In this document: positions 1-64,000 of the stretch, one piece after another | How the letters are laid out: the number at the start of each line of letters is the position of its first letter | How positions within the stretch are numbered: the stretch's first letter is position 1 | Origin: an uncultured bacterium | GTDB lineage: Bacteria; Bacillota_I; Bacilli_A; RFN20; CAG-826 | Assembly (NCBI GenBank): GCA_949296775.1 | Contig: CASFQA010000004.1 | Coordinates: forward strand, 3,698 to 67,697 | Reading direction: 5' to 3' | DNA: 64,000 nucleotides | The notes under the pieces: generated by a model | What the model was told of the DNA's origin: nothing | Databases searched by the model: none | What the model saw: the letters and a program-made list of their open reading frames with translations, nothing else | Program-made: the position numbers and the translations under genes

Positions 1-55
1 TTGTACCCATCCCTTCCTTATAAAGGAAGAGGGGTTATGCTAAGATTAGCCAGTT

Positions 56-1588
56 ATGGCTTTACTGGAACTCAAGGACATTGAATTCAACTACTCCGAC
101 AAGGAGCTGTATAACGGGGTTAGCCTTAAGCTCAACCCGGGGGAGCACGCCTGCATCGTCGGGGTCAATGGCTCGGGGAAGACGACTTTGCTCTCGCTTA
201 TAGTCGGCGACATCAAACCGGATAGGGGCAGCGTCAACTGGGAACCCCACGTCACTTATTCCTACTTAGATCAGCAGCTGAAAGTCGAGACCGATGTTCG
301 GACCGAGGATTACCTTTATGGGGTCTATGCCGATCTTTTCGCCAAAGAGAAGCAGATGGAGGACCTATACATGAAGGCTTCGACTGGCGAGGGAGACTAC
401 GAAAAGCTTTTGAACAAGGCTGAGCAGCTCGGCAACGAGCTAAACGAGAAAGGGTTTTATTCCCTCCAGGAGAAAGTCGGTCGATTAACCGACGGCTTAG
501 GATTCGATAAAGTCGACCTCGACCGGCCGTTAAGGCTGCTCTCCTCCGGTCAAAGGGAAAAAGCCTTCTTAGCCAAGATGCTCTTGGAGGAAAAAGACGT
601 CCTGATCATGGATGAGCCGACTAACTTCCTCGACCAAAGCCAGGTGTCCTGGCTAGCCAATTACCTTTCTTCCTACCCCAAGGCCTTTTTGGTGGTGAGC
701 CATGACCAAGCCTTCCTAAGGCAAATCGCCAAAGTCGTCTTCTGCTTAGAAAACAAAGCCTTGACCCGGTACAAAGGCGATTACGACCATTACTTAGCCC
801 AGCACGAGGTCGATAAGCTCCAATACGCCAAAGACTATGCCGCCCAGCAACGCTATATAAAAAAGGAAGAGGCCTTCATCGCCAAGCACATCGTCCGCGC
901 CACCTCGGCCAGGGCCGCCAAAAGCCGCCGAGCCCGGCTCGCCCATCTCGAGGTCTTGGATGCGCCAGGCAAAGAAGAAGGCCATGTTCATTTCGCCTTC
1001 CCATTCACCCATGACGTCGGGGAGAAACCCTTATCGGTCGAGGAACTGGAAATCGGCTATAGCCACCCATTGTTGCCGCCCATCTCCTTCCTGCTCAAAA
1101 AAGGCGAGAAGATCGCCATCCTTGGGCAGAACGGGGTGGGTAAGACCACATTGCTGAAAACCATCATGAATCAGATCCCCTCGTTAGGCGGGGAATTCCA
1201 CTGGTTGAAAGGGACGGTGGTCAATTACTTCGACCAAGACGAAAAGATCGACCTCAACCTAACCCCCTTTGAATACGTGAGGCTGCACTACCCCGATTTA
1301 GACAACACCAAAGTCCGCTCAGCCCTAGGGGCGGTCGGGGTGCGGAAGGAACTGGCGATGCGGAAGATGAAGGAGCTTTCCGGAGGCGAGGTCACCAAAG
1401 CCCGGTTCGCCGTCATGACCTTAAGGAAAGCCAACTTTCTGATGTTCGACGAGCCGACCAATCACCTCGACCAAAAAGCCAAGGATTCGCTTTTCGAGGC
1501 CATCGAACGCTTCCCGGGTGCCGTCATCATCGTAAGCCATGAAAAAGACTTCTATGACGGCTTGGTCGACTATGAGCTTAATTTCTAA
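56..1588 (+). CDS. ABC-F family ATPase (ribosome-associated, YfmM-like)
   Basis: Two ABC domains (GVNGSGKTT, GQNGVGKTT; DEPTN twice; LSSGQ/LSGGE) joined by a helical linker, no TM segments; closely resembles B. subtilis YfmM in layout and sequence. Confidence 0.9.
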   Translation: MALLELKDIEFNYSDKELYNGVSLKLNPGEHACIVGVNGSGKTTLLSLIVGDIKPDRGSVNWEPHVTYSYLDQQLKVETDVRTEDYLYGVYADLFAKEKQMEDLYMKASTGEGDYEKLLNKAEQLGNELNEKGFYSLQEKVGRLTDGLGFDKVDLDRPLRLLSSGQREKAFLAKMLLEEKDVLIMDEPTNFLDQSQVSWLANYLSSYPKAFLVVSHDQAFLRQIAKVVFCLENKALTRYKGDYDHYLAQHEVDKLQYAKDYAAQQRYIKKEEAFIAKHIVRATSARAAKSRRARLAHLEVLDAPGKEEGHVHFAFPFTHDVGEKPLSVEELEIGYSHPLLPPISFLLKKGEKIAILGQNGVGKTTLLKTIMNQIPSLGGEFHWLKGTVVNYFDQDEKIDLNLTPFEYVRLHYPDLDNTKVRSALGAVGVRKELAMRKMKELSGGEVTKARFAVMTLRKANFLMFDEPTNHLDQKAKDSLFEAIERFPGAVIIVSHEKDFYDGLVDYELNF

Positions 1589-2109
1589 GGGATGTTAGGC
1601 CGGGTCTTGAAACCGAATAGATGGAAGAAGACCCGGTAAAGAGGGAGCGACCGCCAGTAGTTATAACCGGCCACGTCGGCGTTATACAAAGCGACGGTCT
1701 GTCGGTAGAAGCGGTTCAAATCGGCGATGGAGGAGACGCAGAACTCATATTCTTTCCCCTTCGACGCCCATTTGTTATCCAAGGCCAAATACGATAGGAC
1801 CGATTTGCAGCCATTCAGCTTAGATTGGTTAGCCATCAGCTTCTCGAAAGTCGGTTTCGTGAAATCCAAAGCGTGCAAATCGACCGATTTCGCATCGGCT
1901 TCCGAATAGGTGACGCCGACGCTTTTGAAAAGGGAATCGAGCCGGACCAGAATCGCCGCCGTTTCGCTTTGGATCAAATTCAACGTCTTTTCTTTATTCC
2001 GAAGCGAGCGATAAAAATCGAGAACATGGGAAAAAGCGTAGAAAAAAACGGCCAGGAAAAGGAAGATTATCAAGGCGGCAACGAGGATGATAATCTGGTA
2101 AGGCTTCAT
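1585..2109 (-). CDS. LemA-like membrane protein
   Basis: N-terminal TM helix; C-terminal RFYRQTVALYNADVAGYN...LPLYRVFFHLFGF resembles the LemA C-terminal pattern. Confidence 0.6.
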   Translation of the reverse strand: MKPYQIIILVAALIIFLFLAVFFYAFSHVLDFYRSLRNKEKTLNLIQSETAAILVRLDSLFKSVGVTYSEADAKSVDLHALDFTKPTFEKLMANQSKLNGCKSVLSYLALDNKWASKGKEYEFCVSSIADLNRFYRQTVALYNADVAGYNYWRSLPLYRVFFHLFGFKTRPNIP

Positions 2110-2202
2110 ACCGGCTTATTTTAGACTGCAATCCGAAAGAAACAAACCGCAATCGCCAAGCGGAAACTATTTACTCGCAAAAACCCATCGAAATATCGAA
2201 AT

Positions 2203-2231
2203 TTGCATAAAAAGCCGCGGTCAATTATAAT
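2203..2231 (+). promoter_or_regulatory. sigma-A promoter of the HAD hydrolase gene
   Basis: TTGCAT(2203-2208)-17 nt-TATAAT(2226-2231). Confidence 0.7.
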
Positions 2232-2254
2232 TCGGTCATTCGGAGGCACCGAAC

Positions 2255-3094
2255 TTGAACAAAAAGCCCATTTGCGCCATTCTCTACGATTTCGACTCCA
2301 CTTTGGCGACGACCGATATGCAGAATTTCGGCTTCATCCCGGCTTTGGGCCTCACCCCAGCCGAGTTTTGGGGCGAAACCACCCGTTTTTCCAATGAGAC
2401 CGGCTGCGAAAAGATCCTCTCTTACCTTTACACCATGATCGCGATGGCCCGCCAGAAAGGGATTAAGCTCGACAAAGCCTTTCTGCGCGAATGCGGCAAA
2501 AACATCAAATTCTTTCCCGGCGTCACCACTTGGTTCGACCGGATCAACCAATATGGGGCCGAGCACGGGGTCAAGATCGAGCATTACCTGATATCCTCCG
2601 GCAACAAGGAAATCGTCGAAGGCTGCCCCATCGCCAACCAGTTCAAGGTGATGTACGGCTGCGAATACGTCTTCGACAAAAACACCGGGGAAGCCATCTG
2701 GCCCAAACTGGCCATCAATTACACCCAGAAGACCCAATATTTTTTCCGCATCTCCAAAGGGGTCTATGACGCGACCGACGATGTCGGGGTCAACGAGAAA
2801 AAACCGACTCGCCGGATTCCCTACTCCAACATCGTCTACATCGGGGACGGGATGACCGACATCCCTTCGATGATCATCGTGAAAAACAACGGGGGAAAAT
2901 CAATCGCCGTCTACCCCAAAGGGAAAGAGGACCGCGTCGCCTCCCTCTATGAGGATGAGCGGGTCAACTACGCCTGCGTCGCCGATTACTCCTCCGGCAA
3001 GACCCTGGAGAAGATCATGCAGCTGATCATCGAAGGCATCGCCATCAACGAGACCCTCCGGGCCCACGAGAAAGAAAAAATCTACACCGATTAA
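2255..3094 (+). CDS. HAD-superfamily hydrolase
   Basis: Motif I YDFDSTL, motif II ISSG, motif IV YIGDGMTD; TTG start with GGAGG upstream. Confidence 0.85.
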   Translation: MNKKPICAILYDFDSTLATTDMQNFGFIPALGLTPAEFWGETTRFSNETGCEKILSYLYTMIAMARQKGIKLDKAFLRECGKNIKFFPGVTTWFDRINQYGAEHGVKIEHYLISSGNKEIVEGCPIANQFKVMYGCEYVFDKNTGEAIWPKLAINYTQKTQYFFRISKGVYDATDDVGVNEKKPTRRIPYSNIVYIGDGMTDIPSMIIVKNNGGKSIAVYPKGKEDRVASLYEDERVNYACVADYSSGKTLEKIMQLIIEGIAINETLRAHEKEKIYTD

Positions 3095-3138
3095 CTTAAT
3101 CGAGGCAAAGCCTCGCGAATGTATTACAATAGCAGGGC

Positions 3139-3825
3139 ATGGATCGTAGCAAACGCGAGACATATGCCCTGCTCCTTTTAGGGGGAAGCGGCCTCCGCTT
3201 CGGCGGGGAAACGCTGAAGCAATTCCGCCTGATCGAGGGCAAACCACTTTTCCGTTACGCCTTCGATGCCTTGGCCCAATCGGATAAGCTCCAAACCATA
3301 ATCCTCTCGGTCAAGAGGGGGACGGAGCAAACCGTCGCCGATTTCCTTAACGGCCACGACAACGGGAAAGACATCCTTTTCGCCCCCGGTGGGCAAACCC
3401 GGGCGGAATCGGTTTTCAACGCCTTGTCGCTGATTCCGGAAAAAGACGGCATCGTCCTCATTCAAGATGGGGACCGGCCCAATCTATCCGAAACCCTCAT
3501 CGATCGATGCCTTGATAAGGCGAGGGAAATAGGGGCGGCTATCGTCGCGAGCCCCGCCACCGACTCGATGCTTATGGTCGAAGATAAGAAAGCGAGGGAA
3601 TACTTACCCCGGGAGAAGCTTTATCGCGCCCAAACGCCGCAGGCATTCAAGCTATCCTTGCTCAAATCCCATTTCTTTGACTATAGCCATACCGATGAAG
3701 GCTCCTTGCTTTTAGAAGCCGGTTGCCCGGTCGGCATCATCGAAGGGAGCGAAGAAAACCTGAAAATCAACACCATCGAGGATGAAGAACGGTTCCTTTT
3801 GATGCTTAAAAGGAGAAAACAATGA
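3139..3825 (+). CDS. ispD: 2-C-methyl-D-erythritol 4-phosphate cytidylyltransferase (IspD/TarI family)
   Basis: GGSGLRFG..KQF, QDGDRP (variant of HDGARP), AQTPQAF, NLKINT motifs; ispF also present in the window. Confidence 0.8.
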   Translation: MDRSKRETYALLLLGGSGLRFGGETLKQFRLIEGKPLFRYAFDALAQSDKLQTIILSVKRGTEQTVADFLNGHDNGKDILFAPGGQTRAESVFNALSLIPEKDGIVLIQDGDRPNLSETLIDRCLDKAREIGAAIVASPATDSMLMVEDKKAREYLPREKLYRAQTPQAFKLSLLKSHFFDYSHTDEGSLLLEAGCPVGIIEGSEENLKINTIEDEERFLLMLKRRKQ

Positions 3826-4193
3826 AACCATATTTGCCGAAAGTCGGCGATATCGCCGTCGGGACGGTCGTCTCGGTCTATACCTCTTACGCCATCCTCC
3901 TTTTCGAAGAAGGATGGACCGGTTTGCTTCATATAAGCGAGGTCTCGACCCAATTCATCCGTTCATTTACCGCTTATATAACGATTGGAAGCATTTATAA
4001 TGTAAAGGTCATCGCCGTCGACGAGGCCACCGGCTCGGTCCGGGTCTCGCTTAAGCAAATGACCGCATCGGAAAGGAAAAAGGCTTTCCGCCATAAACCG
4101 ATCGACCAAGCGGACATCGACTTCGCCCCATTGGCCCAAGCGTTGCCCGAATGGATAAAGGAAGAGAATTCGCCTAAGGAGAATCAAAAATGA
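3822..4193 (+). CDS. S1 RNA-binding domain protein (YugI/CvfD-like)
   Basis: GTVVSV..YAILLF...GLLHISEVS S1 pattern; adjacent to pgi as in Bacillus. Confidence 0.8.
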   Translation: MKPYLPKVGDIAVGTVVSVYTSYAILLFEEGWTGLLHISEVSTQFIRSFTAYITIGSIYNVKVIAVDEATGSVRVSLKQMTASERKKAFRHKPIDQADIDFAPLAQALPEWIKEENSPKENQK

Positions 4194-5464
4194 TCAAAAC
4201 GGATTTGTCGAACCTACGCACTGAAATCAATTGGAAGGATTATGAGCCCAAGGTCGCCGCGATCAACAAGATGATCGACGAGAAAACCGGGGCCGGGAAC
4301 GATTACCTCGGCTGGGCCAACTACCCCGACACCTACGACAAGGAGGAATTCGCCCGCATCAAGCAAGCGGCCGCCTACATCCAAGACCATTTCGATATCC
4401 TCGTCGTCTGCGGGATCGGCGGCTCCTACCTCGGCGCCCGGGCCGCGATCGAGGCTTTGAATGGACTCCACCCGACCAACAAAACCGAGATTATCTATAT
4501 GGGGCAGACCTTCGCCGCCAGCTACGTCCACCAAGTGATGGAATACCTGAAAGGCAAGAAGTTCGCCATCAACGTCATCTCCAAATCCGGCACCACCACC
4601 GAGACCGCCGTCGCCTTCCGCTTGCTCCGCGACTTATTGGAATCGCAAATTGGAAAGGAAGCGGCCAGCAAAGCCATCTACGCCACGACCGACAAGGAAA
4701 AAGGGGCATTGCTTGAACTGGCTAAGAAATACAGGTACGAGCGCTTCGTTTTGCCCTCGGACGTCGGCGGACGTTACTCGGTCTTCACCGCGGTCGGTTT
4801 GCTGCCAATGGCGGTGGCCGGCATCGACATCGACGCTTTCATGGCCGGGGCGAAGGAAGAGAAAGACCTGCTCGACAATCCGGAGCTAAACGACGCCTAT
4901 AAATACGCCGTCGCCCGCCACGTCCTATATAAAAAAGGCTATGCCGCCGAAATGTTCGTCTCCTACGAACCGCGGTTCGTCCAATTAGGCGAATGGTGGA
5001 AGCAGCTTTACGGCGAATCCGAAGGCAAGGAAAAAACTGGCTTGCTCCCCGATTCGGCGACCTTCACGACCGATCTCCATTCCCTCGGCCAATTCATCCA
5101 AGAAGGGAGTCCGGTCCTCTTCGAATCGATTCTTAACATCGCCTCATCGGATCATGACGTGGTCGTCCCCCACGATGAAGATAACCTCGACGGTCTCAAC
5201 TACCTCGAAGGCAAAACCTTGGACTATGTATCCAAAAAGGCGATGGAGGGGACCCTCCAGGCCCATTCGCTGACAGGCGGGGTTCCCAATATCGTCATCA
5301 CCCTTGAGAAAATGGATGCCAAGACGCTGGGCGCTTTGATGTATTTCTATATGCGTGCCTGCGCGATGTCGGCCTATCTCAACGGCATCAATCCATTCAA
5401 TCAGCCCGGCGTGGAGGTTTACAAAAAGAACATGTTCCATCTGCTCGGCAAGCCGGGATATTGA
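4190..5464 (+). CDS. pgi: glucose-6-phosphate isomerase
   Basis: GIGGSYLG, SKSGTTTET, DVGGRYSV, GESEGK, NPFNQPGVE motifs. Confidence 0.97.
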   Translation: MIKTDLSNLRTEINWKDYEPKVAAINKMIDEKTGAGNDYLGWANYPDTYDKEEFARIKQAAAYIQDHFDILVVCGIGGSYLGARAAIEALNGLHPTNKTEIIYMGQTFAASYVHQVMEYLKGKKFAINVISKSGTTTETAVAFRLLRDLLESQIGKEAASKAIYATTDKEKGALLELAKKYRYERFVLPSDVGGRYSVFTAVGLLPMAVAGIDIDAFMAGAKEEKDLLDNPELNDAYKYAVARHVLYKKGYAAEMFVSYEPRFVQLGEWWKQLYGESEGKEKTGLLPDSATFTTDLHSLGQFIQEGSPVLFESILNIASSDHDVVVPHDEDNLDGLNYLEGKTLDYVSKKAMEGTLQAHSLTGGVPNIVITLEKMDAKTLGALMYFYMRACAMSAYLNGINPFNQPGVEVYKKNMFHLLGKPGY

Positions 5465-5485
5465 TTATAAAGGTATATTGGATTT

Positions 5486-5512
5486 GGCCGGTGTCAAGCC
5501 GGCCTTTCTTTT
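5486..5512 (+). terminator. intrinsic terminator after pgi
   Basis: GGCCGG-loop-CCGGCC followed by TTTCTTTT. Confidence 0.8.
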
Positions 5513-5569
5513 CCTGAGTGTGAAAACGAGTCTGTCACTTTACGGCGGAAAAATTCCTCTTCCTTTTTC

Positions 5570-5597
5570 TTGCCTTCTAATTTGACTGTGGTATATT
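5570..5597 (+). promoter_or_regulatory. sigma-A promoter of the tRNA operon
   Basis: TTGCCT-16 nt-TATATT with TG extended -10, followed by a GC-rich start region. Confidence 0.65.
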
Positions 5598-5621
5598 AAG
5601 CAAGCGCGTTTTGCGCCCCGC

Positions 5622-5696
5622 GGATGCTTAGCTCAGCGGGAGAGCATCGCCCTTACAAGGCGGGGGTCACAGGTTCGAACCCTGTAGCATCCACCA
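5622..5696 (+). tRNA. tRNA-Val(TAC)
   Basis: Cloverleaf GGATGCT/AGCATCC acceptor, anticodon loop CT-TAC-AA, TTCGAAC T-loop, encoded CCA. Confidence 0.97.
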
Positions 5697-5727
5697 CCTT
5701 AATGGGCAAAACGCGTGAACACTGCGT

Positions 5728-5811
5728 GGGTGAATAGCGAAGTGGCCAAACGCGGCTGACTGTAAATCAGCTCCTTCGGGTTCGGTGGTTCAAATCCATC
5801 TTCACCCACCA
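5728..5811 (+). tRNA. tRNA-Tyr(GTA)
   Basis: GGGTGAA/TTCACCC acceptor, loop CT-GTA-AA, long variable arm, encoded CCA. Confidence 0.97.
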
Positions 5812-5822
5812 TTTCTTTTAAT

Positions 5823-5897
5823 TGGGGTGTAGCCAAGCGGTAAGGCAAGGGACTTTGACTCCCTGATGCGCTGGTCCGATCCCAGCCACCCCAGCCA
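5823..5897 (+). tRNA. tRNA-Gln(TTG)
   Basis: TGGGGTG/CACCCCA acceptor (U1-A72), loop CT-TTG-AC, encoded CCA; T-loop is the atypical TCCGATC. Confidence 0.93.
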
Positions 5898-5901
5898 CTG
5901 T

Positions 5902-5976
5902 CCTCCGTTAGCTCAGTGGTAGAGCACTTGACTTTTAATCAAGGGGTCGTGAGTTCGAGCCTCACACGGGGGACCA
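5902..5976 (+). tRNA. tRNA-Lys(TTT)
   Basis: CCTCCGT/ACGGGGG acceptor, loop CT-TTT-AA, TTCGAGC T-loop, encoded CCA. Confidence 0.95.
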
Positions 5977-5981
5977 GTTCG

Positions 5982-6016
5982 ATCAAAAGAAACGCCTGTA
6001 TGGGCGCTTTTTTGAT
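5982..6016 (+). terminator. terminator of the Val-Tyr-Gln-Lys tRNA operon
   Basis: CGCCT-GTAT-GGGCG hairpin followed by CTTTTTT. Confidence 0.7.
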
Positions 6017-6154
6017 GCTTGATTGGCAAAAGGGCGTGATGAGACGAATCTGCTTTAGAAGCGAATAAAGAACAACCTAAGACTGGATCCGGCAATTCAT
6101 AACGCCATATTCGGCTAAAAATAAGCCGCCGTCGTAAGCTCGCCCGATTAGTAT

Positions 6155-6183
6155 TTGAGATAAACGGACATTGGTGGTATCCT
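6155..6183 (+). promoter_or_regulatory. promoter of tRNA-Leu
   Basis: TTGAGA-17 nt-TATCCT with TG extended -10, 9 nt before the tRNA. Confidence 0.65.
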
Positions 6184-6192
6184 TTCGCTTGC

Positions 6193-6278
6193 GCCCGAGT
6201 GGCGGAATGGTAGACGCAAGGGACTTAAAATCCCTCGGAGGCGACTCCATACCGGTTCGAGTCCGGTCTCGGGCACCA
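6193..6278 (+). tRNA. tRNA-Leu(TAA)
   Basis: GCCCGAG/CTCGGGC acceptor, loop CT-TAA-AA, long variable arm, encoded CCA. Confidence 0.97.
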
Positions 6279-6287
6279 ATAGACAAC

Positions 6288-6322
6288 AAACCTGCTCCAG
6301 CATTGGGAATGCAGGTTTTTTT
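6288..6322 (+). terminator. terminator after tRNA-Leu
   Basis: AAACCTGC...GCAGGTTT stem followed by a T run. Confidence 0.75.
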
Positions 6323-6405
6323 ATGAAAAATCATCAGGGTTGGCCACAAGAAAAATCCCTAAAAGAATATCGTTTTCAAAAAGATTATGGGGTTCTTGCG
6401 GACTT

Positions 6406-8334
6406 TTACTTAATTAGACGCTTTTCCAGTCGATCAAGGTCAAAAGAAAAACCGTCATCGAGATATTGGGTGTAATCGCCATCGCCGATTTTGGAAACTT
6501 TGCGCAAATCAACATCGCGCGTCGAGAGGGCGTAATCCCCGTATATAAACGATTTCCCGGGGCGAAGGAAGAAACAAACCTCTTTGGTCGAATAGGCGAG
6601 GTGATGATGGCCCGCGGCCATTTTCTCAAGATGGAAATCTTTTCCGTCATAACGGAGTAAAGTCATGGGCTCGGGGAGATATATTTCCCGCCCCTTTCCC
6701 TTCTCGTGGACCGGACAAAGCAAGAGCCCGTCGCCAAAAAGCAATTCATCCTCGATTTCGGCCGCTTCATCATCGTCGGGGTATAGGAAGCTAAGCGGTT
6801 TGAGCAAAAGGTCGTTTTCCTTCACGCAGCGGAGGTATTCGCTGTAAATATAAGGGAGCAGGCGATAACGCAAGCCAAGAACGGTGCGGAAATCTTTTTT
6901 TCCTAGATAGGCATAGCATTCCTGCCTCCGGGTGAAAATAGCGGAATGGTTTCGCAATAACGGGGTGAAGATGGAAAATTGCAGCCAACGCAAAAGCAAA
7001 TCCCGCGAGCATTTCTCCCCAAAGCCGCCGGTATCGGCACCAGAGAAAAGGAATCCGGCCATGTTAAGACCCGGCATCATCCGGATATTGAGCAGCAGCT
7101 GGTCATAGCTGGAATGATTGTCGCCAGTCCATATCCCCCCATAACGATGACTGCCGATATAAGTGGAACGGCCAAAGGAGAGGAAACGATGGCCGAACCG
7201 CCGCTTGCCCCACTCATAGACGGCTTCCGAAAGCAACCCGCCATAAAGGTTATGGACGTCATAATGGTTGATTTTCTTTCCTTCGAACTCATGGAAGAAC
7301 GATTGATAATCGGAAAGGAAGCCATTGCCCTCCCAATAGGGACCGCCTTCCGCCTTTTTCTCGGATTTGGGTCGATTCATTGAATATTCCGAAGCAAAAA
7401 TCGAGGGTTCGTTCATATCAAGCCAGAAGCCATCGATCCCTTGGTCGGCGTAAAAATCGAACTGCCGGCCGAAAAACTCTTTGGCCCCGTCTTTGAGGAA
7501 ATCGACGAAATGGGTCATGCCGGGCCAAACTTTGGCTTGGAAAGGCAATCCCTCTTTGTTGGTGACGAAATAACCGCCTTTGACTCCTTCTTCGTAAGCC
7601 GGGGAGCCTTGTTTCACTTTGATCCCGGCATCGACAATTGGAACGATATGGACGCCATAGGATTCGGCGAGTTCCGAAGTGAGTGCCGGAACGTCGGGAA
7701 ACTTATCCTTGTCGAAGGTAAAGTCCTCGAAATGGTCCATATAATGGATGTCGAGGCAAATATAATCCAACGGCAACTGGTGTTTTCGGTATTTCCTCGC
7801 GACTTTCAATACCTCGCTTTGGGAAAAGTAGGAAAACCGGCTTTGCCCATAGCCGAAGCCCCATAGAGGAGGGACGTAGCTTTCGCCGATGAGCGAGCGG
7901 AACACATGGCAAATGGCCTCGCTGCTATCGCCTTCGATTAAGTAGAGGGAAAAAGGGTGATCGCTATGGATCTTCAGACGATCAGGATCAGAATGGCCTA
8001 GGTCAAAGACGACGCGGGCGGGCGAGTCGACGAAGATGCCAAGATGGTCATCCCCTTCCAGGAGAAGGAAGTTATGGGAGGAATATAGCGAGTAATTGTC
8101 ATCCTCGTGATGAGCGGTATCCGAATTTAAACTCACCTTGAACATACCCCGTTTGTTTAAAGGGCCGGTCGCTTCGCCGAGCCCGAAGATCCGGGTTTGT
8201 TTCCTAAGAGGGTAAGTCAAATCATAACCGTCGTTTTCATTGACGGTTAGATTCGGATAGGAAGATGTTGGTTCAATCGAAAAGAGGATCGTCTTCGTAG
8301 GGAAGGGCTTCCCAAAAATTAGATGTTTAACCAT
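6406..8334 (-). CDS. alpha-glucosidase, glycoside hydrolase family 31
   Basis: GLGE, PPLWGFGYGQSRFSY, catalytic WLDMNEP and WTGDN, GADTGGF, LRYRLLPYIY. Confidence 0.92.
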   Translation of the reverse strand: MVKHLIFGKPFPTKTILFSIEPTSSYPNLTVNENDGYDLTYPLRKQTRIFGLGEATGPLNKRGMFKVSLNSDTAHHEDDNYSLYSSHNFLLLEGDDHLGIFVDSPARVVFDLGHSDPDRLKIHSDHPFSLYLIEGDSSEAICHVFRSLIGESYVPPLWGFGYGQSRFSYFSQSEVLKVARKYRKHQLPLDYICLDIHYMDHFEDFTFDKDKFPDVPALTSELAESYGVHIVPIVDAGIKVKQGSPAYEEGVKGGYFVTNKEGLPFQAKVWPGMTHFVDFLKDGAKEFFGRQFDFYADQGIDGFWLDMNEPSIFASEYSMNRPKSEKKAEGGPYWEGNGFLSDYQSFFHEFEGKKINHYDVHNLYGGLLSEAVYEWGKRRFGHRFLSFGRSTYIGSHRYGGIWTGDNHSSYDQLLLNIRMMPGLNMAGFLFSGADTGGFGEKCSRDLLLRWLQFSIFTPLLRNHSAIFTRRQECYAYLGKKDFRTVLGLRYRLLPYIYSEYLRCVKENDLLLKPLSFLYPDDDEAAEIEDELLFGDGLLLCPVHEKGKGREIYLPEPMTLLRYDGKDFHLEKMAAGHHHLAYSTKEVCFFLRPGKSFIYGDYALSTRDVDLRKVSKIGDGDYTQYLDDGFSFDLDRLEKRLIK

Positions 8335-8649
8335 AGCGCTAATCCTAAACTTCTCTTCCTTAAAAAGGAAGGGTAATTTTCATTGGGCTCGCCAATCGGC
8401 TGATTTGCCTAGATTCAAACGGTATCTTGCCAAATGGTGGGAAAAGGAATTATGTCAAGGTAAATAGTACCCGTTCGGGTGTTGTTTCAGCGGAAAGAAA
8501 AAATTTTTTGTGTAAAATTCCCACCATAAAGTCCGAGCGTTCGCTAAAGCGAGGATGAAGAACTATCTTAAAATCCAAAATCAGGAAAAGATTTTCCGTT
8601 TGATAATCGTCAAATAGGGCATACAATAGGCCTCGCTGAACTAAAAACA

Positions 8650-10122
8650 ATGGATAAAATCGAACCCCTCAAAACATACTTAGGGCAGTTGCGGCATTAC
8701 CGGCACCTCTCCGCGATCGTTAATTTCGATTTGGAGACGATTTGCCCTGACTCCGGCCAAGCCCAGGAGGCGGCTTTACTCCCTTTTATCCAAACGAAGA
8801 TTGACGATATCTATTCCGATGGGCAATTCCAAATAGCTTTGAAGGAAACGGCTCAGCAGGATCTTGATCCCTTCCAGCGGCGCCTAGTCGATATCCATTT
8901 ACGGGAAATCGATTACCTAAGCAAAACCACCGCCGAGGAAAGGGAAGGCATCCGTCAAGCCTATAACGATTCAATGGTCAGCTGGCGGAAAGCCCGACAG
9001 CTCAACTCGTTCGAATACTATTTGCCCTACTTCGAATCCCTCATCAAAGCCGCTCAGAAAGAAGCCGCTTTCCGCCGGAAGAACGAATCAACCCTTTACG
9101 AGGTCTGCCTCTATCGCTCGGACCTGGGCTTAAAGGAAAAAGAGCTGGATCGCCTCTTCGGCGAACTAGGGGAATTCATCCGCCAGAAACTGAAAGAGGT
9201 CGAATTGACCCCGCGGACCTTGAATTACGTCCTCATCCCCTCCCTCTCAATCGAGGAACAAAAACGACTATCCCGGAAAGCCTTGGAACTGATTGGGTTC
9301 GATTTTTCCGGCGGGGCCATCAGCACTTCGATACATCCATTCTCGGATTTCTTCGCCCCGGGCGACTCCCGCCTCACCAACCGTTATGACGCGGATGATT
9401 GGCGAAGCGCTTTATTCACCGCTTTCCACGAAGGCGGCCATTGCCTCCAATTCCAAGGATGGGATCGGAATCACTTTGATTTGTATTTGGAAAACACCGC
9501 TTCGATGGCCAATTGCGAAACCCATTCCCGCCTATTTGAGAACCTGATTGGCCGCAGCTACGGCTTAACTCCGACGATCATGAAGATGGTCGAGGAAATC
9601 AAAGGCGAGCCCTTAGAGGTGAGCCAGCGCGATTTCTATCGTCATTTGAACCAAGTCTCCCCTTCCTTGATCCGAACAGAGGCCGACGAACTCACTTATT
9701 CATTGCACATCATCATCCGTTACGAGATCGAACGCGATTTGATTAATGGCAAACTGTCGGCGAAAGACGCCAAGGCCGCTTGGGCGGAGAAGTACCGCCA
9801 TTACCTCGGTGTTGAGCCGAAAGACGACCTCACCGGCATCCTCCAAGACATCCATTGGACCGATGGTTCGTTTGGCTATTTCCCCGCCTATGCCTTAGGC
9901 AATCTTTACGGAGCCCAAATCATGGAAAGAATGGGCCGAGACATCGATATATTCGAATTGGATAAGGAAGGCAACCTTTCTCCGATACTCGCTTGGCTGC
10001 AGGAGCATGACTTCCCCTACGATTGCTTACCCGGGGAGGAATGGATAAAGCGAGTAAGCGGAAAGCCATTATCCGCTCGGCCGTTTATCGAATACCTCGA
10101 CGAAAAATACCCGATACTTTAA
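8650..10122 (+). CDS. carboxypeptidase, peptidase family M32
   Basis: HPF, HEGGH (HEXXH), IRTEADELTY, LQDIHW, GYFPAYALG. Confidence 0.93.
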   Translation: MDKIEPLKTYLGQLRHYRHLSAIVNFDLETICPDSGQAQEAALLPFIQTKIDDIYSDGQFQIALKETAQQDLDPFQRRLVDIHLREIDYLSKTTAEEREGIRQAYNDSMVSWRKARQLNSFEYYLPYFESLIKAAQKEAAFRRKNESTLYEVCLYRSDLGLKEKELDRLFGELGEFIRQKLKEVELTPRTLNYVLIPSLSIEEQKRLSRKALELIGFDFSGGAISTSIHPFSDFFAPGDSRLTNRYDADDWRSALFTAFHEGGHCLQFQGWDRNHFDLYLENTASMANCETHSRLFENLIGRSYGLTPTIMKMVEEIKGEPLEVSQRDFYRHLNQVSPSLIRTEADELTYSLHIIIRYEIERDLINGKLSAKDAKAAWAEKYRHYLGVEPKDDLTGILQDIHWTDGSFGYFPAYALGNLYGAQIMERMGRDIDIFELDKEGNLSPILAWLQEHDFPYDCLPGEEWIKRVSGKPLSARPFIEYLDEKYPIL

Positions 10123-10311
10123 TTGTTTATTCATTCGCTTAACGGCGAAGAAGATAAAGGGGGCGCCCCTTAAAGCGCAGCAGGAAAGGAAAGCCATTAC
10201 CCAGCCGCTAGCAAATGGGAAGCTAGGAACACGGCTCCAAAAAGTTTGACCTCGAGGGTATTGCGGTTTTATCGGGGACCGCGATCCTCTTCGAGGTCCA
10301 ACTTCCTAGGC

Positions 10312-10339
10312 AAAAAGGACCGCAAACCGCGGCCCTTTT
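10312..10339. terminator. bidirectional terminator between the M32 and M3 peptidase genes
   Basis: AAAAAGG-A-CCGC-loop-GCGG-CCCTTTT; T-run available on both strands. Confidence 0.7.
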
Positions 10340-10354
10340 GTCTATTATTTTCGC

Positions 10355-12061
10355 TTAATCCAAATCGTAGGATTTAAGTAACTTCGCCAGCGGAGCGATA
10401 GTCTTTTTGATAACGCCTTCTTGGAACGGATCCTTCATGTGGCATTTGGCGACCAATGTCCGGAAAGGATATTTACCCCCCAAAGCGCACAGCTTGAGGT
10501 AACGTTTCCAAGCCAAGTCGTGGTTCTTCCGATCGAGATTGAAGAACTCGAAGGCCATGACCTGAGCCAAGGTGTAGTCGATGTAATAGAAGGGATTGTC
10601 GAAGATATGGCCTTGGGTTAACCAACGATGACCGCTCGCCATGTATTCGCAATCGCCATAAGAAGCGACCTTATAGGGGGTGTATTTCTCCTCCAGCTCA
10701 TGCCATTTCGCGTCCCGCTCAGCGGGCGTGGCTTCCGGATTGGCGTAGACCCAATGCTGGAATTCATCGACCGTAACCCCGTAGGGAAGGAAGGTGATGG
10801 AAGAGGCAAGATGGAGATAACGGTATTTGACCGGCTCGTCGAAGAAGAGGTCCATATAAGGTTCGGCGAAGAACTCCATCGACATCGAGTCGATTTCGCA
10901 CGATTCCATAGTCGGCGAACGGTATTCGGGGATTTTGATGTTCCGCGCCATATACGCCTGGAAGGAATGGCCGAATTCATGGGTCAAAACGTCGACGTCG
11001 CCGGAGGTTCCGTTGAAGTTAGAGAAGATGAACGGAATCTGATAGACCGGGAAATAGGTCATGTAGCCGCCCGATTGCTTGCCTGGTTTGGCTTCGAGAT
11101 CCAAAACATGGTGATCGGCCATATAGGGGAAGAAATAAGCGGTTTCGGGGGACATGGCGGCATACATTTTCCTGGCCATCTCGACCTTATAGGCCGTATC
11201 GCCTTTCGGCAGGGGGTTGCCTTCTTTGAAGACAACGTTCATATCATAGACTTCCGGATGCTTGATACCTACCCGCTTGTACTGGGCTTTCATGATCTTG
11301 CTGGCCAAAGGAGTGACGAAATCGTGGATGGCTTCGCGATACTTCGCGACGTCCTCCTGGTTATAATCGAACCGATTCATGCGGATGTAAGCCAACTCGG
11401 TATAAGACTTATAGCCGAGCTTCTTGGCCATCCGATCGCGAACTTTGACGAGTTTGTCGTATATTTCCTCCAACTCATCCTTGATGGAAGAGAGGTAGCC
11501 ATAGTAGGCGTCGGCCGCCTCTTTCCTGGTTGTCCGATCGACGTCTTCCATGAACTTGCCCATCTGGGGAAGGTTATAGGTATTGCCGCGGAACTCGATT
11601 TGGGCCGAGGCGATTTTCTCGTCGTAAGCCATGGTGAGTTTGTTCTCTTCCACCGCTTCCTCGACGATTTTCTCGTCGAATGATTTAAGGGAATACTCGT
11701 ACATGGTAAAGAGGAAGGAGCCGAACTTTTGCTCCATCTCCGCCCTAAAAGGGGAGGAAAGGAGGGCGGCGGCGTATTTATTCTCGCTGGCGCTGATCAG
11801 GGGGCTGCCTTCGTTAAGGACGTTCATCCCCTTTTTGTAAAGCTTATTGGTGGTGTCGATGGTATAGCGAACCGAGACGAGGGTGAACTCGTTGTTGATC
11901 TTGTCGCTGATCCGATTGTGTTTTTTGACCGCGGCGATGGCTTGTTTGGCCGAAGTGGCGTTTTTCAGTTCCTCGGTCACGGCCTCGATTTTCTTCACCG
12001 CCCCTTTAATGGAGGGAATTTTGTAAGGCCATTGCTCGAAGACCGGTAATTCTTTTTGCAT
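10355..12061 (-). CDS. pepF: oligoendopeptidase F, peptidase family M3B
   Basis: KPGKQSGGY, FIFSNFNGT, HEFGH, PFYYIDY; AAGGAG SD. Confidence 0.88.
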   Translation of the reverse strand: MQKELPVFEQWPYKIPSIKGAVKKIEAVTEELKNATSAKQAIAAVKKHNRISDKINNEFTLVSVRYTIDTTNKLYKKGMNVLNEGSPLISASENKYAAALLSSPFRAEMEQKFGSFLFTMYEYSLKSFDEKIVEEAVEENKLTMAYDEKIASAQIEFRGNTYNLPQMGKFMEDVDRTTRKEAADAYYGYLSSIKDELEEIYDKLVKVRDRMAKKLGYKSYTELAYIRMNRFDYNQEDVAKYREAIHDFVTPLASKIMKAQYKRVGIKHPEVYDMNVVFKEGNPLPKGDTAYKVEMARKMYAAMSPETAYFFPYMADHHVLDLEAKPGKQSGGYMTYFPVYQIPFIFSNFNGTSGDVDVLTHEFGHSFQAYMARNIKIPEYRSPTMESCEIDSMSMEFFAEPYMDLFFDEPVKYRYLHLASSITFLPYGVTVDEFQHWVYANPEATPAERDAKWHELEEKYTPYKVASYGDCEYMASGHRWLTQGHIFDNPFYYIDYTLAQVMAFEFFNLDRKNHDLAWKRYLKLCALGGKYPFRTLVAKCHMKDPFQEGVIKKTIAPLAKLLKSYDLD

Positions 12062-12134
12062 ATATATCTCCTTGATAGCAACGAATTATAGATGTTTATT
12101 CCTTCTTTAAGAAGGAAAATAACCAGCAAAATAT

Positions 12135-12163
12135 TTGCAAAGGTTAATCGAGGCTCCTAAAAT
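12135..12163 (+). promoter_or_regulatory. promoter of the NifU-like gene
   Basis: TTGCAA-17 nt-TAAAAT. Confidence 0.65.
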
Positions 12164-12173
12164 GCCCTCCGTT

Positions 12174-12476
12174 ATGAACACTCAAGACACCGAAAAAGCC
12201 ATCCAGGCCACCCTCGATAAAATCCGACCCTTCCTCCGCCGAGATGGCGGCGACATCGATTATATCGGCTTCCGGGACGGCATCGTTTACGTTGCGATGG
12301 TCGGGGCCTGCGAAGGCTGCGCTTTGGCTAACGAAGACATTTCGGCAGGGGTCGAAATCATCGTAATGGAAGAAGTCCCCGGGGTCATGGCGGTCAAAGC
12401 CACGGACGTACCCGCCGACATGATGGAAGAATATTTGAAGAAAAAGGAAGCGGGTTCCTCACTTGCCCAGCAATAG
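12174..12476 (+). CDS. NifU/Nfu-type Fe-S carrier protein
   Basis: IRPFLRRDGGDI..GACEGC (CxxC) Nfu domain; start placed at ATG 12174 because the upstream ATG lies inside the -10 box. Confidence 0.88.
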   Translation: MNTQDTEKAIQATLDKIRPFLRRDGGDIDYIGFRDGIVYVAMVGACEGCALANEDISAGVEIIVMEEVPGVMAVKATDVPADMMEEYLKKKEAGSSLAQQ

Positions 12477-13247
12477 ATTGCTTTCTTTATTGGCCATCAC
12501 GTAGCCGTTTCGGTTATAGACGTCTTCCCGATTATAAGATAATTTTGCCCCGCTCGGCTCGACCATTATTCCACCGGCCTCGGTTAATATAAGATCGCCG
12601 GAAGCGACGTCCCACTCTTTGGTTCCGCCGGAAATCCGGATATAGAAGTCAAACTTGCCTTCGGCTAGATAAGCGAACTTAAGGGCCGCCCCGACTGGAG
12701 TCGCTTCGCCTTCAAAGCGGTCTTGGTTCCTTTCCATGAAGGCCCTTTCCAAATCGTTGAAATGAGATATCGACCGCATGGCCTTTAATTCATGGTCTTT
12801 CTCGCTGACATGGAGGCGGACCGGCTTATGCGAGCTGTCCTCCACATAAGCTCCTTGGCCTTTTATCGCATAATAAAGGCGGTCTAAAACCGGGGCGTAA
12901 ATAACGCCGACGACGATTTCATGATCGACGCACAAAGCGATGTTGACGGTGAATTCATCGGTCTTTTTTACGAATTCGCTGGTTCCGTCAACCGGATCGA
13001 TGATCCATATGGCTTTCTGATGAAGCCGCTGCTTGGTATCTTGGCTTTCCTCGGTTAAAAACCCGATTTCCGGAAAGCGAGCGGAAAGAAATTCCCTTAA
13101 GTAAGCGTCGTTGGCTTTATCGGCTTTGGTAACCGGGGAATCGTCGTCTTTTATCTCAACCGCGAATGGCGAATGATAGATGGAAAGGATAAGTTCCCGA
13201 CTATGGGGAAGGGCTTCCTTGATCGCGGCCAAATATTGTTCGTACAT
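12459..13247 (-). CDS. cysQ: 3'(2'),5'-bisphosphate nucleotidase, inositol monophosphatase family
   Basis: DDSPVTKAD, TEES, WIIDPVDGTSEF, KEWDVASG. Confidence 0.85.
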   Translation of the reverse strand: MYEQYLAAIKEALPHSRELILSIYHSPFAVEIKDDDSPVTKADKANDAYLREFLSARFPEIGFLTEESQDTKQRLHQKAIWIIDPVDGTSEFVKKTDEFTVNIALCVDHEIVVGVIYAPVLDRLYYAIKGQGAYVEDSSHKPVRLHVSEKDHELKAMRSISHFNDLERAFMERNQDRFEGEATPVGAALKFAYLAEGKFDFYIRISGGTKEWDVASGDLILTEAGGIMVEPSGAKLSYNREDVYNRNGYVMANKESNLLLGK

Positions 13248-13249
13248 CT

Positions 13250-14218
13250 TTATTCCTCCGGTTTCCCATTATATAGGGAAGCGGCGCTGCAGGCATCGAT
13301 AATCGCTTGGGTCGGGCAATCGGAAGCCGATTTATAATCGATCCCGGACGCAAAGCGGTGACCTCCGCCTCCAAATGAGGCGGCGATCGGCTGAACTTCG
13401 TAATTGGCGTTCGAGCGGAGCTCAACCCTAACCGCCCCGTTTTCATCTTCGGTGAACAAAAGGTAAACCTTGCACCGCTTGACTCCGGCAAGGGAATTGA
13501 CCAAGTCCCCGGCTTCTTTGAAGGAAAGTCCGAATTTCTGCCAATCCTCGGCCTTCATATAGGCGTAAGTCACGCCCTTTTCGTGCCGGGCCTGCTTTTT
13601 AAGATAGCCGATGTAGCGTTTGACTTCCGGGGGCTGGTAAAAGGCCAGATCGATGATTTTCTTTGGGTCGATTCCTTGCCGAATCAGTAAGCTGGCGAGG
13701 TGAAAAGTATGCTGAGTGGTCCCGTGGAAGGCAAAATGGCCGGAATCGGTAAGAATCCCGAGGTAGAAGGCAGCGGCCGATGAAGGGGGGATATAGAGTT
13801 TGTTATCCAAGCAAAAATCCACCACGACCTCAGCGCAGGAAACCCGTTCGGGCTCCAGCGCGAAGGGGAAAGGGAAGGATTCGTTTTCATGAGGCGTATG
13901 ATGGTCGAATTTAATCCAATATGCGCATCGATTAACCGACTCCATCTCAACCCGACGAAGGCAAGATACATCGACGATGATCCCCAAAGACCCCTGAATT
14001 AGGCTCTCGTCTATATGGTCCATTTCGCCAAAATAATTGGCCAATTGCGGGATTCCCGTCCCGATTGCGTAGATTCCTTTCTCCGGGAAGGCGAAGCGCA
14101 AGACATCCCTTAGACCGATTTGGCAACCATAGCAATCCCCATCGGGGAGGGCATGGCCGTAGATGAGGATACGCTGGTAGGAGGCGATTATGTCGAATAG
14201 TTCTCGGTACTTCTGCAT
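13250..14218 (-). CDS. nrnA: DHH/DHHA1 phosphoesterase (nanoRNase/pAp phosphatase)
   Basis: HALPDGDC, DVS, DHH, GILTDSG, GGGGHRFASG; start trimmed to MQKYREL. Confidence 0.88.
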   Translation of the reverse strand: MQKYRELFDIIASYQRILIYGHALPDGDCYGCQIGLRDVLRFAFPEKGIYAIGTGIPQLANYFGEMDHIDESLIQGSLGIIVDVSCLRRVEMESVNRCAYWIKFDHHTPHENESFPFPFALEPERVSCAEVVVDFCLDNKLYIPPSSAAAFYLGILTDSGHFAFHGTTQHTFHLASLLIRQGIDPKKIIDLAFYQPPEVKRYIGYLKKQARHEKGVTYAYMKAEDWQKFGLSFKEAGDLVNSLAGVKRCKVYLLFTEDENGAVRVELRSNANYEVQPIAASFGGGGHRFASGIDYKSASDCPTQAIIDACSAASLYNGKPEE

Positions 14219-14311
14219 AAGGAAGCCGATTACTCTAGCAAAAAGGGGAAAAGAAAGCAAAGAAAGAAAAAATCGGCTCACAGAGCCGAAATTTTCCCAT
14301 TCAATAAATAA

Positions 14312-14743
14312 CTATTCGTTGTTTTGCTCGGAAGAGTAGGAGTTAAACTCGCCTTCGCTCTTCTCCTCGCCTTCGTCCGGAGAATCCCAGTCGCTGCTTT
14401 GGGAAGTCGGTTGTCCGCCGACCGATTTGTCGTAATCCTCGTTTTCCTTGATATCGGTTTCCGAGAGGTCGGCGCTTTCTTCCATATCCTGGTAGACCTC
14501 GCTCACGTCATCGGGGGAATATTTATGCCGCGACTTGAGGTCCCAAGTGTTATTGGCCAAGCAAAGCAAAGAGCCGGAAAGGGAAAGGTCGGTATAGAAA
14601 TGGCCGATCCGCGAAGCCTCTTCTTCCTCGCTGATGGCGCAGGCTTCTTTGACCTTCTTCCAAAGGTCCTCGAACTTCATCGGTTCAGAGGCGGCGGTAA
14701 TGATCTCCATCGCCGCGTCGATCATGGAAATTTTCTCGTTCAT
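14312..14743 (-). CDS. rpoE: RNA polymerase delta subunit
   Basis: FYTDLSLSG...NTWDLKSRH N-terminal domain plus acidic tail; next to argS as in Bacillus. Confidence 0.85.
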   Translation of the reverse strand: MNEKISMIDAAMEIITAASEPMKFEDLWKKVKEACAISEEEEASRIGHFYTDLSLSGSLLCLANNTWDLKSRHKYSPDDVSEVYQDMEESADLSETDIKENEDYDKSVGGQPTSQSSDWDSPDEGEEKSEGEFNSYSSEQNNE

Positions 14744-14767
14744 GGTTTTATTGTTATCTCCTGATAA

Positions 14768-16390
14768 TCACATTTTGCTCGGGGATGAAACACCGAGGAG
14801 GGAGAGGGCGTTCTTAAGAACGATCTCACAGGCTTTTATAAGCGCAAGATGGGAGGAAGTCAACGAAATGTTGCTCCGATCGATAATCCGGGTCTTGGCA
14901 TAGTATTCGTGAATCAACTCCGCCGCCTTATGGATATAGGCGCAAAGCTTGTGGGGGGCACGTTCGGCGGCGAAGCTGACCAAGCTGGCTTGGAAGGAGG
15001 CCAAGTGCTTTAAGATGGCGGTTTCCTCTTCGCTTTCCAACCCCTTGCCGGTTTCATCGAGGGGGATATCCGCCCCTAAACCGAGCAACGAACAGCAACG
15101 CGCGTGGGCGTATTGGGCATAAAAGACCGGGTTGGCCGAGCTTTGGTCCATCGCCAGATTGTAATCGAAATCGAGATGCGAGGATTGGCTTCTTTCGGCG
15201 AATAGGTAACGGACGGCGTCCTTGCCGACTTCCGCCACCAATTCGCGATGGGTGATGGCCTTGCCGGTCCGTTTGCTCATCCTCACTTCCTCGCCGTCGC
15301 GGAACGTCCGGACCACTTGGACGAGCTCGACTTCAAGGCTATCCGATGGGTATCCCTTCATCATCAAAGCCGATTTCATTCGGTTGATGTAGCCGTGATG
15401 ATCGGCCCCTAAGACATCGATCAGCAAATCGAATCCCCGGTTCATTTTGTCGTAGTGATAGCAGATGTCGGGCATAAAATAGGTGTACTGACCATTGCTT
15501 TTGACGATCGGGCGGTCTTTGTCATCGAGGAACTGACTGGTTTTTAAATACTTAGCCCCGTCCTGCTCGTAAATATAGGGCGAGAGCTCTTCCATCGTCT
15601 TCTCGATGGTGTGGCCTTTGCGAATATTCGATTCATAGGAGAAGACATCGAACCGGACTTGGAAATCCGCCAAATCTTTCTTGATTTTATCGAGCTCGGC
15701 CTCGATGCCGTAATGGATGAAGAAGTCATGGGACTCGGGGGTATCGGCCAAATACTTGTCGCCATAACGTTCTTTGATCGTTTCGGCGATGGCAATAAGG
15801 TCGGAGCCATGGTAATCATCTTCGTCCAAGGCTAAAGGCTCCCCGAAAAGCTCATGGTAACGGCCGCGAATCGAATGGCCGAGGTGTTCGACCTGATTGC
15901 CGCAATCGTTGAGATAATATTCACGGGTAACGTCATAGCCGGCCCAATCCAGCAGGTTGGAGATGACATCCCCCACCACCGCGATCCGGGTATGGCCCAA
16001 ATGGAGGTCGCCGGTCGGATTGGCGGAGACGAATTCGACGTTGATCTTCTTGCCGTTCCGCGGGCTCCTCCCATACTGGTCACCTTCATCGAAAATCTTC
16101 TTGATGATGCCTTGGAGGGCGTCTTTCCGCATGAAGAAATTGATGAAGCCGGGCCCGGCCACCTCGATATGGTCAACGTTGGGGTTTTGCAAACTCGATT
16201 GCAAAGCCAGGGCCAATTCCCGGGGATTCTTTCCCAACCGTTTGGCGAATTTCATCGCGGAGTTGGTCGAATAATCGCCGTGGCTTGGGTCCTTGCTCGT
16301 CTCGATGACGATATCTTCCGGCTGCAAAGCCAGGCCATATGCGCCAAGCGCTTCAATCAAGGATTGTTTAAGGGAATCGAGATTAGTCAT
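14768..16390 (-). CDS. argS: arginine--tRNA ligase
   Basis: HGDYSTN, EFVSANPTGDLHLGH (HIGH-like), GADHHGY, MSKRTG, YAQYAHAR. Confidence 0.97.
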   Translation of the reverse strand: MTNLDSLKQSLIEALGAYGLALQPEDIVIETSKDPSHGDYSTNSAMKFAKRLGKNPRELALALQSSLQNPNVDHIEVAGPGFINFFMRKDALQGIIKKIFDEGDQYGRSPRNGKKINVEFVSANPTGDLHLGHTRIAVVGDVISNLLDWAGYDVTREYYLNDCGNQVEHLGHSIRGRYHELFGEPLALDEDDYHGSDLIAIAETIKERYGDKYLADTPESHDFFIHYGIEAELDKIKKDLADFQVRFDVFSYESNIRKGHTIEKTMEELSPYIYEQDGAKYLKTSQFLDDKDRPIVKSNGQYTYFMPDICYHYDKMNRGFDLLIDVLGADHHGYINRMKSALMMKGYPSDSLEVELVQVVRTFRDGEEVRMSKRTGKAITHRELVAEVGKDAVRYLFAERSQSSHLDFDYNLAMDQSSANPVFYAQYAHARCCSLLGLGADIPLDETGKGLESEEETAILKHLASFQASLVSFAAERAPHKLCAYIHKAAELIHEYYAKTRIIDRSNISLTSSHLALIKACEIVLKNALSLLGVSSPSKM

Positions 16391-16874
16391 TTTCTTTCCT
16401 TTCCAGCAAAACGGTGCTGACCGCGCGGATGGCCTCCCCGCGGCCGACCGCGTCCAAGCCCTCGTTGCTCATCGCTTGGAATCCGATCTGATCAAGCGAG
16501 AGGCCAAGCAAAGAGGCGATGTTTTGGCGAATGGCTTCGCGATAAGGGTTCAGCTTCGGCCGTTCGGCGAATAAGAGCAAGTCGATGTTGCTGATCGCAT
16601 AAGGCGATTCGTCGACGAGTTCTTTCACTTTCAAGAGCAGCCGGCATGAGTCCGCCCCTTCATAAGCCGGGTCGTCGGGAGGGAAATAAACGCCGATGTC
16701 GCCAAGCGCGAGCCCGCCAAGCAGGGAATCCATCAAGGCATGGAGAAGGCAATCGGCATCGCTATGTCCAAGCAGCCCCTTCTCATAGGGGATCTCAACC
16801 CCGCCAAGGATCAGTTTTCGTCCTTCGACAAGCCGATGGATATCCTCTCCATAGCCGATGCGGTAACGGTTCAT
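16383..16874 (-). CDS. ispF: 2-C-methyl-D-erythritol 2,4-cyclodiphosphate synthase
   Basis: RIGYGEDIH, GHSDAD, GDIG.YFPP motifs. Confidence 0.95.
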   Translation of the reverse strand: MNRYRIGYGEDIHRLVEGRKLILGGVEIPYEKGLLGHSDADCLLHALMDSLLGGLALGDIGVYFPPDDPAYEGADSCRLLLKVKELVDESPYAISNIDLLLFAERPKLNPYREAIRQNIASLLGLSLDQIGFQAMSNEGLDAVGRGEAIRAVSTVLLERKEND

Positions 16875-17983
16875 ACGTTGAAGCGGAAGAAGACGCAGTC
16901 GCCGTCTTTCATCCGGTACTCCTTTCCTTCCATTCGCAGTTTCCCGGCTTCTTTGACCGCGGTTTCCGAACCGAGTTCCTTCAAATCCTCAAAAGTATAG
17001 ATCTCCGCTTTGATGAAGCCTTTCTGAAAATCGGTATGGATGATGCCGGCGCATTCGGGGGCACTCATCCCGTTATGGAAAGTCCAAGCCCGGCATTCAT
17101 CGGACCCGCAGGTGAAAAACGTCGAGAGGTTAAGCAGTTTGTAACAGGCCTTAACCAATTTATCGAGCCCCGATTCCGCCGCGCCCAGGGTTTCGAGGAA
17201 TTCTTTCCGTTCACTGGGGTCTTGAATCTGGGAGATCTCATATTCGATTTCGCAGGAAACCGGGATGCACTGGGCGCCTTGGCTCTCGGCGATCTTCTTA
17301 ACCGTTTGATAATGGGCGCATGAATCGAGGTCGGTGTAATCGGAATCGGCGACGTTGGCCACGTAAATAATCGGCTTTAAGGTCAGCAGGAAAAACTTCT
17401 TTCGGGCATACTCAATCTGCTCTTCGGACAGCCCTTTGCATAGCCTTGCGGGCAGGCCATCGCTTAAGGTTTTCTGCAAAGGCTCAAGAATCGCCATCTC
17501 GTAGGCCGCTTCCTTATCGTGGGCGACCCGGGCTTTGATTCCTTGCTTGGCGATTCGATTGGTGACGGTATCGAGGTCAGCCATGGTGAGCTCCAAATCG
17601 ATGGTCTCGATGTCGCGGGCGGGATCAACTGAGTTCTCGACATGGATAACCTCATCGTTTTCGAAGCAGCGAACGACCTCGCATATAGCGTCCGACTCGC
17701 GGATGGCGGCGAGGAATTGGTTCCCCAGCCCTTCCCCTTTGCTCGCCCCTTTGACCAACCCGGCGATATCATAAAACTCGAAAGTCGCGTTGATCTTTCT
17801 TTGGGGGTGGAAAAGGTCGTTTAGATAATCCAGCCGCTCATCGGGGACGATGACGACCCCGGTGTTGGGCTTAATGGTGGCGAATGGGTAATTGGCCGCC
17901 TCGGCGTGAGAGTTGGTAATGGCATTGAATAGGGTCGATTTGCCAACGTTAGGCAATCCGACGATTCCGGCTTTTAATGGCAT
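16871..17983 (-). CDS. ychF: redox-regulated ATPase YchF
   Basis: [58 protein letters not shown]; start trimmed to MPLKAG. Confidence 0.97.
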
Positions 17984-18042
17984 AAGTGCAAACCTCGGAT
18001 AAAGCGAAGCAATTCTACTCACTTTCTAGTGTAAACACTAGA

Positions 18043-18075
18043 GAAAAAGAAAAGCCTTACGAACAAGGTAAGGCT
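18043..18075 (-). terminator. terminator after the cold-shock gene
   Basis: AGCCTTAC/GTAAGGCT stem followed on the minus strand by TTTCTTTTT. Confidence 0.75.
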
Positions 18076-18096
18076 CAGAAGTGCACTGACGGCAAA

Positions 18097-18309
18097 TTAT
18101 TCAGCGATTTTCTTAACGTTCGCCGCGCGCGGCCCACGATCCGACTCTTGGACATCAAACTCGACGTGCTCGCCCTTATCGGCGATCTTATAAGCGTCGG
18201 GTTCGTCCATAATGAGGGCGGAATAGTGGAAGAAGTAGTCACGGTTGTCTTCGGCGTGGATGAAACCGTAGCCCTTCTCTTTGTTGAACATCTTGACTGT
18301 TCCCTTCAT
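18097..18309 (-). CDS. cold-shock domain protein
   Basis: MKGTVKMFN.EKGYGFI (RNP1), FFHYS (RNP2), VEFDV, GPRAANV. Confidence 0.95.
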   Translation of the reverse strand: MKGTVKMFNKEKGYGFIHAEDNRDYFFHYSALIMDEPDAYKIADKGEHVEFDVQESDRGPRAANVKKIAE

Positions 18310-18395
18310 GAGACCTCTAACCTTCCTGGCCTTCGCTAGTTCGAATGACCGGGGTTAATATACAACGAAGGGGGACGGGTTTAAACAAAATTTAG

Positions 18396-21170
18396 TCAAT
18401 TTTGCCGATTTTTGAAACTGCCGTTCCCTCTAGTCAAAACATAGGCAAGCAGCAAAAAGAACGCCCCGAGGCCGAGCATAACCGCGAAAGGCAAGAAAGA
18501 GAAAGCAAAGCCGATAGGAGAGGCGAAAGCCGAGGATATGAACAAATGGCCAAGGACCTCCACCATCGCTAAGCCGACAATCGAAGGAAGCAAACTCAAT
18601 GCGGTCAAACCGAAACTAAGCGAAAACAGGGCCTGTTTTTCCGCTTGCTTCCTTAAACCCAATAAGCGGAAGAAACGCCACTCGCCGGCAAGCTCCAGCC
18701 GATACAAGGAAATCGCATAAGCGAAAACCACGATCGAGAGCAAAAATAAAATGGAGGAAAAAGCAATCAAGACCAAGGAAATATAATCGGTTGCCCCGCC
18801 AAAGCTCGAGTCGATAAGAGTAGTTGGGTCGACAAAATCATAGTCGGGGAAATCTTGAGAAAGAGAAGCGACCAATTCCCCCTCCTCTCCGCTTTGGCAA
18901 TACAAAACGGCCGAAGTTGGGGACAAAGCCAAAGAAGTGGTTCCGGTTTTCAATGCGAAAAAATCATTCGCCCAAAACGAAGGCAGGAATATGGTGTCGA
19001 CCGAAGTAGGCATGATTGCCTTAACGCTGAATTCAAAAAAGGTGACCTTTCTTTTATCAGCCCCATTAGGATCGACATATTCAATGGCCGCATAAAGGGT
19101 TTCCGGGCTTTCCCAAAATCGATCAAGCGAGGAAGAAATCACGATTTCCCGGAGGCTTCGGGGAATCTCTTCCGGCTTCAATCCGGAGAAATCGCTGCTT
19201 ATGTGCAACCCGCCCCGCGACGTGGACAAATAATTTCCATCTTTGACGCTAGAAGGCAACGCGATGGACGAAAGCGGTTCGGATTTTGGCAAGGTCGAAA
19301 CCGTCTCTCCCACCATAAACACCTCATCGTAGCGAGGCGAAAGATAAAAGGCATTCGCGAATCCCGACACCAAATTATCGGTAAAAGACAGATAAGAGCC
19401 ATTTGAGCAAAGCTGAGCGCCCCTCACCTCTTCCGCCTCCATCATGGACAAAACATCGTTAAGACGAAACCGCCCATTGAAAGCCGAGTACAAATAGGCT
19501 CTGGAACTCGGTTTATGCCAATCGTAGGCGGTGAGGGAGGAAAGATAAGAGGGCAAAGAAAAATCGAATACTATCTCATCGCAAAAACCTTTTTCCCGGA
19601 AAGCGGACAAAGCCAACTCCTCATCGGCTTTCAAGACGATATAAGGTAGGGAAAAGACCGATTGGGGATTAAGCGTATCGTCGCTGATCGAGGACCGAAA
19701 GTTTAAATGGTCTAGAAAATATACCTCGTTCCAATCGCGGTTAAGATGATAAATGCAAGGGGCCGAAGAACGAACTACCCCCACCACCGAGAACAGATCC
19801 TCGTTATGGAAGGAAATCGATTCATTGGCGAGTTCGACCAAAAGACGAAGCCCGCTGGAGCAAACCTCCCCTAAGCTTTGATAATTTCTTTCGATTCCCA
19901 AATCAAAGCAAAGGGAGACCATGTCAGAAAATGGGAGCCCTAAAACCACATCATCGATATCCATGCTTAATGGGAAACTCGGAAAGACCTCAGGATAGGT
20001 CTCCTCCAGCCAAAGAAACTCGTTGATGTTTCGCGAAGATAGCGAAGGGCAAGCAACCCGTTTGGCCCCGTAAAGAAAGGAAAAATCGTCGGAGGTGGAA
20101 AATAAGGAGGCGAAATCGAAGAGCAACGTTTGGCCCGAGCCCAAGATCAAGTCGGGGAAAGTGTCCTCTAAGGTCATGACCTGAAGCTCACTCGCGGCGG
20201 TTAAACCCTGATATCCCGCTTCCCCGCCGCCCTTTTTGGCAACGACGATTCTTCCTGGGGGAACGATAGAGGAAAAAGCCCCGGCTACTTCATGCTCAAT
20301 CGAATCAGTCAAATAAACCCCAGCGCTCACCCCCAGAAAAGAAGCGACTAAAGAGCCCAGCATAAAAAGGGAACGAATCTTCCGCCGCCCCAAAACATGA
20401 AAGGCATGGAGCAAAAGGGTTTGTTGGGTCGGCGAAGCCAACTGCTTTTTCTTATTTAGTTGCAAAGCTAGAACCTGCCCAGACTCTTTTTCGTTATCCA
20501 AGACTCGATCATCGATAATCCGGCCGTTCTTTAAACGGACGATCCGCGTGGCGAACGAACTCACCAGCGATTCGTCGTGGCTAACCACAATCACCAATCG
20601 GCTAGCCGAAATCTTGGATAGGCATTGCATAACCGATAACGAGGCCTCGCTATCGAGAGCAGCCGTGGGTTCATCAGCCAAAACAATTTTTGGGTCAGCG
20701 GCCAAGCAGGCGGCCAAGCCGACTCTTTGTCGTTGGCCTCCACTCATTTCGTTGACGTTTTTATAAATAAGTTTTTCCACCCCAACGAACCGAAGTAGGT
20801 CCTTAGCCCGCCTTTCTTTTTCCTTTCGGGTGCATTCAAAGATCGAGTCGAGAGGAAACTTGACGTTGGCTAAGGCAGTCTCGCTATCGAGCAAAGAAAC
20901 GTTTTGATCCAAAAAGCCAATTCTGCCACACCGATAATCCCGTCGGCTATTCTCGTCTAAAGGCCCTAGGTTAACCCCGTCCACCACCGCAAGCCCGCCA
21001 AAGCCATTTAGCAAACCGGCAATAAGATTAAGCAAGGTCGACTTACCAGAACCCGATTCGCCAACCAAAGCCACAAACCCTTTTGAAGGCAAGTCTAACG
21101 AAACGTCAATCAAAGCATTGTCACAGGCATATTTTTTGTTAACATGACGGAGGTGAATGAATTCATTCAT
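18396..21170 (-). CDS. ABC transporter ATPase-permease fusion (MacB/FtsX-like architecture)
   Basis: GESGSGKST, MSGGQRQR, LADEPT, then one TM helix, a large extracytoplasmic region and about 3 C-terminal TM helices. Confidence 0.8.
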   Translation of the reverse strand: MNEFIHLRHVNKKYACDNALIDVSLDLPSKGFVALVGESGSGKSTLLNLIAGLLNGFGGLAVVDGVNLGPLDENSRRDYRCGRIGFLDQNVSLLDSETALANVKFPLDSIFECTRKEKERRAKDLLRFVGVEKLIYKNVNEMSGGQRQRVGLAACLAADPKIVLADEPTAALDSEASLSVMQCLSKISASRLVIVVSHDESLVSSFATRIVRLKNGRIIDDRVLDNEKESGQVLALQLNKKKQLASPTQQTLLLHAFHVLGRRKIRSLFMLGSLVASFLGVSAGVYLTDSIEHEVAGAFSSIVPPGRIVVAKKGGGEAGYQGLTAASELQVMTLEDTFPDLILGSGQTLLFDFASLFSTSDDFSFLYGAKRVACPSLSSRNINEFLWLEETYPEVFPSFPLSMDIDDVVLGLPFSDMVSLCFDLGIERNYQSLGEVCSSGLRLLVELANESISFHNEDLFSVVGVVRSSAPCIYHLNRDWNEVYFLDHLNFRSSISDDTLNPQSVFSLPYIVLKADEELALSAFREKGFCDEIVFDFSLPSYLSSLTAYDWHKPSSRAYLYSAFNGRFRLNDVLSMMEAEEVRGAQLCSNGSYLSFTDNLVSGFANAFYLSPRYDEVFMVGETVSTLPKSEPLSSIALPSSVKDGNYLSTSRGGLHISSDFSGLKPEEIPRSLREIVISSSLDRFWESPETLYAAIEYVDPNGADKRKVTFFEFSVKAIMPTSVDTIFLPSFWANDFFALKTGTTSLALSPTSAVLYCQSGEEGELVASLSQDFPDYDFVDPTTLIDSSFGGATDYISLVLIAFSSILFLLSIVVFAYAISLYRLELAGEWRFFRLLGLRKQAEKQALFSLSFGLTALSLLPSIVGLAMVEVLGHLFISSAFASPIGFAFSFLPFAVMLGLGAFFLLLAYVLTRGNGSFKNRQN

Positions 21171-23196
21171 CGCGCATCTCCTTACTAAGGCTTAAATGTC
21201 GAAATGCGGCGCTCATAGCCAAAAACGATATAAGGAAGAATAGAAGCAAGAGGCCAATTAGACCTAGAAACAAGCCCATATCGATTCCGTTTTGCCCTAG
21301 CCTTAATAAGCGGCGCAGCCCGAATAGGTCTTCGAAGAGGAAATTCAAAGCCGCCGTGGCCGTAAAGGCAAGGGGAATGCTTAGGCAAGCGGATAGGCCA
21401 ATCGAAAAGAAGGAGGGAATGGTAAAGCAATTTATGACCGATGACTTCTTCGCCCCAAGGGCCATCATGATAGCCATTGGTTTCCTTGAACTGGTAAAGA
21501 TCGACAAAACCGATAGAACTATCACTAGTCCGACAAAAACGAATTCAAGAGCCAAGAAAACGACCAGGCAAGCCGATAACGCCTGACTTAAGGAAGAAAA
21601 GGAAACATAGCTAAGATAGGCACGAGAAGTGAAAGTCAAAGGGGCATCCTCTGTCGAAAAGGAATGCAGGATATCGAAAAAAGGTTGCAAATCCTTCTTA
21701 TCAGAAACGAAAATCCGATATTTGTAATTGGAATAAAACGAATCAGAAGTGGCCGAATCGCAAAGATTTTTCAAAGATAGAGTCGTTTCATCGTCGCTAA
21801 ATACAATAAGGTTAGAAGCCCAATTGGATATCGCCGGATATGAATAGTAAATCCTCGGACTATTAAGAAAGGCGAACTCCTCAACCACGCCCGCGACCAA
21901 AAGGGAGAGTTTGACTTCGATATCCTTCTGCCATCCAGGACCATCAAAGGTTCCGCCCTCTTCTACAATAAGCGATCTTCCGATGGAGGCGGCTCCGTAC
22001 TTTTCTATGAAAGCCTGGTTAACCAAACAGGAAGAAAGATCATCCTTCCCCAAGTTGCCTTCATTCAATAACTCCTTTGCGTAATCGCCACTTAAAGAGG
22101 CAACGGGAACAAACTCAGCTTCCCCTTTTTGCCCGGAAAGCAAGAACTCCACCGACTCAGGAAGCAAAAACGAATAATCGTTTTCAATTGAGTACGAGGA
22201 TAAGGAAGACAAGGCGTCCCTAACCAAATCAAATGATGGTCTTTCTTGAACGACCAAAGATAATAATGAATCGTCAGTAGAAACAATTTTTTCGTAGCTT
22301 ACCGTCGCCACTCCGGCGTCAAGAGAGCGAATCCTTTCCTTATATAAGCATGGCTCGTTGCCAAGGAAGAAACTCACCGAACATAGCAAAGAAGTAAAAC
22401 CGACCAAGCAGGCGAAGAAACAGCTGAGCAGCCGGCGCCAGGAGCGTTGGCTTTCCTTTGCCCCTTCTTTGATCCACCAAAAAGAATTTCGGCCAACCGA
22501 TATCGGCTTAGGAGTGGTTTTCTTTGTCCTCTCTTGGCATGTTCCATCGTTAATATAGATAACCCTATCAGCATATCTTCCCAGCAATTCATGGTTATGG
22601 GATACCACGACTACTAATCTTTTAGTTGACAACCGTTTTAGTAGAACCATGACCTTAATGGCATTTTCTTCATCGAGCGCCCCTGTCGGTTCATCGGCCA
22701 AGATTGCGGCCGGGGATCCAACCAAAGATCGCAGGATCGCCGCCCTTTGCTTTTCCCCGCCAGAACATTGATCCGGCCTCTTCCCCAAAAGCGACTCATC
22801 CAAAATCCCCCGAGCAAGGTTTCGGGCTTTTTCCCTTGCCTCTTCGACATTGCTCCCCGCCAAGACCAACGGGAAGGCGATATTGTCGAGCAGCGATTTA
22901 TCCTCCAAAAGATTATAGTGCTGGAATACGAGCCCCACTTCTTTTTGCCGAAATCCCAACCGCTCGGCGGGGTTCATCCGATTAAGGTTCCGACCTTTAA
23001 ATCCAATTAAACCCTTCGTCGGTCTTTCGAGCCTCGCCAACAAGTTCAGCAAAGTGCTTTTGCCAGACCCGCTTTTGCCTTCAATCCCGATAAATCCGGT
23101 GGAAGGAAAGGACAAATCAGCCGAATCCAAAGCCACCACGCGGCTATCGCCCCGTCCATAGGTTTTCCCTAACCTTCTAGTCTTGAACAGCCCCAA
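21163..23196 (-). CDS. ABC transporter ATPase-permease fusion (MacB/FtsX-like architecture)
   Basis: GKSGSGKST, CSGGEKQR, LADEPT, then the same TM layout; TTG start with GGAGG SD. Confidence 0.8.
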   Translation of the reverse strand: MGLFKTRRLGKTYGRGDSRVVALDSADLSFPSTGFIGIEGKSGSGKSTLLNLLARLERPTKGLIGFKGRNLNRMNPAERLGFRQKEVGLVFQHYNLLEDKSLLDNIAFPLVLAGSNVEEAREKARNLARGILDESLLGKRPDQCSGGEKQRAAILRSLVGSPAAILADEPTGALDEENAIKVMVLLKRLSTKRLVVVVSHNHELLGRYADRVIYINDGTCQERTKKTTPKPISVGRNSFWWIKEGAKESQRSWRRLLSCFFACLVGFTSLLCSVSFFLGNEPCLYKERIRSLDAGVATVSYEKIVSTDDSLLSLVVQERPSFDLVRDALSSLSSYSIENDYSFLLPESVEFLLSGQKGEAEFVPVASLSGDYAKELLNEGNLGKDDLSSCLVNQAFIEKYGAASIGRSLIVEEGGTFDGPGWQKDIEVKLSLLVAGVVEEFAFLNSPRIYYSYPAISNWASNLIVFSDDETTLSLKNLCDSATSDSFYSNYKYRIFVSDKKDLQPFFDILHSFSTEDAPLTFTSRAYLSYVSFSSLSQALSACLVVFLALEFVFVGLVIVLSVLSIFTSSRKPMAIMMALGAKKSSVINCFTIPSFFSIGLSACLSIPLAFTATAALNFLFEDLFGLRRLLRLGQNGIDMGLFLGLIGLLLLFFLISFLAMSAAFRHLSLSKEMRDE

Positions 23197-23199
23197 ACG

Positions 23200-23227
23200 A
23201 AAAACCTCCTACTGAATATGTAGGAGG
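23200..23227 (-). terminator. terminator after fhs-DUF951 that overlaps the SD of the ABC operon
   Basis: Minus strand CCTCCTAC-ATATTCA-GTAGGAGG-TTTTT. Confidence 0.75.
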
Positions 23228-23235
23228 GATTTCGT

Positions 23236-23457
23236 TCATTGGTTAACAGAAGTTAGGGGGCGCTCACGATGCTCGATGACTTTTTTGATTTTCGAATTGA
23301 ATTTATCCCGATCGATCATCATGACGTTCCCGCATCCTAAGCACATGATTTTAATGTCGGCTCCGACCCGGACAATTTGAAACTGCTTGGAATGGGCGAA
23401 GCAAGGGTGCGGCCTTTTCATCTCGACGATATCATATAATTGATATTCGATCACCAT
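23236..23457 (-). CDS. DUF951 family protein (YyzM-like)
   Basis: DIVEMKRPHPC...RVGADIKIMCLGCG. Confidence 0.9.
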   Translation of the reverse strand: MVIEYQLYDIVEMKRPHPCFAHSKQFQIVRVGADIKIMCLGCGNVMMIDRDKFNSKIKKVIEHRERPLTSVNQ

Positions 23458-25064
23458 GGCTCATCCTCCATCTTGACCGCGGCTGGCAGTTTCGGCAGGC
23501 CCGGCATAGTAAGTATCGAGCCGCATAAAGGGATGATGAAGTTTGCCCCGCTGGCAAAATCAATGTCCCGGATTGATATTCTAAACCCTTTAGGAACCCC
23601 AAGCTTTTTGGGGTCATCGGAAAGCGAGTTCGGGGTTTTAGCCATGCAAACATATGGCTTGTCGAGCCCTAAGCCGGAAATTAAGCGAAGTTTTTCTTCG
23701 GCTAACGGGGCGTAATCCACTCCGTCGGCCCCATAGACTCTCTTCGCTATGCAATCGATTTTTTCCTTCACAGACCATTCGCGCGAGTAAAGAGGGTGAT
23801 AATGGCTTTCTTTCTTTGACAGGGTTGCTTGAACTAGCCGAGCCAAACCAATCGCCCCATCTCCGCCCTTTAAATAACCGTCGAGGAATGCATAAGGATA
23901 GCCGTGAGCTTGGCAATGGTCCTCCAAGGCCCTGATTTCCTCATCAGAATCGCTAGCGAAATGGTTGATCGCCACCACGACCGGCAAGCCGAATTGAGTA
24001 AGGTTCTCGTAATGCTTATCAAGGTTGGCCATTCCAAGGAGCAACGCTTCGACGTTAGGGGCCTCAAGATCGGAAAAAGCCACCCCGCCATGCATTTTTA
24101 AAGCTCGGATAGTAGCAACCAAAACCGCGCAGTCGGGGTGCAAGCCACCTTCTTGAGAAGCGATATCGAGGAATTTTTCCGCCCCTAAATCGGCTCCAAA
24201 CCCCGCTTCGGTTATGACTAGCGGAGACAGCCTTAAGGCCAATTTTGTGGCGATTAGGGAATTGCATCCGTGGGCGATGTTGGCGAAGGGGCCGCCATGG
24301 ATAAGGACCGGGTTGCCTTCGGCGGTCTGGGCAAGATTAGGAAGCAAGGCCATTTTCATCAATTTCATGACGGCATGGGTGATGTGGAAATCAGCCACCG
24401 TCAAAGGCTTCCCTTCACGGGTAAAAGCGACGGTTATTTTCGAAAGCCTTGCTAAGAAATCCTCTTCATCGGAGGCTAAACATAGGATAGCCATCAATTC
24501 GCTGGCGACGGTTATGCAGAAAGAACTCTGATGGGGAGTCCCTTTCTTATCGCCTAAGGCCACGGTAATTTCCCTAAGCGAACGGTCATTCATATCTAGG
24601 GACCGTTTCCAGATTATCCGCTCCGGATCGATATTCAATGGGTTGCCTTGATAAAGGGAGTTTTCAATCACCGCCGAGATCAAATTGATCGACGATGTCA
24701 AAGCGTGCATATCGCCGGTGAAGTGGAGATTGATGTCCTCGGATGGCTCGACGGTGGCCTTGCCTCCGCCGGTCGCCCCGCCTTTTAATCCGAATACCGG
24801 CCCTAGAGAGGGTTCGCGTAGGCAAAGCAGAGCCGGTTGGCCGAGCCGGCCGAAACCCATCGATAGAGCGATTGAGGCAGTGGTTTTCCCCTCACCGGCC
24901 TTCGTCGGGGTGATGGCGCTCACCAAAACGAGCTTCCCTTGTTTCGATCCCAAGGAATTAGATATCGAAGAATCAATTTTCGCCTTATCGTGGCCATAGG
25001 GAATCAGGTATCGTTCCTCGATGCCGGCCTTTTTGGCCACCTCGCTTATTTTCAAAAGTCCCAT
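23451..25064 (-). CDS. fhs: formate--tetrahydrofolate ligase
   Basis: TPTKAGEGKTT, REPSLGP.FG.KGGATGGG, HGGPFANIAHGCNS, TEAGFGADLGAEKF, TMPGLP. Confidence 0.97.
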   Translation of the reverse strand: MGLLKISEVAKKAGIEERYLIPYGHDKAKIDSSISNSLGSKQGKLVLVSAITPTKAGEGKTTASIALSMGFGRLGQPALLCLREPSLGPVFGLKGGATGGGKATVEPSEDINLHFTGDMHALTSSINLISAVIENSLYQGNPLNIDPERIIWKRSLDMNDRSLREITVALGDKKGTPHQSSFCITVASELMAILCLASDEEDFLARLSKITVAFTREGKPLTVADFHITHAVMKLMKMALLPNLAQTAEGNPVLIHGGPFANIAHGCNSLIATKLALRLSPLVITEAGFGADLGAEKFLDIASQEGGLHPDCAVLVATIRALKMHGGVAFSDLEAPNVEALLLGMANLDKHYENLTQFGLPVVVAINHFASDSDEEIRALEDHCQAHGYPYAFLDGYLKGGDGAIGLARLVQATLSKKESHYHPLYSREWSVKEKIDCIAKRVYGADGVDYAPLAEEKLRLISGLGLDKPYVCMAKTPNSLSDDPKKLGVPKGFRISIRDIDFASGANFIIPLCGSILTMPGLPKLPAAVKMEDEPW

Positions 25065-25097
25065 ATGCAATAACCTCGCTAGCCAAAGTTTAGACCC

Positions 25098-25799
25098 TTA
25101 ATACTTTTTCGAAAGCAAAATCTTCATCGCCCCATAGGCCAAAGTTAACCCGGCGGCGGAAGGGACGGTCATAACCGAGGCCGGGACCGGGCCGGAGCAA
25201 AGGGGCGGCTCTTGGGAAAAGGCGACTGTGACCCGCGAAAGATCCAAACCTCTTTTCCGAAGTTCCGACCTCATTTTCCTAGCAAGCGGGCAAGTCGAGG
25301 TTTTATCCAAAGTCGTTAGCTCGACTTGGCTCGGGTCCATTCGGTTGCCCATGCCTAAGCACATCAAAAAGGGGATATTATTCTTTTGGCAATACTCAGC
25401 CAAAGCCACCTTGGCCTTTACGTCATCGATGCAATCGATAACCACATCGAACCTTTCAAGCGAGTAATCCTTCACCGTCTCCGGTTCTAAATACGAGGGC
25501 GCCAAATCGATTTGCCCAGAAGCGGACAAAAACGGTTTTGCGTAATCGAAAGCCGCCTCAACCTTCTTCCTTCCGATATCCAAAGGCGAAAATAGGATCT
25601 GGCGATTGAGGTTATGGGGGCTCACTTCGTCTCCGTCAACCAGCAGAAAAGTGGAAACCCCGGTCCGCAACAGGCAAATAAAGCAGGTTCCCCCAACCCC
25701 GCCAAGCCCAAAGATGGCTATTCTCCCGGCCTGAATCTTCCTTAAGCCTTCCTCGCCTATCAATCCAAGCGTCCGTTCAGACCAATCCGGATAAGTCAT
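25098..25799 (-). CDS. tcdA: tRNA threonylcarbamoyladenosine dehydratase (ThiF/E1-like)
   Basis: GLGGVGG, NLNRQ, DCID, GNRMDP, CPLARKMR.ELRKRG. Confidence 0.85.
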   Translation of the reverse strand: MTYPDWSERTLGLIGEEGLRKIQAGRIAIFGLGGVGGTCFICLLRTGVSTFLLVDGDEVSPHNLNRQILFSPLDIGRKKVEAAFDYAKPFLSASGQIDLAPSYLEPETVKDYSLERFDVVIDCIDDVKAKVALAEYCQKNNIPFLMCLGMGNRMDPSQVELTTLDKTSTCPLARKMRSELRKRGLDLSRVTVAFSQEPPLCSGPVPASVMTVPSAAGLTLAYGAMKILLSKKY

Positions 25800-26649
25800 T
25801 TAGGATATCCTCCTCGGTCTTAATCCAATTAATCGGGAACTGGTGACGGAAAAACGTCTCCTGCCGCTTAACGTAATGACGGGTGTTCTTCTTTATGTCG
25901 GCCTTGGCTTCCTCAAGGGATATCTTCCCATCGAAATAAGGGAAAAGCTCCTTGACGCCGATGGCTTTGAAAGCCTGGCAATCACGGCCGTATTTTTCCA
26001 CTAATCGCCGGTCCTCATCCACTAAACCCATCTCAAACATCCGTTCGACCCGCTGCTCGACCCGGGGATAAATATCCTCGCGGTCAACTTCTAGCCCATA
26101 GAAACGAACGTCATAAATCGGCTGATGGGATTGCGACTGCTTGATTTCGCTTTTCTTTTCTCCAGCCAACGCCATCGCGATAAGCCGAAGCAGACGAACC
26201 CGATTATGAGGGTGGATGGTTTTGGCTTCGGCCTCGTCTAAAGACAACGCGGCGGCGAATAACTTCTCATCGTCAAGTTTTTCGTAAGCGGATAAATCAA
26301 CCTTTCTAAGCGAGGGGAACCGATAATCATAAAGCCCTGCCCGGATATAAAGCCCCGTCCCGCCGGCGATGACGACGTTCCGCCCCAGCTTTTCCAAAGT
26401 AACGATCGCCGAACGCAAGTCAGCTTGATACTCCGCGACCGAATAGGAAGAGGGCAAAGGGATGAAGTCAAAGAGGAAATGAGGGGCTTCCATCATCATC
26501 TCGACGCTGGGTTTGGCGGTGGCGATATTAAGCTCCTCATACACTTGGAAGGCATCGGCGTTGACGATCCCGGCATTGAGTTTTTTGGCTAAGCGGATCG
26601 CCAGCTCGCTTTTTCCAGAACCCGTCACGCCCGTTAAAACGATGATCAT
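25777..26649 (-). CDS. miaA: tRNA dimethylallyltransferase
   Basis: GVTGSGKS, NADAFQVY...IATAK, GGTGLY, AIGVKE, TRHYVKRQ.TF. Confidence 0.95.
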   Translation of the reverse strand: MIIVLTGVTGSGKSELAIRLAKKLNAGIVNADAFQVYEELNIATAKPSVEMMMEAPHFLFDFIPLPSSYSVAEYQADLRSAIVTLEKLGRNVVIAGGTGLYIRAGLYDYRFPSLRKVDLSAYEKLDDEKLFAAALSLDEAEAKTIHPHNRVRLLRLIAMALAGEKKSEIKQSQSHQPIYDVRFYGLEVDREDIYPRVEQRVERMFEMGLVDEDRRLVEKYGRDCQAFKAIGVKELFPYFDGKISLEEAKADIKKNTRHYVKRQETFFRHQFPINWIKTEEDILNDLSGLV

Positions 26650-28385
26650 TGGAGAATGGCCTTCATTTCCTCGAATAAATCACGCAAATCATCGCTGGCC
26701 GAGATGAAGTTTATATAATGCGGATTCTCCTCAATTGAAGCAGAAATCTTTGCAAAAGTGGCTTTTTTTGCTTCGTAATCATTTGAACCGAGGGAGAGGG
26801 CCAAAGCCTTTTGGGCCGCTTCTTTCTCAGCGAGAAGCCGCTGCAACTCGGCATCGGATGCAAAGGCTTCTTTGGCCGCCAAATAATTGATATAAGCCGG
26901 CTCTTGGGTAAGTTTTTCCTTCGCTTTGCCTAAGATGACGTCGACGGGATTTTCGTTCAATTCACCTAGCATCGAGTAGGCGTGGTTTTCGATAATCCTC
27001 ACCTTGACTATATGGCCCTTTAAATAGCTTGGCCCCGGGAAATTGACCAACTTATTCGATTCGGTATAGCCGGAGAGGATGGCGGCGTTTTTCTTGCTGG
27101 GCCCATCGACTAACACATCGTAGGTTTTGCCAACCATCTCAGCGGAATGATAGACGACGCCGGCTTCCACGACCTTCACCAGCCGGTTGAACCGTTCATG
27201 CTTAGTCTCGTCAGACACGTTATCGGCCATTTTCGCCGCCGGGGTCCCGACTCGCGGGGAATAGATGAAGGTAAAGGCGGCATCATACTTAACTTCCTCG
27301 CATAAGGTAAGGGTTTCCTCAAATTGCTCTTCGGTTTCATTGGGGAAGCCAACGATGATGTCGGTGGTGATCGCGCAGTCGGGCATCCTTTCCCGAATGG
27401 CTTTGACCAAGTCCAAATACTGTTCTCGGGTATAACGACGGCCCATCTTCCGAAGAACCTCGGTCGATCCGCTTTGGACCGGAAGGTGGATGCATTTCAT
27501 GATATTGGGATACTTGGCGATGACATCGAGCATCTCCAACGAAAAATCCCAAGGATGGGAAGTGGTAAAGCGAAGCCGGGGGATTCCAAGCTTCGCCACT
27601 TCTTCCAAGACCGTGGCAAAGCTGGTCCCGTCATGAAAATCCTTACCATAGGAATTGACGTTTTGCCCCAGCAAAGTTATCTCCTGATATCCCTCGGCGA
27701 CTAAATTCCGGCATTCCTCGATGATCGATTGCAACGGCCGGCTTCTTTCCCGTCCCCGGGTATAAGGGACGATGCAATAGGTGCAGAACTTATCGCAGCC
27801 ATAAGAAATATTGACGAAGGCTTTGTAAGGATCAAGCCGGATCGAGGGGAGGTTCTCGATTACATCCCCGGGATAAGAGATGACGTCGACCACTCCCTGA
27901 CGGGTGGTGATGACCTGATCGAGCAACGAAGGCAGATCCGCGATGTTATGAGTCCCGAAGATGAGTTTGATGAAAGGATAGGTCTTGATGAGTTTCTCGG
28001 CCTTGGCTTCCTCTTGCATCATGCATCCGCATACCCCGAGGATAAAATCCTTATCGGCGGTGGCGTTGGCCTTGAATTTGCCGATTTCCCCATAAACCTT
28101 GTCTTCGGCGTTTTCCCTGACCGCGCAGGTGTTGACGATGACTAAATCGGCGGTTTTTTCATCGCTTGTTTTGCTAAATCCGGCTTTTTCGAGGTAACCG
28201 GATATTATCTCTTCGTCCCTGACGTTGCCTTGGCAGCCAAAAGTCTTGACTAAATACTTCTTCCCTTGGGCAAAACGCCTTAAGGCATCCGAGTAAACGG
28301 CTTCATCATATTTGATGCTCGCCCCATCTTGGCGATTACGGGCTTTGCTTAAATCAGGCAACGATATTATTCGGCAACGGCTCAT
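26646..28385 (-). CDS. miaB: tRNA-i6A37 methylthiotransferase with about 100-aa C-terminal helical extension
   Basis: TFGCQGN, NTCAVRENAE, GCDKFCTYC (radical SAM), TDIIVGFP, TRAM domain, then an extra helical domain. Confidence 0.95.
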   Translation of the reverse strand: MSRCRIISLPDLSKARNRQDGASIKYDEAVYSDALRRFAQGKKYLVKTFGCQGNVRDEEIISGYLEKAGFSKTSDEKTADLVIVNTCAVRENAEDKVYGEIGKFKANATADKDFILGVCGCMMQEEAKAEKLIKTYPFIKLIFGTHNIADLPSLLDQVITTRQGVVDVISYPGDVIENLPSIRLDPYKAFVNISYGCDKFCTYCIVPYTRGRERSRPLQSIIEECRNLVAEGYQEITLLGQNVNSYGKDFHDGTSFATVLEEVAKLGIPRLRFTTSHPWDFSLEMLDVIAKYPNIMKCIHLPVQSGSTEVLRKMGRRYTREQYLDLVKAIRERMPDCAITTDIIVGFPNETEEQFEETLTLCEEVKYDAAFTFIYSPRVGTPAAKMADNVSDETKHERFNRLVKVVEAGVVYHSAEMVGKTYDVLVDGPSKKNAAILSGYTESNKLVNFPGPSYLKGHIVKVRIIENHAYSMLGELNENPVDVILGKAKEKLTQEPAYINYLAAKEAFASDAELQRLLAEKEAAQKALALSLGSNDYEAKKATFAKISASIEENPHYINFISASDDLRDLFEEMKAILQ

Positions 28386-29166
28386 AGGTGACCTCCTGGA
28401 AATCGCGGAAACGGAATGGGACTATCCGCGTGGCGCGCCCGAGATCATCGATCTCCAAGTAGGCCCCGCAGACTAAGGGGACCCCCGTCTCCGAACAATG
28501 GAAATAGGTCCCGTCTTGCTTAATGATCCGGCGAATGACGCTCTCGGGGGAAACGCCGATGATGGAATCGTCTTCCCCGCACATCCCGACATCGGCAATG
28601 AAGGCGGTTCCTTCCCGAATGTCGGCATCGGAGGTGCTCACATGGGTATGGGTTCCTAAGATCGCTGAGCAGCGGCCCCGAAAGCAATGGAAGAACAACT
28701 GCTTCTCCGAAGTCGATTCCCCGTGCAGATCGATAATCCGAATCGGGGGTAAATCGGGCAATATTTCTTCGAGCATCTCGAAGGGATTATTGAGCTTATT
28801 GGGGAGAAAGGCTGGCAAAAGAATTGAAACGACCGCCGCTTGCCAGCCAGCCCCGGAATAAACCATCGCCCCCCGCCCCTTGTCATAATCGGCGACGTTG
28901 AGCGGCCGGATTAAATCAGGACAATCGTCGATAAAGGACGAGATTTGCTTTTTATCGAGGAAATGGTTCCCTAAGGTAATGACGTCGGCCCCGGCGGCTT
29001 TTAGCCGGTTGTAGTCGGCGCGGGTCAAGCCCCGTCCTTTCGAGGCGTTTTCCCCGTTGACGATGGTCAGATGAGGCAAAAGCCTTTCCTTAAGCGAAGG
29101 AAGAAGGGCATCGACGGCTTGCAGTCCGACGGGTCCCACGACATCGCCTAAGAAAAGGACTCGCAT
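28354..29166 (-). CDS. ymdB: YmdB-like metallophosphoesterase
   Basis: LFLGDVVG, NGEN, TLGNH, DLHGESTSEK, GTHTHV, DVGMCG; directly after rny. Confidence 0.92.
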   Translation of the reverse strand: MRVLFLGDVVGPVGLQAVDALLPSLKERLLPHLTIVNGENASKGRGLTRADYNRLKAAGADVITLGNHFLDKKQISSFIDDCPDLIRPLNVADYDKGRGAMVYSGAGWQAAVVSILLPAFLPNKLNNPFEMLEEILPDLPPIRIIDLHGESTSEKQLFFHCFRGRCSAILGTHTHVSTSDADIREGTAFIADVGMCGEDDSIIGVSPESVIRRIIKQDGTYFHCSETGVPLVCGAYLEIDDLGRATRIVPFRFRDFQEVTYEPLPNNIVA

Positions 29167-29169
29167 ACA

Positions 29170-30750
29170 TCACTTAGCGGTTTCAATCGCCCGGTATTCG
29201 CGAATGACCGAAACCTTGATTTGGCCTGGATAAGTCATTTCCTTCTCGATCTTTTCCCGGAGCTGTTGAGCCAATAAAACCGATTCGGCATCCGAGATCT
29301 TTTCCGGCATGACCATGACGCGGATCTCCCGTCCGGATTGCATCGCGTAGGCTTGCTGAACGCCCTCGAAGGATTTCGCCAGCCCTTCCAGTTGCTCAAC
29401 CCGCTTAACATAGGTTTCGAGGGTTTCGCTTCTCGCCCCGGGGCGGGCCGCTGATAAGGTGTCGGCCGCGGCGACTAAATGGGCGATGATGTATTTGGCC
29501 TCGACGTCCCCGTGGTGGGATTCGATGGAATTGATGACCACGTCGGACTCACCGTATTTCTTCGCCAGCTGGGCCCCTAATTGGACATGGCTCCCCTCCA
29601 ATTCGAAATCGACCGATTTGCCGATGTCGTGGAGCAAGCCTGCCCGCCGGGCCAAATTGACGTCAAGGCCCAGCTCACCGGCCATCAAACCAGTAAGGTA
29701 AGCGACCTCCATCGAATGCTCCAAGGCATTCTGGCCATAAGAGGTCCGGTAATGGAGCCGGCCGATATAGGCGACCAATTCCTTGTTGATACGCGGCAAC
29801 CCAAGCTTGAAGCAGGCTTCCTCGCCGTACTTTTGAACGGTTTCCGCCACTTCCTTCTTGCATTTAGCCGACACATCCTCGATCCGGCCCGGTTGGATTC
29901 GGCCGTCTTTAACCAGGTATTCAAGCGTCCGCCTGGCGATTTCCCGCCTAATCGGATCGAAGCAGGAAACGGTGATGGCCTCGGGGGTGTCATCGATCAC
30001 CAAATCGACTCCGAGCTCTTGTTCGAGCACTCGGATATTCCGCCCTTCCCGGCCGATGATCCGCCCTTTCATTTCGTCGCTCGGCAATGCGACGACCGAA
30101 ACCGTCCGTTCAGTGGTGACGTCTTGGGCGTATTTTTGGCAAGCCAAGGACAAAAGGTCGATTGCTTTGGAAGCCGCCGTCTCCTTCGCTTCGTCTTCGG
30201 CGTTTTTGATATAAGCGGCGATCTCCATCGCCATTTTCGACTCGACCCGGGCCATGATCTCCTCTTTGGCCTCTTGGGTCGACATTCCGGAAACCTTTTC
30301 CAATTCTTGGATTATCGAATCGATCTTGGAATCCAATTCGGCTTGCCGGTTCTTATAGGATTCAATCGACTTTTCAAGCTGCTCGTTTTTCTTGTCCAAA
30401 GCGTTTTCCTTGGCGAGCAATTGGGCGTCGCGCTGATCGATCGCCTGTTCGCGGAGGGTAAGTTTTTGCTCGAGTGAAGCGAGTTCACCCTTACGGACCC
30501 GAATCTCGTTATCGGCTTGTTGCTTAGCCTCGAAAGCCGCTTGCTTAGCATCGATTTCCGCGTTCTTGATTAAATGCTCGGCTTTTATTTTCGCCTCTTT
30601 GAGCATCGAATCGGCGTTCCGCCCCGCGGTTTTGGATTTATGGGAAAGCAAAACCCAAGTGAGGATGACCCCGGCGGCGGCCGCCAACAAGGCCAAACCG
30701 ACCAGCAAGCCTATCCAAGCGCCGGTCGAAAGAAGAGAAGATAGAATCAT
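29170..30750 (-). CDS. rny: ribonuclease Y
   Basis: N-terminal TM helix, coiled coil, KH (DEMKGRIIGREGRNIR), HD (LLHDIGK), ADTLSAARPGAR. Confidence 0.97.
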   Translation of the reverse strand: MILSSLLSTGAWIGLLVGLALLAAAAGVILTWVLLSHKSKTAGRNADSMLKEAKIKAEHLIKNAEIDAKQAAFEAKQQADNEIRVRKGELASLEQKLTLREQAIDQRDAQLLAKENALDKKNEQLEKSIESYKNRQAELDSKIDSIIQELEKVSGMSTQEAKEEIMARVESKMAMEIAAYIKNAEDEAKETAASKAIDLLSLACQKYAQDVTTERTVSVVALPSDEMKGRIIGREGRNIRVLEQELGVDLVIDDTPEAITVSCFDPIRREIARRTLEYLVKDGRIQPGRIEDVSAKCKKEVAETVQKYGEEACFKLGLPRINKELVAYIGRLHYRTSYGQNALEHSMEVAYLTGLMAGELGLDVNLARRAGLLHDIGKSVDFELEGSHVQLGAQLAKKYGESDVVINSIESHHGDVEAKYIIAHLVAAADTLSAARPGARSETLETYVKRVEQLEGLAKSFEGVQQAYAMQSGREIRVMVMPEKISDAESVLLAQQLREKIEKEMTYPGQIKVSVIREYRAIETAK

Positions 30751-31060
30751 CAAATAAACTCCTTAACCGCCCAAGGCACGATTACGCTGCTTCAAGGAAA
30801 GCGGACAACTCTTTATATCTTAAGCCAGATGGCTGTCGGACAAGGGGTTTGTACCTCAGGCACGAAGATATTTTAGCAACTATTGTAAAAATTGACGAAG
30901 GTTTTTTCTCCATTCGTCAGCCAAGCGCAAAAGGCCAAGGAAATATCCCCGCATATCGAAAAACTGTAAGGAAAATTTAACAAGGCTTTTGCGGTCTATT
31001 TGCTTGCAAAACAAGAAATTTTATCCAGTTTTTGCGAACGAAAACTCAAATTGAGTACTT

Positions 31061-31088
31061 AAAGAAAACGGAGCCACGCCCCGTTTCC
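31061..31088 (-). terminator. terminator after recA
   Basis: AAACGG/CCGTTT stem followed on the minus strand by TCTTT. Confidence 0.6.
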
Positions 31089-31090
31089 TT

Positions 31091-32104
31091 TTATTTTTTC
31101 ACTTCGCCGGTTTTAACCGCTTCGCGGACCTTCTTTTCCAATTCATCGCATTCGATGTCGTGGTCTTTTAGGTAGGTTTTCGCCGCCTCACGGCCGTTGC
31201 CGATCTTATTGCCATTAAGCTCGTACCAGTTGCCGGATTTCCGGAGCAATCCAAACTCCTCAGCCAAATCGAGGATTTCGCCGTATTTGGAAATGCCTTG
31301 CCCATAGATCATGTCGACAACGCATGATTTGAAAGGCGGAGCCACCTTGTTCTTGACGACCTTGATTTTGACGGTATTCCCGACGATCTCCGACCCCTGC
31401 TTGATGGCTTCGGCCCGCCGGATATCGATTCTGATCGAGGCATAGAACTTTAGGGCCCGGCCCCCGGTGGTGACTTCCGGATTGCCGTAAACAACTCCGA
31501 CTTTTTCCCTTAGCTGGTTAATGAAGATAACGACGGTGCCGGTCTTATTCAAAATGCCGGCGATTTTCCGCAAGCCTTTCGACATCAATCGCGCTTGCAA
31601 GCCCACCTGGTTATCGGTCATGACCCCTTCGAGTTCCGCTTGGGGAACCAAGGCGGCGACTGAATCGACCACGATGACATCGATAGCGCCGGAAGTGGCG
31701 AGCATCTCGCATATTTCCAACGCCTGCTCCCCGGAATCCGGCTGCGAAAGGATCAACTCGTCGATGTTGACCCCCAGCTTAGCGGCATAATCGGGGTCAA
31801 TCGATTGTTCGGCGTCGATAAAGGCGGCCCTACCGCCTTTTTTCTGCGCCTCGGCGATCGCTTCTAAGGCCAAAGTCGTTTTGCCCGACGATTCCGGACC
31901 GTATATTTCGATGATCCGGCCTTTGGGATATCCCCCGACGCCTAAGGCTTGATCGAGAAGAATAGAGCCGGTGGGGATGACGTCGCAATCGACCCGCGGC
32001 CTTTCCCCAAGCGACATAACCGCCCCTTTGCCGTAGGTCTTTTCGATGATCTTCAGCGCATCGTCAAGAGCCTTAAGGCGGCTATCCTGATTTTCGTTTG
32101 CCAT
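31091..32104 (-). CDS. recA: recombinase RecA
   Basis: [56 protein letters not shown]. Confidence 0.99.
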
Positions 32105-32159
32105 GTTTTATCTCCTGTATTTTCCCCTAATGAATATGTAGACTCGGAAATGGGTTTCG

Positions 32160-32645
32160 TCACTGATTTTTGAATTCGATCTGCGCGAAAAGCGAACCGA
32201 TGAAGTCGAGCATCAAATCAACGGTCTCCTTCCGGATTTGGTTCCGCTCCCCGCTTAGATGGAGAGGGGCGCAATAAACTATATTCTTATATGCTAGGCC
32301 TAGGAAAACCGTCCCGACCCCTGCATCGCCGGCTTCTTGGCTCGGGCCGGCGTTGCCGGTACAGGATACGGCGATGTCGACGCCCAGGGCCTCTTTGGCC
32401 CCGCTCGCCATCGCGATGGCCACATCGGAACTAACGACCCCTTTCATTTCGATTAAGGTTGGATCGACATGCGCCAAAGCGACCTTTTCCTTAGCCGTAT
32501 AAGTGACTAAAGCGCCCATGAAAACCTCGCTCGCGCCGGGAACTTCGCAAATAGTCGAGGCAAACAAACCGCCGGTAAGCGATTCGCATGCCCCTAAGGT
32601 CAACTGGTTCTGTTTGAGCAAAGTAAGCAAATCTTTGGCGGTCAT
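32160..32645 (-). CDS. CinA C-terminal domain / NMN deamidase (PncC-like)
   Basis: ESLTGGL, VPGASEVF, VSSDVAIAMASG, TGNAGP; start at MTAKDLL, overlapping the pgsA stop. Confidence 0.88.
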   Translation of the reverse strand: MTAKDLLTLLKQNQLTLGACESLTGGLFASTICEVPGASEVFMGALVTYTAKEKVALAHVDPTLIEMKGVVSSDVAIAMASGAKEALGVDIAVSCTGNAGPSQEAGDAGVGTVFLGLAYKNIVYCAPLHLSGERNQIRKETVDLMLDFIGSLFAQIEFKNQ

Positions 32646-33268
32646 TGCTTTTCCTCCTTCAAAACGGAGCGGTTTTGTATAACGTAGATTATGCCCGACA
32701 TGGCGGAAAAGAAGGTGGCCAGGTAAATGAGCCACGACCCGATCCGCAAACCCGACGCCCAGCCGGAATCGAAATAGCTGAACGGCCATCCGTTAAGCAT
32801 GACGACGGGGATGGCGATCATTTGGGAAACGGTTTTCAGCTTGCCGAAGATATTGGCCGCAACCACTTGCCCTTTTTGGGCGGCGATGAAGCGAATGGCA
32901 TCGACCACCAAGTCGCGAACGACCATGATAATGACGCAGAAAACCGGGATGAATAAAGTCTGTTCCGGGGCATAAGACCAAGGGAAAACGAAAAAGATGA
33001 GCATCGAGTCGACCAGCATCTTATCGGCGACCGGATCGAGGAATTTCCCAAGATTGGTGACTTGCTGCCATTTTCTCGCCAAATAGCCGTCGAGGAAATC
33101 GGTGCTGGAGGCGATTATGAAAACCAAAGCGGCGATCAAGTTAACCAAATTGACTCCATCGTAGCTGGGGATCTTCAGATCCGGGATTAAGGAGACGACG
33201 AGGAGACCGATCAATAACGCCACCACAAGGGCGATGCGGGCACAGGTGATCTTGGTTGGAATGTTCAT
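32642..33268 (-). CDS. pgsA: CDP-diacylglycerol--glycerol-3-phosphate 3-phosphatidyltransferase
   Basis: MNIPTKIT..R, TDFLDGYLARK..QVTNLGKFLDPVADK. Confidence 0.95.
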   Translation of the reverse strand: MNIPTKITCARIALVVALLIGLLVVSLIPDLKIPSYDGVNLVNLIAALVFIIASSTDFLDGYLARKWQQVTNLGKFLDPVADKMLVDSMLIFFVFPWSYAPEQTLFIPVFCVIIMVVRDLVVDAIRFIAAQKGQVVAANIFGKLKTVSQMIAIPVVMLNGWPFSYFDSGWASGLRIGSWLIYLATFFSAMSGIIYVIQNRSVLKEEKQ

Positions 33269-33288
33269 CTTGTTTATCCTTTTGTGAG

Positions 33289-33619
33289 TATCCGACCCTG
33301 TAAGCCATGTTATGTCGAGGACGACAATTTATCTCAGGCTAAGCCTGGCCCCCGTGGCTTCGTTTCGCCGTGGGCGCTTCCCCTACCGAATTTGGGTTTC
33401 TCGCTTGCGGGGTTTACCAACGTTTCATCTTGGCGTCGCCGCCAAGCTCGTCTCTGTGGCACCTTAGGGGCCGCCTTCTGCTAGAGAGATTGGCCCGCCG
33501 TTACGCGCTCCCGCGTACCTGAAGTTATTTCTTCCTTCAGCGCAATCACTACCGCCATCGCAGGCGGTGCGAGCATGGACTTTCCTCTACCTTGCGGCAG
33601 CAGTCGTCCGGGTCGGAAA
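33289..33619 (-). ncRNA. rnpB: RNase P RNA, bacterial type B
   Basis: Minus strand GAGGAAAGTCCATGCTCGC and ACATAACATGGCTTAC (P4 strands), terminal TCCGACCC/GGGTCGGA P1 helix; follows gpsB as in Bacillus. Confidence 0.95.
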
Positions 33620-33628
33620 TGTTTTGGA

Positions 33629-33988
33629 TCAGATTTTGGTCGGGTCAATGCCTTTGGCGTAGAGGGCGTTCTCCAGCCGTCTAATCCGGCTGATGTATTC
33701 GATGTTCTCGCTGCTGACCGAATCGCCTTCTTTGATGCCGGAGAGCCGCTTGCTCATCTTGGCGTTGGCGACCTCCAGTTCGGAAATCCTTTCACGGTAC
33801 CTCCGCATCGAGGTCTCGAGCTCGGCGATGTATTTGCTCGACTCATTGTAGAACCGCTCAAAGCTTTGGTAATCGGCGATGATCTCATCGAGGTAAGCGT
33901 CGACCTCCTCCGGGTCATATCCGTGACCATGGGGAACGAAGACCTTCTCGAGAATCTTTTTGGCATTGAGCTTGATGTTGCCGTCCAT
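33629..33988 (-). CDS. gpsB: DivIVA-domain protein (GpsB-like)
   Basis: ILEKVF....HGYDPEEVDAYLDEIIADY plus coiled coil; GGAGG SD before ATG 33988. Confidence 0.8.
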   Translation of the reverse strand: MDGNIKLNAKKILEKVFVPHGHGYDPEEVDAYLDEIIADYQSFERFYNESSKYIAELETSMRRYRERISELEVANAKMSKRLSGIKEGDSVSSENIEYISRIRRLENALYAKGIDPTKI

Positions 33989-34070
33989 AAATCCTCCGCG
34001 TTGAATTATATTCAACATCTATTGCTTATTCAATAAACCCAGCCCTCGGAATATGGTATTTTATTAAGGA

Positions 34071-34796
34071 ATGAAACAACTGCTCAAAGCCCTTCGGGGC
34101 CGCCAATGCCTGGTCTTCCTCGACGTGGAAGCGACCCAAATCCATCACGAGATTATCGAAATCGGGGCCGTTAAAGCCCTTTTGGATGAACAAGGGAGGA
34201 TCAAAAAACAATTCAAGGGCTTCAAGACTTACGTCAAGCCGAAGGAGAAAATCGGCAGTTTTGTTTCCACTTTGACCGGCATAACCGAATCGCTTATCGA
34301 AAAGAAAGGCATTCGCTTCGCCAAAGCCCAAGAGATGCTAAGCCGTTACGTGGGGGCCGACTACCCCTCATGCCTATTCGTCACTTACGGAACCCAAGAT
34401 GCCCAAATGTTCATCAATTCGGCGGAAGCCAATCTCGATTCCTCAATCATCATGGCCCGCGACCTCGCCCACCGGGTTTTCGATTTCGAAGCCTTTCTGA
34501 ATCGTTACGTCCCAGGCAAGGACGGAAACCCCCTATCCCAAAGCAAAGCCCTGAACCTCTTTGAGTTGGAGGAAATCGGCCAAGCTCACGACGCCTTGAC
34601 CGACGCCACCAATCTCCTCCGCCTTTATCAGGCCTTCCTAAGTCGCAAAGACATCGTCTTAAGGGAATATCTGCAATTGCTCGCCGCTTATCGGAAAGGC
34701 CCCAATCCCCTGCGCCGGGTCTTAGAGGCCATAGTCAAAGGCGAAACCGTGGATTTGCCGCGGCTGGAGCAATTCGCCAAAGAGGATTTAGCATGA
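34071..34796 (+). CDS. DEDDh 3'-5' exonuclease (KapD-like)
   Basis: FLDVEAT, EIIEIGA, AHDALTDA. Confidence 0.8.
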   Translation: MKQLLKALRGRQCLVFLDVEATQIHHEIIEIGAVKALLDEQGRIKKQFKGFKTYVKPKEKIGSFVSTLTGITESLIEKKGIRFAKAQEMLSRYVGADYPSCLFVTYGTQDAQMFINSAEANLDSSIIMARDLAHRVFDFEAFLNRYVPGKDGNPLSQSKALNLFELEEIGQAHDALTDATNLLRLYQAFLSRKDIVLREYLQLLAAYRKGPNPLRRVLEAIVKGETVDLPRLEQFAKEDLA

Positions 34797-35410
34797 GCGA
34801 ATTCCATTACCCCGGAGGGATGAAGCCGCCGGTTTCCCCCTCCCGCCCGACAAAAGGGAAAAAGCTCCATTTACGGGTAGCCCCGGGCAACCGAGGATTG
34901 GATTTCGAAGATGAGATAAATCAAACCAACGATTATTACACCGAGAAAGGCCTTGCCCTGATCACCAAGCGCCCGACCCCGATTCAAGCGGTGAAAGTCG
35001 ACTATGCCCATGGCCCGAAAATCACCGAAGCCTTTTTCCAAACCCAATCCACCACCGACTACAACGGGGTATATCGGGGCCATTACATCGATTTCGAAGC
35101 CAAAAGCACCCGTTCGAAAACCTCCTTCCCCTTAGCCAATATCCCCATCCAGCAAATCGAGCATCTGGAGAAAGTCATCGCCGCCGAGGGCATCGCCTTC
35201 TTTTTGATAAACTGGCATTCGCTGAATGAAGTCTATTTAGTCCCGGCCGACTATATAATCCGTTTTTACCGGGACCATCCCCGTTCCTCTATTCCCTATG
35301 AGCAGATGAAGGATCACGGCTATTTAGTCAAACAAGGCTACCGGCCGCGATACGACTATCTCCCGATCGTCATCGAGCGTTTTTTGCAAAAAGGCGGCAA
35401 ATCGAAGTGA
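34793..35410 (+). CDS. recU: Holliday junction resolvase RecU
   Basis: NRGLDFE, KRPTP, STTDYNGVYRG.YIDFEAK, QIEHL. Confidence 0.95.
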   Translation: MSEFHYPGGMKPPVSPSRPTKGKKLHLRVAPGNRGLDFEDEINQTNDYYTEKGLALITKRPTPIQAVKVDYAHGPKITEAFFQTQSTTDYNGVYRGHYIDFEAKSTRSKTSFPLANIPIQQIEHLEKVIAAEGIAFFLINWHSLNEVYLVPADYIIRFYRDHPRSSIPYEQMKDHGYLVKQGYRPRYDYLPIVIERFLQKGGKSK

Positions 35411-36002
35411 AAGGGCATCGCCCGCATTCGGGGTTTTGGGCATGGCAAATGCCCCTGCCAAAGGCGATGAAACGATGATGCAATCCGATCCAGGAATCCC
35501 TGGGAAACTTCCTTTTCAGCTTCTCCATCACTTTGCCCGGATCATCATTCTCAAAGGCCAAATTAAGTCGTTTGGCCACCCGGCTCACGTGAGTATCGAC
35601 CGGAAAAGCGGGGATATTGAAGCACTCGGCGACCACGACGGAGGCGGTTTTGATGCCGACGCCTGGAAGGGAGGTCAGCTCACCGATAGTCATTGGCACC
35701 TTGCCGGAAAAGCGATTCACCAACGCTTCCCCCAAGGCCACTAGATTCTCGGCTTTGCCCCGCCATAACCCCAAGCAGCGGATATGCTCTCCGACTTCCT
35801 CGACCTTGGCTTTCGATAGGCTGACTGGATCGGGGTAGGCTTTGAATAGCGCCGGGGTCACCGCATTCACCTTCTTATCGGTCGTCTGGGCCGAAAGGCT
35901 AACCGCGACTAGGCATTGGAAAGAGTCGGCGAAATCCAACGTGCAACGGGCATCAGGATAAAGGCGCCCCAGTTCGCCGGCGATAAAAGATGGATCAGTC
36001 AT
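35370..36002 (-). CDS. nth: endonuclease III
   Basis: LSAQTTD, HhH LPGVGIKTA, VDTHV, C-x6-C-x2-C-x5-C 4Fe-4S motif; start trimmed to overlap the dnaD stop. Confidence 0.95.
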   Translation of the reverse strand: MTDPSFIAGELGRLYPDARCTLDFADSFQCLVAVSLSAQTTDKKVNAVTPALFKAYPDPVSLSKAKVEEVGEHIRCLGLWRGKAENLVALGEALVNRFSGKVPMTIGELTSLPGVGIKTASVVVAECFNIPAFPVDTHVSRVAKRLNLAFENDDPGKVMEKLKRKFPRDSWIGLHHRFIAFGRGICHAQNPECGRCPFTSICRLFAKNAR

Positions 36003-36657
36003 CATCTTCGACCCATTTGGTCCGGGCGATCTCAATCGTATGTTCGATGTCCTTGTTCCAGCGGGAATTGACCCCGGTGTATCCCTCTTTTTCGATGTCA
36101 TCCCGCTTCCGCACCGTCCGCAAGAACGAATCGACGGCCTTAAAGGTTTTCCTCCCATAAGCTATGGCGCTTTCCAGCGCCCCTTTGATATCCTCGTCCG
36201 AATAGCCATCGTCGAGCCAAGCTGAGATGGTATCGACTTCCAAAGGCGAAAGCGTTCGGTTGAGCCGTTTCTCGAAATAGTCCCGTACTTTCCCCACCGC
36301 CTCGGCCTTCCGGGCGGCGATCGGCGTCTTGCGTTTCTCGGCGATCGCTTGCTGGAACAATCCATAGAGTTTTTCCTTAACCGGGGACAAAGAAGTCCGC
36401 AGCCGCCCTTTTTGGCTCTCAACCGAAATCATGTCCTTCTGCATAAGCCCAGCCATCAAGTTATCCAATTCCCGTTCACTCAAATTCATCTTGAAGGAAA
36501 GATCGCTTTGGGAGACAAAGTCATTGCCTTGCCGGATCAGTTGGTCGACCATCAGGATCACCATCGCCTCATTCTCGCTTAATCCAAGCTTTTTATAGAA
36601 ATCGAGGAGCAAATAACGGAAGTCGATCCCTTCCATCCCCACCGCTTGTCCGTTCAT
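35995..36657 (-). CDS. dnaD: DnaD domain replication protein
   Basis: YKKLGLSENE N-terminal wHTH, FEKRLNRTLSPLEVDTISAW DnaB_2 domain; dnaD-nth synteny. Confidence 0.8.
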   Translation of the reverse strand: MNGQAVGMEGIDFRYLLLDFYKKLGLSENEAMVILMVDQLIRQGNDFVSQSDLSFKMNLSERELDNLMAGLMQKDMISVESQKGRLRTSLSPVKEKLYGLFQQAIAEKRKTPIAARKAEAVGKVRDYFEKRLNRTLSPLEVDTISAWLDDGYSDEDIKGALESAIAYGRKTFKAVDSFLRTVRKRDDIEKEGYTGVNSRWNKDIEHTIEIARTKWVEDDD

Positions 36658-37244
36658 ACCTTTTTCCTTTCCATCATGATTTTTTCGGGATTGATTTTAT
36701 CAAGAAAGCCCCGCAAATCCTTAATCGCTTGCTGAGTTTTCGCTTCAAGGTTCAAATGAAGCCGGGCAGCGAATCTTTCAGCGCGGACGATCCGCAAAGG
36801 ATCCTCTTCGATTCTAACATATGGGTCGCCGATAAAACGCAACATTCGCGCCGACAAATCGGCCACGCCATGATGGAAATCATAAACGAAACCGGATCGA
36901 TCGAGGTAAAGGGCGTTGATTGTGAAATCCCGTCTACCCGAATCGACGAATAGGCTTACCCCAAAGCGGAGTTCGCTAGGATGGCGGGAATCCAAGTACC
37001 CGCCTTCTTTGCGCAAGCAGGTCAAATCGATCGTTTTCCCCTCGAATAGGAAGCGAAAGGAACCGAACTTAGCGAAAGGGTAACGGCCAGCCGGCAAGGC
37101 CTTAAGCGCCTCTTCTGGCTCCAACGGGGTCACGAAGTCATAATCATCGGGCTCGATCCCGAGCAAAAAATCCCGCACCGTCCCCCCGACGGCTAAGCAA
37201 GGCAAGCGTTCATTGAGCCGATTAAGCAAGTCCAACAATCCCAC
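36654..37244 (-). CDS. cca: class II tRNA nucleotidyltransferase (CCA-adding type), short form of about 196 aa
   Basis: AVGGTVRD..LG.EPDDYD, RKE..Y.DSRHP, RRDFTINAL, EDPLRIVRA; stop right after the RNA-binding segment; start codon (GTG) uncertain. Confidence 0.8.
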   Translation of the reverse strand: MGLLDLLNRLNERLPCLAVGGTVRDFLLGIEPDDYDFVTPLEPEEALKALPAGRYPFAKFGSFRFLFEGKTIDLTCLRKEGGYLDSRHPSELRFGVSLFVDSGRRDFTINALYLDRSGFVYDFHHGVADLSARMLRFIGDPYVRIEEDPLRIVRAERFAARLHLNLEAKTQQAIKDLRGFLDKINPEKIMMERKKV

Positions 37245-37250
37245 GACAAT

Positions 37251-37277
37251 AAGAAAACCCCGCGAACGAGGCGGGGT
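37251..37277 (-). terminator. terminator after hup
   Basis: ACCCCGC/GCGGGGT stem followed by TTTCTT on the minus strand. Confidence 0.75.
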
Positions 37278-37296
37278 CAAGAAATATCGCTTCTTT

Positions 37297-37569
37297 TTAG
37301 TTAAGCTTTTCTTTGAGGTTCTTCGAGGGTTTGAAGCCGACGGAGTTATTGGCGGCGATTTCGATCTTGGCCCCGGTCGAGGGGTTGGTGCCAACGCGAG
37401 CCGCCCGTTCCTTCTTCTCGAAGATGCCGAAGCCCGAGAGCTTGACGGCTTCGCCCCGGATGAGGGCTTCTTCGATGGTTTCGAGGGCGCAATCGACGGC
37501 CTTGCCGGCATCGGTGTGCGAGAGTTCGGCTTTTTCCGCCACGACGGCGATCAATTCAGCTTTGTTCAT
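37297..37569 (-). CDS. hup: HU DNA-binding protein
   Basis: MNKAELI, LSGFGIF, RAARVGTNPSTG, FKPSKNLK. Confidence 0.97.
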   Translation of the reverse strand: MNKAELIAVVAEKAELSHTDAGKAVDCALETIEEALIRGEAVKLSGFGIFEKKERAARVGTNPSTGAKIEIAANNSVGFKPSKNLKEKLN

Positions 37570-37712
37570 GAGTATCTATCCTCCTTATTGGCTGATGTTA
37601 GCATAAAACTACCATTCCATCGGAGGTTTTGCAATAAATCTTTAATAAAAATTTTGAAATCGCACCCTTTTCTTTTGTATAAAAGAAAGGGTTCGGACAT
37701 TTGGCGCACATA

Positions 37713-39017
37713 TTAGGTTCTTTGACGATAGATAATATGCAGCGGAGTGCCGGTAAAATCGAAACTTTCCCTTAGACGGTTCTCCAAGTATCGGGTGTAG
37801 GAAAAATGAGCGAAATTCGGATCGTTGCAAAAGCAAACGAAGGTCGGTGGATTGGTGCTCACTTGGGAAGCGAAAACAATCTTCAATCGACCGTGGTTGA
37901 ATTCTGGGGTCGGATTCATTTGCTGGGCGTCTTGGATAATCTGATTCAGAATCGAGGTCCCGACCCGGCGCGAGGCGGCTTCATAAGCTTGTTTGACCGC
38001 CGGCAAAATTGATTGGACATTCCGCCCGGTTTTAGCCGAGCAAAAGATGACTTTGGCAAAAGAGAGGAACTTGAAGCGGGTCCTGATCTCCTCTTCGAAC
38101 TGCTGCTGCATAAGCCCCTTGGGAGCTTGATCCCACTTATTGACGACGATGACGATCCCCTTTTTGGCTTCTAAGGCGTAACCGGCGACATGGCGGTCCT
38201 GATCGAGGATGCCTTTCTCGGCATCGATGACGATGACGGCGACTTGGCTCCGGTCGATGGCTCGCATCGCCCGTAAAGCCGCGTATTTATCAATCGATTC
38301 ATAAATCCGGCCCCGCTTGACCAGCCCCGCGGTATCGATGGCGACGAAATTGCCGAGGTCGGAGCTGAAGGGGGTGTCAATCGAATCCCGGGTCGTCCCG
38401 GCTAAGCTATTGACGATAACCCGGTTCTCGCCCAAGATCGCGTTGGTCAAGCTCGATTTGCCGACATTGGGCCGCCCGATGAAGGAAAAGGCGATGCTAT
38501 CCGGGTACTCCTCTTCCTCGTTGTTCGGCAACAAGGAGATAATCCGGTCCAGCAAATCGCCGATCCCGATGCCATGGGCCCCGGAAACCACGAGCGGGTC
38601 CCCCAAACCCAAAGCATAAAACTCGCTGGAGTCAGCGACCATTTCGATATTGTCGATTTTATTCACGGCAAGGATGACCGGTTTGCCCGATCGGTAAAGC
38701 ATCCGGGCCACCGCTTTGTCATCGCCGCTTAAGCCCATTTTCCCATCGACCACGAAGACGATGACGTCGGCTTCTTCGATGGCGATTTGCACCTGAGCCC
38801 GGATTTCGGTCTGAAAGGGGGCGTTTTTGATCTCGACGCCGCCGGTATCGACGACTCGGAATTTCCTAGTCAGCCATTCCCCGGTCCCGTAGAGCCGATC
38901 GCGGGTCACCCCTGGGGTGTCCTCGACGATCGATGAACGCTGACCGACCATCCGGTTGAAGATGGTCGATTTGCCGACGTTGGGAGCCCCGACTAAAGCC
39001 ACGAGCCCTAGCGGCAT
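37713..39017 (-). CDS. der: ribosome biogenesis GTPase Der
   Basis: Two GTPase domains (GAPNVGKS/DTGG; GRPNVGKS/DTAG), KH-like C-terminus with YLENRLR. Confidence 0.97.
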   Translation of the reverse strand: MPLGLVALVGAPNVGKSTIFNRMVGQRSSIVEDTPGVTRDRLYGTGEWLTRKFRVVDTGGVEIKNAPFQTEIRAQVQIAIEEADVIVFVVDGKMGLSGDDKAVARMLYRSGKPVILAVNKIDNIEMVADSSEFYALGLGDPLVVSGAHGIGIGDLLDRIISLLPNNEEEEYPDSIAFSFIGRPNVGKSSLTNAILGENRVIVNSLAGTTRDSIDTPFSSDLGNFVAIDTAGLVKRGRIYESIDKYAALRAMRAIDRSQVAVIVIDAEKGILDQDRHVAGYALEAKKGIVIVVNKWDQAPKGLMQQQFEEEIRTRFKFLSFAKVIFCSAKTGRNVQSILPAVKQAYEAASRRVGTSILNQIIQDAQQMNPTPEFNHGRLKIVFASQVSTNPPTFVCFCNDPNFAHFSYTRYLENRLRESFDFTGTPLHIIYRQRT

Positions 39018-39691
39018 AACGGCTTAACCCCCGTCTTTTCCTCAATGATCTTCAAAATAGCGTCCACCACTTCCTCGATATTCATGTAAGAGGTGTCGAG
39101 GGGGACGGCATCGCTTGCTTGCTTCAAAGGGGCGAAATCCCGATGGGAATCGATGAAGTCCCTTTTCCGCAAATCGGCGCAGACGTCTTCATAAGAAGTC
39201 GGAATCCCTTTGAGCTGATTCTCTTCGTACCGCCGCTTCGCTCGGGTCTCGACCGAAGCGATTTGGAAGATCTTCACGTCCGCGTGTGGCAAAACGTAAG
39301 TCCCGATGTCCCGGCCGTCCATCACCACCGAGACCTTCTCCGCCATTTTTCGCTGCATCCGAACCAAAGCCAGCCGAATATCCTTATAGGAAGCGATATA
39401 GGAAACGTTGGAGGAGACATCAACCTCCCGGATGGCCTTGCTTACATCCTCTCCGTTGCATTTGACGACGTAACCCGGCAAAAGCTCGATTTTAACCTCA
39501 TCGATGATCGAGCAGGCCTCTTGTTCGTTCTCCGGATCGAGCCCTTTCTTCAAGACCGCATAAGTAAAAGCCCGATACATCGCGCCGGTATCGATATAAA
39601 TGAATCCCAACGCTTTGGCGACGAGTTTGGCGACGGTGCTTTTGCCAGCGGCCGCCGGCCCGTCGATGGCAATGGAGATGGCTTTGCTCAT
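39008..39691 (-). CDS. cmk: cytidylate kinase
   Basis: IAIDGPAAAGKST, DTGAMYR, DGRDIGT, RDFIDSHR. Confidence 0.97.
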   Translation of the reverse strand: MSKAISIAIDGPAAAGKSTVAKLVAKALGFIYIDTGAMYRAFTYAVLKKGLDPENEQEACSIIDEVKIELLPGYVVKCNGEDVSKAIREVDVSSNVSYIASYKDIRLALVRMQRKMAEKVSVVMDGRDIGTYVLPHADVKIFQIASVETRAKRRYEENQLKGIPTSYEDVCADLRKRDFIDSHRDFAPLKQASDAVPLDTSYMNIEEVVDAILKIIEEKTGVKPLCR

Positions 39692-39694
39692 GGT

Positions 39695-40006
39695 TCACTC
39701 CCACAATAAAAGAAAATAAACGGCAACCAAGAAAGCAATGGCAATCCCCAAGCCGATGAGCTTAAGGGCCAAATGGACGTTGCGCCGTTTTAAATAAAGC
39801 CGGTAAGGAGTGGAATTCTCCTCCGGCTCGGCGTTGTTGAAACTTCCCATCCGGTCAGCAGAATAGGAAATAGAAGAAGAGGAAGGGGCGACGACGCCGA
39901 CATCCCGCCAATCATTGAGATACTTGCCGTTATCAGCGAAAGCGCTTGAAGGCAAGGCCAAGATTCTTTGGCGGTATTTAGCGTGTCGTTCCTTCCTCGT
40001 TTCCAT
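39695..40006 (-). CDS. hypothetical protein with C-terminal TM helix
   Basis: 103 aa ORF filling the gap before cmk, TATACT 7 nt upstream of ATG, hydrophobic C-terminus. Confidence 0.65.
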   Translation of the reverse strand: METRKERHAKYRQRILALPSSAFADNGKYLNDWRDVGVVAPSSSSISYSADRMGSFNNAEPEENSTPYRLYLKRRNVHLALKLIGLGIAIAFLVAVYFLLLWE

Positions 40007-40044
40007 CTAGCCTAGTATAGGCTAATCGCGGAACGGTTGCTAAC

Positions 40045-40269
40045 CTATTTCGCGAAGGTCAGATGTTTGAAGAGCAAGCACCAGATGATATCGACCCAGC
40101 CCCAGACGAGACCGATGAAGGTAACGATGATGGCGCAGACGAGGCGGATGATGCCCGGCTTCTCCAAGAAAGCAGTCCAGCGGACGACCAACTCAGTGAC
40201 CCAGTTGACGACCGGGATCAACAAGAGAAGGATCTGAATCAAGCGCGATTGCTGATTGAACCATTTCAT
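40045..40269 (-). CDS. small hypothetical membrane protein
   Basis: GGAGG SD 8 nt before ATG 40269, hydrophobic 74 aa, strong C-ending codon bias. Confidence 0.7.
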   Translation of the reverse strand: MKWFNQQSRLIQILLLLIPVVNWVTELVVRWTAFLEKPGIIRLVCAIIVTFIGLVWGWVDIIWCLLFKHLTFAK

Positions 40270-40437
40270 AATTTTCACCTCCGAAAAAGTTCGCCTTATT
40301 GTAACCGAATATACTTAACTTTCCACACTTGAATGAATATATTAGTTAAGTTTATTTAACATTAATGGTCGCTTTTTCCTTTGCTTGCTTTCAATCCCTG
40401 CACTATAATGCCCCCGTTGAGTGGAGGATTTAATTTC

Positions 40438-40617
40438 ATGAAGAAACTCAAAGTTGATACCGATCTTTGCATCGGCTGCGGGCTCTGCGCCGGCACCCAC
40501 GGCGACATCTTCGCCATTAACGCCGACAATAAAGCCGAAGTCATCGCCGATGCCGACGACGACAGCGCCGCCGACGCCATCGCCAATTGCCCGGTTCAGG
40601 CCATCACCGAAGAATAA
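40438..40617 (+). CDS. ferredoxin (single-cluster type)
   Basis: CIGCGLC...CPVQAI; GGAGG SD. Confidence 0.92.
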   Translation: MKKLKVDTDLCIGCGLCAGTHGDIFAINADNKAEVIADADDDSAADAIANCPVQAITEE

Positions 40618-40625
40618 ATATTCTT

Positions 40626-40662
40626 AAAAAGCAAAGCCCGACTCGCCGTCGGGTTTTCTTTT
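40626..40662. terminator. bidirectional terminator between ferredoxin and ribU
   Basis: AAGCCCGAC-TCGCC-GTCGGGTTT flanked by A and T runs. Confidence 0.75.
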
Positions 40663-41359
40663 ACCTCTCAAACCGCAGCAGCTTATGGATGGAACGGTAG
40701 ACGAAGAAAGTCACGATGATGACGATAACGTCCTTAAAGAGATTAAAAGGCAGGACGGCGAAGAAAGCATAGCTCCAGCCAATGTCCTTGATGGCGGGGT
40801 TGGCCAGCTGCATAACCGCCAACAAACCGGCTTCGTCGATGCCATAAAGGTTCATATAGAAAGGGATCATCAGGTAGACATTCAAGAACATAGCGACCAC
40901 GATTTGAAACAAAGTCGCGACCGAAAAGGCAATGGCGACCCCTTTTAGGTTCCGTTTCTTCTTATAGATCAAGGCGGCGATGCCAACGTAAGCCCCCGAA
41001 AGCAATAGATCGGTCAATTCCCCCACCCCGACCGTCGAGGTCAAAGGCAATTTGACCAGCGTCTTGATGAGGATTGCCGAAATCCCGCTTAAAGGACCGT
41101 AGGCAAAGCCGGCGATAAAGCAGGGGATCTCATCGAAGTGGAGGGAGAGAAACGAAGGGATGAACGGCAAATTGATGGTGAAGATGGGAACGACGTAAAG
41201 AATGCTGGCAAAAGCCCCAAAGATCGCGACCCGGGCGATAAAGCGGGTGGAATTGAACTTCCTTTGCCCATTGTACGCCCCGAAAAAGCGGAACGAGGCC
41301 GCCAGCAAGACAAAAGAGGCAACAATCGCGATAATGGCGTTGATTTGGCTGTTATCCAT
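40661..41359 (-). CDS. ribU: ECF transporter S component, probably riboflavin
   Basis: Multi-TM; FLSLHFDEIPCFIAGFAYGP, GVGEL, PFNLFK; preceded by an FMN riboswitch. Confidence 0.85.
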   Translation of the reverse strand: MDNSQINAIIAIVASFVLLAASFRFFGAYNGQRKFNSTRFIARVAIFGAFASILYVVPIFTINLPFIPSFLSLHFDEIPCFIAGFAYGPLSGISAILIKTLVKLPLTSTVGVGELTDLLLSGAYVGIAALIYKKKRNLKGVAIAFSVATLFQIVVAMFLNVYLMIPFYMNLYGIDEAGLLAVMQLANPAIKDIGWSYAFFAVLPFNLFKDVIVIIVTFFVYRSIHKLLRFER

Positions 41360-41400
41360 TAAAAAATCCTCCTGCTCAGGGAGGGAAATGACATAGTTCG

Positions 41401-41511
41401 GTCACTTCTATCATCCGGACTGTACCGTTGGCATCGGAGTTCCACCGATTCGTGCTTTCGCTCGCGGGCTGTCACCGCCAGTCGACGTAATTCTCGTCGC
41501 CCTGAAGCGAC
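41401..41511 (-). promoter_or_regulatory. FMN riboswitch (RFN element)
   Basis: Minus strand TTCAGGGC...ACTGGCGGT...AGCCCGCGA...TCGGTG...CCAACGGT..AGTCCGGATG..AGAAG with P1 GTCGCTTC/GAAGTGAC; TATAAT just upstream. Confidence 0.93.
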
Positions 41512-41541
41512 ACTATTATAGACCTTTGGGGGAGAATGCAA

Positions 41542-42387
41542 TCACCTATTCTTGCTTTTCAGCAGCTTTAAGACGAATTTCTCCTTTTCCTTGGGGTTAT
41601 GGAAGCGGAAGGTCACCGATTTGGCTTGAATCGAAACCTCGGAAGCCGAGGGGTATTTGCTTAGCAGCGCTTTCTCTTGCTTCGGGGCGATGAGTTTTTT
41701 CCCAGCCCGGACCAAGGCCTCGGCGTCGCGAACCGATAAGCGCTCGGCTTTGATTTTCTTTGCGCATTCTTCGACCTCACGTCCAGACAAAGAGGCCAAG
41801 GCCTTGGCGTGCCCATATGAAAGGGTCCCGAGGCAAATGTCATCCCTGATCGAGGCGGGCAATTTCATGATTCGCAGGATATTGGTTATCTGGGAACGGG
41901 ATTGATGGGTCAAATCCGCCAAAGTCTGTTGGGTATAGCCGAATTTCTCTTTCAAGGAAAGGCAGATGAGCCCCAATTCGATGACGTTGGTATCCCGTTG
42001 GTCGCGGGTATCGGCCAATAGCATCAGCAGCTCCTCTTCGTCCCCGACGTTGACGATGACGCAAGGCAAAGAGAGAATGCCGGCCTTTTTGGCCCCGAGA
42101 AAACGTTTTCGCCCTAGGATAAGCTCGTATCGGTCGCCGAGGCTACGGACAACCAGCGGATTGTAAAAGCCTTTCTCCTTCAGCCCGGCGGCAAAGGCGT
42201 CGATCGTGTTCTCGGGTACCACGACATCCTTAATATAGGAGGTATCGTCGATCAAGGAGGAAGGAATCAATTTCGTCGGGGCGCTTTGATATTCCTTCTC
42301 CATGACCGCGATGACGTCTTCTTGGGAGAAGCGTTCGATCAGGTCGCTTAAGGATGGCAACGACTTCTTCCCTTTACCTTGGCTCAT
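41542..42387 (-). CDS. parB: ParB/Spo0J partition protein
   Basis: GFYNPLVVR, YELILGRKR, TQQTLA HTH with KSR-like QSRSQITNILR, GHAKAL. Confidence 0.88.
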   Translation of the reverse strand: MSQGKGKKSLPSLSDLIERFSQEDVIAVMEKEYQSAPTKLIPSSLIDDTSYIKDVVVPENTIDAFAAGLKEKGFYNPLVVRSLGDRYELILGRKRFLGAKKAGILSLPCVIVNVGDEEELLMLLADTRDQRDTNVIELGLICLSLKEKFGYTQQTLADLTHQSRSQITNILRIMKLPASIRDDICLGTLSYGHAKALASLSGREVEECAKKIKAERLSVRDAEALVRAGKKLIAPKQEKALLSKYPSASEVSIQAKSVTFRFHNPKEKEKFVLKLLKSKNR

Positions 42388-43147
42388 GATCGATGACCTC
42401 GCGGGCTAAGGAAAAATAGGCGGCGGCGCCAGAAGAAGAGGGCTTAAAGGCGGTGACGGGGGTTTGCGACGCCTGGGAATCGACGATCGATTGGTTACGG
42501 GGGATTGAGGTCAAGAAGGTATTCTCCTTGAACAAGGAACGGACCTGAGCCGAGATCTCCGCCCCTAATTGGGTACGGGCATCGTACATCGTGAGCAAGA
42601 ACCCTTCGATCTTCAAAGAAGGATTCAGCCGGCGCTGTACGTTGCTGATCGAGGAAAGGATCGCCCCCACCGCTTCCATGGCGAAGTATTCGCACTGAAC
42701 GGGGATGATGACCGAAGAGGAGCAAGTCAAGGCGTTGAGGCTTAAGGCCCCAAGCGAGGGCGGGCAGTCGATGATGAGGTAATCGTAATCGTCCTTTACC
42801 GATTGCAATGCCCTTTCCAGCAAGGAAAAGGCGTTAGGCTGCGGGGAGGAAACCAACGAGGCCTCAAGGGCGGCTAGCCGAAGATTCGAGGGAAGCAGGC
42901 TAACATTGGGGATGCCGCTTTCGATGATGGCCTCTTTCGCCTCAGCCTTGCCGGAAAGCACTTCGAAAATCGTCTTCTCGACCAAAGCGATATCGACCCC
43001 GTACCCGCGCGCCGAATTGCCTTGCGGATCCATATCGATCAGCAAAACCTTGCGGTTAAGCGAGCCGAGGGCGGAGGATAAGTTGATGGCGGTCGTGGTC
43101 TTCCCGACTCCCCCTTTTTGATTGGCGATGGCGATAATCCGACTCAT
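42374..43147 (-). CDS. parA: ParA/Soj ATPase
   Basis: IANQKGGVGKTT, DMDPQGN, IIDCPPSLG, PVQCEY, LTMYD; start trimmed to MSRIIA. Confidence 0.95.
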   Translation of the reverse strand: MSRIIAIANQKGGVGKTTTAINLSSALGSLNRKVLLIDMDPQGNSARGYGVDIALVEKTIFEVLSGKAEAKEAIIESGIPNVSLLPSNLRLAALEASLVSSPQPNAFSLLERALQSVKDDYDYLIIDCPPSLGALSLNALTCSSSVIIPVQCEYFAMEAVGAILSSISNVQRRLNPSLKIEGFLLTMYDARTQLGAEISAQVRSLFKENTFLTSIPRNQSIVDSQASQTPVTAFKPSSSGAAAYFSLAREVIDHEPR

Positions 43148-43845
43148 AAAGGCCGCTCCACGATGTCTTTCCAAAGGCGAGGGTATTTCCGCTCGGTCGA
43201 CCCGGTTTTGGCGAAAATCAGCTCCACCCGGGTCTCGCCGCATTCCGGCAACAAGAAACGATCCGCCCCTTTGTAGGTTAGCCGCAATGCCCTAATGGCG
43301 TTTTTGGCCCCAAGAAGCTCCTCATCGGCTTTCGCCCCTTTCATGGCGACGATTAAGCCGTTTAATTTGGCAAGGGGAGCCGCCACTTCGAGGAAGATAG
43401 GCAAAGCGGCAAAGCCGCGGCAGGTAACGACATCGAAATAATCGCGGAAACAATCCATTTCCTCCGCTCGGCCAATATGAAACTTCACGTTGGGGATTTG
43501 CAGGGTTTTCTTGATTTCTTCAAGGAAGAGGAATTTCTTTTTCGTCGAATCGACGAGGGTGATTTCCGAATCGGGAAGAGCTAAAGCAAGCACCATGCCC
43601 GGAAAGCCAGCTCCCGAACCCAAATCGCAAATTCGCTTATTGGCGAAATCGTGGTTTTCCAAAAGCAAAAGGCAGTCGAGGAAATGTTTTTCATAGACCG
43701 CATCGGCCTCGGTTATGGCGGTGAGGTTCATCCGCTTATTCCAGTCGGAAAGCAGTTCACAATAAAGGCTTAGTTTAGAATAAAAGGAAGGCGGAAATAT
43801 AATACCTTTGGATTCGAGGATGGCGGTGAGTTTGGCTTCATCCAT
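43144..43845 (-). CDS. rsmG: 16S rRNA m7G527 methyltransferase
   Basis: WNKRMNLTAI, KHFLDC, DLGSGAGFPG, YPRLW. Confidence 0.95.
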   Translation of the reverse strand: MDEAKLTAILESKGIIFPPSFYSKLSLYCELLSDWNKRMNLTAITEADAVYEKHFLDCLLLLENHDFANKRICDLGSGAGFPGMVLALALPDSEITLVDSTKKKFLFLEEIKKTLQIPNVKFHIGRAEEMDCFRDYFDVVTCRGFAALPIFLEVAAPLAKLNGLIVAMKGAKADEELLGAKNAIRALRLTYKGADRFLLPECGETRVELIFAKTGSTERKYPRLWKDIVERPL

Positions 43846-45715
43846 GGTTCTTTTCCTTCAACTTCAAAAGCAAGATAGCGACATCGGCCGGGTTAACGCC
43901 GGGAATCCGGCTCGCTTCCCCGATTGAGAGCGGGCGAACCTGATCGAGTTTTTGCCGCGCCTCTAATCTTAAACCATCCATGTGGAGATAATCGATAGAA
44001 GGGGATAAAACCATCGATTCTTTTTTCCGGCTGCTTTCGATGGAGGCCTCTTCTTTGGCGATATAGCCTTCATACTTCACCTTGGTTTCCACCGAAAGAA
44101 CCTCGTCATAATCAAGCGCCAAGCAAGAAAGCCGCGTCATCAAAGGAGCTAAGCGGGCGAAAGAGAAATGCGGCCGCTTCAAAATATCGATGCCATGGAA
44201 TCCTTGATTGGTCGCCGGGAAGCCATTCTCGATCAAATAGGCGTTGAGCCCTTCCCGATCATCGACCAAATCCTCTTTAAGGATCGCGATGGCTTCGTCA
44301 ATCCGGGCCATTTTCCGCTTATAGGCTTGATAACGCTCCTCGTCGATAAGACCGAAGCGATGGCCATATTCGGTAAGCCGCGCGTCGGCATTATCGTGGC
44401 GCAGCAAAAGCCGGTGCTCGGCCCTAGAGGTCAATAGGCGATACGGTTCATCGGCTCCCTTCGTGACCAAATCATCGATCATGACGCCAATATAGGCTTC
44501 CTCCCGCGACAAGATGAACTTCGGCAGCCCCAAAAGCTCGTTCCCGGCATTGATGCCGGCCATTAAGCCGAGCCCGGCGGCCTCTTCATATCCCGAGGTC
44601 CCGCAAATCTGGCCGGCGCAATAAAGCCCTTCGACCCCCTTAACCTTCATGGTGGCGTCGAATTGCAAAGGGCAAAGCGCTTCGTATTCGATTTGATACG
44701 CGTACTTCAGCAGCTTGGCATGCTCCAATCCCGGCAAAGTATGGACCATCGCTTCCTGCAGTTCATGAGGCATGCCGGTCGAGAACCCTTGAAGGTAAAA
44801 CGAATCCCCGTCAGCAAACTCCGGCTCCAAAAACAATTGATGACGGGGTTTGTCGGCGAAACGGACGACTTTGCTTTCGATTGATGGGCAATAACGAGGG
44901 CCGGAACTATTGATAAGCCCATTGAACAATGCTGACTGATCAAGATTTTCCTTGATGAGTTCGATAGTCGCCGGTGTGGTATAGATCAAGTAGCAAGGCA
45001 ATTGCTCAGCAAGGGGGGTGTAATGGTTGGTCGAATAAGAAAAACGGAGAGGTTCGTCGCTCCCTATTTGGATCTCGGCTTTGGAGAAATCGATGGTCTT
45101 TTTATCTAGGCGGGGCGGGGTGCCGGTCTTTAAGCGAAAAGTCTTCACCCCCAAAGCGTTAAGCGAGGCGGCCAACCCGATTGAGCTCTCCTCCCCATCC
45201 GGGCCGCCAGGATAGGCAGAAGTACCGGAAATAATCGTCGAATCCAAGTAAGTCCCGGTAGTGAGGATCACTATTTTTCCCTGCAAAAGGCCGCTTTTTG
45301 AAGCGAAAACTCCGTTCACCCGCTTATCGACATAAGAAAGGGCCTTAACCTCGTCTTCGATGATAAATAAGTTTGGGAGCGCGGAAAGGAGGCTTTGGAC
45401 GAAAGCCGGATACCCGCGCTTATCCTGTTGGCTGCGCAGACATTGGACCCCGGGGCCCTTGCCGGTATTAAGCATTTTCATCTGCAAGGGGCGATGATCG
45501 GCCGCTACCCCCATCAAGCCGCCTAAGGCATCGATTTCCCGCACCACGATCCCTTTGGCCGACCCGCCGATATGGGGGTTGCAAGGCATGTTGGCGATCA
45601 TCTTCCCGTTCAAAGTGATGAGGGCGGTCTTAAACCCCCGCAGCGCCGTGCTCCGGGCCGCCTCAACCCCGGCGTGTCCCCCGCCGACTACGATAACGTC
45701 GAAGACATTGTCCAC
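43838..45715 (-). CDS. mnmG: tRNA U34 carboxymethylaminomethyl modification enzyme
   Basis: GGGHAGVEA, MPCNP.IGG.AKG, RLKTGTPPR, GPRYCPSIE, AGQICGTSGYEEAA. Confidence 0.97.
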   Translation of the reverse strand: MDNVFDVIVVGGGHAGVEAARSTALRGFKTALITLNGKMIANMPCNPHIGGSAKGIVVREIDALGGLMGVAADHRPLQMKMLNTGKGPGVQCLRSQQDKRGYPAFVQSLLSALPNLFIIEDEVKALSYVDKRVNGVFASKSGLLQGKIVILTTGTYLDSTIISGTSAYPGGPDGEESSIGLAASLNALGVKTFRLKTGTPPRLDKKTIDFSKAEIQIGSDEPLRFSYSTNHYTPLAEQLPCYLIYTTPATIELIKENLDQSALFNGLINSSGPRYCPSIESKVVRFADKPRHQLFLEPEFADGDSFYLQGFSTGMPHELQEAMVHTLPGLEHAKLLKYAYQIEYEALCPLQFDATMKVKGVEGLYCAGQICGTSGYEEAAGLGLMAGINAGNELLGLPKFILSREEAYIGVMIDDLVTKGADEPYRLLTSRAEHRLLLRHDNADARLTEYGHRFGLIDEERYQAYKRKMARIDEAIAILKEDLVDDREGLNAYLIENGFPATNQGFHGIDILKRPHFSFARLAPLMTRLSCLALDYDEVLSVETKVKYEGYIAKEEASIESSRKKESMVLSPSIDYLHMDGLRLEARQKLDQVRPLSIGEASRIPGVNPADVAILLLKLKEKNHG

Positions 45716-47115
45716 TAGCCGATCGACCCCGCCATATCCAGTTTGATGAGTTGATTCAGCTCAACCGCGTATTCCATCGGCAACTCCTTCGAGAAAGGCT
45801 CGATGAAGCCCATGACTATCATCTGGGTCGCGTCCTTTTCGCTCAAGCCGCGACTCATTAGATAAAACAGCCGTTCCTCGGATATCTTCGAGACCGTGGC
45901 CTCGTGTTCGATATAGGAATCGTCGTTTTTGATTTCGTTGGTCGGGATCGTGTCGGAGGCGGAGATATCATCGAGGATCAAAGTGTCGCATTCGACGTGG
46001 GATTTCGCCCCGATGGCTTCTTTGTGGTGACGGACGGTCCCCCGATAATTGGCGACTCCCCCGCCTTTTACGATCGATTTGGAAATGATCGTCGAGGAGG
46101 TGTTTTTGCCGATATGGATCATCCGCGCCCCGGCGTCTTGGTATTGCCCCTTCCCGGCGACCGCGATCGAAATGCAATTGCCCTTGGCGTTATCCCCGGC
46201 AAGCACGCAGCCGGGATACTTCATGTTGACCATCGAACCGATGTTGCCGTCGATCCATTCCATCAAGCCGCCTTCTTCGACATAAGCTCTCTTGGTGACG
46301 AGGTTAACGATGTTGTTGCTCCAATTTTGAACGGTCGAATAACGGCATTTGGCGTTTTTGCCAACGTAGATCTCCACCACCGCCGCGTGAAGCGAATCCT
46401 TGGAATAAATCGGGGCGGTGCACCCCTCAACGTAATGGACGTCGGCCCCGTCGTCGACGATGATCAGCGTCCGCTCGAACTGGCCTGATTTCTCATTGTT
46501 GATTCGGAAATAGGATTGCAAGGGCTTTTCCAGATGAACCCCTTTGGGAACATAGATGAAAGATCCGCCGGACCAAACGGCCCCGTTTAAGGCCGAGAAC
46601 TTGTTGTCGGCGAAGGGGACGACGGTATTGAAGTACTTGCGGAAAATGTCCGGACAAGTCCGCAGAGCCATATCGGTCGAAAGGAAAATCACCCCTTTGT
46701 CTTGGACTTCCTTCAGCATATTGTGATAAACGACTTCCGACTCATACTGGGTCGAGACCCCGGCCAAATACTTCGCCTCAGCTTCCGGGATGCCTAAGCG
46801 AGAGAAAGTATTCTTTATCGTCTCGGGAACCGCGTCCCAGCTGGTCTCTTCCTTTTGCGACGGCCTAGTGAAATAGGTATAGGAATCGAAATCGAGGAAA
46901 GATAAGTCCGGCCCGAAAGAGGGCATCGGCATCGCTTTGAACGCCCGATAGGCCTTGAGGCGGAATTCCTTCATCCAATCGGGCTCGCCTTTAAGCCGGC
47001 TGATTTCGCTGACGATATCCTCGTTAAGCCCTTTCCCGGTATTCAAGACCGAGACGTCCTGATCCTTGAAACCGTATTTATACTCTTCGCCGATCTTCTT
47101 GATATCGTCATTCAT
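45715..47115 (-). CDS. sufB: Fe-S cluster assembly scaffold SufB
   Basis: [50 protein letters not shown]; start trimmed to MNDDIKK. Confidence 0.96.
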
Positions 47116-47557
47116 GATAGTGGCCCTCCAGAAGCTGCTTGAAGGCATCGAAGGCGATGGTGGCGCAATGGATCCGCGCCGCTTGCTTTGAGGTATTGGC
47201 AAAAGCTAAGGCTTCCTGCAATTTCGAAGCATCGTAAGGCTCTTCCCGAATCATCTTCATGTATTCCTCGATGATCGAGAGGGCCTCCTGTTTGCCTTTG
47301 CCGATCAACAAATCGCAAAGGATATCGCTCGAGGCGGTGGTAATCGAGCAGGAAACCCCATCCCAACAAGCGTCTTCGACCCTCTCATCCTCACCGAAAG
47401 TCAGATAGACGTCGATATCGTCGATGCAATTGACCGAAGAGGAATGGGTGGTTAAGGCCTTAGGGTCGCCGCTCCGCTTCTTATGACGGGGATTGGCGAC
47501 GTGATCCATGATGATTTCCCTCATTATCTCCGGGGTAATTTCAATTGAAGTAGGCAT
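47108..47557 (-). CDS. sufU: SufU sulfur-transfer protein
   Basis: [27 protein letters not shown] (three Cys plus Asp). Confidence 0.88.
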
Positions 47558-48776
47558 TCAGATAACCCTCCTTGCAGGTTTTGACCGCCTCGACTAAACG
47601 GTCGATGTCTTCCTTGGTGGTATATAGGTAGAAGCTCGCGCGCACCGTCGCCACCGTGCCAAGGAAATCAATGAGGATCTTGGCGCAATGCTGACCGCTG
47701 CGAACGGCTATGCCCTTTGAATTGAAGTAGGTGGCGGCGTCTTGGGCAAAGACCCCGTTAACATTAAAGGCGACGATGCCGGATGGTGAATCGGCGTTAT
47801 AGATGGTAACCGCCCCGGTTTCCTGAAGCTTTTCGACACAGTATTTCTTTAACATCATCTCATGTTGGTTGACGTTTTCTAAGCCAACATTTGAAAGGTA
47901 ATCTACCGCTGCTCCAAGGCCGACGATGCCTTCAAGATTCTGGGTTCCGGCTTCGAATCTAAGGGGCGGCTGAAGATAATTCACGTCGCCGCACATATCG
48001 AATTTGGCATTCATGCCCCCACCCGTCATAAATGGGTCGGTCTTAGCCAATAAATCAAACTTGCCATAGAGCACCCCGATTCCGGTTGGCCCGAGCATTT
48101 TGTGTCCGGAGAAGGAAAGGAAATCGATGTCAAGATCGCGGACATCGGTTTTGATATGAGGGACCGATTGGGCTCCATCGACCACGACCAATGCCCCGTT
48201 TTTATGAGCGATGGAAGCAATTTCCTTTAAAGGCGCAACATAGCCCAACACATTGGTGATATGAGCGATGCAAATCAATTTTACACGCGGATTAATGACC
48301 TTTTGCAGGCTTTCCGCGGTCAAACGACCATCTTTGTCCAGGGGGATATAACCGATTTTGCACCCGGTCATCTCCGAAACCTTGAACCAAGGCAAGACGT
48401 TAGAAGCGTGCTCGGCCTGAGTGATAAGAATCTCGTCGTCCTTATTCAAAAACTTCGCCCCATAGCCAAAGGCGACTAAATTAATGGAATTGGTCGTGCC
48501 GGAGGTAAAGACGATCTCGGTCGGGTCGGCATTGATGAAGGACGCGACCTTTTCCCTCACCTGTAGCACCTTCATGTCCATATCGTAGCAGAGGTCATAA
48601 TCGCCTCGGTGCGAATTGGAAGTATGAAGGGTGTAATAAGACTCCACGGCCTGAAGGACAGAGTATGGTTTAAATGTTGTCGAAGCCGAATCAAGCCAAC
48701 ATAAAGGATGCTTTTGCATTGACACTTTGTTGACGAACATCGGGAAATCTTTCCGAAGCTTATACGGGTCAATCAT
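47541..48776 (-). CDS. sufS: cysteine desulfurase SufS
   Basis: LDSASTT, HRGDY, DGAQSVPH, SGHKMLGPTGIG, FEAGT, RSGQHCA. Confidence 0.95.
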   Translation of the reverse strand: MIDPYKLRKDFPMFVNKVSMQKHPLCWLDSASTTFKPYSVLQAVESYYTLHTSNSHRGDYDLCYDMDMKVLQVREKVASFINADPTEIVFTSGTTNSINLVAFGYGAKFLNKDDEILITQAEHASNVLPWFKVSEMTGCKIGYIPLDKDGRLTAESLQKVINPRVKLICIAHITNVLGYVAPLKEIASIAHKNGALVVVDGAQSVPHIKTDVRDLDIDFLSFSGHKMLGPTGIGVLYGKFDLLAKTDPFMTGGGMNAKFDMCGDVNYLQPPLRFEAGTQNLEGIVGLGAAVDYLSNVGLENVNQHEMMLKKYCVEKLQETGAVTIYNADSPSGIVAFNVNGVFAQDAATYFNSKGIAVRSGQHCAKILIDFLGTVATVRASFYLYTTKEDIDRLVEAVKTCKEGYLNAYFN

Positions 48777-49441
48777 AATCTCTCCTCGATCGCCTTATTC
48801 AGTTCCTGTTTCAGGCCCTGGTCGTCGAAATAAACCAGAACCGGCTTCAAATAACCCATGGTGATCAGCCGCCGGGCCTCATCTTCAGCCAAACCGCGGC
48901 TAAGCAAATAGAAAAGATGATCGTCGTTAAGCCGGCCGACCGAAGCGCCGTGAGAGGCATTCACGTCATTCTCGTCGATCTTCAGGACCGGCGAGCATTT
49001 GCCATCCGACCCGGCATCGAAGACGATGATCTTCGCTTCTTGGCGAGTGTTGCTCCCCTTGGCCCCCCGATCGATTTGGCTAACCCCGGTGAAAGTCAGC
49101 CGTCCGCCGTTTTTGGCGATCCCGTAATTCGAGACCACCGCCGTTGAACTAGGCGCAAGATGATAGGCAGAGATATCAAAGACCTTCTGATCGGAACCGG
49201 AGGAAAGGGAGGCCAGGTGCCATTCTAAGCTAGCCCCTTCCTCAAGCTCGACCCGAACCGTCAATTTGCCTTCCCCGGAGGAAAAATCGGCAAAGGCGGC
49301 GACCAAGCTGGCCCCGGAACGGACCTTGACGACCATCTCCTGACCGACGAACTCCTGGAAAGAAATAAAGTTAAGCTTCGTCGGTTCGGCGATATCCAAA
49401 GCCGCCGGCCAATCCTGATCGCGGTAAACAAGGGTCTTCAT
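48773..49441 (-). CDS. sufD: SufD (short form)
   Basis: Beta-helix-like segment, PVLKIDENDVNASHGASVG, LFYLLSRGL; position in the suf operon. Confidence 0.85.
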   Translation of the reverse strand: MKTLVYRDQDWPAALDIAEPTKLNFISFQEFVGQEMVVKVRSGASLVAAFADFSSGEGKLTVRVELEEGASLEWHLASLSSGSDQKVFDISAYHLAPSSTAVVSNYGIAKNGGRLTFTGVSQIDRGAKGSNTRQEAKIIVFDAGSDGKCSPVLKIDENDVNASHGASVGRLNDDHLFYLLSRGLAEDEARRLITMGYLKPVLVYFDDQGLKQELNKAIEERL

Positions 49442-50268
49442 TCATTCTCCTTGCTCGCCACCCGGGTGGCGCAGACGCCGATGCTCACCTCGTTCATGCT
49501 CGTTTCCTCTTTGGCGATTTCGATCCCGAGCTCGCGCTTGATCCATTCGTATCCTTCGGTATCGATCCGCTTGATTAGCTCTGGCCCCCCATCGACCGCC
49601 ACTCTCCCGTTAACGATGACGGCCGCCCTAGTCGGCGAAATAAGCGAATATAGCCGGGCGTAATGGGAAACGACGAGGAACGAACGTCCCTTAGCCTGTT
49701 CTCCTTTAATGGCCGAGGCCACGATTTGCATCGCATCGACATCGAGGCCCGAATCGATTTCATCCAACATAGCGAGGCTTGGTTCGAGCAAAAGCATCTG
49801 CAATATCTCGCTCCGCTTTTTCTCCCCGCCGGAAAAGCCTTCGTTGAGGTTCCGGTTATTCATCTCGAAGGGAATGCCGACCGCTTTGTAGGCGGCTTGG
49901 AGCTTGGAATAGAATTCGAAAAGCGACAAAGGCTTGCTCCGCCTGGCGTTCATAGCCGCCTTAAGGAAGTCGCTGGAATTGACCCCGGGTATTTCGGCCG
50001 GGTATTGCATGGCTAAGAAAAGGCCGGCTTTCGACCGCTCATCGACCTTCATCGACAAAACGTCCTGCCCTTGGAAAAAGATCTTCCCCTCAGTCACTTG
50101 GTAAATGGGGTTGCCCATGATGGTTCCGAGCAGGGTCGATTTGCCATGGCCATTAGGCCCTAATAAAGCCAAAGTCTCCCCTTCGTTTAATTCCAAGTCG
50201 ATCCCTTTGAGGATCTCCGTCCCCTTGACGGCAACGTGGAGATTTTCGATTTTCAATAACGCAGACAT
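49438..50268 (-). CDS. sufC: Fe-S assembly ATPase SufC
   Basis: GPNGHGKST, GLFLAMQYP.EIPG, FSGGEKKR, LDEIDSGLDVDA. Confidence 0.96.
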   Translation of the reverse strand: MSALLKIENLHVAVKGTEILKGIDLELNEGETLALLGPNGHGKSTLLGTIMGNPIYQVTEGKIFFQGQDVLSMKVDERSKAGLFLAMQYPAEIPGVNSSDFLKAAMNARRSKPLSLFEFYSKLQAAYKAVGIPFEMNNRNLNEGFSGGEKKRSEILQMLLLEPSLAMLDEIDSGLDVDAMQIVASAIKGEQAKGRSFLVVSHYARLYSLISPTRAAVIVNGRVAVDGGPELIKRIDTEGYEWIKRELGIEIAKEETSMNEVSIGVCATRVASKENE

Positions 50269-50384
50269 AGAAAGCTCCTATCAAAAAGCCCCCATATTGT
50301 AGTGACCTCGGGCCGACAGGGCAACAAATGTGATAAATGAGCAAAGAATAAATTCTTTGTCGTCAAGTTGATGGCGAAAGCCTA

Positions 50385-50852
50385 TTAAACCGCCGACAAA
50401 ACGCCGGAAGAGACGATGATGATCAAAAGGAGTATCTCCACCGCAAACGTCACCCCGACGGTGATGGCACACCCTTTCTTGCAGGCTCGGTCCCCGAAGA
50501 TAAGGCATAGAATCAGCCCCAAAATACCGAGGAAGAAGCCCATCAAGAAGCCAAGGAAGCCGCCTTTTATGGCTTTGGTGGCATCGGGGTCAGCGCTTCG
50601 GTAACCGCCAGTAGGCGATTGATAATTCGCATAACCGTTTTGCTGATTGGGAGAATATCCGCAATGGGGGCAAGGGACGTTAATGTCGTCTTTATAGAAC
50701 CCGCACTTCGCACAATAGCCCGGCTGCTTAGGGGCCGAGGGCTTAGGGGCCTCGACCGCTTGCCCGCAAAGAGGGCAATAACGGTCTTCGGGGTTCAAAT
50801 GGGTCCCGCAATGGGGGCAACGGAGGTTTTCTTTATCGAGGTTATCGTTCAT
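50385..50852 (-). CDS. double zinc-ribbon membrane protein
   Basis: Two CxxC...CxxC pairs, Pro/Gln linker, two C-terminal TM helices; TATAAT 7 nt before ATG 50852. Confidence 0.75.
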   Translation of the reverse strand: MNDNLDKENLRCPHCGTHLNPEDRYCPLCGQAVEAPKPSAPKQPGYCAKCGFYKDDINVPCPHCGYSPNQQNGYANYQSPTGGYRSADPDATKAIKGGFLGFLMGFFLGILGLILCLIFGDRACKKGCAITVGVTFAVEILLLIIIVSSGVLSAV

Positions 50853-50944
50853 AGCTGGGATTATAGCCCTGCTGGTGAATTTTTCTAGAGATTCAAAGGG
50901 CTGGGCCGACAAAATTGCTGGTTTCCCGCCCCGTTATTATGGGC

Positions 50945-50953
50945 TTATCCACA
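50945..50953 (+). promoter_or_regulatory. single perfect DnaA box
   Basis: TTATCCACA in an intergenic region; isolated, so may be chance. Confidence 0.35.
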
Positions 50954-51056
50954 AAAAGGACTACCAAATATAAATATTTGGCTAAAAAATCTCCTCTTTT
51001 TGGCCAATTAAGAAAAAGCCGCCATCGTCCCTAGGTTTTTATACCGAAATTTAGCC

Positions 51057-51085
51057 TTGTAACAATACTTGTTAAAGCATATCAT
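51057..51085 (+). promoter_or_regulatory. promoter of the lipoprotein operon
   Basis: TTGTAA-17 nt-TATCAT; AAGGAGG SD downstream. Confidence 0.65.
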
Positions 51086-51125
51086 TATCGCGCTACGTTC
51101 ATGACGAAGGAGGAACGAGTCCAGT

Positions 51126-53231
51126 ATGAAGAAAACTAAACTCACCCTTGGTCTAGTCGGAGCCCTCGTGGCCGGTGGCGCCTTAGCCGCCTGCTCCGAG
51201 GTCACTTACGACGAGGGCGTGCTGCTCACTTATACGGATGCGTCCGGAAATCAAATCAAATATACCGCCGAAGACCTCTTTGGCGATTATCAGAATTCCG
51301 CCAGCTCTGCCAGCACCGCCTATTCCAAGGTAAAGGAAGTATTGATCCGCCAGTACTACCAGGAACCGGCCCAAGCCAGCAAACTCGCCGATTTGCAGAA
51401 TCAGGCTCAGAATGCCGTCGATGGCATCAAGAGCCAGGCCGAGACCAACGCCAATAGCAATGGCACCACCTATCAAGAGGAATTCGAGGCTCTCTTGGAA
51501 TCGAACAACGTCGATAACGTCGACGAATTGCTTGATTTGAAGCTTTATGAGCTCGAAGAGGAACAATTCAACAAGGATTACTACACCACCGGCAACCTCG
51601 CCAAGATGCGGGATGGCTCCTTGTGGGATGGCCTAAGGACGGCTGAGGCGGAAGCGGAATTCGGCCCGGTCAGCGATGGCTACCTCAAAACAAGGATGCC
51701 CTACCACGTCTCCCATATTTTGGTTAAGTTCGAGTCGGCTTCCAGCAACGAACACGCCCAAGCCACCATCTCGGCGACCGAGAGCGAGAAACTCGGCGAC
51801 GTCATCAAGGAGTTGGCGGGCGCCGATACCTCGGACAATACCCATGGCACCGTTAACGTTGCCCAGCGCTTAAGCTTTGGCTCGATTGCCTACGAGCTTT
51901 CCGACGACACCGAATCCTCTTCGGCCTACGGCGACCTCGGAATCATGGATCTCTCCACCGAGTTCGTCCCGGAATTCAAGCTTGGGCTTTACGCCTATGA
52001 CGCGCTTTATTCCAACCAGTCCAACAACTCCTACGCCACCGAGGAAATGAAAGGCCGGCTTTTGCCGAGCGAAGACGCCAAGCTCGACGATGGCAGCTCG
52101 GTTAAGCAGGAATTCGTCGATCGGGGCTTAGGGACCATCCCCTATGGCGCCGCCGTCGCCCTGGCCGATGCGAGCGTCTCCTACAGCGCCACCAGCGGCG
52201 AACCCGACCTCGGTTATCAAGTCAACGAGAATAGCGCCACCTATTACCCGCGCAATATCCTCTTCAACAAATACTTCAACAACCACCAAATCGCCGTCAT
52301 CACCCCGAATCGGATTTCCTATAACGATCTGCTCGATGGCGAAAGCACCTCCGGCGCCCTCTCGGGAGACGCTTACAATTTCGCCGCCGAGACCAACGCC
52401 GACGGCACCCCGAATACCACCGGCACCCTCGATGCGGATTACGCCGCCCTCCCCGGCTTCTCAGTTGACACGACCGGCGTCCTCCCGGACATCGGCAGCA
52501 ACGTCCTAACCAACGAGAAAGGCCAGATCATCCTCGCCGTCCGGGCCGGCACTTCCTCCTACCAAGGCATCCATTTCATCGTCGCCGACCGTTCGGCCCT
52601 CTCCGAATACGGCCTAAAATACGATCGGGAAAACGCCACCATCAGCGAGTACACCAAAGCTGATTACGATGCCGGGAAGACCACTTCAAACATCACTTCG
52701 CTTAATGACTACTACAGCATGTTGACCCCCGACCGCATCCCGAGCAATCCGAGCTCGGTCACCGCGGAAAACGAAGCCAACTATTATCCTTATTATGTAG
52801 TCGACGGGAAGGCCACCCCCAAGACCACTTACATCAACAAGCTGGTCTCGGCCGATTCGAGCTATGCCGATAAGGCCAAAGACGTCCAAGACGCGGTTGA
52901 GAACTTCGATTCCAACCTCGACAACTACATCTTCCAGGAATTGCTCAACAGCTCGAAGGTCACCTTCGCCGATGCCGATTTCGGGAAGCTCATTAAGGAT
53001 TACATCCGCATCACCCGTCAGAAATCCGTCGATGACACCCAAAAATCCTTCGACGATGACTGGGTCACCTACGCCGAATACCTCGAGCAGCAAGACGCCG
53101 CTAGAACGATGAAAGAGGACGGCAGCCAAAAGCTGATTTCCGAAACCTGCGCCATCGGCTATAACAGCGATGCCGCTCGGGAAGGAGACGGCGTCTGGGC
53201 TTATGGAGGAGCTTGCTACGATGGAAAATAA
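51126..53231 (+). CDS. large lipoprotein with parvulin/PrsA-like motifs
   Basis: Lipobox LAAC; SHILVKF, SFGSIAYELSDD, YGDLG, FVPEF, GIHFI. Confidence 0.8.
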   Translation: MKKTKLTLGLVGALVAGGALAACSEVTYDEGVLLTYTDASGNQIKYTAEDLFGDYQNSASSASTAYSKVKEVLIRQYYQEPAQASKLADLQNQAQNAVDGIKSQAETNANSNGTTYQEEFEALLESNNVDNVDELLDLKLYELEEEQFNKDYYTTGNLAKMRDGSLWDGLRTAEAEAEFGPVSDGYLKTRMPYHVSHILVKFESASSNEHAQATISATESEKLGDVIKELAGADTSDNTHGTVNVAQRLSFGSIAYELSDDTESSSAYGDLGIMDLSTEFVPEFKLGLYAYDALYSNQSNNSYATEEMKGRLLPSEDAKLDDGSSVKQEFVDRGLGTIPYGAAVALADASVSYSATSGEPDLGYQVNENSATYYPRNILFNKYFNNHQIAVITPNRISYNDLLDGESTSGALSGDAYNFAAETNADGTPNTTGTLDADYAALPGFSVDTTGVLPDIGSNVLTNEKGQIILAVRAGTSSYQGIHFIVADRSALSEYGLKYDRENATISEYTKADYDAGKTTSNITSLNDYYSMLTPDRIPSNPSSVTAENEANYYPYYVVDGKATPKTTYINKLVSADSSYADKAKDVQDAVENFDSNLDNYIFQELLNSSKVTFADADFGKLIKDYIRITRQKSVDDTQKSFDDDWVTYAEYLEQQDAARTMKEDGSQKLISETCAIGYNSDAAREGDGVWAYGGACYDGK

Positions 53232-54819
53232 ACTTAAAGCCTTTGCTTTGACCGCTTTCGCGGCCGCCACCCTCGGCTTGGCGTCCTGCTCCGACGTCGA
53301 AGCCGGTCTCCCCGCTGACGTTGCCGACGCCCCGATCCTCAACCTCGAGAACGTCGTCAACAACAACATGGGCCAAATCTACGATGCTTTGGTCACCGCT
53401 GGGGATTCGAATTCGGAGAAAGTCCTCAACAACATCCTCGCTCTTTATTCCAAAGGGCTCTTCGGCGAATTCTTCGGCGAAGGCGGGATGTACGAGGTCT
53501 ACACCGACAATTCCAAACTCGCCTCCTTCGTCGCCAACCACCCCATTTATGGCGAAGCGGAGAAAGGCCAAGCCAATTGCCTGGCCTTCATCAACCACGT
53601 CGTCGAGCAAATCGAAACCCAGATGTGGTCGGTCGTCGAGAATACCACCTATCAACGGCGGTCCCTCTTCTTGGAGAAGGATTTCTACCGGGCTCAGGTC
53701 GCCGAGCTCTACAAGCTCGCGACCATCGAGACCTTTAAGGAAACCGCCCTCGATGGATCGAAGGACTTCCATAACGTCGAAGATTACTTCACCAATATGT
53801 ACGTCACTTACGAAGACTATATTGAGCGGAACATCCTCCCGACCATTTACCGGAAGGCCTTAGTCGAGCAATATCTCATCGACAACAACTATGGCGTCTT
53901 GGGCCGTTCCTACGCCCGGAAAGTCCAATACATCGCCCTTCCCGATATCGATGGCGCTCAGTTTGGCGCCCAACGGTTGGTCCGTTCCTACGCCAAGCTC
54001 GTCTTGAACAAGGAAGGGGTCGATGAAAAGTACCGCGATCTCCACTTCCTCGATCAGCTCTACAAGGGCTACTTCCCCGATGCTGAGAACAACGCGGACT
54101 TCGCTTTCGCCCAAACCATCTACGCCGATGCCGGCTTCACCCCGGTTGCCGCCTCCGCCGACGACAACACCGAAGCCACCTACGAAGAGACGACTTACGG
54201 CAAGATCGCCATCGATTACAAAGGCCTCTCCGATGACCGGAACGTCACCGGTTCCTCGACCGATTTCACCAATGCCGGCGCCTATACCAAGGAAACCGGC
54301 TTGGAAATCAAGAAACGGGAAACCGTCGCCACGAGCCACGTCACCGAAGGCTGGTACACCTCGACTGGCCTAACCGACCTCGCCTCCTCGATCTCGAACC
54401 GTCTGTTCAAGATCACGGTCGCCAACGAAGTCGACCGGGAAGGGGCGGCGGAAGATAACACCAAAGGCAATTTCGGCTGGTATGTCCAAGGCTCCTACTA
54501 CATGGTCCCCGAACAATACGAACAAGAAGAGGAATTCCCCTATTGCATCTACGATAAGGACTCCTCCACTTGGTACATCGTCCGGGTCGACGAAGCGGTC
54601 AAGGCCCCGAAATTGGTCCAAGGTGGGGATGCCTCCTACGACAAGATGGAAGGCAAGAACATCTACGACATCATCTACTCGGTCGCCGGATTGGTCTCGG
54701 ATACCGAATCCTACCAAAAAGCGGCTCAGCAGCATTACGTCGAGGAAATGGCCATCGCTTATCACGATCAGACCATCTACGACTACTTCGAAACCACCTT
54801 CCCCGATTTATTCGATTAA
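53221..54819 (+). CDS. lipoprotein, probable divergent PrsA-like paralog
   Basis: Lipobox LASC; GGAGGA SD; 11-nt overlap with the upstream gene; weak parvulin-like segments (RKVQYIAL, EGWY, TWYIVRVDE) and PrsA-like C-terminus. Confidence 0.75.
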   Translation: MENKLKAFALTAFAAATLGLASCSDVEAGLPADVADAPILNLENVVNNNMGQIYDALVTAGDSNSEKVLNNILALYSKGLFGEFFGEGGMYEVYTDNSKLASFVANHPIYGEAEKGQANCLAFINHVVEQIETQMWSVVENTTYQRRSLFLEKDFYRAQVAELYKLATIETFKETALDGSKDFHNVEDYFTNMYVTYEDYIERNILPTIYRKALVEQYLIDNNYGVLGRSYARKVQYIALPDIDGAQFGAQRLVRSYAKLVLNKEGVDEKYRDLHFLDQLYKGYFPDAENNADFAFAQTIYADAGFTPVAASADDNTEATYEETTYGKIAIDYKGLSDDRNVTGSSTDFTNAGAYTKETGLEIKKRETVATSHVTEGWYTSTGLTDLASSISNRLFKITVANEVDREGAAEDNTKGNFGWYVQGSYYMVPEQYEQEEEFPYCIYDKDSSTWYIVRVDEAVKAPKLVQGGDASYDKMEGKNIYDIIYSVAGLVSDTESYQKAAQQHYVEEMAIAYHDQTIYDYFETTFPDLFD

Positions 54820-54837
54820 AGAAGGTATATAATTTAT

Positions 54838-54867
54838 GGGCAGGCCAATAGGCTTGCCCTTTTCTCT
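54838..54867 (+). terminator. terminator-like hairpin between lipoprotein 2 and the HIT gene
   Basis: GGGCAGGCC-AATA-GGCTTGCCC-TTTTCTCT. Confidence 0.65.
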
Positions 54868-54877
54868 AGGAGCGGTT

Positions 54878-55300
54878 ATGAAAGACATTTTCTGCCAGAT
54901 AATCGATGGCGACATCCCTTCTTCCAAAGTCTATGAGGACGACGACGTCCTCGCTATCCTCGACATTTCCCAAACGACCCGTGGGCATACCTTGGTCATG
55001 CCGAAGAAGCACTGCGCCAACTTCCTCGATTGCGACCGCGACTTAATGCATAAAGTATTCGACGTCGCTAGGCGGATAGGGCAGGCCGAGGTCTCGGTTT
55101 TAGGGGCGAAAGGGGTCAACATCCTTACCAATGTCGGGGAAATGGCTGGGCAAAGCGTCCCCCATTTCCACGTCCACGTCATCCCCCGTTACGCCTTAGG
55201 CGAAGGCGGCTTCCAACTGACGATGAAAAGCCAGGACACGAGCGGCATGAACCTCCCGCGCCTGGCCATGGATATCGCTTCCGCGGTCAAAAAGGACTAA
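54878..55300 (+). CDS. hit: histidine triad (HIT/HinT) nucleotide hydrolase
   Basis: DIFCQII.G.IPS.KVYED, GHTLVMPK, HFHVHVIP. Confidence 0.95.
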   Translation: MKDIFCQIIDGDIPSSKVYEDDDVLAILDISQTTRGHTLVMPKKHCANFLDCDRDLMHKVFDVARRIGQAEVSVLGAKGVNILTNVGEMAGQSVPHFHVHVIPRYALGEGGFQLTMKSQDTSGMNLPRLAMDIASAVKKD

Positions 55301-56343
55301 CCCTTAATCGCCTTCAGCTCCTCGTCGAGGCTCAAACCCGACGGCGAGGGGTTTTCTTTTACATAGGTTGGTTTATAGAAATACCGTTCATCCATCGAGA
55401 AGATCTTGGCCGTCGAATCGCCGGGAGCCACGTCGGCATAGGCCTTATCGAGAATCATCATCTTCGCGTCGATGTCATCGATCATCGAGACGATGAGCGA
55501 TTCTCTGGTCAGCGGGAGCACCGGGCTGCCGAATTCCTGCTTGCCATGGTGAGAAAGCATGATGTGTTCCATGATGACCGCCATTTCCTTTTTGGAATAA
55601 AGAGGATGGCTAGGCGTCTTCTCTTCCTCCTTCAAATCGTCGAAAGCGTAGAATCCTAGCTCGGTCGCCGCCTCTTTGACGATACCAAAGCCTAAGGAGA
55701 TATGGCCCAATAACTTTCCTTCCAAAGTGAAAGCGCAGGCCTGCGGCCCGCTTAACTCGACGGTCTTGCCGATATCATGAATCAGGGCGCCGGATAAAAC
55801 GACGTCGCGGTTAAGGCTAGGATAGACGTCGCAAACCTTGATGGCCAAATCCGCCATGGTCAAGGAGTGGAATAGCAACCCATTGACGAACTCGTGGTGG
55901 TTTCTTACCGCCCCTGGCCAAGAGAGAAACTTGCCTTCGGACTTCTCGATGACTTTCTTGGCCAACTTCTGAAGGTCAGGATCGGCGATGGAATCGACAT
56001 AGGCATTGAGCTTAGCCTCCAATTCCTCAGCCGAACGGGGTGCGCTGATAAGCAAATCATTCCATTTAACCGAGGATGGATCGACTTTTTCCCCGGTGTG
56101 GACCTTAAGCTGCAACGCTTTGTTATACATCAAGGCATCCGCCGTGACCTCAACCACTTTCCCGCGGGCGAAAAGCTCTTCATCCCCTTCCTCGACATCC
56201 CACTTTTTCGCATCGACGGTCCCGGTTTTATCCTGCAAAACCAAGGTCAAATAGTTTTTCCCTTTCCCGGAGACGCACTTCTTGCAATCGTTAATCAGGA
56301 ACCGCCCGTAAACGCGGTCCCCGTCTTTTAGGTCCTTAATCAT
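55297..56343 (-). CDS. yhaM: 3'-5' exoribonuclease YhaM (OB + HD)
   Basis: LVLQDKTG OB fold, HHEFVNGLLFHS, LIHDIGK, GHIS, SHHGKQEFGSP. Confidence 0.9.
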   Translation of the reverse strand: MIKDLKDGDRVYGRFLINDCKKCVSGKGKNYLTLVLQDKTGTVDAKKWDVEEGDEELFARGKVVEVTADALMYNKALQLKVHTGEKVDPSSVKWNDLLISAPRSAEELEAKLNAYVDSIADPDLQKLAKKVIEKSEGKFLSWPGAVRNHHEFVNGLLFHSLTMADLAIKVCDVYPSLNRDVVLSGALIHDIGKTVELSGPQACAFTLEGKLLGHISLGFGIVKEAATELGFYAFDDLKEEEKTPSHPLYSKKEMAVIMEHIMLSHHGKQEFGSPVLPLTRESLIVSMIDDIDAKMMILDKAYADVAPGDSTAKIFSMDERYFYKPTYVKENPSPSGLSLDEELKAIKG

Positions 56344-57143
56344 AGCCCTTCTTCCTCCAAAATAGATTTTATATCCTCGCTTCGGAATCCCTTCCGGGCT
56401 AAGCAAGAATATATCCTTTCCTTTAAATCATACCCTTGATATTTCCGTTCGTAACGGGCTTTCGCGCGGATGAACTCTTTTCTTAGGCTAGCCCGTTCGC
56501 CTTCGCCATCAATGGGGAAAGAGCAACCTTCTACCGCCGCTTCCGCGACCGATAAATCATAGCCCTGGTTTTGCAAGGCGGATAATAGCTTGGCTTTTTT
56601 CTGGCTTGAAGGGTACTTCGACAGTTTTTGGACTTTCGATTTGGCGAATTCCTCGGCCCGGGCCATCTCTTTTTCGCAATCAAAGGATAAGCGGGAGAGC
56701 ATAGAGGCTCCAATGCCTCTTTTCCGCAGCTCAAAGCGGATCCTTTTCTCGCCATATAAAGCCGGATAAGCCCGATACTCAAGATATTCCTCAACTAGGC
56801 GGCGATCATCGATTAAGCCCTGGGATCGCAAGCGATCGACAGTAGTTCGGATAGCCTTTTCGTCATCGCTTTTCTTAGCTAGGCGATCATAGACCTCCTT
56901 TTCTGAGAGCGATTTGGACGAAAGCCACCCGAGGGCTTGTTTATACAAAGCATCGGAATCGGCGAATTCCTTCAGCCGCCGGTATTCCTCTTCCCCGACC
57001 TTCTTCCCGAGGAAAAGATGAAAATCGGTATAAGAATCAGGGCTTAGCCAGAGGGCCGAGTCATCGGAAAAGGCAACCTCGATCCCTTTTTTGCTCGGCT
57101 TAATCGATTTTATCGAAAGCTCACCAGGATTTCTTGGCGACAC
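56340..57143 (-). CDS. recX: RecX family regulator
   Basis: AL.WLS.K..SEKEV, GLIDDRR, YGEKRIRFELRKRG, RKGF; GTG start inferred. Confidence 0.8.
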   Translation of the reverse strand: MSPRNPGELSIKSIKPSKKGIEVAFSDDSALWLSPDSYTDFHLFLGKKVGEEEYRRLKEFADSDALYKQALGWLSSKSLSEKEVYDRLAKKSDDEKAIRTTVDRLRSQGLIDDRRLVEEYLEYRAYPALYGEKRIRFELRKRGIGASMLSRLSFDCEKEMARAEEFAKSKVQKLSKYPSSQKKAKLLSALQNQGYDLSVAEAAVEGCSFPIDGEGERASLRKEFIRAKARYERKYQGYDLKERIYSCLARKGFRSEDIKSILEEEGL

Positions 57144-58296
57144 GTTTATAAACCTCGTAGACATTGCAATAAAACTTCTCCATCGAATATTCCTCGATCG
57201 ATTGGCTGGCGGCATTGCCAAGCTTCCTTCGCCCCGCTCCCCCTAAATCGTGAATACGCTTTAGCTTTAGGGCGAAGTCGCCCTCATCAGCGAAGAAGAA
57301 ACCATTGACCCCATCTTGGACCGTCCCCGAAAGATTATCGTCATAACGGGCCAAAACCGGTAGATGGGCAGCCATGGCTTCCATGAAAGTGAGACCTTGG
57401 GTTTCGGTTAAAGAAGCCGAAGCGAAAACATCCCCTAGATGATAATACCATTGGGTTTGGTCAGGGGCGCATTTGCCGGTGAAGATGACCCTGTCGCTTA
57501 TCTGCAAGGCGGCGGCTAACTCCTGCAGCTCCTTTTCCGCCGGGCCCCACCCAGTCACCAATAACTTGGCTTTGATATTGGGGAAACGGCTTAAAAAGAC
57601 CGCAAAACCCCTAATAACGACATCGATTGATTTTTCCTTCGCGATCCTTCCTAAAGACAGCAAGACAAAGTCATCGCTTGATAGGCCGAACTGCCGGCGC
57701 AGCTGCTCCGTCTTTTCCCTATCCTCGTTTAAGGGCGAGAAACGCTCAAACTCGATTCCGGTCGGGATAACGGTCACGGTCGAATCTATCCCGATCGAGC
57801 GCAGATAATCCTTGGTCTTGATGCTCGGGGCGATGAATTCGTCATATAGTCCGGTCTTGCCCCGGAAATAAAGCCGGATGGCTTGCCTAGCGAAGCGATC
57901 GAAATGGCCTTTGGTCACATAATAGGCATAATCCTCATAAAGGGTGTGGAAAGTATAGACCGACCCAATATGAAGCCTCGCGGCGACGAGATTGCCGAAT
58001 ATCGACACCCCGACATCGTGCTGGCAATGAACGATATCCGGGCGGAAATTTACGATGATCCTCATGGCTTTCTCGTTGTAAAAGGAGGATAACCGGTAAT
58101 CGTAAAGCCGCTTAAGGCGAAGGCCGGGCAACCGAATGACCCCATTCTCGAAACTTACTTCCTTCGAGAAAGGGTTGGTCGTGACCACCAACACTTGATG
58201 GCCGTGGTTTTCTAGCGTCTTCCGGAGGTTGTAAGTCGAGGTGGCGACCCCGTTTATCTCAGGGGGATAGGTATCGGAGAAAAGCGCGATCTTCAT
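57121..58296 (-). CDS. GT4 glycosyltransferase (monoglucosyl-diacylglycerol synthase-like)
   Basis: FSDTYPPEINGVATS, HTLYEDY, IPTGI, GRIAKEK, ETQGLTFMEAMA. Confidence 0.9.
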   Translation of the reverse strand: MKIALFSDTYPPEINGVATSTYNLRKTLENHGHQVLVVTTNPFSKEVSFENGVIRLPGLRLKRLYDYRLSSFYNEKAMRIIVNFRPDIVHCQHDVGVSIFGNLVAARLHIGSVYTFHTLYEDYAYYVTKGHFDRFARQAIRLYFRGKTGLYDEFIAPSIKTKDYLRSIGIDSTVTVIPTGIEFERFSPLNEDREKTEQLRRQFGLSSDDFVLLSLGRIAKEKSIDVVIRGFAVFLSRFPNIKAKLLVTGWGPAEKELQELAAALQISDRVIFTGKCAPDQTQWYYHLGDVFASASLTETQGLTFMEAMAAHLPVLARYDDNLSGTVQDGVNGFFFADEGDFALKLKRIHDLGGAGRRKLGNAASQSIEEYSMEKFYCNVYEVYKRVAKKSW

Positions 58297-59720
58297 ATGT
58301 TCCAATGCTCCCAGGAATCATCCTCGGCCGGAGTGGCGGTCTTCTTTTTGCCGACCTTCGGAAGTTTGGTCTTTTTGGGTTTCGTTTTTAACGGGGTCGG
58401 TTGCTTCGAAGGCTCCGCCGGTTTATCTAAAGTCGGCATAGCCGCCATATCATCAGGAAGGTGGATTTCCCCCGTATTGACATGGTCCTTTTTGGAAAAA
58501 GCCTCGCCGATCCGCTTCTGGAGGGCCCGCCGAGACAGCTGCCTCGTCTCGAATAAGGTATCGGAACTCTTTTTCCGTTCTTCATATGTTGCGAGCTGGA
58601 TATCGACGAAGGTCCGGCGATTGGCATAATGAATTGGCTCTTTGGGGCGCGAACGGTATAAGGCGGCCGTTAGACCCGATACTAAGAACATGAGATGGAA
58701 AGTGGCTGTCCGCCAAATGATCTGGGCCGAAGCGAGCAAAGTCGAATCGGCGATCATGGTCGAAAACAGCGCGTTGAAGAAAAACTCCGAAACCCCGGCC
58801 GAACCCGGCAAAGGAATAAGCCCGGTCACCATTTGGTGGAAGGCGGCTAAGAAAATAGAATGGACGAGTTGAGGGAAGGAAAAGGAGTAGGCCCCGATCG
58901 ATAAGCCGGAGAAATACGGCACCGAATTCCGAAGCAAGAGCATAACCAAGAACAAGAAAAGCTGGAGTATCAAAACCGGGATGTTGGACATAAGGCGGCG
59001 CAACTCGATTTTGAAGTTCTCGACCTGGATCCTTAATGATTCCCGCGTCCGATCCGGATGCTTGACTAAACGGATCTTCCCCAGAAAACCGATGACGTAA
59101 TGAATGATGAAATTGTGGAACCGATGGGAATAGCTCATCACGACCAGCAAGAAGATAATCGAGATGTTAAGCAAAAAGCCGATGATGACAAGCGGGACCA
59201 TCGGCAGATAAAGCTCGGATCCCGGGATGTGATAATGAGGGGCGGAAAGTATAACGTCCATCTCGTAAAAGAAAGCGAAGATATCAAGCCCGACCAAAGC
59301 CGACTGGAACAAAATGAACCACATGACGAAGATCGAGGCGGCATTGCTGACCGTCACCCCTTGGCTTTTCAAGGTGTAGCACTGCATCACTTGCCCGCCA
59401 GATGAACCGGGGGTGACGTTGGAATAGAACTGCCCGACCAAGGAAGCGGCGAGCCCTTGGTGGAATTTATACTTCCGGGTGTAAAGCCGGCAGAAAATCA
59501 AGATGATCAAACCGTCGACGCAGTAAGAGAGGAAGACGAGGCCGAGGATCAAAATCAGAAACCGCCAATCAGCGGTCCTAAGCGATTCCACGACCTCGTT
59601 GAATTGTCCGTTTAAGGCAAAGAAAAGCGAAAGCGCCGTCGCGATCAAAACAATGGCGATATATAGGAAGTACTTATAGTTTTTCCGGCTCCCGAGTATT
59701 TTCGCGTCGTTTTCTGCCAT
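58293..59720 (-). CDS. lysylphosphatidylglycerol synthase TM-domain (UPF0104 flippase-like) protein
   Basis: Multi-TM; NVTPGSSGGQ, PLPGSAGVSE, IWR; charged C-terminal tail; in operon with GT4. Confidence 0.85.
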   Translation of the reverse strand: MAENDAKILGSRKNYKYFLYIAIVLIATALSLFFALNGQFNEVVESLRTADWRFLILILGLVFLSYCVDGLIILIFCRLYTRKYKFHQGLAASLVGQFYSNVTPGSSGGQVMQCYTLKSQGVTVSNAASIFVMWFILFQSALVGLDIFAFFYEMDVILSAPHYHIPGSELYLPMVPLVIIGFLLNISIIFLLVVMSYSHRFHNFIIHYVIGFLGKIRLVKHPDRTRESLRIQVENFKIELRRLMSNIPVLILQLFLFLVMLLLRNSVPYFSGLSIGAYSFSFPQLVHSIFLAAFHQMVTGLIPLPGSAGVSEFFFNALFSTMIADSTLLASAQIIWRTATFHLMFLVSGLTAALYRSRPKEPIHYANRRTFVDIQLATYEERKKSSDTLFETRQLSRRALQKRIGEAFSKKDHVNTGEIHLPDDMAAMPTLDKPAEPSKQPTPLKTKPKKTKLPKVGKKKTATPAEDDSWEHWNI

Positions 59721-59800
59721 ACCGACTTATTTTAGCCTATTAAGGCTAAGCAATAAATACGGTTGGCGGAAAAGCCCGCAAAAACAAAACGAAAATATTC

Positions 59801-59828
59801 AAAAGAAAAACCCGGCAATTCCGCCGGG
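59801..59828 (-). terminator. terminator after the TetR gene
   Basis: CCCGGC/GCCGGG stem with TTTTTCTTTT on the minus strand. Confidence 0.75.
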
Positions 59829-59848
59829 CTAGCGCAAATTAAGGCTCT

Positions 59849-60406
59849 TTAATCGTTATCTGCGGGTTTATCCAAAAGATTTTGGTTCTTGAAAATCTGA
59901 AAGTACTCGATGAATTTCCTAATCAGTTCGACCGCGGTGATATCCCGTCCAGAGCTCAGCCAGCGCCGGAACATGCCCATGCAACCATAGATAATGAAGA
60001 TGGTGAAATAGCGGGTGGCCTTCGCATCGGCATCAAACCCTTTTTGGCTTAACAACACCGGTTCGACCAGCTCTACCATCTTATTGGCGAAATACCCAGG
60101 CGCCGAATCAAGGATAATCGTTAGCTCCTCGGAATTCTTCCGAATATGAGCCCCGATATGGAGAACGGTCTCCTCGCTTCGGCCTAAGTAAGCGACGGCG
60201 ATCTTTTTGATCTCGCTGATCTGACGATTGGTGATCTCCTCGAGGACATCGCCGACCGAGTGGTAATGCAAATAAAAGGTCGAGCGGGAAAGGTTGCAGC
60301 CTTTGCAAATGTCGGAAACGCTGATTTCCGTCGGGGATTTGGTCTTTAAGGCTTTAAGCACGTAACGCCTTATAAGATCAGTCGTGCGGATGATTCTTCT
60401 ATCCAT
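59849..60406 (-). CDS. TetR/AcrR family transcriptional regulator
   Basis: MDRRIIRT, ISVSDICKGCNLSRSTFYLHY HTH. Confidence 0.9.
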   Translation of the reverse strand: MDRRIIRTTDLIRRYVLKALKTKSPTEISVSDICKGCNLSRSTFYLHYHSVGDVLEEITNRQISEIKKIAVAYLGRSEETVLHIGAHIRKNSEELTIILDSAPGYFANKMVELVEPVLLSQKGFDADAKATRYFTIFIIYGCMGMFRRWLSSGRDITAVELIRKFIEYFQIFKNQNLLDKPADND

Positions 60407-60523
60407 GTCGGTGACTCCTTTTCAACATACGTAGTTTAATAGACAAAACTATCTTTGTGTAGCCTTTTTGCCGTTTTACAAAGCAAGCTAGACCGCTTAA
60501 GATTAGATCCGGAGGCAAAATTC

Positions 60524-61300
60524 ATGATCATGACCAACAAGGATTCCCTTTCTTTGCTTTGCATCGGCAATTCCTTTTCCGACGATGCCGTCGATTACCT
60601 ATTTCCTATCCTCAAAGACCACGGGGTGAAGGAACTCCATATCGGCAACCTTTACATCGGCGGCTGCTCTTTGGAACGCCACTATAAAAACATCAAGGAG
60701 AATATCCCCGACTATTCCTACCGGGTCTATCGTTACGATGGCCTCGACGATCATCCCGATTACACCCTTGAAAAAGCATTGCTGGAACGAAAATGGGATG
60801 TCCTGACCCTTCAGCAATACAGCGGCCACTCGGGCTGCCCCGATACCTACGGCGATCTTGTCCCGATCATCGAGTATCTTCGGGGAAAATGCCCGAACCC
60901 GGATTTCCGGTTGCTTTGGCAGATGACCTGGGCCTATCAAGCCGATTCCGATCATTGGGACTTCCCCCTCTACGGCAATGACCAGAAGAAAATGCTCCAA
61001 GCCATCATCGATACCGTGAAAGAGAAGGTATTGCCCACTAAGCAATTCGCCGGCATCATCCCCTCGGGAATCGCGGTGCAGAACCTCCGGGGGAGCCGGC
61101 TGGGCGACACCCTCACCCGAGATGGCTTCCATATGTCCTTTGACGTCGGCCGCTTCTTGGTCAGCTTGACCTGGGCTTATACCCTTTATGGCTATTTCCC
61201 GATAAGCGAAATCAAAACCGCCGCCCTGCCAGAGAAAGTCAAAGCCAATCTCGACATCATCGAGGAGGCGGCGAAAAAAGCCATCGAATACCGATTCTAG
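60524..61300 (+). CDS. SGNH/GDSL-like hydrolase (DUF4886-like)
   Basis: IGNSFS, LYIGGCSL, WDVLTLQQ, TWAY, RDGFH. Confidence 0.75.
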   Translation: MIMTNKDSLSLLCIGNSFSDDAVDYLFPILKDHGVKELHIGNLYIGGCSLERHYKNIKENIPDYSYRVYRYDGLDDHPDYTLEKALLERKWDVLTLQQYSGHSGCPDTYGDLVPIIEYLRGKCPNPDFRLLWQMTWAYQADSDHWDFPLYGNDQKKMLQAIIDTVKEKVLPTKQFAGIIPSGIAVQNLRGSRLGDTLTRDGFHMSFDVGRFLVSLTWAYTLYGYFPISEIKTAALPEKVKANLDIIEEAAKKAIEYRF

Positions 61301-62061
61301 GCGTCTTTCTTCATCGTTTTCGCGCTGGTTTTGGCGATGAATTTCCGAGATACGAACCTTGAGGCGAAAACGGTCAGCTTATTCTTGAAGCCGATGACGG
61401 CGAGCGTTTTCCCCTTCTTTGATTTCGTATAGCCAAACTGGGCCACGTATTCCGCGGATACCGGCTTGATCTTGGAGAACGTGTAGTCGTTATGGGCTTT
61501 GCTGACGAAAGCCGAATTGAAAGGCCCCGGGCAAAGGGTCAGCAATTTGACGTTGGTCTTCCTCAATTCATAGGCAATCGATTCGCCTAACAGCAAAACG
61601 AAGCCTTTGGTCGCGTGATAGGTGCACATATAAGGCCCGGGGTAGAAACCGGCGATGGAGGAGACGTTGATGATATGCCCTTCGTCGTTTTTAAGCATAT
61701 CGGTTAGGAAAACCCGGGTGAAATACAAAACGGCATTGCAATTGACTTCGGTCATGTCAAGCTGCTTGGCGATGGCCATATCCTTGAAGTCCGAACGGTC
61801 GCCGAACCCCGCGACGTTAAGCAGGTAGTTGACGAAATAACCGGCGGACTGGCAATGGTCGTACACCTTTTCCAGCTCCTCCCGCTTGGTGAGGTCAGCC
61901 GGGAGGATATCGATATCCCCGCCTAGTTCGGAAGCGACTTTTTTAAGCCCCTCCTCGTCTTTGTCGACCAAAACCAAAGCGTGCCCATCGCGGGCGTAAA
62001 GCTTGGCGAACTCCTTGCCAAGCCCCGAAGCGGCCCCGGTCACTAAGGTAACTCTTTTCAT
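61297..62061 (-). CDS. short-chain dehydrogenase/reductase
   Basis: TGAASGLG, NVAGFG, NVSS, YHATK (YxxxK). Confidence 0.93.
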   Translation of the reverse strand: MKRVTLVTGAASGLGKEFAKLYARDGHALVLVDKDEEGLKKVASELGGDIDILPADLTKREELEKVYDHCQSAGYFVNYLLNVAGFGDRSDFKDMAIAKQLDMTEVNCNAVLYFTRVFLTDMLKNDEGHIINVSSIAGFYPGPYMCTYHATKGFVLLLGESIAYELRKTNVKLLTLCPGPFNSAFVSKAHNDYTFSKIKPVSAEYVAQFGYTKSKKGKTLAVIGFKNKLTVFASRFVSRKFIAKTSAKTMKKDA

Positions 62062-62113
62062 CGTGATGCTCCTTTTATCGGCTAAATTAAACCGCTAGAA
62101 AAGAGGAAAAGGC

Positions 62114-62140
62114 AAAAGAAATCCCCGTCGGCGACGGGGA
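62114..62140 (-). terminator. terminator after rhaD
   Basis: TCCCCGTC/GACGGGGA stem with TTTCTTTT on the minus strand. Confidence 0.75.
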
Positions 62141-62146
62141 GAATGC

Positions 62147-62977
62147 TTAATCAAGGTAACCGTCTTTGACTTTGACCCCGAATAGATCCGCCAATTGCTT
62201 CATCGCCTGATCGGTGATGGTGTTTACCGGTTTCTTATCGAAGGTCAGCATATAAATCTGGGCGGCTTTCTCAACCGTCTCGATAAGGCCGAAGGTCTCA
62301 TCGAGATTCCTTCCCGCCCCGTAGATTCCGTGCATCGCCCAGACGACCAGCCGGGACTCCTTCATCTTCTCGGCGGTCGCTTTCCCGATCTCGGTCGTCC
62401 CACAGAGCATCCAAGGCAGGACGGCGACGCCGTCGGGGAAGACGACGACGCATTCGGTGCACATCCGCCAAAGGTCTTTGGTAAAGCTCTTTTCGTCAAG
62501 TTCATGGACGAAGTTCATCGCCAAGGTATAAGTCGGGTGGCAGTGCATGACGACTCGGTTTTCCGGATCGACGCTTAGCCTGGCGATATGGCTCATCATA
62601 TGGGCCGGGAACTCGCTGGTCGGCCGCCCTCCATCTTCAAACCCCCAAAGCAGATCGAGCGACTTCCCGCCTTCGCCTACCCGGACCACCCCTAGGTTGA
62701 TTTCGGGTTCCCGCCGGACGTTTTTGAAGTACTTGCCGGTCCCCGTGACCAAGAAGCATTTCCCGATAAGGGGGGTGATATCGAAATCAACGGCATGGAC
62801 CCCCATTAAGGGGATGACCCGTTTGACCGAGCGCGGGTCAAGGTACTCTTTGACCTCGTCATCGTTCAAAAGCAACGAGATATTCCCGCCGTTGCGCTCA
62901 TCCCAGCCCAACCGATACATATTGTCGGCGGTCAGGCAGAATTCCTGCAAGAAGCGGCTTTCCAAAATGTTTTTCAT
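62147..62977 (-). CDS. rhaD: rhamnulose-1-phosphate aldolase
   Basis: GWDERNGGNIS, TGTGKYFKN, PTSE..AH, HCHPT, WAMHGIYG. Confidence 0.95.
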   Translation of the reverse strand: MKNILESRFLQEFCLTADNMYRLGWDERNGGNISLLLNDDEVKEYLDPRSVKRVIPLMGVHAVDFDITPLIGKCFLVTGTGKYFKNVRREPEINLGVVRVGEGGKSLDLLWGFEDGGRPTSEFPAHMMSHIARLSVDPENRVVMHCHPTYTLAMNFVHELDEKSFTKDLWRMCTECVVVFPDGVAVLPWMLCGTTEIGKATAEKMKESRLVVWAMHGIYGAGRNLDETFGLIETVEKAAQIYMLTFDKKPVNTITDQAMKQLADLFGVKVKDGYLD

Positions 62978-62979
62978 CG

Positions 62980-64000
62980 CTATTTCCTTTCGCTTAAGAC
63001 CTTTTGCTCATATTCGCGGATCGAATGAAGGTAATCCAAGCCTAAACCGAATTGCCTTAGATATTCCTCCCATACCAACCCATAAGGCCGATCCTTGATG
63101 GCCTCGGTCTCGACGAAGAGGGTGGTGAAGTCGCCCTTATCCTGCAGTTCCTTCAGCTTCTTATTGTTGATTAGGCAGGCATAAAGCAAGGCCTTCTCCA
63201 TATTTCGCGCCCCGGTGACCCAGGCGGCGATCCGATTGATCGAGGCATCGAAGTAATCCAATCCGATCATGACCTTCTTATCGGCGTCGTTCCGGATGAT
63301 CTCCTTGGCGATTTCCTTCAATTCGTCTTCGAAGGTCACGACGTGGTCGGAATCCCACCGAACCCCCCGGGTGACATGGAGGGCGACGTTATCGTAGAAA
63401 GAAAGAAGCGAGGGAATCTTGTCGCTTACGTATTCCAAAGGATGGTAATGCCCATTATCGAGAAGGCAGCATAAATCGTTTTTGGCGGCATAGTTCATAT
63501 AGAACTCGGAATTGCCGACGGTGTAGGATTCAAGCCCGATTCCGAATACTTTGCTTTCGACGGCGACTTTGACGAGATTCCGGTCATAACCGATGGCGAT
63601 TATCTCGTCTAGGCTCTTCTTTAAGCGCAGCCGGGGTCCCAACCGATCGGCGGGGACGTCCTTATACCCATCGGGAATCCAGATGTTCATCAAGCAATGG
63701 CTCCCCATTTCCTTGGCGAAATATTCGGAAATCCGAATGCAGGCTTGGCAATGACGGACCCAGAACTTCCGGGTTTCTTCATCGGGAGAGGATAAAGAGA
63801 GCCCGTCCTTCATATGGGGGCTCGAGAACAGGGTTGGGTTGAAGTCGATCCCATCTAGCCCCTCGTCCTTGGCGAATTCAACCCACGGGGCGAAATGCTC
63901 GGGACGATAGGCGTCCCGTTCAACCTTTTCCCCTTTAAGAATGGCGTAGGAAGCGTGAAGATTGAGCCGCTTCTTACCGGGGATAAGGGAGAAAGCCTTA
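62980..64000 (-). CDS. rhaA: L-rhamnose isomerase (5' part outside the window)
   Basis: Frame open to the window edge: LNLHASY, DFNPTLFS, NIWIPDG, AVESKVFGIG.ESYTVG, LDNGHYHP, LHVTRGVRWDSDHV, GLDYFDASINR. Confidence 0.95.
   Translation of the reverse strand, partial: KAFSLIPGKKRLNLHASYAILKGEKVERDAYRPEHFAPWVEFAKDEGLDGIDFNPTLFSSPHMKDGLSLSSPDEETRKFWVRHCQACIRISEYFAKEMGSHCLMNIWIPDGYKDVPADRLGPRLRLKKSLDEIIAIGYDRNLVKVAVESKVFGIGLESYTVGNSEFYMNYAAKNDLCCLLDNGHYHPLEYVSDKIPSLLSFYDNVALHVTRGVRWDSDHVVTFEDELKEIAKEIIRNDADKKVMIGLDYFDASINRIAAWVTGARNMEKALLYACLINNKKLKELQDKGDFTTLFVETEAIKDRPYGLVWEEYLRQFGLGLDYLHSIREYEQKVLSERK

What the first reader, a model, noticed from the sequence alone, without database searches (positions are those of the whole stretch)
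26646..26957. MiaB fused to a YmcA/YlbF (RicA-like) domain
After the TRAM domain (…HAYSMLGEL) MiaB continues for about 100 aa of Cys-free helical sequence (VILGKAKEKLTQEPAYINYLAAKEAFASDAELQRLLAEK…EENPHYINFISASDDLRDLFEEMKAIL). This fits the Com_YlbF pattern by eye. In B. subtilis ymcA (ricA) lies immediately downstream of miaB, and RicA/RicF/RicT form the Fe-S-containing Y-complex that works with RNase Y, encoded two genes upstream here. A fusion would tether a radical-SAM tRNA enzyme to the RNase Y machinery, or reuse the helical domain. The Cys-bearing tail of RicA is absent. I do not know of this fusion being described.
Basis: partly seen in the sequence, partly recalled or inferred. Interest (0 to 1): 0.65.

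Follow-up and report, generated by a model that had tools for sequence, protein, structure and literature searches.

The report
MiaB fused to tail-less RicA
A tRNA-modifying iron-sulfur enzyme (MiaB) in this uncultured gut-type Bacilli genome carries the small RNase Y helper protein RicA as a real, conserved C-terminal domain, and the same fusion arose several times, which hints that the two proteins work together.

Summary
The minus-strand ORF 26646..28385 encodes a 579-aa protein. Residues 43-476 are a full MiaB (equivalog model, all six cluster cysteines). Residues 480-579 are a five-helix Com_YlbF domain that scores above Pfam's cut-off. Profile and fold searches place the domain nearest B. 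subtilis RicA/YmcA. The genome's only other Com_YlbF gene is the RicF orthologue. RicT, with its full cysteine motif, and RNase Y are also present.

The fusion is not an assembly artefact. It occurs in 35 of 36 species genomes of the genus, in all 16 sampled genomes of a sister genus, and in 119 of the 120 closest database proteins.

In 35 of 40 unfused relatives examined, ricA directly follows miaB in the +1 frame, overlapping or abutting it. A MiaB tree needs at least seven fused/split changes, including one clean re-split.

The domain is under purifying selection (dN/dS about 0.14-0.16 against 0.05 for the MiaB core). The Cys-bearing RicA tail is missing, but it is also missing from unfused RicA across the order.

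Whether the tether only fixes co-expression or reflects a MiaB-Ric partnership is untested. I found no published description.

The parts
26646..28385 (-). miaB::ricA fusion gene, 579 aa plus TGA stop
   Evidence: ORF list and translation; four Pfam domains in one frame; homologues of the same length and architecture
26958..28259 (-). MiaB part: UPF0004 (res 43-144), radical SAM (191-361), TRAM (416-476)
   Evidence: Pfam. NCBIfam TIGR01574 MiaB equivalog scores 530 bits against a cut-off of 355, over residues 43-476. C51, C87, C121, C197, C201 and C204 are invariant in 25 fusions. Foldseek top hits are MiaB structures 7mjz/7mjw, E 5e-40.
26949..26957 (-). three-residue linker (N477-E478-N479) between the last TRAM strand and the first RicA helix; part of the junction motif GEL-x-x-DP in most fusions of the main clade
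   Evidence: AF2 secondary structure: strand 472-476, helix from 480, pLDDT about 80-91; junction sequences
26649..26948 (-). RicA (YmcA) core domain, residues 480-579, five helices, no C-terminal Cys tail
   Evidence: Pfam PF06133 at 37-41 bits. Profile against PDB: RicA 6prh 3e-8, YmcA 2pih 5.5e-8, RicF 1.5e-4. AF2 domain model pLDDT 91.4. Foldseek top 11 hits are all Com_YlbF-family structures, TM 0.55-0.71.
25777..26649 (-). miaA, whose start ATG overlaps the fusion gene's TGA (ATGA)
   Evidence: TIGR00174 at 236.6 bits; sequence at 26640-26652
28354..29166 (-). ymdB-like metallophosphoesterase, overlapping the miaB start by 32 nt
   Evidence: ORF list; TIGR00282 at 220.8 bits, below its cut-off of 254; Pfam YmdB in the gene table
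29170..30753 (-). rny (RNase Y)
   Evidence: TIGR03319 at 668.6 bits

Best explanation
This is a genuine bifunctional gene fusion. In the order to which this genome belongs, miaB and ricA are adjacent and usually overlap by a few bases, with ricA in the +1 frame, so they are probably translationally coupled. A small indel at the junction joined the two frames. The result is a complete MiaB (the methylthiotransferase that makes ms2i6A37 in tRNA) followed, three residues after the TRAM domain, by the five-helix core of RicA.

The fused domain is the genome's only RicA. I infer that it still does RicA's job. It would pair with the free RicF through the Com_YlbF helical interface and act with RicT and RNase Y, while the MiaB part modifies tRNA. 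Under this reading the fusion mainly fixes 1:1 co-production and co-location of two proteins that were already co-translated.

Shown: domain identities, orthology, conservation, repeated origin, purifying selection, and retention of ricF, ricT and rny. Inferred: RicF pairing, Y-complex activity, and any benefit of the tether.
For: Domain identities:
- Pfam finds four domains in one frame, and Com_YlbF scores above its gathering score.
- The MiaB equivalog model scores 530 bits, and the cluster cysteines are invariant.

Orthology is reciprocal:
- The fused-domain profile hits RicA at 3e-8 and RicF at 1.5e-4.
- The stand-alone gene's profile hits RicF at 1.7e-5 and YmcA at 0.36. That gene lies upstream of rsmD/coaD, as ylbF does in B. 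subtilis by my recollection of its gene order, which was not checked here.
- Only two Com_YlbF genes exist in the genome.

Structure:
- The AF2 domain model has pLDDT 91. Its best Foldseek matches are 6prk, 2pih and 6prh.

Conservation:
- 35 of 36 genus genomes carry the fusion.
- So do 37 of 251 family genomes, including all 16 of sister genus g24.
- 119 of the 120 top database homologues carry PF06133.

Origin:
- 37 of 40 split relatives examined have a ricA downstream of miaB. In 35 of those 37 it lies in the +1 frame, and in 35 the domain starts within -20 to +22 nt of the miaB stop.
- The MiaB tree needs at least 7 state changes, and 6 of them are forced by strongly supported branches.

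Selection:
- dN/dS is 0.137 for the RicA domain against 0.047 for the core in the least saturated pair.

Partners:
- RicT is present with CX4CCX30CX4CC intact. It is retained in all 43 high-quality relatives.
- RNase Y is encoded in the same operon.

Literature:
- miaB-ricA synteny is noted in PMC6751060.
- Translational coupling of ricA to miaB is suggested in S. aureus (bioRxiv 10.64898/2026.05.22.726194).
Against: - No experiment or complex model here shows that the tethered domain binds RicF or RicT.
- The domain lacks the C-terminal tail. In B. subtilis that tail carries the cluster-2 ligand C141, and deleting it abolishes RicT binding (PMC6751060). The Ric complex here must therefore be built differently, or RicA-RicT contact may be lost.
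- The linker is only three residues. This could sterically hinder the RicA-RicF dimer geometry seen in 6prk.
- The RicA domain evolves fast: 20-32% identity across the genus where the MiaB core keeps 71-77%.
- dS is near saturation for most pairs, so the dN/dS values are rough.
Confidence: 0.6

Rival explanations
1. Rosetta-stone reading. RicA (with RicF and RicT) is a working partner of MiaB, and the fusion makes an existing physical interaction permanent. One version: the Fe-S-bearing Ric complex helps to rebuild or protect MiaB's auxiliary [4Fe-4S] cluster, which established MiaB enzymology holds to donate sulfur during catalysis. Another version: it couples the ms2i6A status of tRNA to RNase Y-dependent RNA processing.
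For: - The same two genes fused at least about five times independently, and the fusion was kept across whole genera.
- Tight miaB-ricA coupling holds across the order.
- The synteny extends to B. subtilis and S. aureus (PMC6751060; bioRxiv 10.64898/2026.05.22.726194).
- Both partners are Fe-S proteins acting on RNA.
- The very short linker holds the RicA helices next to the tRNA-binding TRAM domain.
Against: - Overlapping genes fuse easily by a one-base change, so recurrence may reflect mutational opportunity rather than benefit.
- A clean re-split inside the fused clade (G011) and the mixed states within genera g30 and g69 suggest the two states are nearly equivalent.
- RicA and RicF in this order lack the cysteines that hold cluster 2 in B. 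subtilis.
- I found no reported MiaB-RicA interaction in the papers searched.
Confidence: 0.22
2. Repurposed domain. The helical module no longer acts in a Ric complex. Instead it serves MiaB itself, as a dimerisation handle (RicA forms homodimers) or as an extra RNA-contacting surface next to TRAM.
For: - The RicT-binding tail is lost.
- The domain's sequence diverges quickly.
- Helix 1 starts three residues after the TRAM domain.
- RicA crystallises as a dimer (PMC6751060).
Against: - ricF and ricT are retained in essentially every fused genome. RicF has no other Com_YlbF partner in the genome.
- Tail loss predates the fusion and is shared with unfused RicA.
Confidence: 0.12
3. The two proteins are still made separately, by internal initiation (for example at Met472 in ...YSMLGEL...) or by proteolysis, so the fusion exists only at the DNA level.
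For: Gene callers produced 111-aa products starting MIGEL/MIGKL on some contigs. A Met sits just before the junction in many fusions.
Against: - No Shine-Dalgarno-like purine run precedes that ATG in the window.
- The Met lies inside the last TRAM strand, and the position is not always Met: unfused MiaB mostly reads L here (...YSLIGEL...).
- AF2 models the junction as a confident continuous chain.
Confidence: 0.05
4. Artefact: an assembly or sequencing error merged two ORFs, or the Com_YlbF match is a chance coiled-coil hit.
For: Only that the window comes from a draft assembly (10 contigs) of an uncultured organism, and that reads could not be checked.
Against: - The same architecture and length appear in hundreds of independent contigs from several sources and in 35 of 36 species of the genus.
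- The HMM score is above the curated cut-off.
- Profile hits to RicA, the fold match and the synteny all agree.
Confidence: 0.01

Closest known systems
RicA (YmcA) of Bacillus subtilis, a Com_YlbF family protein (PDB 2pih, 6prh, 6prk)
   Same: - Five-helix Com_YlbF fold (TM 0.65-0.71).
- Best profile match.
- Gene position immediately downstream of miaB.
- Co-occurrence with RicF, RicT and RNase Y.
   Different: - Here it is covalently attached to the C-terminus of MiaB.
- It aligns to about residues 8-111 of the RicA chains only.
- The roughly 30-residue tail with Cys141 is absent. In B. subtilis that tail provides a cluster-2 ligand and is needed for RicT binding.
- Sequence identity is only about 11-17%.
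MiaB (YmcB) tRNA-i6A37 methylthiotransferase (TIGR01574; Bacteroides uniformis structures 7mjv-7mjz)
   Same: UPF0004, radical SAM and TRAM domains; both cysteine triads; 41% identity and TM 0.79-0.81 to the solved MiaB structures; miaA is adjacent.
   Different: It carries a 100-residue helical C-terminal domain. That domain is absent from the solved MiaB structures (441-448 residues) and from the roughly 477-543-aa open frames of unfused relatives.
Unfused, overlapping miaB-ricA gene pairs of the same order (e.g. G043, locus L009) and of other Bacillota (B. subtilis ymcB-ymcA, S. aureus miaB-ricA)
   Same: Same genes in the same order; the ricA start lies in or next to the miaB stop; RicA in this order is already about 90-127 aa and tail-less.
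   Different: A stop codon and a frame change separate the two products. In G516 only a single in-frame TAA followed by ATG separates them.

Membership tests
Com_YlbF (PF06133) / RicA-YmcA | Match to the family HMM above the curated gathering score | tested here: met
   37.0 bits in the whole protein and 41.1 bits for the tail alone; gathering score 23.9; HMM positions 10-100 of 105
Com_YlbF (PF06133) / RicA-YmcA | Helical-bundle fold of the solved family members | tested here: met
   AF2 domain model pLDDT 91.4 with five helices. Foldseek ranks 1-11 are 6prk, 2pih, 2oeq, 6prh and 2iaz, probability 1.00, TM 0.55-0.71.
Com_YlbF (PF06133) / RicA-YmcA | Orthology to RicA rather than to the paralogues RicF or YheA | tested here: met
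   Fused-domain profile: RicA 3.1e-8, RicF 1.5e-4, YheA-like 2iaz 0.088. Stand-alone gene: RicF 1.7e-5, YmcA 0.36. Gene position after miaB.
Com_YlbF (PF06133) / RicA-YmcA | C-terminal cysteine (B. subtilis C141) that ligates Fe-S cluster 2, and the C-terminal tail needed for RicT binding (PMC6751060) | tested here: not met
   The protein ends 0-1 residues after the domain, and the domain has no Cys. The same holds for unfused RicA across the order.
Com_YlbF (PF06133) / RicA-YmcA | Forms a RicA-RicF heterodimer and a RicAFT complex that loads RicT onto RNase Y | not testable with these tools
   Only the presence of partners was shown: RicF, RicT, RNase Y.
MiaB (TIGR01574) | Equivalog HMM above its cut-off, scoring better than the MtaB and RimO models | tested here: met
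   530 bits against a cut-off of 355; MtaB 308 and RimO 278, both below their own cut-offs
MiaB (TIGR01574) | Three N-terminal Cys for the auxiliary cluster and CxxxCxxC for the radical-SAM cluster | tested here: met
   C51, C87 and C121, and C197-x3-C201-x2-C204, are present and invariant in 25 fusions.
MiaB (TIGR01574) | TRAM RNA-binding domain, and a MiaA to supply the i6A37 substrate | tested here: met
   TRAM at 416-476; miaA is adjacent, TIGR00174 at 236.6 bits
MiaB (TIGR01574) | ms2i6A37 formation in tRNA | not testable with these tools
   Needs LC-MS of tRNA nucleosides.
RicT (YaaT) partner | CX4CCX30CX4CC cysteine motif conserved in firmicute RicT (PMC6751060) | tested here: met
   C-GMPI-CC, then 30 residues, then C-GKLK-CC in the 371-aa product of L015 1309..2424; NF041131 at 221.8 bits

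The most novel reading that the evidence does not exclude
The repeated, selectively maintained fusion reports a direct MiaB-RicA partnership that also exists in unfused Bacillota. RicA, with RicF and RicT, would be an accessory factor of the methylthiotransferase, for instance in renewing its sacrificial auxiliary Fe-S cluster. Alternatively it would be the physical link between tRNA ms2i6A modification and RNase Y-directed RNA processing. Either would explain the long-noted miaB-ricA synteny.
Probability: 0.2. Interest if true: 0.8.

Novelty: new variant of a known kind. Interest (0 to 1): 0.5.

Why it matters
The molecular role of the Ric (Y-complex) proteins is still debated, and the conserved miaB-ricA neighbourhood has been noted but never explained. 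A natural fusion that arose repeatedly and is kept under selection gives a concrete, testable lead: MiaB and RicA may act side by side.

It also shows that a whole order of reduced-genome Bacilli runs its Ric system without the RicA (and mostly RicF) cysteine tails. In B. subtilis those tails hold the second Fe-S cluster and anchor RicT. Those features therefore cannot be universal requirements.

If the fusion proves to be only a by-product of overlapping genes, it is an ordinary though well-documented case of gene fusion and fission.

Tried and rejected
- Single-sequence phmmer of the tail and of the stand-alone gene against PDB found no family member. Profiles were needed.
- The one search of protein representatives, run with the 110-aa tail, gave only 10 hits. 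Most were contig-end fragments of the same fusion.
- The search for related loci with alignment A1 failed for lack of a conserved stretch. The single-protein scan returned only two fused loci plus TRAM-only matches.
- The phylum-level genome sample repeated the class sample and added nothing.
- Literature searches for MiaB+YmcA+fusion, RicA+MiaB, Y-complex+methylthiotransferase and MtaB+YvfG found no description of the fusion and no reported MiaB-RicA interaction.
- The assembly-artefact and chance-coiled-coil readings were considered and rejected (see rival explanations).
- The earlier scan notes near this place were unrelated.

Full report
**What is there.** The minus-strand ORF 26646..28385 encodes 579 residues. 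Pfam finds four domains in the one frame:
- UPF0004, residues 43-144
- Radical_SAM, 191-361
- TRAM, 416-476
- Com_YlbF, 490-578, at 37.0 bits against a gathering score of 23.9 (41.1 bits when the last 104 residues are scanned alone)

NCBIfam's MiaB equivalog model covers residues 43-476 at 530 bits (cut-off 355). It scores well above the MtaB and RimO models. Both cysteine triads are present: C51/C87/C121 and C197/C201/C204. They are invariant in an alignment of 25 fusion proteins.

**Identity of the tail.**
- A profile of fused tails hits B. subtilis RicA (6prh, 3e-8) and YmcA (2pih, 5.5e-8). It scores better on these than on RicF (6prk_A, 1.5e-4) or the YheA-like SP1372 (0.09).
- An AlphaFold2 model of the domain alone has mean pLDDT 91.4 and five helices.
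- Its eleven best Foldseek matches in the PDB are all Com_YlbF-family structures, with TM 0.55-0.71.
- In the full-length model the first helix starts at residue 480, three residues after the last TRAM strand.
- The MiaB part matches the solved MiaB structures at E 5e-40.

**The rest of the Ric system in this genome.**
- The 1.52-Mb genome has only one other Com_YlbF gene. It encodes 112 aa and lies upstream of rsmD and coaD. From memory, unchecked here, that is the ylbF neighbourhood of B. subtilis. Its profile hits RicF (1.7e-5) rather than YmcA (0.36).
- The fused domain is therefore the RicA orthologue, and the only RicA.
- RicT is present (NF041131, 222 bits) with the CX4CCX30CX4CC motif intact.
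- RNase Y, a YmdB-like phosphoesterase and MiaA flank the fusion gene in one operon-like run. The miaA ATG overlaps the fusion's TGA.

**Not an artefact.**
- In 35 of 36 species genomes of the same genus, the Com_YlbF match lies in an open frame of 577-652 aa. One of these (G016) has a TGA inside the match. The 36th genome (G011) is split.
- Of the 120 closest proteins in a 5.8-billion-protein collection, 119 carry PF06133 together with the MiaB domains. They come from many independent contigs and sources. The public names attached are simply MiaB of 'Bacilli bacterium', 'Mollicutes bacterium' or 'Candidatus Enteromonas'.
- The exact protein is also encoded on a second assembly.

**How it arose.** I scored a junction profile (TRAM end plus RicA) on 251 genomes of the family. 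Uninterrupted full-length matches were found in:
- all 17 genomes of the window's genus
- all 16 genomes of a second genus (g24)
- 2 of 15 genomes of g30
- 1 of 3 genomes of g69
- the single genome of g67

Outside the family, one genome of another family (G057) is fused. None of the remaining genomes in a class-wide sample of 399 is fused.

I examined 40 unfused relatives:
- 37 have a ricA downstream of miaB.
- In 35 of those 37 it lies in the +1 frame.
- In 35 the RicA domain starts between -20 and +22 nt from the miaB stop, so the genes overlap or abut.
- In G516 they share a frame, separated only by TAA followed by ATG.

A maximum-likelihood tree of the MiaB core (74 rows) needs at least seven fused/split changes, six of them forced by strongly supported branches:
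- one fusion at the base of a 99%-supported clade holding g1, g24 and one further MAG
- separate gains in g30, g69, g67 and G057
- one reversal, G011, nested deep inside the fused genus

The G011 junction reads GAA TTG GCA TAA gagc ATG GAT GAA AAC GAC CCT. That is a clean stop, a four-base spacer and a new start, not a one-base sequencing slip. The tree is a gene tree built by a quick search, so the exact count is provisional.

**Constraint.** Across the genus the RicA domain keeps only 20-70% identity where the MiaB core keeps 71-89%. Its length and helix pattern are nevertheless fixed. Nei-Gojobori dN/dS values:

| Pair | MiaB core | RicA domain |
|---|---|---|
| L018-L046 (least saturated) | 0.047 | 0.137 |
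| Window's gene vs its nearest relative (L025) | 0.051 | 0.156 |

dS is high (0.9-1.7), so these are rough. They do show purifying selection on the tail.

**The missing Cys tail.**
- In B. subtilis, RicA C141 ligates Fe-S cluster 2 together with RicF C134 and C146 and RicT C167. Deleting the last 23 residues of RicA abolishes RicT binding (PMC6751060).
- The fused domain ends with the fifth helix and has no cysteine.
- This is not a result of the fusion. Unfused RicA across the order is 90-127 aa and mostly has 0-4 residues after the domain. Only two of 37 have any Cys in that last stretch.
- RicF tails are short too. They carry one terminal Cys in this genome and its close relatives, and none in G057.
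- The Ric complex of this lineage must therefore differ from the B. subtilis model, while RicT keeps all six cysteines.

**Mechanism.**
- Best supported (0.6): a fusion of two already co-translated genes in which each half keeps its job. MiaB makes ms2i6A37. The tethered RicA pairs with free RicF and acts with RicT and RNase Y. RicF is retained in nearly all fused genomes, and RicT in all 43 high-quality relatives. Published work shows that RicA and RicF are needed to load RicT onto RNase Y (PMC10245838).
- Main rival (about 0.2): the fusion reports a real MiaB-RicA partnership. Recurrence, retention and the very short linker favour this. The ease of fusing overlapping genes, the re-split in G011 and the mixed states within genera argue that the fused and split forms may be nearly neutral alternatives.
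- Less likely: repurposing of the domain (about 0.12) and separate translation of the two halves (about 0.05). An artefact is essentially excluded.

**Novelty.** Papers note the miaB-ricA synteny (PMC6751060) and suggest translational coupling in S. aureus (bioRxiv 10.64898/2026.05.22.726194). None of my searches found the fusion described. Database records carry the architecture only through automatic Pfam annotation and are named MiaB. I rate it a new variant of known kinds. Its interest is moderate and rests on the lead it gives to the unresolved function of the Ric proteins.

Noticed in passing
L015 1309..2424 (own genome, contig C2 about 83471-84586): RicT of the window's genus has a long, very basic (R/K/H/N/G-rich) C-terminal extension. 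Open frames are 346-464 aa in the genus (apart from one contig-split copy) against 272-314 aa, with two exceptions, in other families of the order; the own protein is 371 aa. It could be an added RNA-binding tail.
   Followed up: no
window 23451..30753, minus strand: One tightly packed gene run: rny, ymdB-like, miaB::ricA, miaA, a ThiF-family gene, and fhs. The ThiF-family gene's best NCBIfam hit is the ct6A37 synthase TcdA (100 bits, far below the cut-off). Two or three enzymes acting on tRNA position 37 therefore sit together behind RNase Y.
   Followed up: partly
L036 2690-2715 (genome G011, same genus): A secondary split of the fused gene...GGC GAA TTG GCA TAA gagc ATG GAT GAA AAC GAC CCT. 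This is a clean stop, a 4-nt spacer and a new ATG, in a genome nested inside the fused clade.
   Followed up: yes
L052 / L098 (genome G516, another family of the class): miaB and ricA lie in the same frame, separated only by TAA followed directly by ATG, one point mutation away from a fusion.
   Followed up: yes
L002 1465..1803 (own RicF), L013, L017, L010: RicF of this genome and its nearest relative ends in ...RYKGC. G011 RicF ends in ...RKCLEK. G057 RicF has no Cys in its last 45 residues. The four-Cys tail of B. subtilis RicF is not conserved in this order.
   Followed up: partly
Foldseek result for the full-length model: Rank 6 is PDB 9a6d, titled an integrative model of MTAB-YVFG. The paralogous methylthiotransferase MtaB is modelled there with a partner protein, YvfG, a possible parallel to MiaB-RicA. 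No paper text on it was found.
   Followed up: partly
window 28354..28385: The miaB::ricA start overlaps the end of the ymdB-like gene by 32 nt. The N-terminal Met and the SLPD..KARNR stretch are conserved in homologues, so the long start appears real.
   Followed up: partly

Follow-up and report, generated by a model that had tools for sequence, protein, structure and literature searches.

In Bacillales, prsA sits beside hit and yhaM. In the DNA of an uncultured bacterium analysed here (the window, 64,000 nucleotides), what is presumably the same position is taken by an unannotated pair of genes for two large lipoproteins, P1 and P2, which raises the question of what these proteins do and to which known system they belong. 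We propose, at a probability of about 75%, that the two are oversized lipoproteins of the PrsA type, translationally coupled and highly expressed, with P1 as the catalytic member and P2 as its non-catalytic paralogue, which together make up a joint cradle.

The layout given in a preliminary description of this DNA, two overlapping lipoprotein genes followed by HIT with yhaM convergent, is borne out by the coordinates, lipoboxes and ribosome-binding site (RBS) (Table 1). P1 (701 aa) starts with a signal peptide and the lipobox LAAC with its Cys at position 23, and P2 (532 aa, read from the ATG at 53221) has the lipobox LASC, also with Cys23. The mature proteins have masses of 74.3 kDa (pI 4.3) and 57.6 kDa (pI 4.4), respectively. 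The P1 stop and the P2 start share 11 nt, and GGAGGAG lies 9–11 nt upstream of the P2 ATG; an in-frame ATG at 53170, giving 549 aa, was judged a less likely start. P1 and P2 are translationally coupled. Their genes overlap or abut in all six loci (the window and five related loci), and P1 without P2, or P2 without P1, was seen in none of the loci examined, among which the pairing is always kept. A palindrome, TAACAA-N3-TTGTTA (51060–51074), covers the −35 hexamer and spacer of the putative promoter. Alignment of five upstream regions showed conserved TTGTAA, TAT(C/G)AT, CGCTACGTTCA and AGGAGGAACGAGT blocks; locus L001 has a palindrome of other sequence, TAAGAG-N3-CTCTTA, in the same place.

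Table 1 Features of the P1–P2 locus and its neighbours, in window coordinates
Feature	Position	Strand	Basis
Putative sigma-70-type promoter of the P1–P2 bicistron	51057..51085	+	TTGTAA, 17 nt, TATCAT; promoter scan
P1 lipoprotein, enlarged PrsA-type foldase	51126..53231	+	Lipobox, family profile, AF2/Foldseek, invariant catalytic set
P2 lipoprotein, PrsA-like fold, catalytically dead parvulin-like core	53221..54819	+	Lipobox, RBS, AF2/Foldseek
Intrinsic-terminator-like hairpin GGGCAGGCC-AATA-GGCTTGCCC, then TTTTCTCT	54838..54867	+	Terminator scan; fold −18.6 kcal/mol
HIT/HinT-type histidine-triad nucleotide hydrolase	54878..55300	+	Pfam HIT 5e-27; HFHVHVIPR motif
YhaM-like 3'-5' exoribonuclease (OB fold + HD domain)	55297..56406	-	NCBIfam NF010007, Pfam

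The codon usage of P1 and P2 is like that of highly expressed genes. C occupies 0.53 of third codon positions in both, at the top of the window, where a single other ORF among about 50 reaches this level (0.54) and the majority fall at ~0.31–0.43; the extreme C-ending bias described earlier is therefore real. The same extreme bias in overlapping or abutting genes fits equimolar co-production of P1 and P2. A word-indexed search returned 573 significant 90%-identity clusters for P1 and 145 for P2. At 50% identity, the P2 profile gathered 319 representative clusters, and every one of them comes from uncultured gut Bacilli. The full-length P2-family clusters among the matches listed all begin with a lipoprotein-type signal.

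Structure prediction gave a confident model of P1 (AF2; pLDDT 87.9, pTM 0.86), with an N-terminal helical chaperone region (~62–190), a parvulin domain in two parts (193–295 and 470–489) separated by an insert of ~170 aa, a beta-rich region (497–565) and C-terminal helices (577–659). The parvulin catalytic set, H197, D261, S264 and H483, is invariant across 43 sequences. P1 itself matched Pfam Rotamase weakly (E = 0.05, below threshold), and its family profile retrieved only parvulins from the PDB (PrsA1 6xd8, E = 1.2e-3; S. aureus PrsA 2jzv, E = 2.5e-3). Moreover, NCBIfam PrsA or SurA models were matched by P1 relatives, the PrsA model by 8 of 43 (best 5e-5). In Foldseek searches of the PDB, the top 11 matches of P1 were PrsA, SurA, YacD or parvulins, led by B. 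anthracis PrsA (6vj4; E = 0.03, prob 0.95). The C-terminus of P1 carries a conserved Cys pair.

P2 was likewise modelled (pLDDT 83, pTM 0.80), and its top Foldseek match was E. faecium PrsA/PpiC (9ibn_A; E = 6e-3, prob 0.99, target-normalised TM 0.43), followed by PrsA of S. pneumoniae, S. mutans and Listeria. The best PDB matches of both proteins are thus PrsA or SurA foldases, at modest E-values (0.006–0.03) and low TM-scores (≤0.43 on target), and the inserts of P1 and P2 are of no recognised fold. The P2 sequence had no match in Pfam, NCBIfam or the PDB, and no conserved His was found at its parvulin positions across 146 sequences. Its N-terminal 80 columns, signal peptide included, are homologous to P1 (hhalign prob 90%); outside this region, P2 has diverged from P1 past sequence recognition. 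P2 ends in a conserved YHDQ..YDYF..FPDLF motif, and we know of no PrsA tails that resemble this end or the Cys-pair end of P1; the PrsA-like tails described earlier are not confirmed. The parvulin motifs reported earlier for P1 and the degenerate core reported for P2 are both confirmed by these data. The proposal of a duplicated, enlarged heterodimeric foldase holds in so far as these are enlarged PrsA-type foldase-like lipoproteins, one with its parvulin site intact and one with it dead; the heterodimer itself is something we infer.

The loss of all catalytic residues in P2, and its divergence from P1 beyond the N-terminus, would also suit proteins that act separately, with P1 as a stand-alone foldase, P2 recruited elsewhere and the pairing a result of tandem duplication only. 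P2 might then, for instance, be a binding protein, or might serve a single enzyme as its own chaperone, in the way modelled for B. subtilis YacD and YrvJ; the YacD–YrvJ model (9a7d) appears in the Foldseek lists of both P1 and P2. We consider this distinctly improbable, given the overlap or abutment of the genes in 6/6 loci, the extreme codon bias that they share and the lack of any examined locus with one of the two.

Based on these findings, we propose a plausible mode of action for the paired PrsA-type lipoproteins. P1 and P2 would be placed at the outer membrane surface of the host cell, taken as an uncultured RFN20-like gut bacterium. P1 would act as the catalytic subunit, combining a SurA/trigger-factor-like helical chaperone module with a parvulin prolyl isomerase, and P2, as a diverged paralogue that appears to have kept the fold and lost the catalytic residues, would probably be a chaperone-only or scaffold partner. 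The two may associate with each other as PrsA does in homodimers, and the resulting enlarged cradle could take unfolded proteins and lipoproteins leaving the Sec channel and aid their folding, in place of an ordinary 30-kDa PrsA.

A related arrangement is known from M. pneumoniae, which has hetero-oligomeric PrsA-derived lipoprotein foldases with only one subunit catalytic (bioRxiv 10.1101/2025.04.25.650208; 10.1101/2024.09.05.611430). P1 and P2 could be the unfused counterpart of these proteins (Mdp436/444/489), likewise sitting as a pair over the Sec translocon. The equivalent of P1 would be the N-terminal SurA+parvulin unit of an Mdp, a unit that is catalytic in Mdp444 alone, and that of P2 would be the second unit, for which no retained catalytic residues are reported. 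The cryo-EM structure of Mpn444 (9gn0) ranks eighth among the Foldseek matches of P2 (E = 0.03), although at a probability of 0.44, and it is absent among the 50 P1 matches listed. The Mpn444 parvulin domain is split (aa 230–237, 279–352 and 471–504; 10.1101/2024.09.05.611430) by an insert placed as in P1, a common site that is possibly convergent. Catalytic residues are kept by one Mdp only (10.1101/2025.04.25.650208), and the summed mass of mature P1 and P2, 132 kDa, also speaks for this reading. However, P1 and P2 have no sequence similarity to the PDB chains of Mpn444 or Mpn436 and no match to DUF3713, and the authors of the Mdp work ascribe the Mdp architecture to internal duplication, not gene fusion (10.1101/2025.04.25.650208). 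A direct counterpart relationship is therefore possible, if on the unlikely side.

The next gene, HIT, bears on a different proposal. The HIT ORF can be read from 54836 to 55300 (154 aa), but this reading would take its first 14 codons through the terminator-like hairpin, and translation therefore probably begins at the ATG at 54878 (MKDIF..., RBS AGGAG, 140 aa). Among NCBIfam models, HIT fits Mycoplasma HinT best (NF045834; 100 bits, under the 130-bit cut-off), and it is 40% identical to M. hominis-type HinT. The convergent yhaM, whose stop shares 4 nt with that of HIT, matches the YhaM model NF010007 at 301 bits (cut-off 460) together with the Pfam HD and tRNA_anti-codon OB-fold models. HIT and yhaM are kept adjacent in 5/5 related loci examined; however, the entire 12-kb neighbourhood is syntenic among the loci compared, all of one lineage, so the adjacency gives no specific evidence of functional coupling. 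The hairpin follows the P2 stop and precedes the ribosome-binding site of HIT, and a GC-rich hairpin with a U tract, of other stem sequences, occupies the same position in the four related loci folded (L001, L002, L021 and L022), which makes HIT a conserved neighbour rather than, as in Mycoplasma, a third cistron in close coupling. Both mature lipoproteins are held by their lipid anchors and have no part in the cytoplasm to which HIT could bind, unlike P80 of Mycoplasma with its N-terminal transmembrane helix and charged tail. The earlier suggestion of a three-protein P1/P2/HIT complex is not upheld by these results; with termination expected at the hairpin, HIT would at most be co-expressed by read-through and would not be a stoichiometric subunit alongside P1 and P2.

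The same description had also raised homology to the Mycoplasma hitAB products P80 and P60. P1 and P2 would then be orthologues or an ancestral form of these proteins, themselves PrsA-derived and working with HinT. The M. hominis-type locus that we recovered encodes P80 (713 aa), P60 (582 aa) and HinT (106 aa), in the same order and of sizes similar to those of P1, P2 and HIT, and the relatedness of HIT to HinT points the same way. So does a complementary distribution in the literature, in which PrsA-derived Mdp proteins are reported from Mycoplasmoidaceae only and hitAB-type loci from the hominis group, the mycoides group and Mesoplasma; Ureaplasma is without a catalytic Mdp and has a P60 homologue. 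Weak collinear hhalign matches joined the N-termini of P1 and P80 (P = 0.004) and the extreme C-termini of P2 and P60 (P = 0.0014), but their scores (35–37) were at best marginally above reversed-alignment controls (up to 30) and fell to noise after signal-peptide removal. NCBIfam NF045833 (P80_membrane) and NF045835 (P60_lipo) were matched by 0/43 P1-family and 0/44 P2-family sequences at E ≤ 10, HMMER comparison of the profiles with 14 P80 and 7 P60 sequences gave scores of about zero, and neither parvulins nor SurA came up when the P80 and P60 family profiles were compared with Pfam and the PDB. In addition, P80 lacks a lipobox and is instead held by a transmembrane signal anchor whose cytoplasmic tail is charged, and Mycoplasma HinT starts 1–2 nt after the P60 stop, where the window has the hairpin. 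Homology to P80/P60 is thus not demonstrated by HMMER, NCBIfam or hhalign, a weak test that misses P1 versus P2 equally, and we regard this origin as unlikely.

Set against known systems, the paired lipoproteins can first be compared with the PrsA foldases of Bacillota (B. subtilis PrsA; Listeria PrsA1/2; S. pneumoniae 5tvl; E. faecium PpiC 9ibn; B. anthracis 6vj4), with which they share the lipobox-Cys lipid anchor, a SurA/trigger-factor-like helical module around the parvulin domain and, in P1, the parvulin His/Asp/Ser/His residues. They differ in that P1 is 2.4 times and P2 1.8 times larger, the P1 parvulin is split by its ~170-aa insert and other regions match no recognised fold; similarity in sequence reaches family thresholds at most, and there are two diverged, coupled paralogues, one catalytically dead, rather than one homodimeric protein. 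The chlamydial hit locus resembles the window in that a HIT gene adjoins a YhaM-like OB-fold/HD hydrolase gene, although the two genes are convergent in the window and co-directional in chlamydia, whose locus is without lipoproteins. Because Cp265 (OB+HD hydrolase) and Cp266 (HinT) of C. pneumoniae interact in yeast two-hybrid and co-precipitation assays (Hopfe et al. 2005), YhaM may plausibly work together with HIT in the window as well. M. hominis hitABL (Hopfe et al. 2004, 2005) likewise combines a large surface protein, a smaller lipoprotein and a HIT hydrolase (713/582/106 aa versus 701/532/140 aa). However, no significant sequence or profile similarity links P1 with P80 or P2 with P60, and P80 has a signal anchor or SPase I signal and a tail in the cytoplasm within reach of HinT, whereas P1 is a lipoprotein without a cytoplasmic part. 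The closest published parallel is the M. pneumoniae Mdp "dome" foldases, which are also very large PrsA-derived lipoproteins in a Mollicutes-related host, follow the hetero-oligomer logic proposed here, in which a catalytic PrsA-like unit is combined with non-catalytic ones, and carry an insert that interrupts the parvulin domain where it does in P1. Each Mdp fuses a pair of PrsA-like units into a single chain of >1000 aa, whereas the units are separate genes here, and the association with the Sec translocon shown for the Mdps may extend to P1 and P2.

The locus is headed by two overlapping lipoprotein genes, P1 and P2, followed by a gene for a HIT hydrolase of the HinT type (HIT) and a convergent yhaM-like gene, all four lying exactly where the preliminary description had placed them (Table). 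The P2 start codon falls within the final four codons of P1, giving an overlap of 11 nt, and is preceded at 9-11 nt by the ribosome-binding site GGAGGAG; P1 and P2 also overlap or abut at every related locus. Both products carry a lipobox (...GGALAAC(23)SEV in P1 and ...LGLASC(23)SDV in P2) with a Cys23 that is invariant in the P1-family and P2-family alignments, and both mature proteins are acidic (74.3 kDa, pI 4.3 for P1; 57.6 kDa, pI 4.4 for P2). The codon bias claimed earlier is likewise borne out: third-position C amounts to 53% in P1 and in P2, near the top of the window, with most ORFs at ~0.31-0.43 and one other among ~50 as C3-rich (0.54). Translational coupling, strict co-occurrence and this extreme codon bias together point to equimolar, abundant production of the two proteins. 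P1 ends in a conserved segment, SETCAIGY ... GGACY.GK, in which C675 and C697 are the sole cysteines of the protein besides the lipid-anchor Cys; the two may pair in a disulfide at the C-terminus, an unusual feature where no Dsb system is known.

Coordinates of the P1-P2 locus and flanking features in the window
Feature	Position	Strand	Description
Double-zinc-ribbon protein	50385-50912	-	175 aa; Pfam DZR 1.1e-8; C-terminal hydrophobic segment
Palindrome in divergent spacer	50964-50981		18 bp; CCAAATAT-AA-ATATTTGG
P1 promoter and leader	51057-51125		Strongly conserved
P1	51126-53231	+	701 aa; N-terminus MKKTKLTLGLVGALVAGGALAAC
P1 C-terminus	53146-53231	+	Residues 675-701
P2	53221-54819 (ATG 53221)	+	532 aa; N-terminus MENKLKAFALTAFAAATLGLASC
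HIT	54878-55300 (probable ATG 54878)	+	140 aa; Pfam HIT 5e-27; HFHVHVI motif
yhaM-like 3'-5' exoribonuclease	55297-56406	-	Convergent on HIT; OB fold and HD domains both present
HIT/yhaM stop-codon overlap	55297-55300		4 nt

By itself, the P1 sequence reached the Pfam Rotamase model only below its cut-off (E=0.05, 15 bits; cut-off 21.7). Searched against the PDB, the P1-family profile returned parvulin domains only at E<0.5, the best being Listeria monocytogenes PrsA1 (6xd8, 1.2e-3) and Staphylococcus aureus PrsA (2jzv, 2.5e-3); the NCBIfam PrsA model was matched by 8 of 43 P1 relatives (best 5e-5), and SurA by others. His197 (HILVK), Asp261 and Ser264 (LSDDTESS), and His483 (GIHFIV) are invariant in all 43 P1-family sequences and align with the PrsA active-site motifs HIL... 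and S.D..S... The confident AlphaFold2 model of P1 (pLDDT 87.9, pTM 0.86) retrieved exclusively PrsA, SurA, YacD or isolated parvulins as its top 11 Foldseek matches in the PDB, led by 6vj4 (E=0.03, prob 0.95). In this model the parvulin domain is split by an insert of ~170 aa, between the end of helix 4 near residue 295 and the last beta hairpin at 470-489, and its secondary structure places helical modules at 62-190 and 577-659.

Sequence searches with P2 against Pfam, NCBIfam and the PDB gave no match, and profile comparison linked it to P1 only over the first ~80 columns, which include the signal peptide (prob 90%). The AlphaFold2 model of P2, also confident (pLDDT 83.0, pTM 0.80), is led in Foldseek by the whole chain of Enterococcus faecium PrsA (9ibn_A; E=6e-3, prob 0.99, TM 0.43 on target), with Streptococcus pneumoniae, S. 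mutans and Listeria PrsA next; ranks 1-7 and 9 are all PrsA, SurA, YacD or parvulins. Among 146 diverse P2 sequences, no conserved His was found at the expected parvulin His positions. For matches of P1 and P2 to PrsA-type folds, E-values range from 0.006 to 0.03 with TM ≤0.43; the low TM values are attributable to the inserts, and the modest statistics to the size of P1 and P2, which exceed every template two- to threefold. These folds, the invariant site of P1 and the loss of His from P2 support the earlier proposal of a duplicated, enlarged PrsA-like pair with one catalytic and one degenerate member, and the Foldseek comparison suggested with it indeed placed PrsA/SurA-type folds first for both proteins. 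The pair is thus supported as an enlarged version of the PrsA foldase, encoded by two genes, widespread and unannotated.

Curated Pfam and NCBIfam models contain no family covering P1 or P2. A word-indexed search returned 573 (P1) and 145 (P2) significant clusters at 90% identity. In an exhaustive HMMER search, the P2 profile matched 319 representative clusters (50% identity), of which 206 fell below 1e-30. Full-length P2-family clusters among those listed are 500-700 aa long with an N-terminal lipoprotein-type signal; where source names are given, they are those of metagenome-assembled genomes ("Bacilli bacterium", "Candidatus Enteromonas", "Tenericutes bacterium" and "Erysipelotrichaceae bacterium"). 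Five related loci (38-45% protein identity) share the whole neighbourhood in the order suf operon, P1, P2 and HIT, with yhaM, recX and a GT4 glycosyltransferase gene on the opposite strand, followed by an LPG-synthase-like gene in the two loci that reach that far. In all five, HIT and yhaM stand beside P1-P2, so the adjacency on which the preliminary description had relied is conserved.

In the window, the zinc-ribbon gene sits between the suf operon and P1 and is divergent from P1; the related loci have too little intergenic space to accommodate it, and it is therefore probably specific to this lineage. The divergent spacer holds a palindrome (Table). The window and four related loci (L001, L002, L021 and L022; ~45% protein identity) share a strongly conserved P1 promoter and leader, with the blocks TTGTAA, TAT(C/G)AT, CGCTACGTTCA and AGGAGGAACGAGT. 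A palindrome, TAACAA-N3-TTGTTA, covers the -35 hexamer and spacer of this promoter. At the equivalent spot L001 has another one, TAAGAG-N3-CTCTTA; alteration of both arms is odd behaviour for a protein-binding site.

The region between P2 and HIT bears on whether the hydrolase belongs to the same functional unit. A hairpin, GGGCAGGCC-AATA-GGCTTGCCC followed by TTTTCTCT, lies between the P2 stop codon and the HIT ribosome-binding site; the long HIT frame crosses it, so the true start is probably the later ATG (Table). At the same position, L001, L002, L021 and L022 also have a GC-rich hairpin and U tract with stems of differing sequence, and a structure kept while its sequence changes is what marks a functional terminator or attenuator. 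This evidence comes from individual folds; the stems of the five regions differ in sequence and misalign, which left their consensus fold uninformative. In the window, the HIT start lies just 18 nt beyond the hairpin, so HIT probably relies on read-through and is expressed less strongly; its C3 codon bias (0.47), weaker than that of P1 and P2, fits this. HIT is therefore probably a neighbour of P1-P2, with read-through possible, rather than a tight third cistron. It scored 100 bits against the Mycoplasma model NF045834, under the 130-bit cut-off.

The adjoining YhaM-like protein scored 301 bits against NF010007 (E=8.6e-90), below the equivalog cut-off of 460 bits. The stop codons of HIT and yhaM overlap, leaving no room for terminators; in the related loci the two genes are 34-122 nt apart. 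In Bacillus subtilis, yhaM, prsA and hinT sit close together, inside a span of about ten genes; our literature search found no citable statement of a prsA/hit/yhaM adjacency there. If that adjacency is right, the locus would be the ancestral Bacilli prsA region in which prsA has been duplicated and enlarged. In Chlamydia, the HinT gene adjoins one for a YhaM-like OB/HD hydrolase, whose product HinT binds (PMC1173108). By this analogy, YhaM would be at least as plausible a partner of HIT here as the P1/P2 lipoproteins.

The preliminary description had also proposed P1 and P2 as the ancestor or homologue of the Mycoplasma hominis surface proteins P80 and P60, in a complex with HIT as the counterpart of HinT. 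The hit genes, hitA (P80), hitB (P60) and hitL (HinT), are reported from M. hominis, M. pulmonis, M. mobile, M. mycoides and Mesoplasma (PMC1173108). A back-translated P60 CS2 motif located an M. hominis-type contig in a metagenome collection, and exact look-up yielded the full locus (L013), whose genes scored 645 bits (P80_membrane), 375 bits (P60_lipo) and 143 bits (M_plasma_HinT) with NCBIfam. In the species-genome collection, neither a back-translated P60 CS1 motif nor the published 24-nt M. pulmonis RT-PCR primer had a match. The CS1 peptide was nevertheless found exactly in the metagenome-derived contig; the genomes sought may be absent from, or masked in, the species-genome collection. 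Most Metamycoplasma hit loci that extend far enough 5' carry, ahead of P80, genes for a giant FtsX-domain permease (~2790 aa) and an ABC ATPase, together with a small divergent gene (~250 aa) (L013, 1-3869; L015-L017; L019); L020 keeps the ATPase alone. P80 and P60 thus adjoin a conserved neighbourhood of membrane machinery in these loci.

Gene order and protein sizes are alike between the hit loci and the window, and the window HIT is 40% identical to the M. hominis-type HinT, which are circumstantial points in favour of the proposal. No profile similarity above controls, however, was found by HMMER, NCBIfam or hhalign. P1 with 43 relatives had no match at E≤10 to NF045833 (P80_membrane, cut-off 150 bits), nor did P2 with 44 relatives to NF045835 (P60_lipo, cut-off 140 bits). 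HMMER profiles built from P1, from P2 and from a P2 set extended to 173 sequences scored ~0 against 14 P80 and 7 P60 sequences, the numbers aligned for each family, the P60 set using adjacent genes of six additional Metamycoplasma loci. hhalign was applied to all family pairs, also with alternative alignments and trimmed signal peptides, and was controlled by reversed alignments. P1 against the P80 family gave P=0.004 over the N-terminal 126 columns and 0.044 after trimming; P2 against the P60 family gave P=0.0014 over the last 44 columns only, and the CS1 region P=0.75. These forward signals are collinear (P1 with P80, P2 with P60), yet not above the reversed controls, which reach P=0.01; once signal peptides are trimmed, the best forward values are 0.03-0.04. 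After trimming, P1 and P2 are also unconnected with each other, though both fold like PrsA, and because the same method cannot connect this pair, the negative result for P80/P60 carries little weight. Against Pfam and the PDB, neither the P80 nor the P60 family profile gave any parvulin or SurA signal; the Pfam copy used is one without PF28251 (P60-like), in which genuine P60 goes unmatched to that family. Our literature search found no paper tying P60/P80 to PrsA, and the syn3 locus tags had no text match.

Two further differences weaken the proposed kinship and the HIT complex. In the Mycoplasma loci HinT starts within 1-2 nt of the P60 stop codon or overlaps it, whereas the hairpin separates P2 from HIT in the window. 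The P80 family consensus, MS.K.KK..TTEQKAKRKKILWG.FWGTA.SAAVAAGI, describes a charged cytoplasmic tail and a transmembrane signal anchor of the SPase I type, reachable by HinT; P1, in contrast, has a short lipoprotein signal removed by signal peptidase II, and mature P1 and P2 have no cytoplasmic segment. On balance, a link between P1/P2 and P80/P60 is doubtful.

To our knowledge, nothing had been described of how wall-less and genome-reduced Bacilli fold proteins outside the cell until the preprints of 2024-2026 on the Mdp proteins of M. pneumoniae. In that species, exported proteins are folded by three giant lipoproteins, Mdp436, Mdp444 and Mdp489, which are remote PrsA homologues and form a dome above SecYEG (10.1101/2025.04.25.650208). 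The Mdp preprints confine PrsA-derived giant foldases to one Mycoplasma family, and the published distributions are complementary, Mdps being limited to Mycoplasmoidaceae and hitAB loci occurring in other Mollicutes (hitAB: PMC1173108). Uncultured gut Bacilli hold a large unannotated family of catalytic-plus-dead PrsA-like pairs, with 319 representative clusters for P2 alone; the enlarged, putatively hetero-oligomeric PrsA design is therefore wider, and probably older, than Mycoplasma. A broader reading would make P1-P2 a living intermediate between PrsA and both the fused Mdps of the M. pneumoniae group and P80/P60 of the hominis and mycoides groups, such that P80/P60 may be the extracellular Sec-associated folding machine of Mdp-less mycoplasmas and HinT may be a neighbour inherited from an ancestral Bacilli prsA-hit-yhaM region; taken jointly, these proposals are improbable. 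The long-standing question of the role of P80/P60/HinT becomes concrete, as a comparison of P80/P60 folds with the P1/P2 models, and a match would provide a function for the P80/P60 surface complex.

PrsA is typically the ~280-330-aa product of a single gene and forms a homodimer, the helical modules of which build a cradle for unfolded clients. P1 and P2 resemble it in their lipobox Cys and in a SurA/trigger-factor-like helical module around the parvulin domain, but differ in being 701 and 532 aa long and encoded by two coupled paralogous genes. The PrsA catalytic residues (two His, Asp or Cys, Ser or Thr) are kept in P1, whereas P2 has no conserved His. In the simplest model that we infer, P1 and P2 would form a heteromer on the outer leaflet, in which P1 would contribute prolyl isomerase activity and both proteins a chaperone surface; proteins exported through Sec, and the organism's many lipoproteins, would be its clients. 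Among the Mdps, catalytic residues are retained in Mdp444 only (10.1101/2025.04.25.650208), and PPIase activity in vitro has been reported for Mpn444 and Mpn436 (the same genes by Mpn number), with the parvulin domain of Mpn444 split into 279-352 and 471-504 (10.1101/2024.09.05.611430). P1 has its parvulin domain interrupted at the same position. We found no sequence similarity of P1/P2 to Mdps and no DUF3713/IPR022186 signature in Pfam searches, in which the weak Rotamase hit was the single match; the Mpn444 structure 9gn0 ranks eighth for P2 in Foldseek (E=0.03, prob 0.44). Secondary structure and Foldseek indicate one SurA-plus-parvulin, PrsA-like unit each in P1 and P2, compared with two such units per Mdp chain. 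On this weak fold match and the shared architecture, it is attractive to view P1 and P2 (132 kDa mature) as what may be two Mdp units left unfused.
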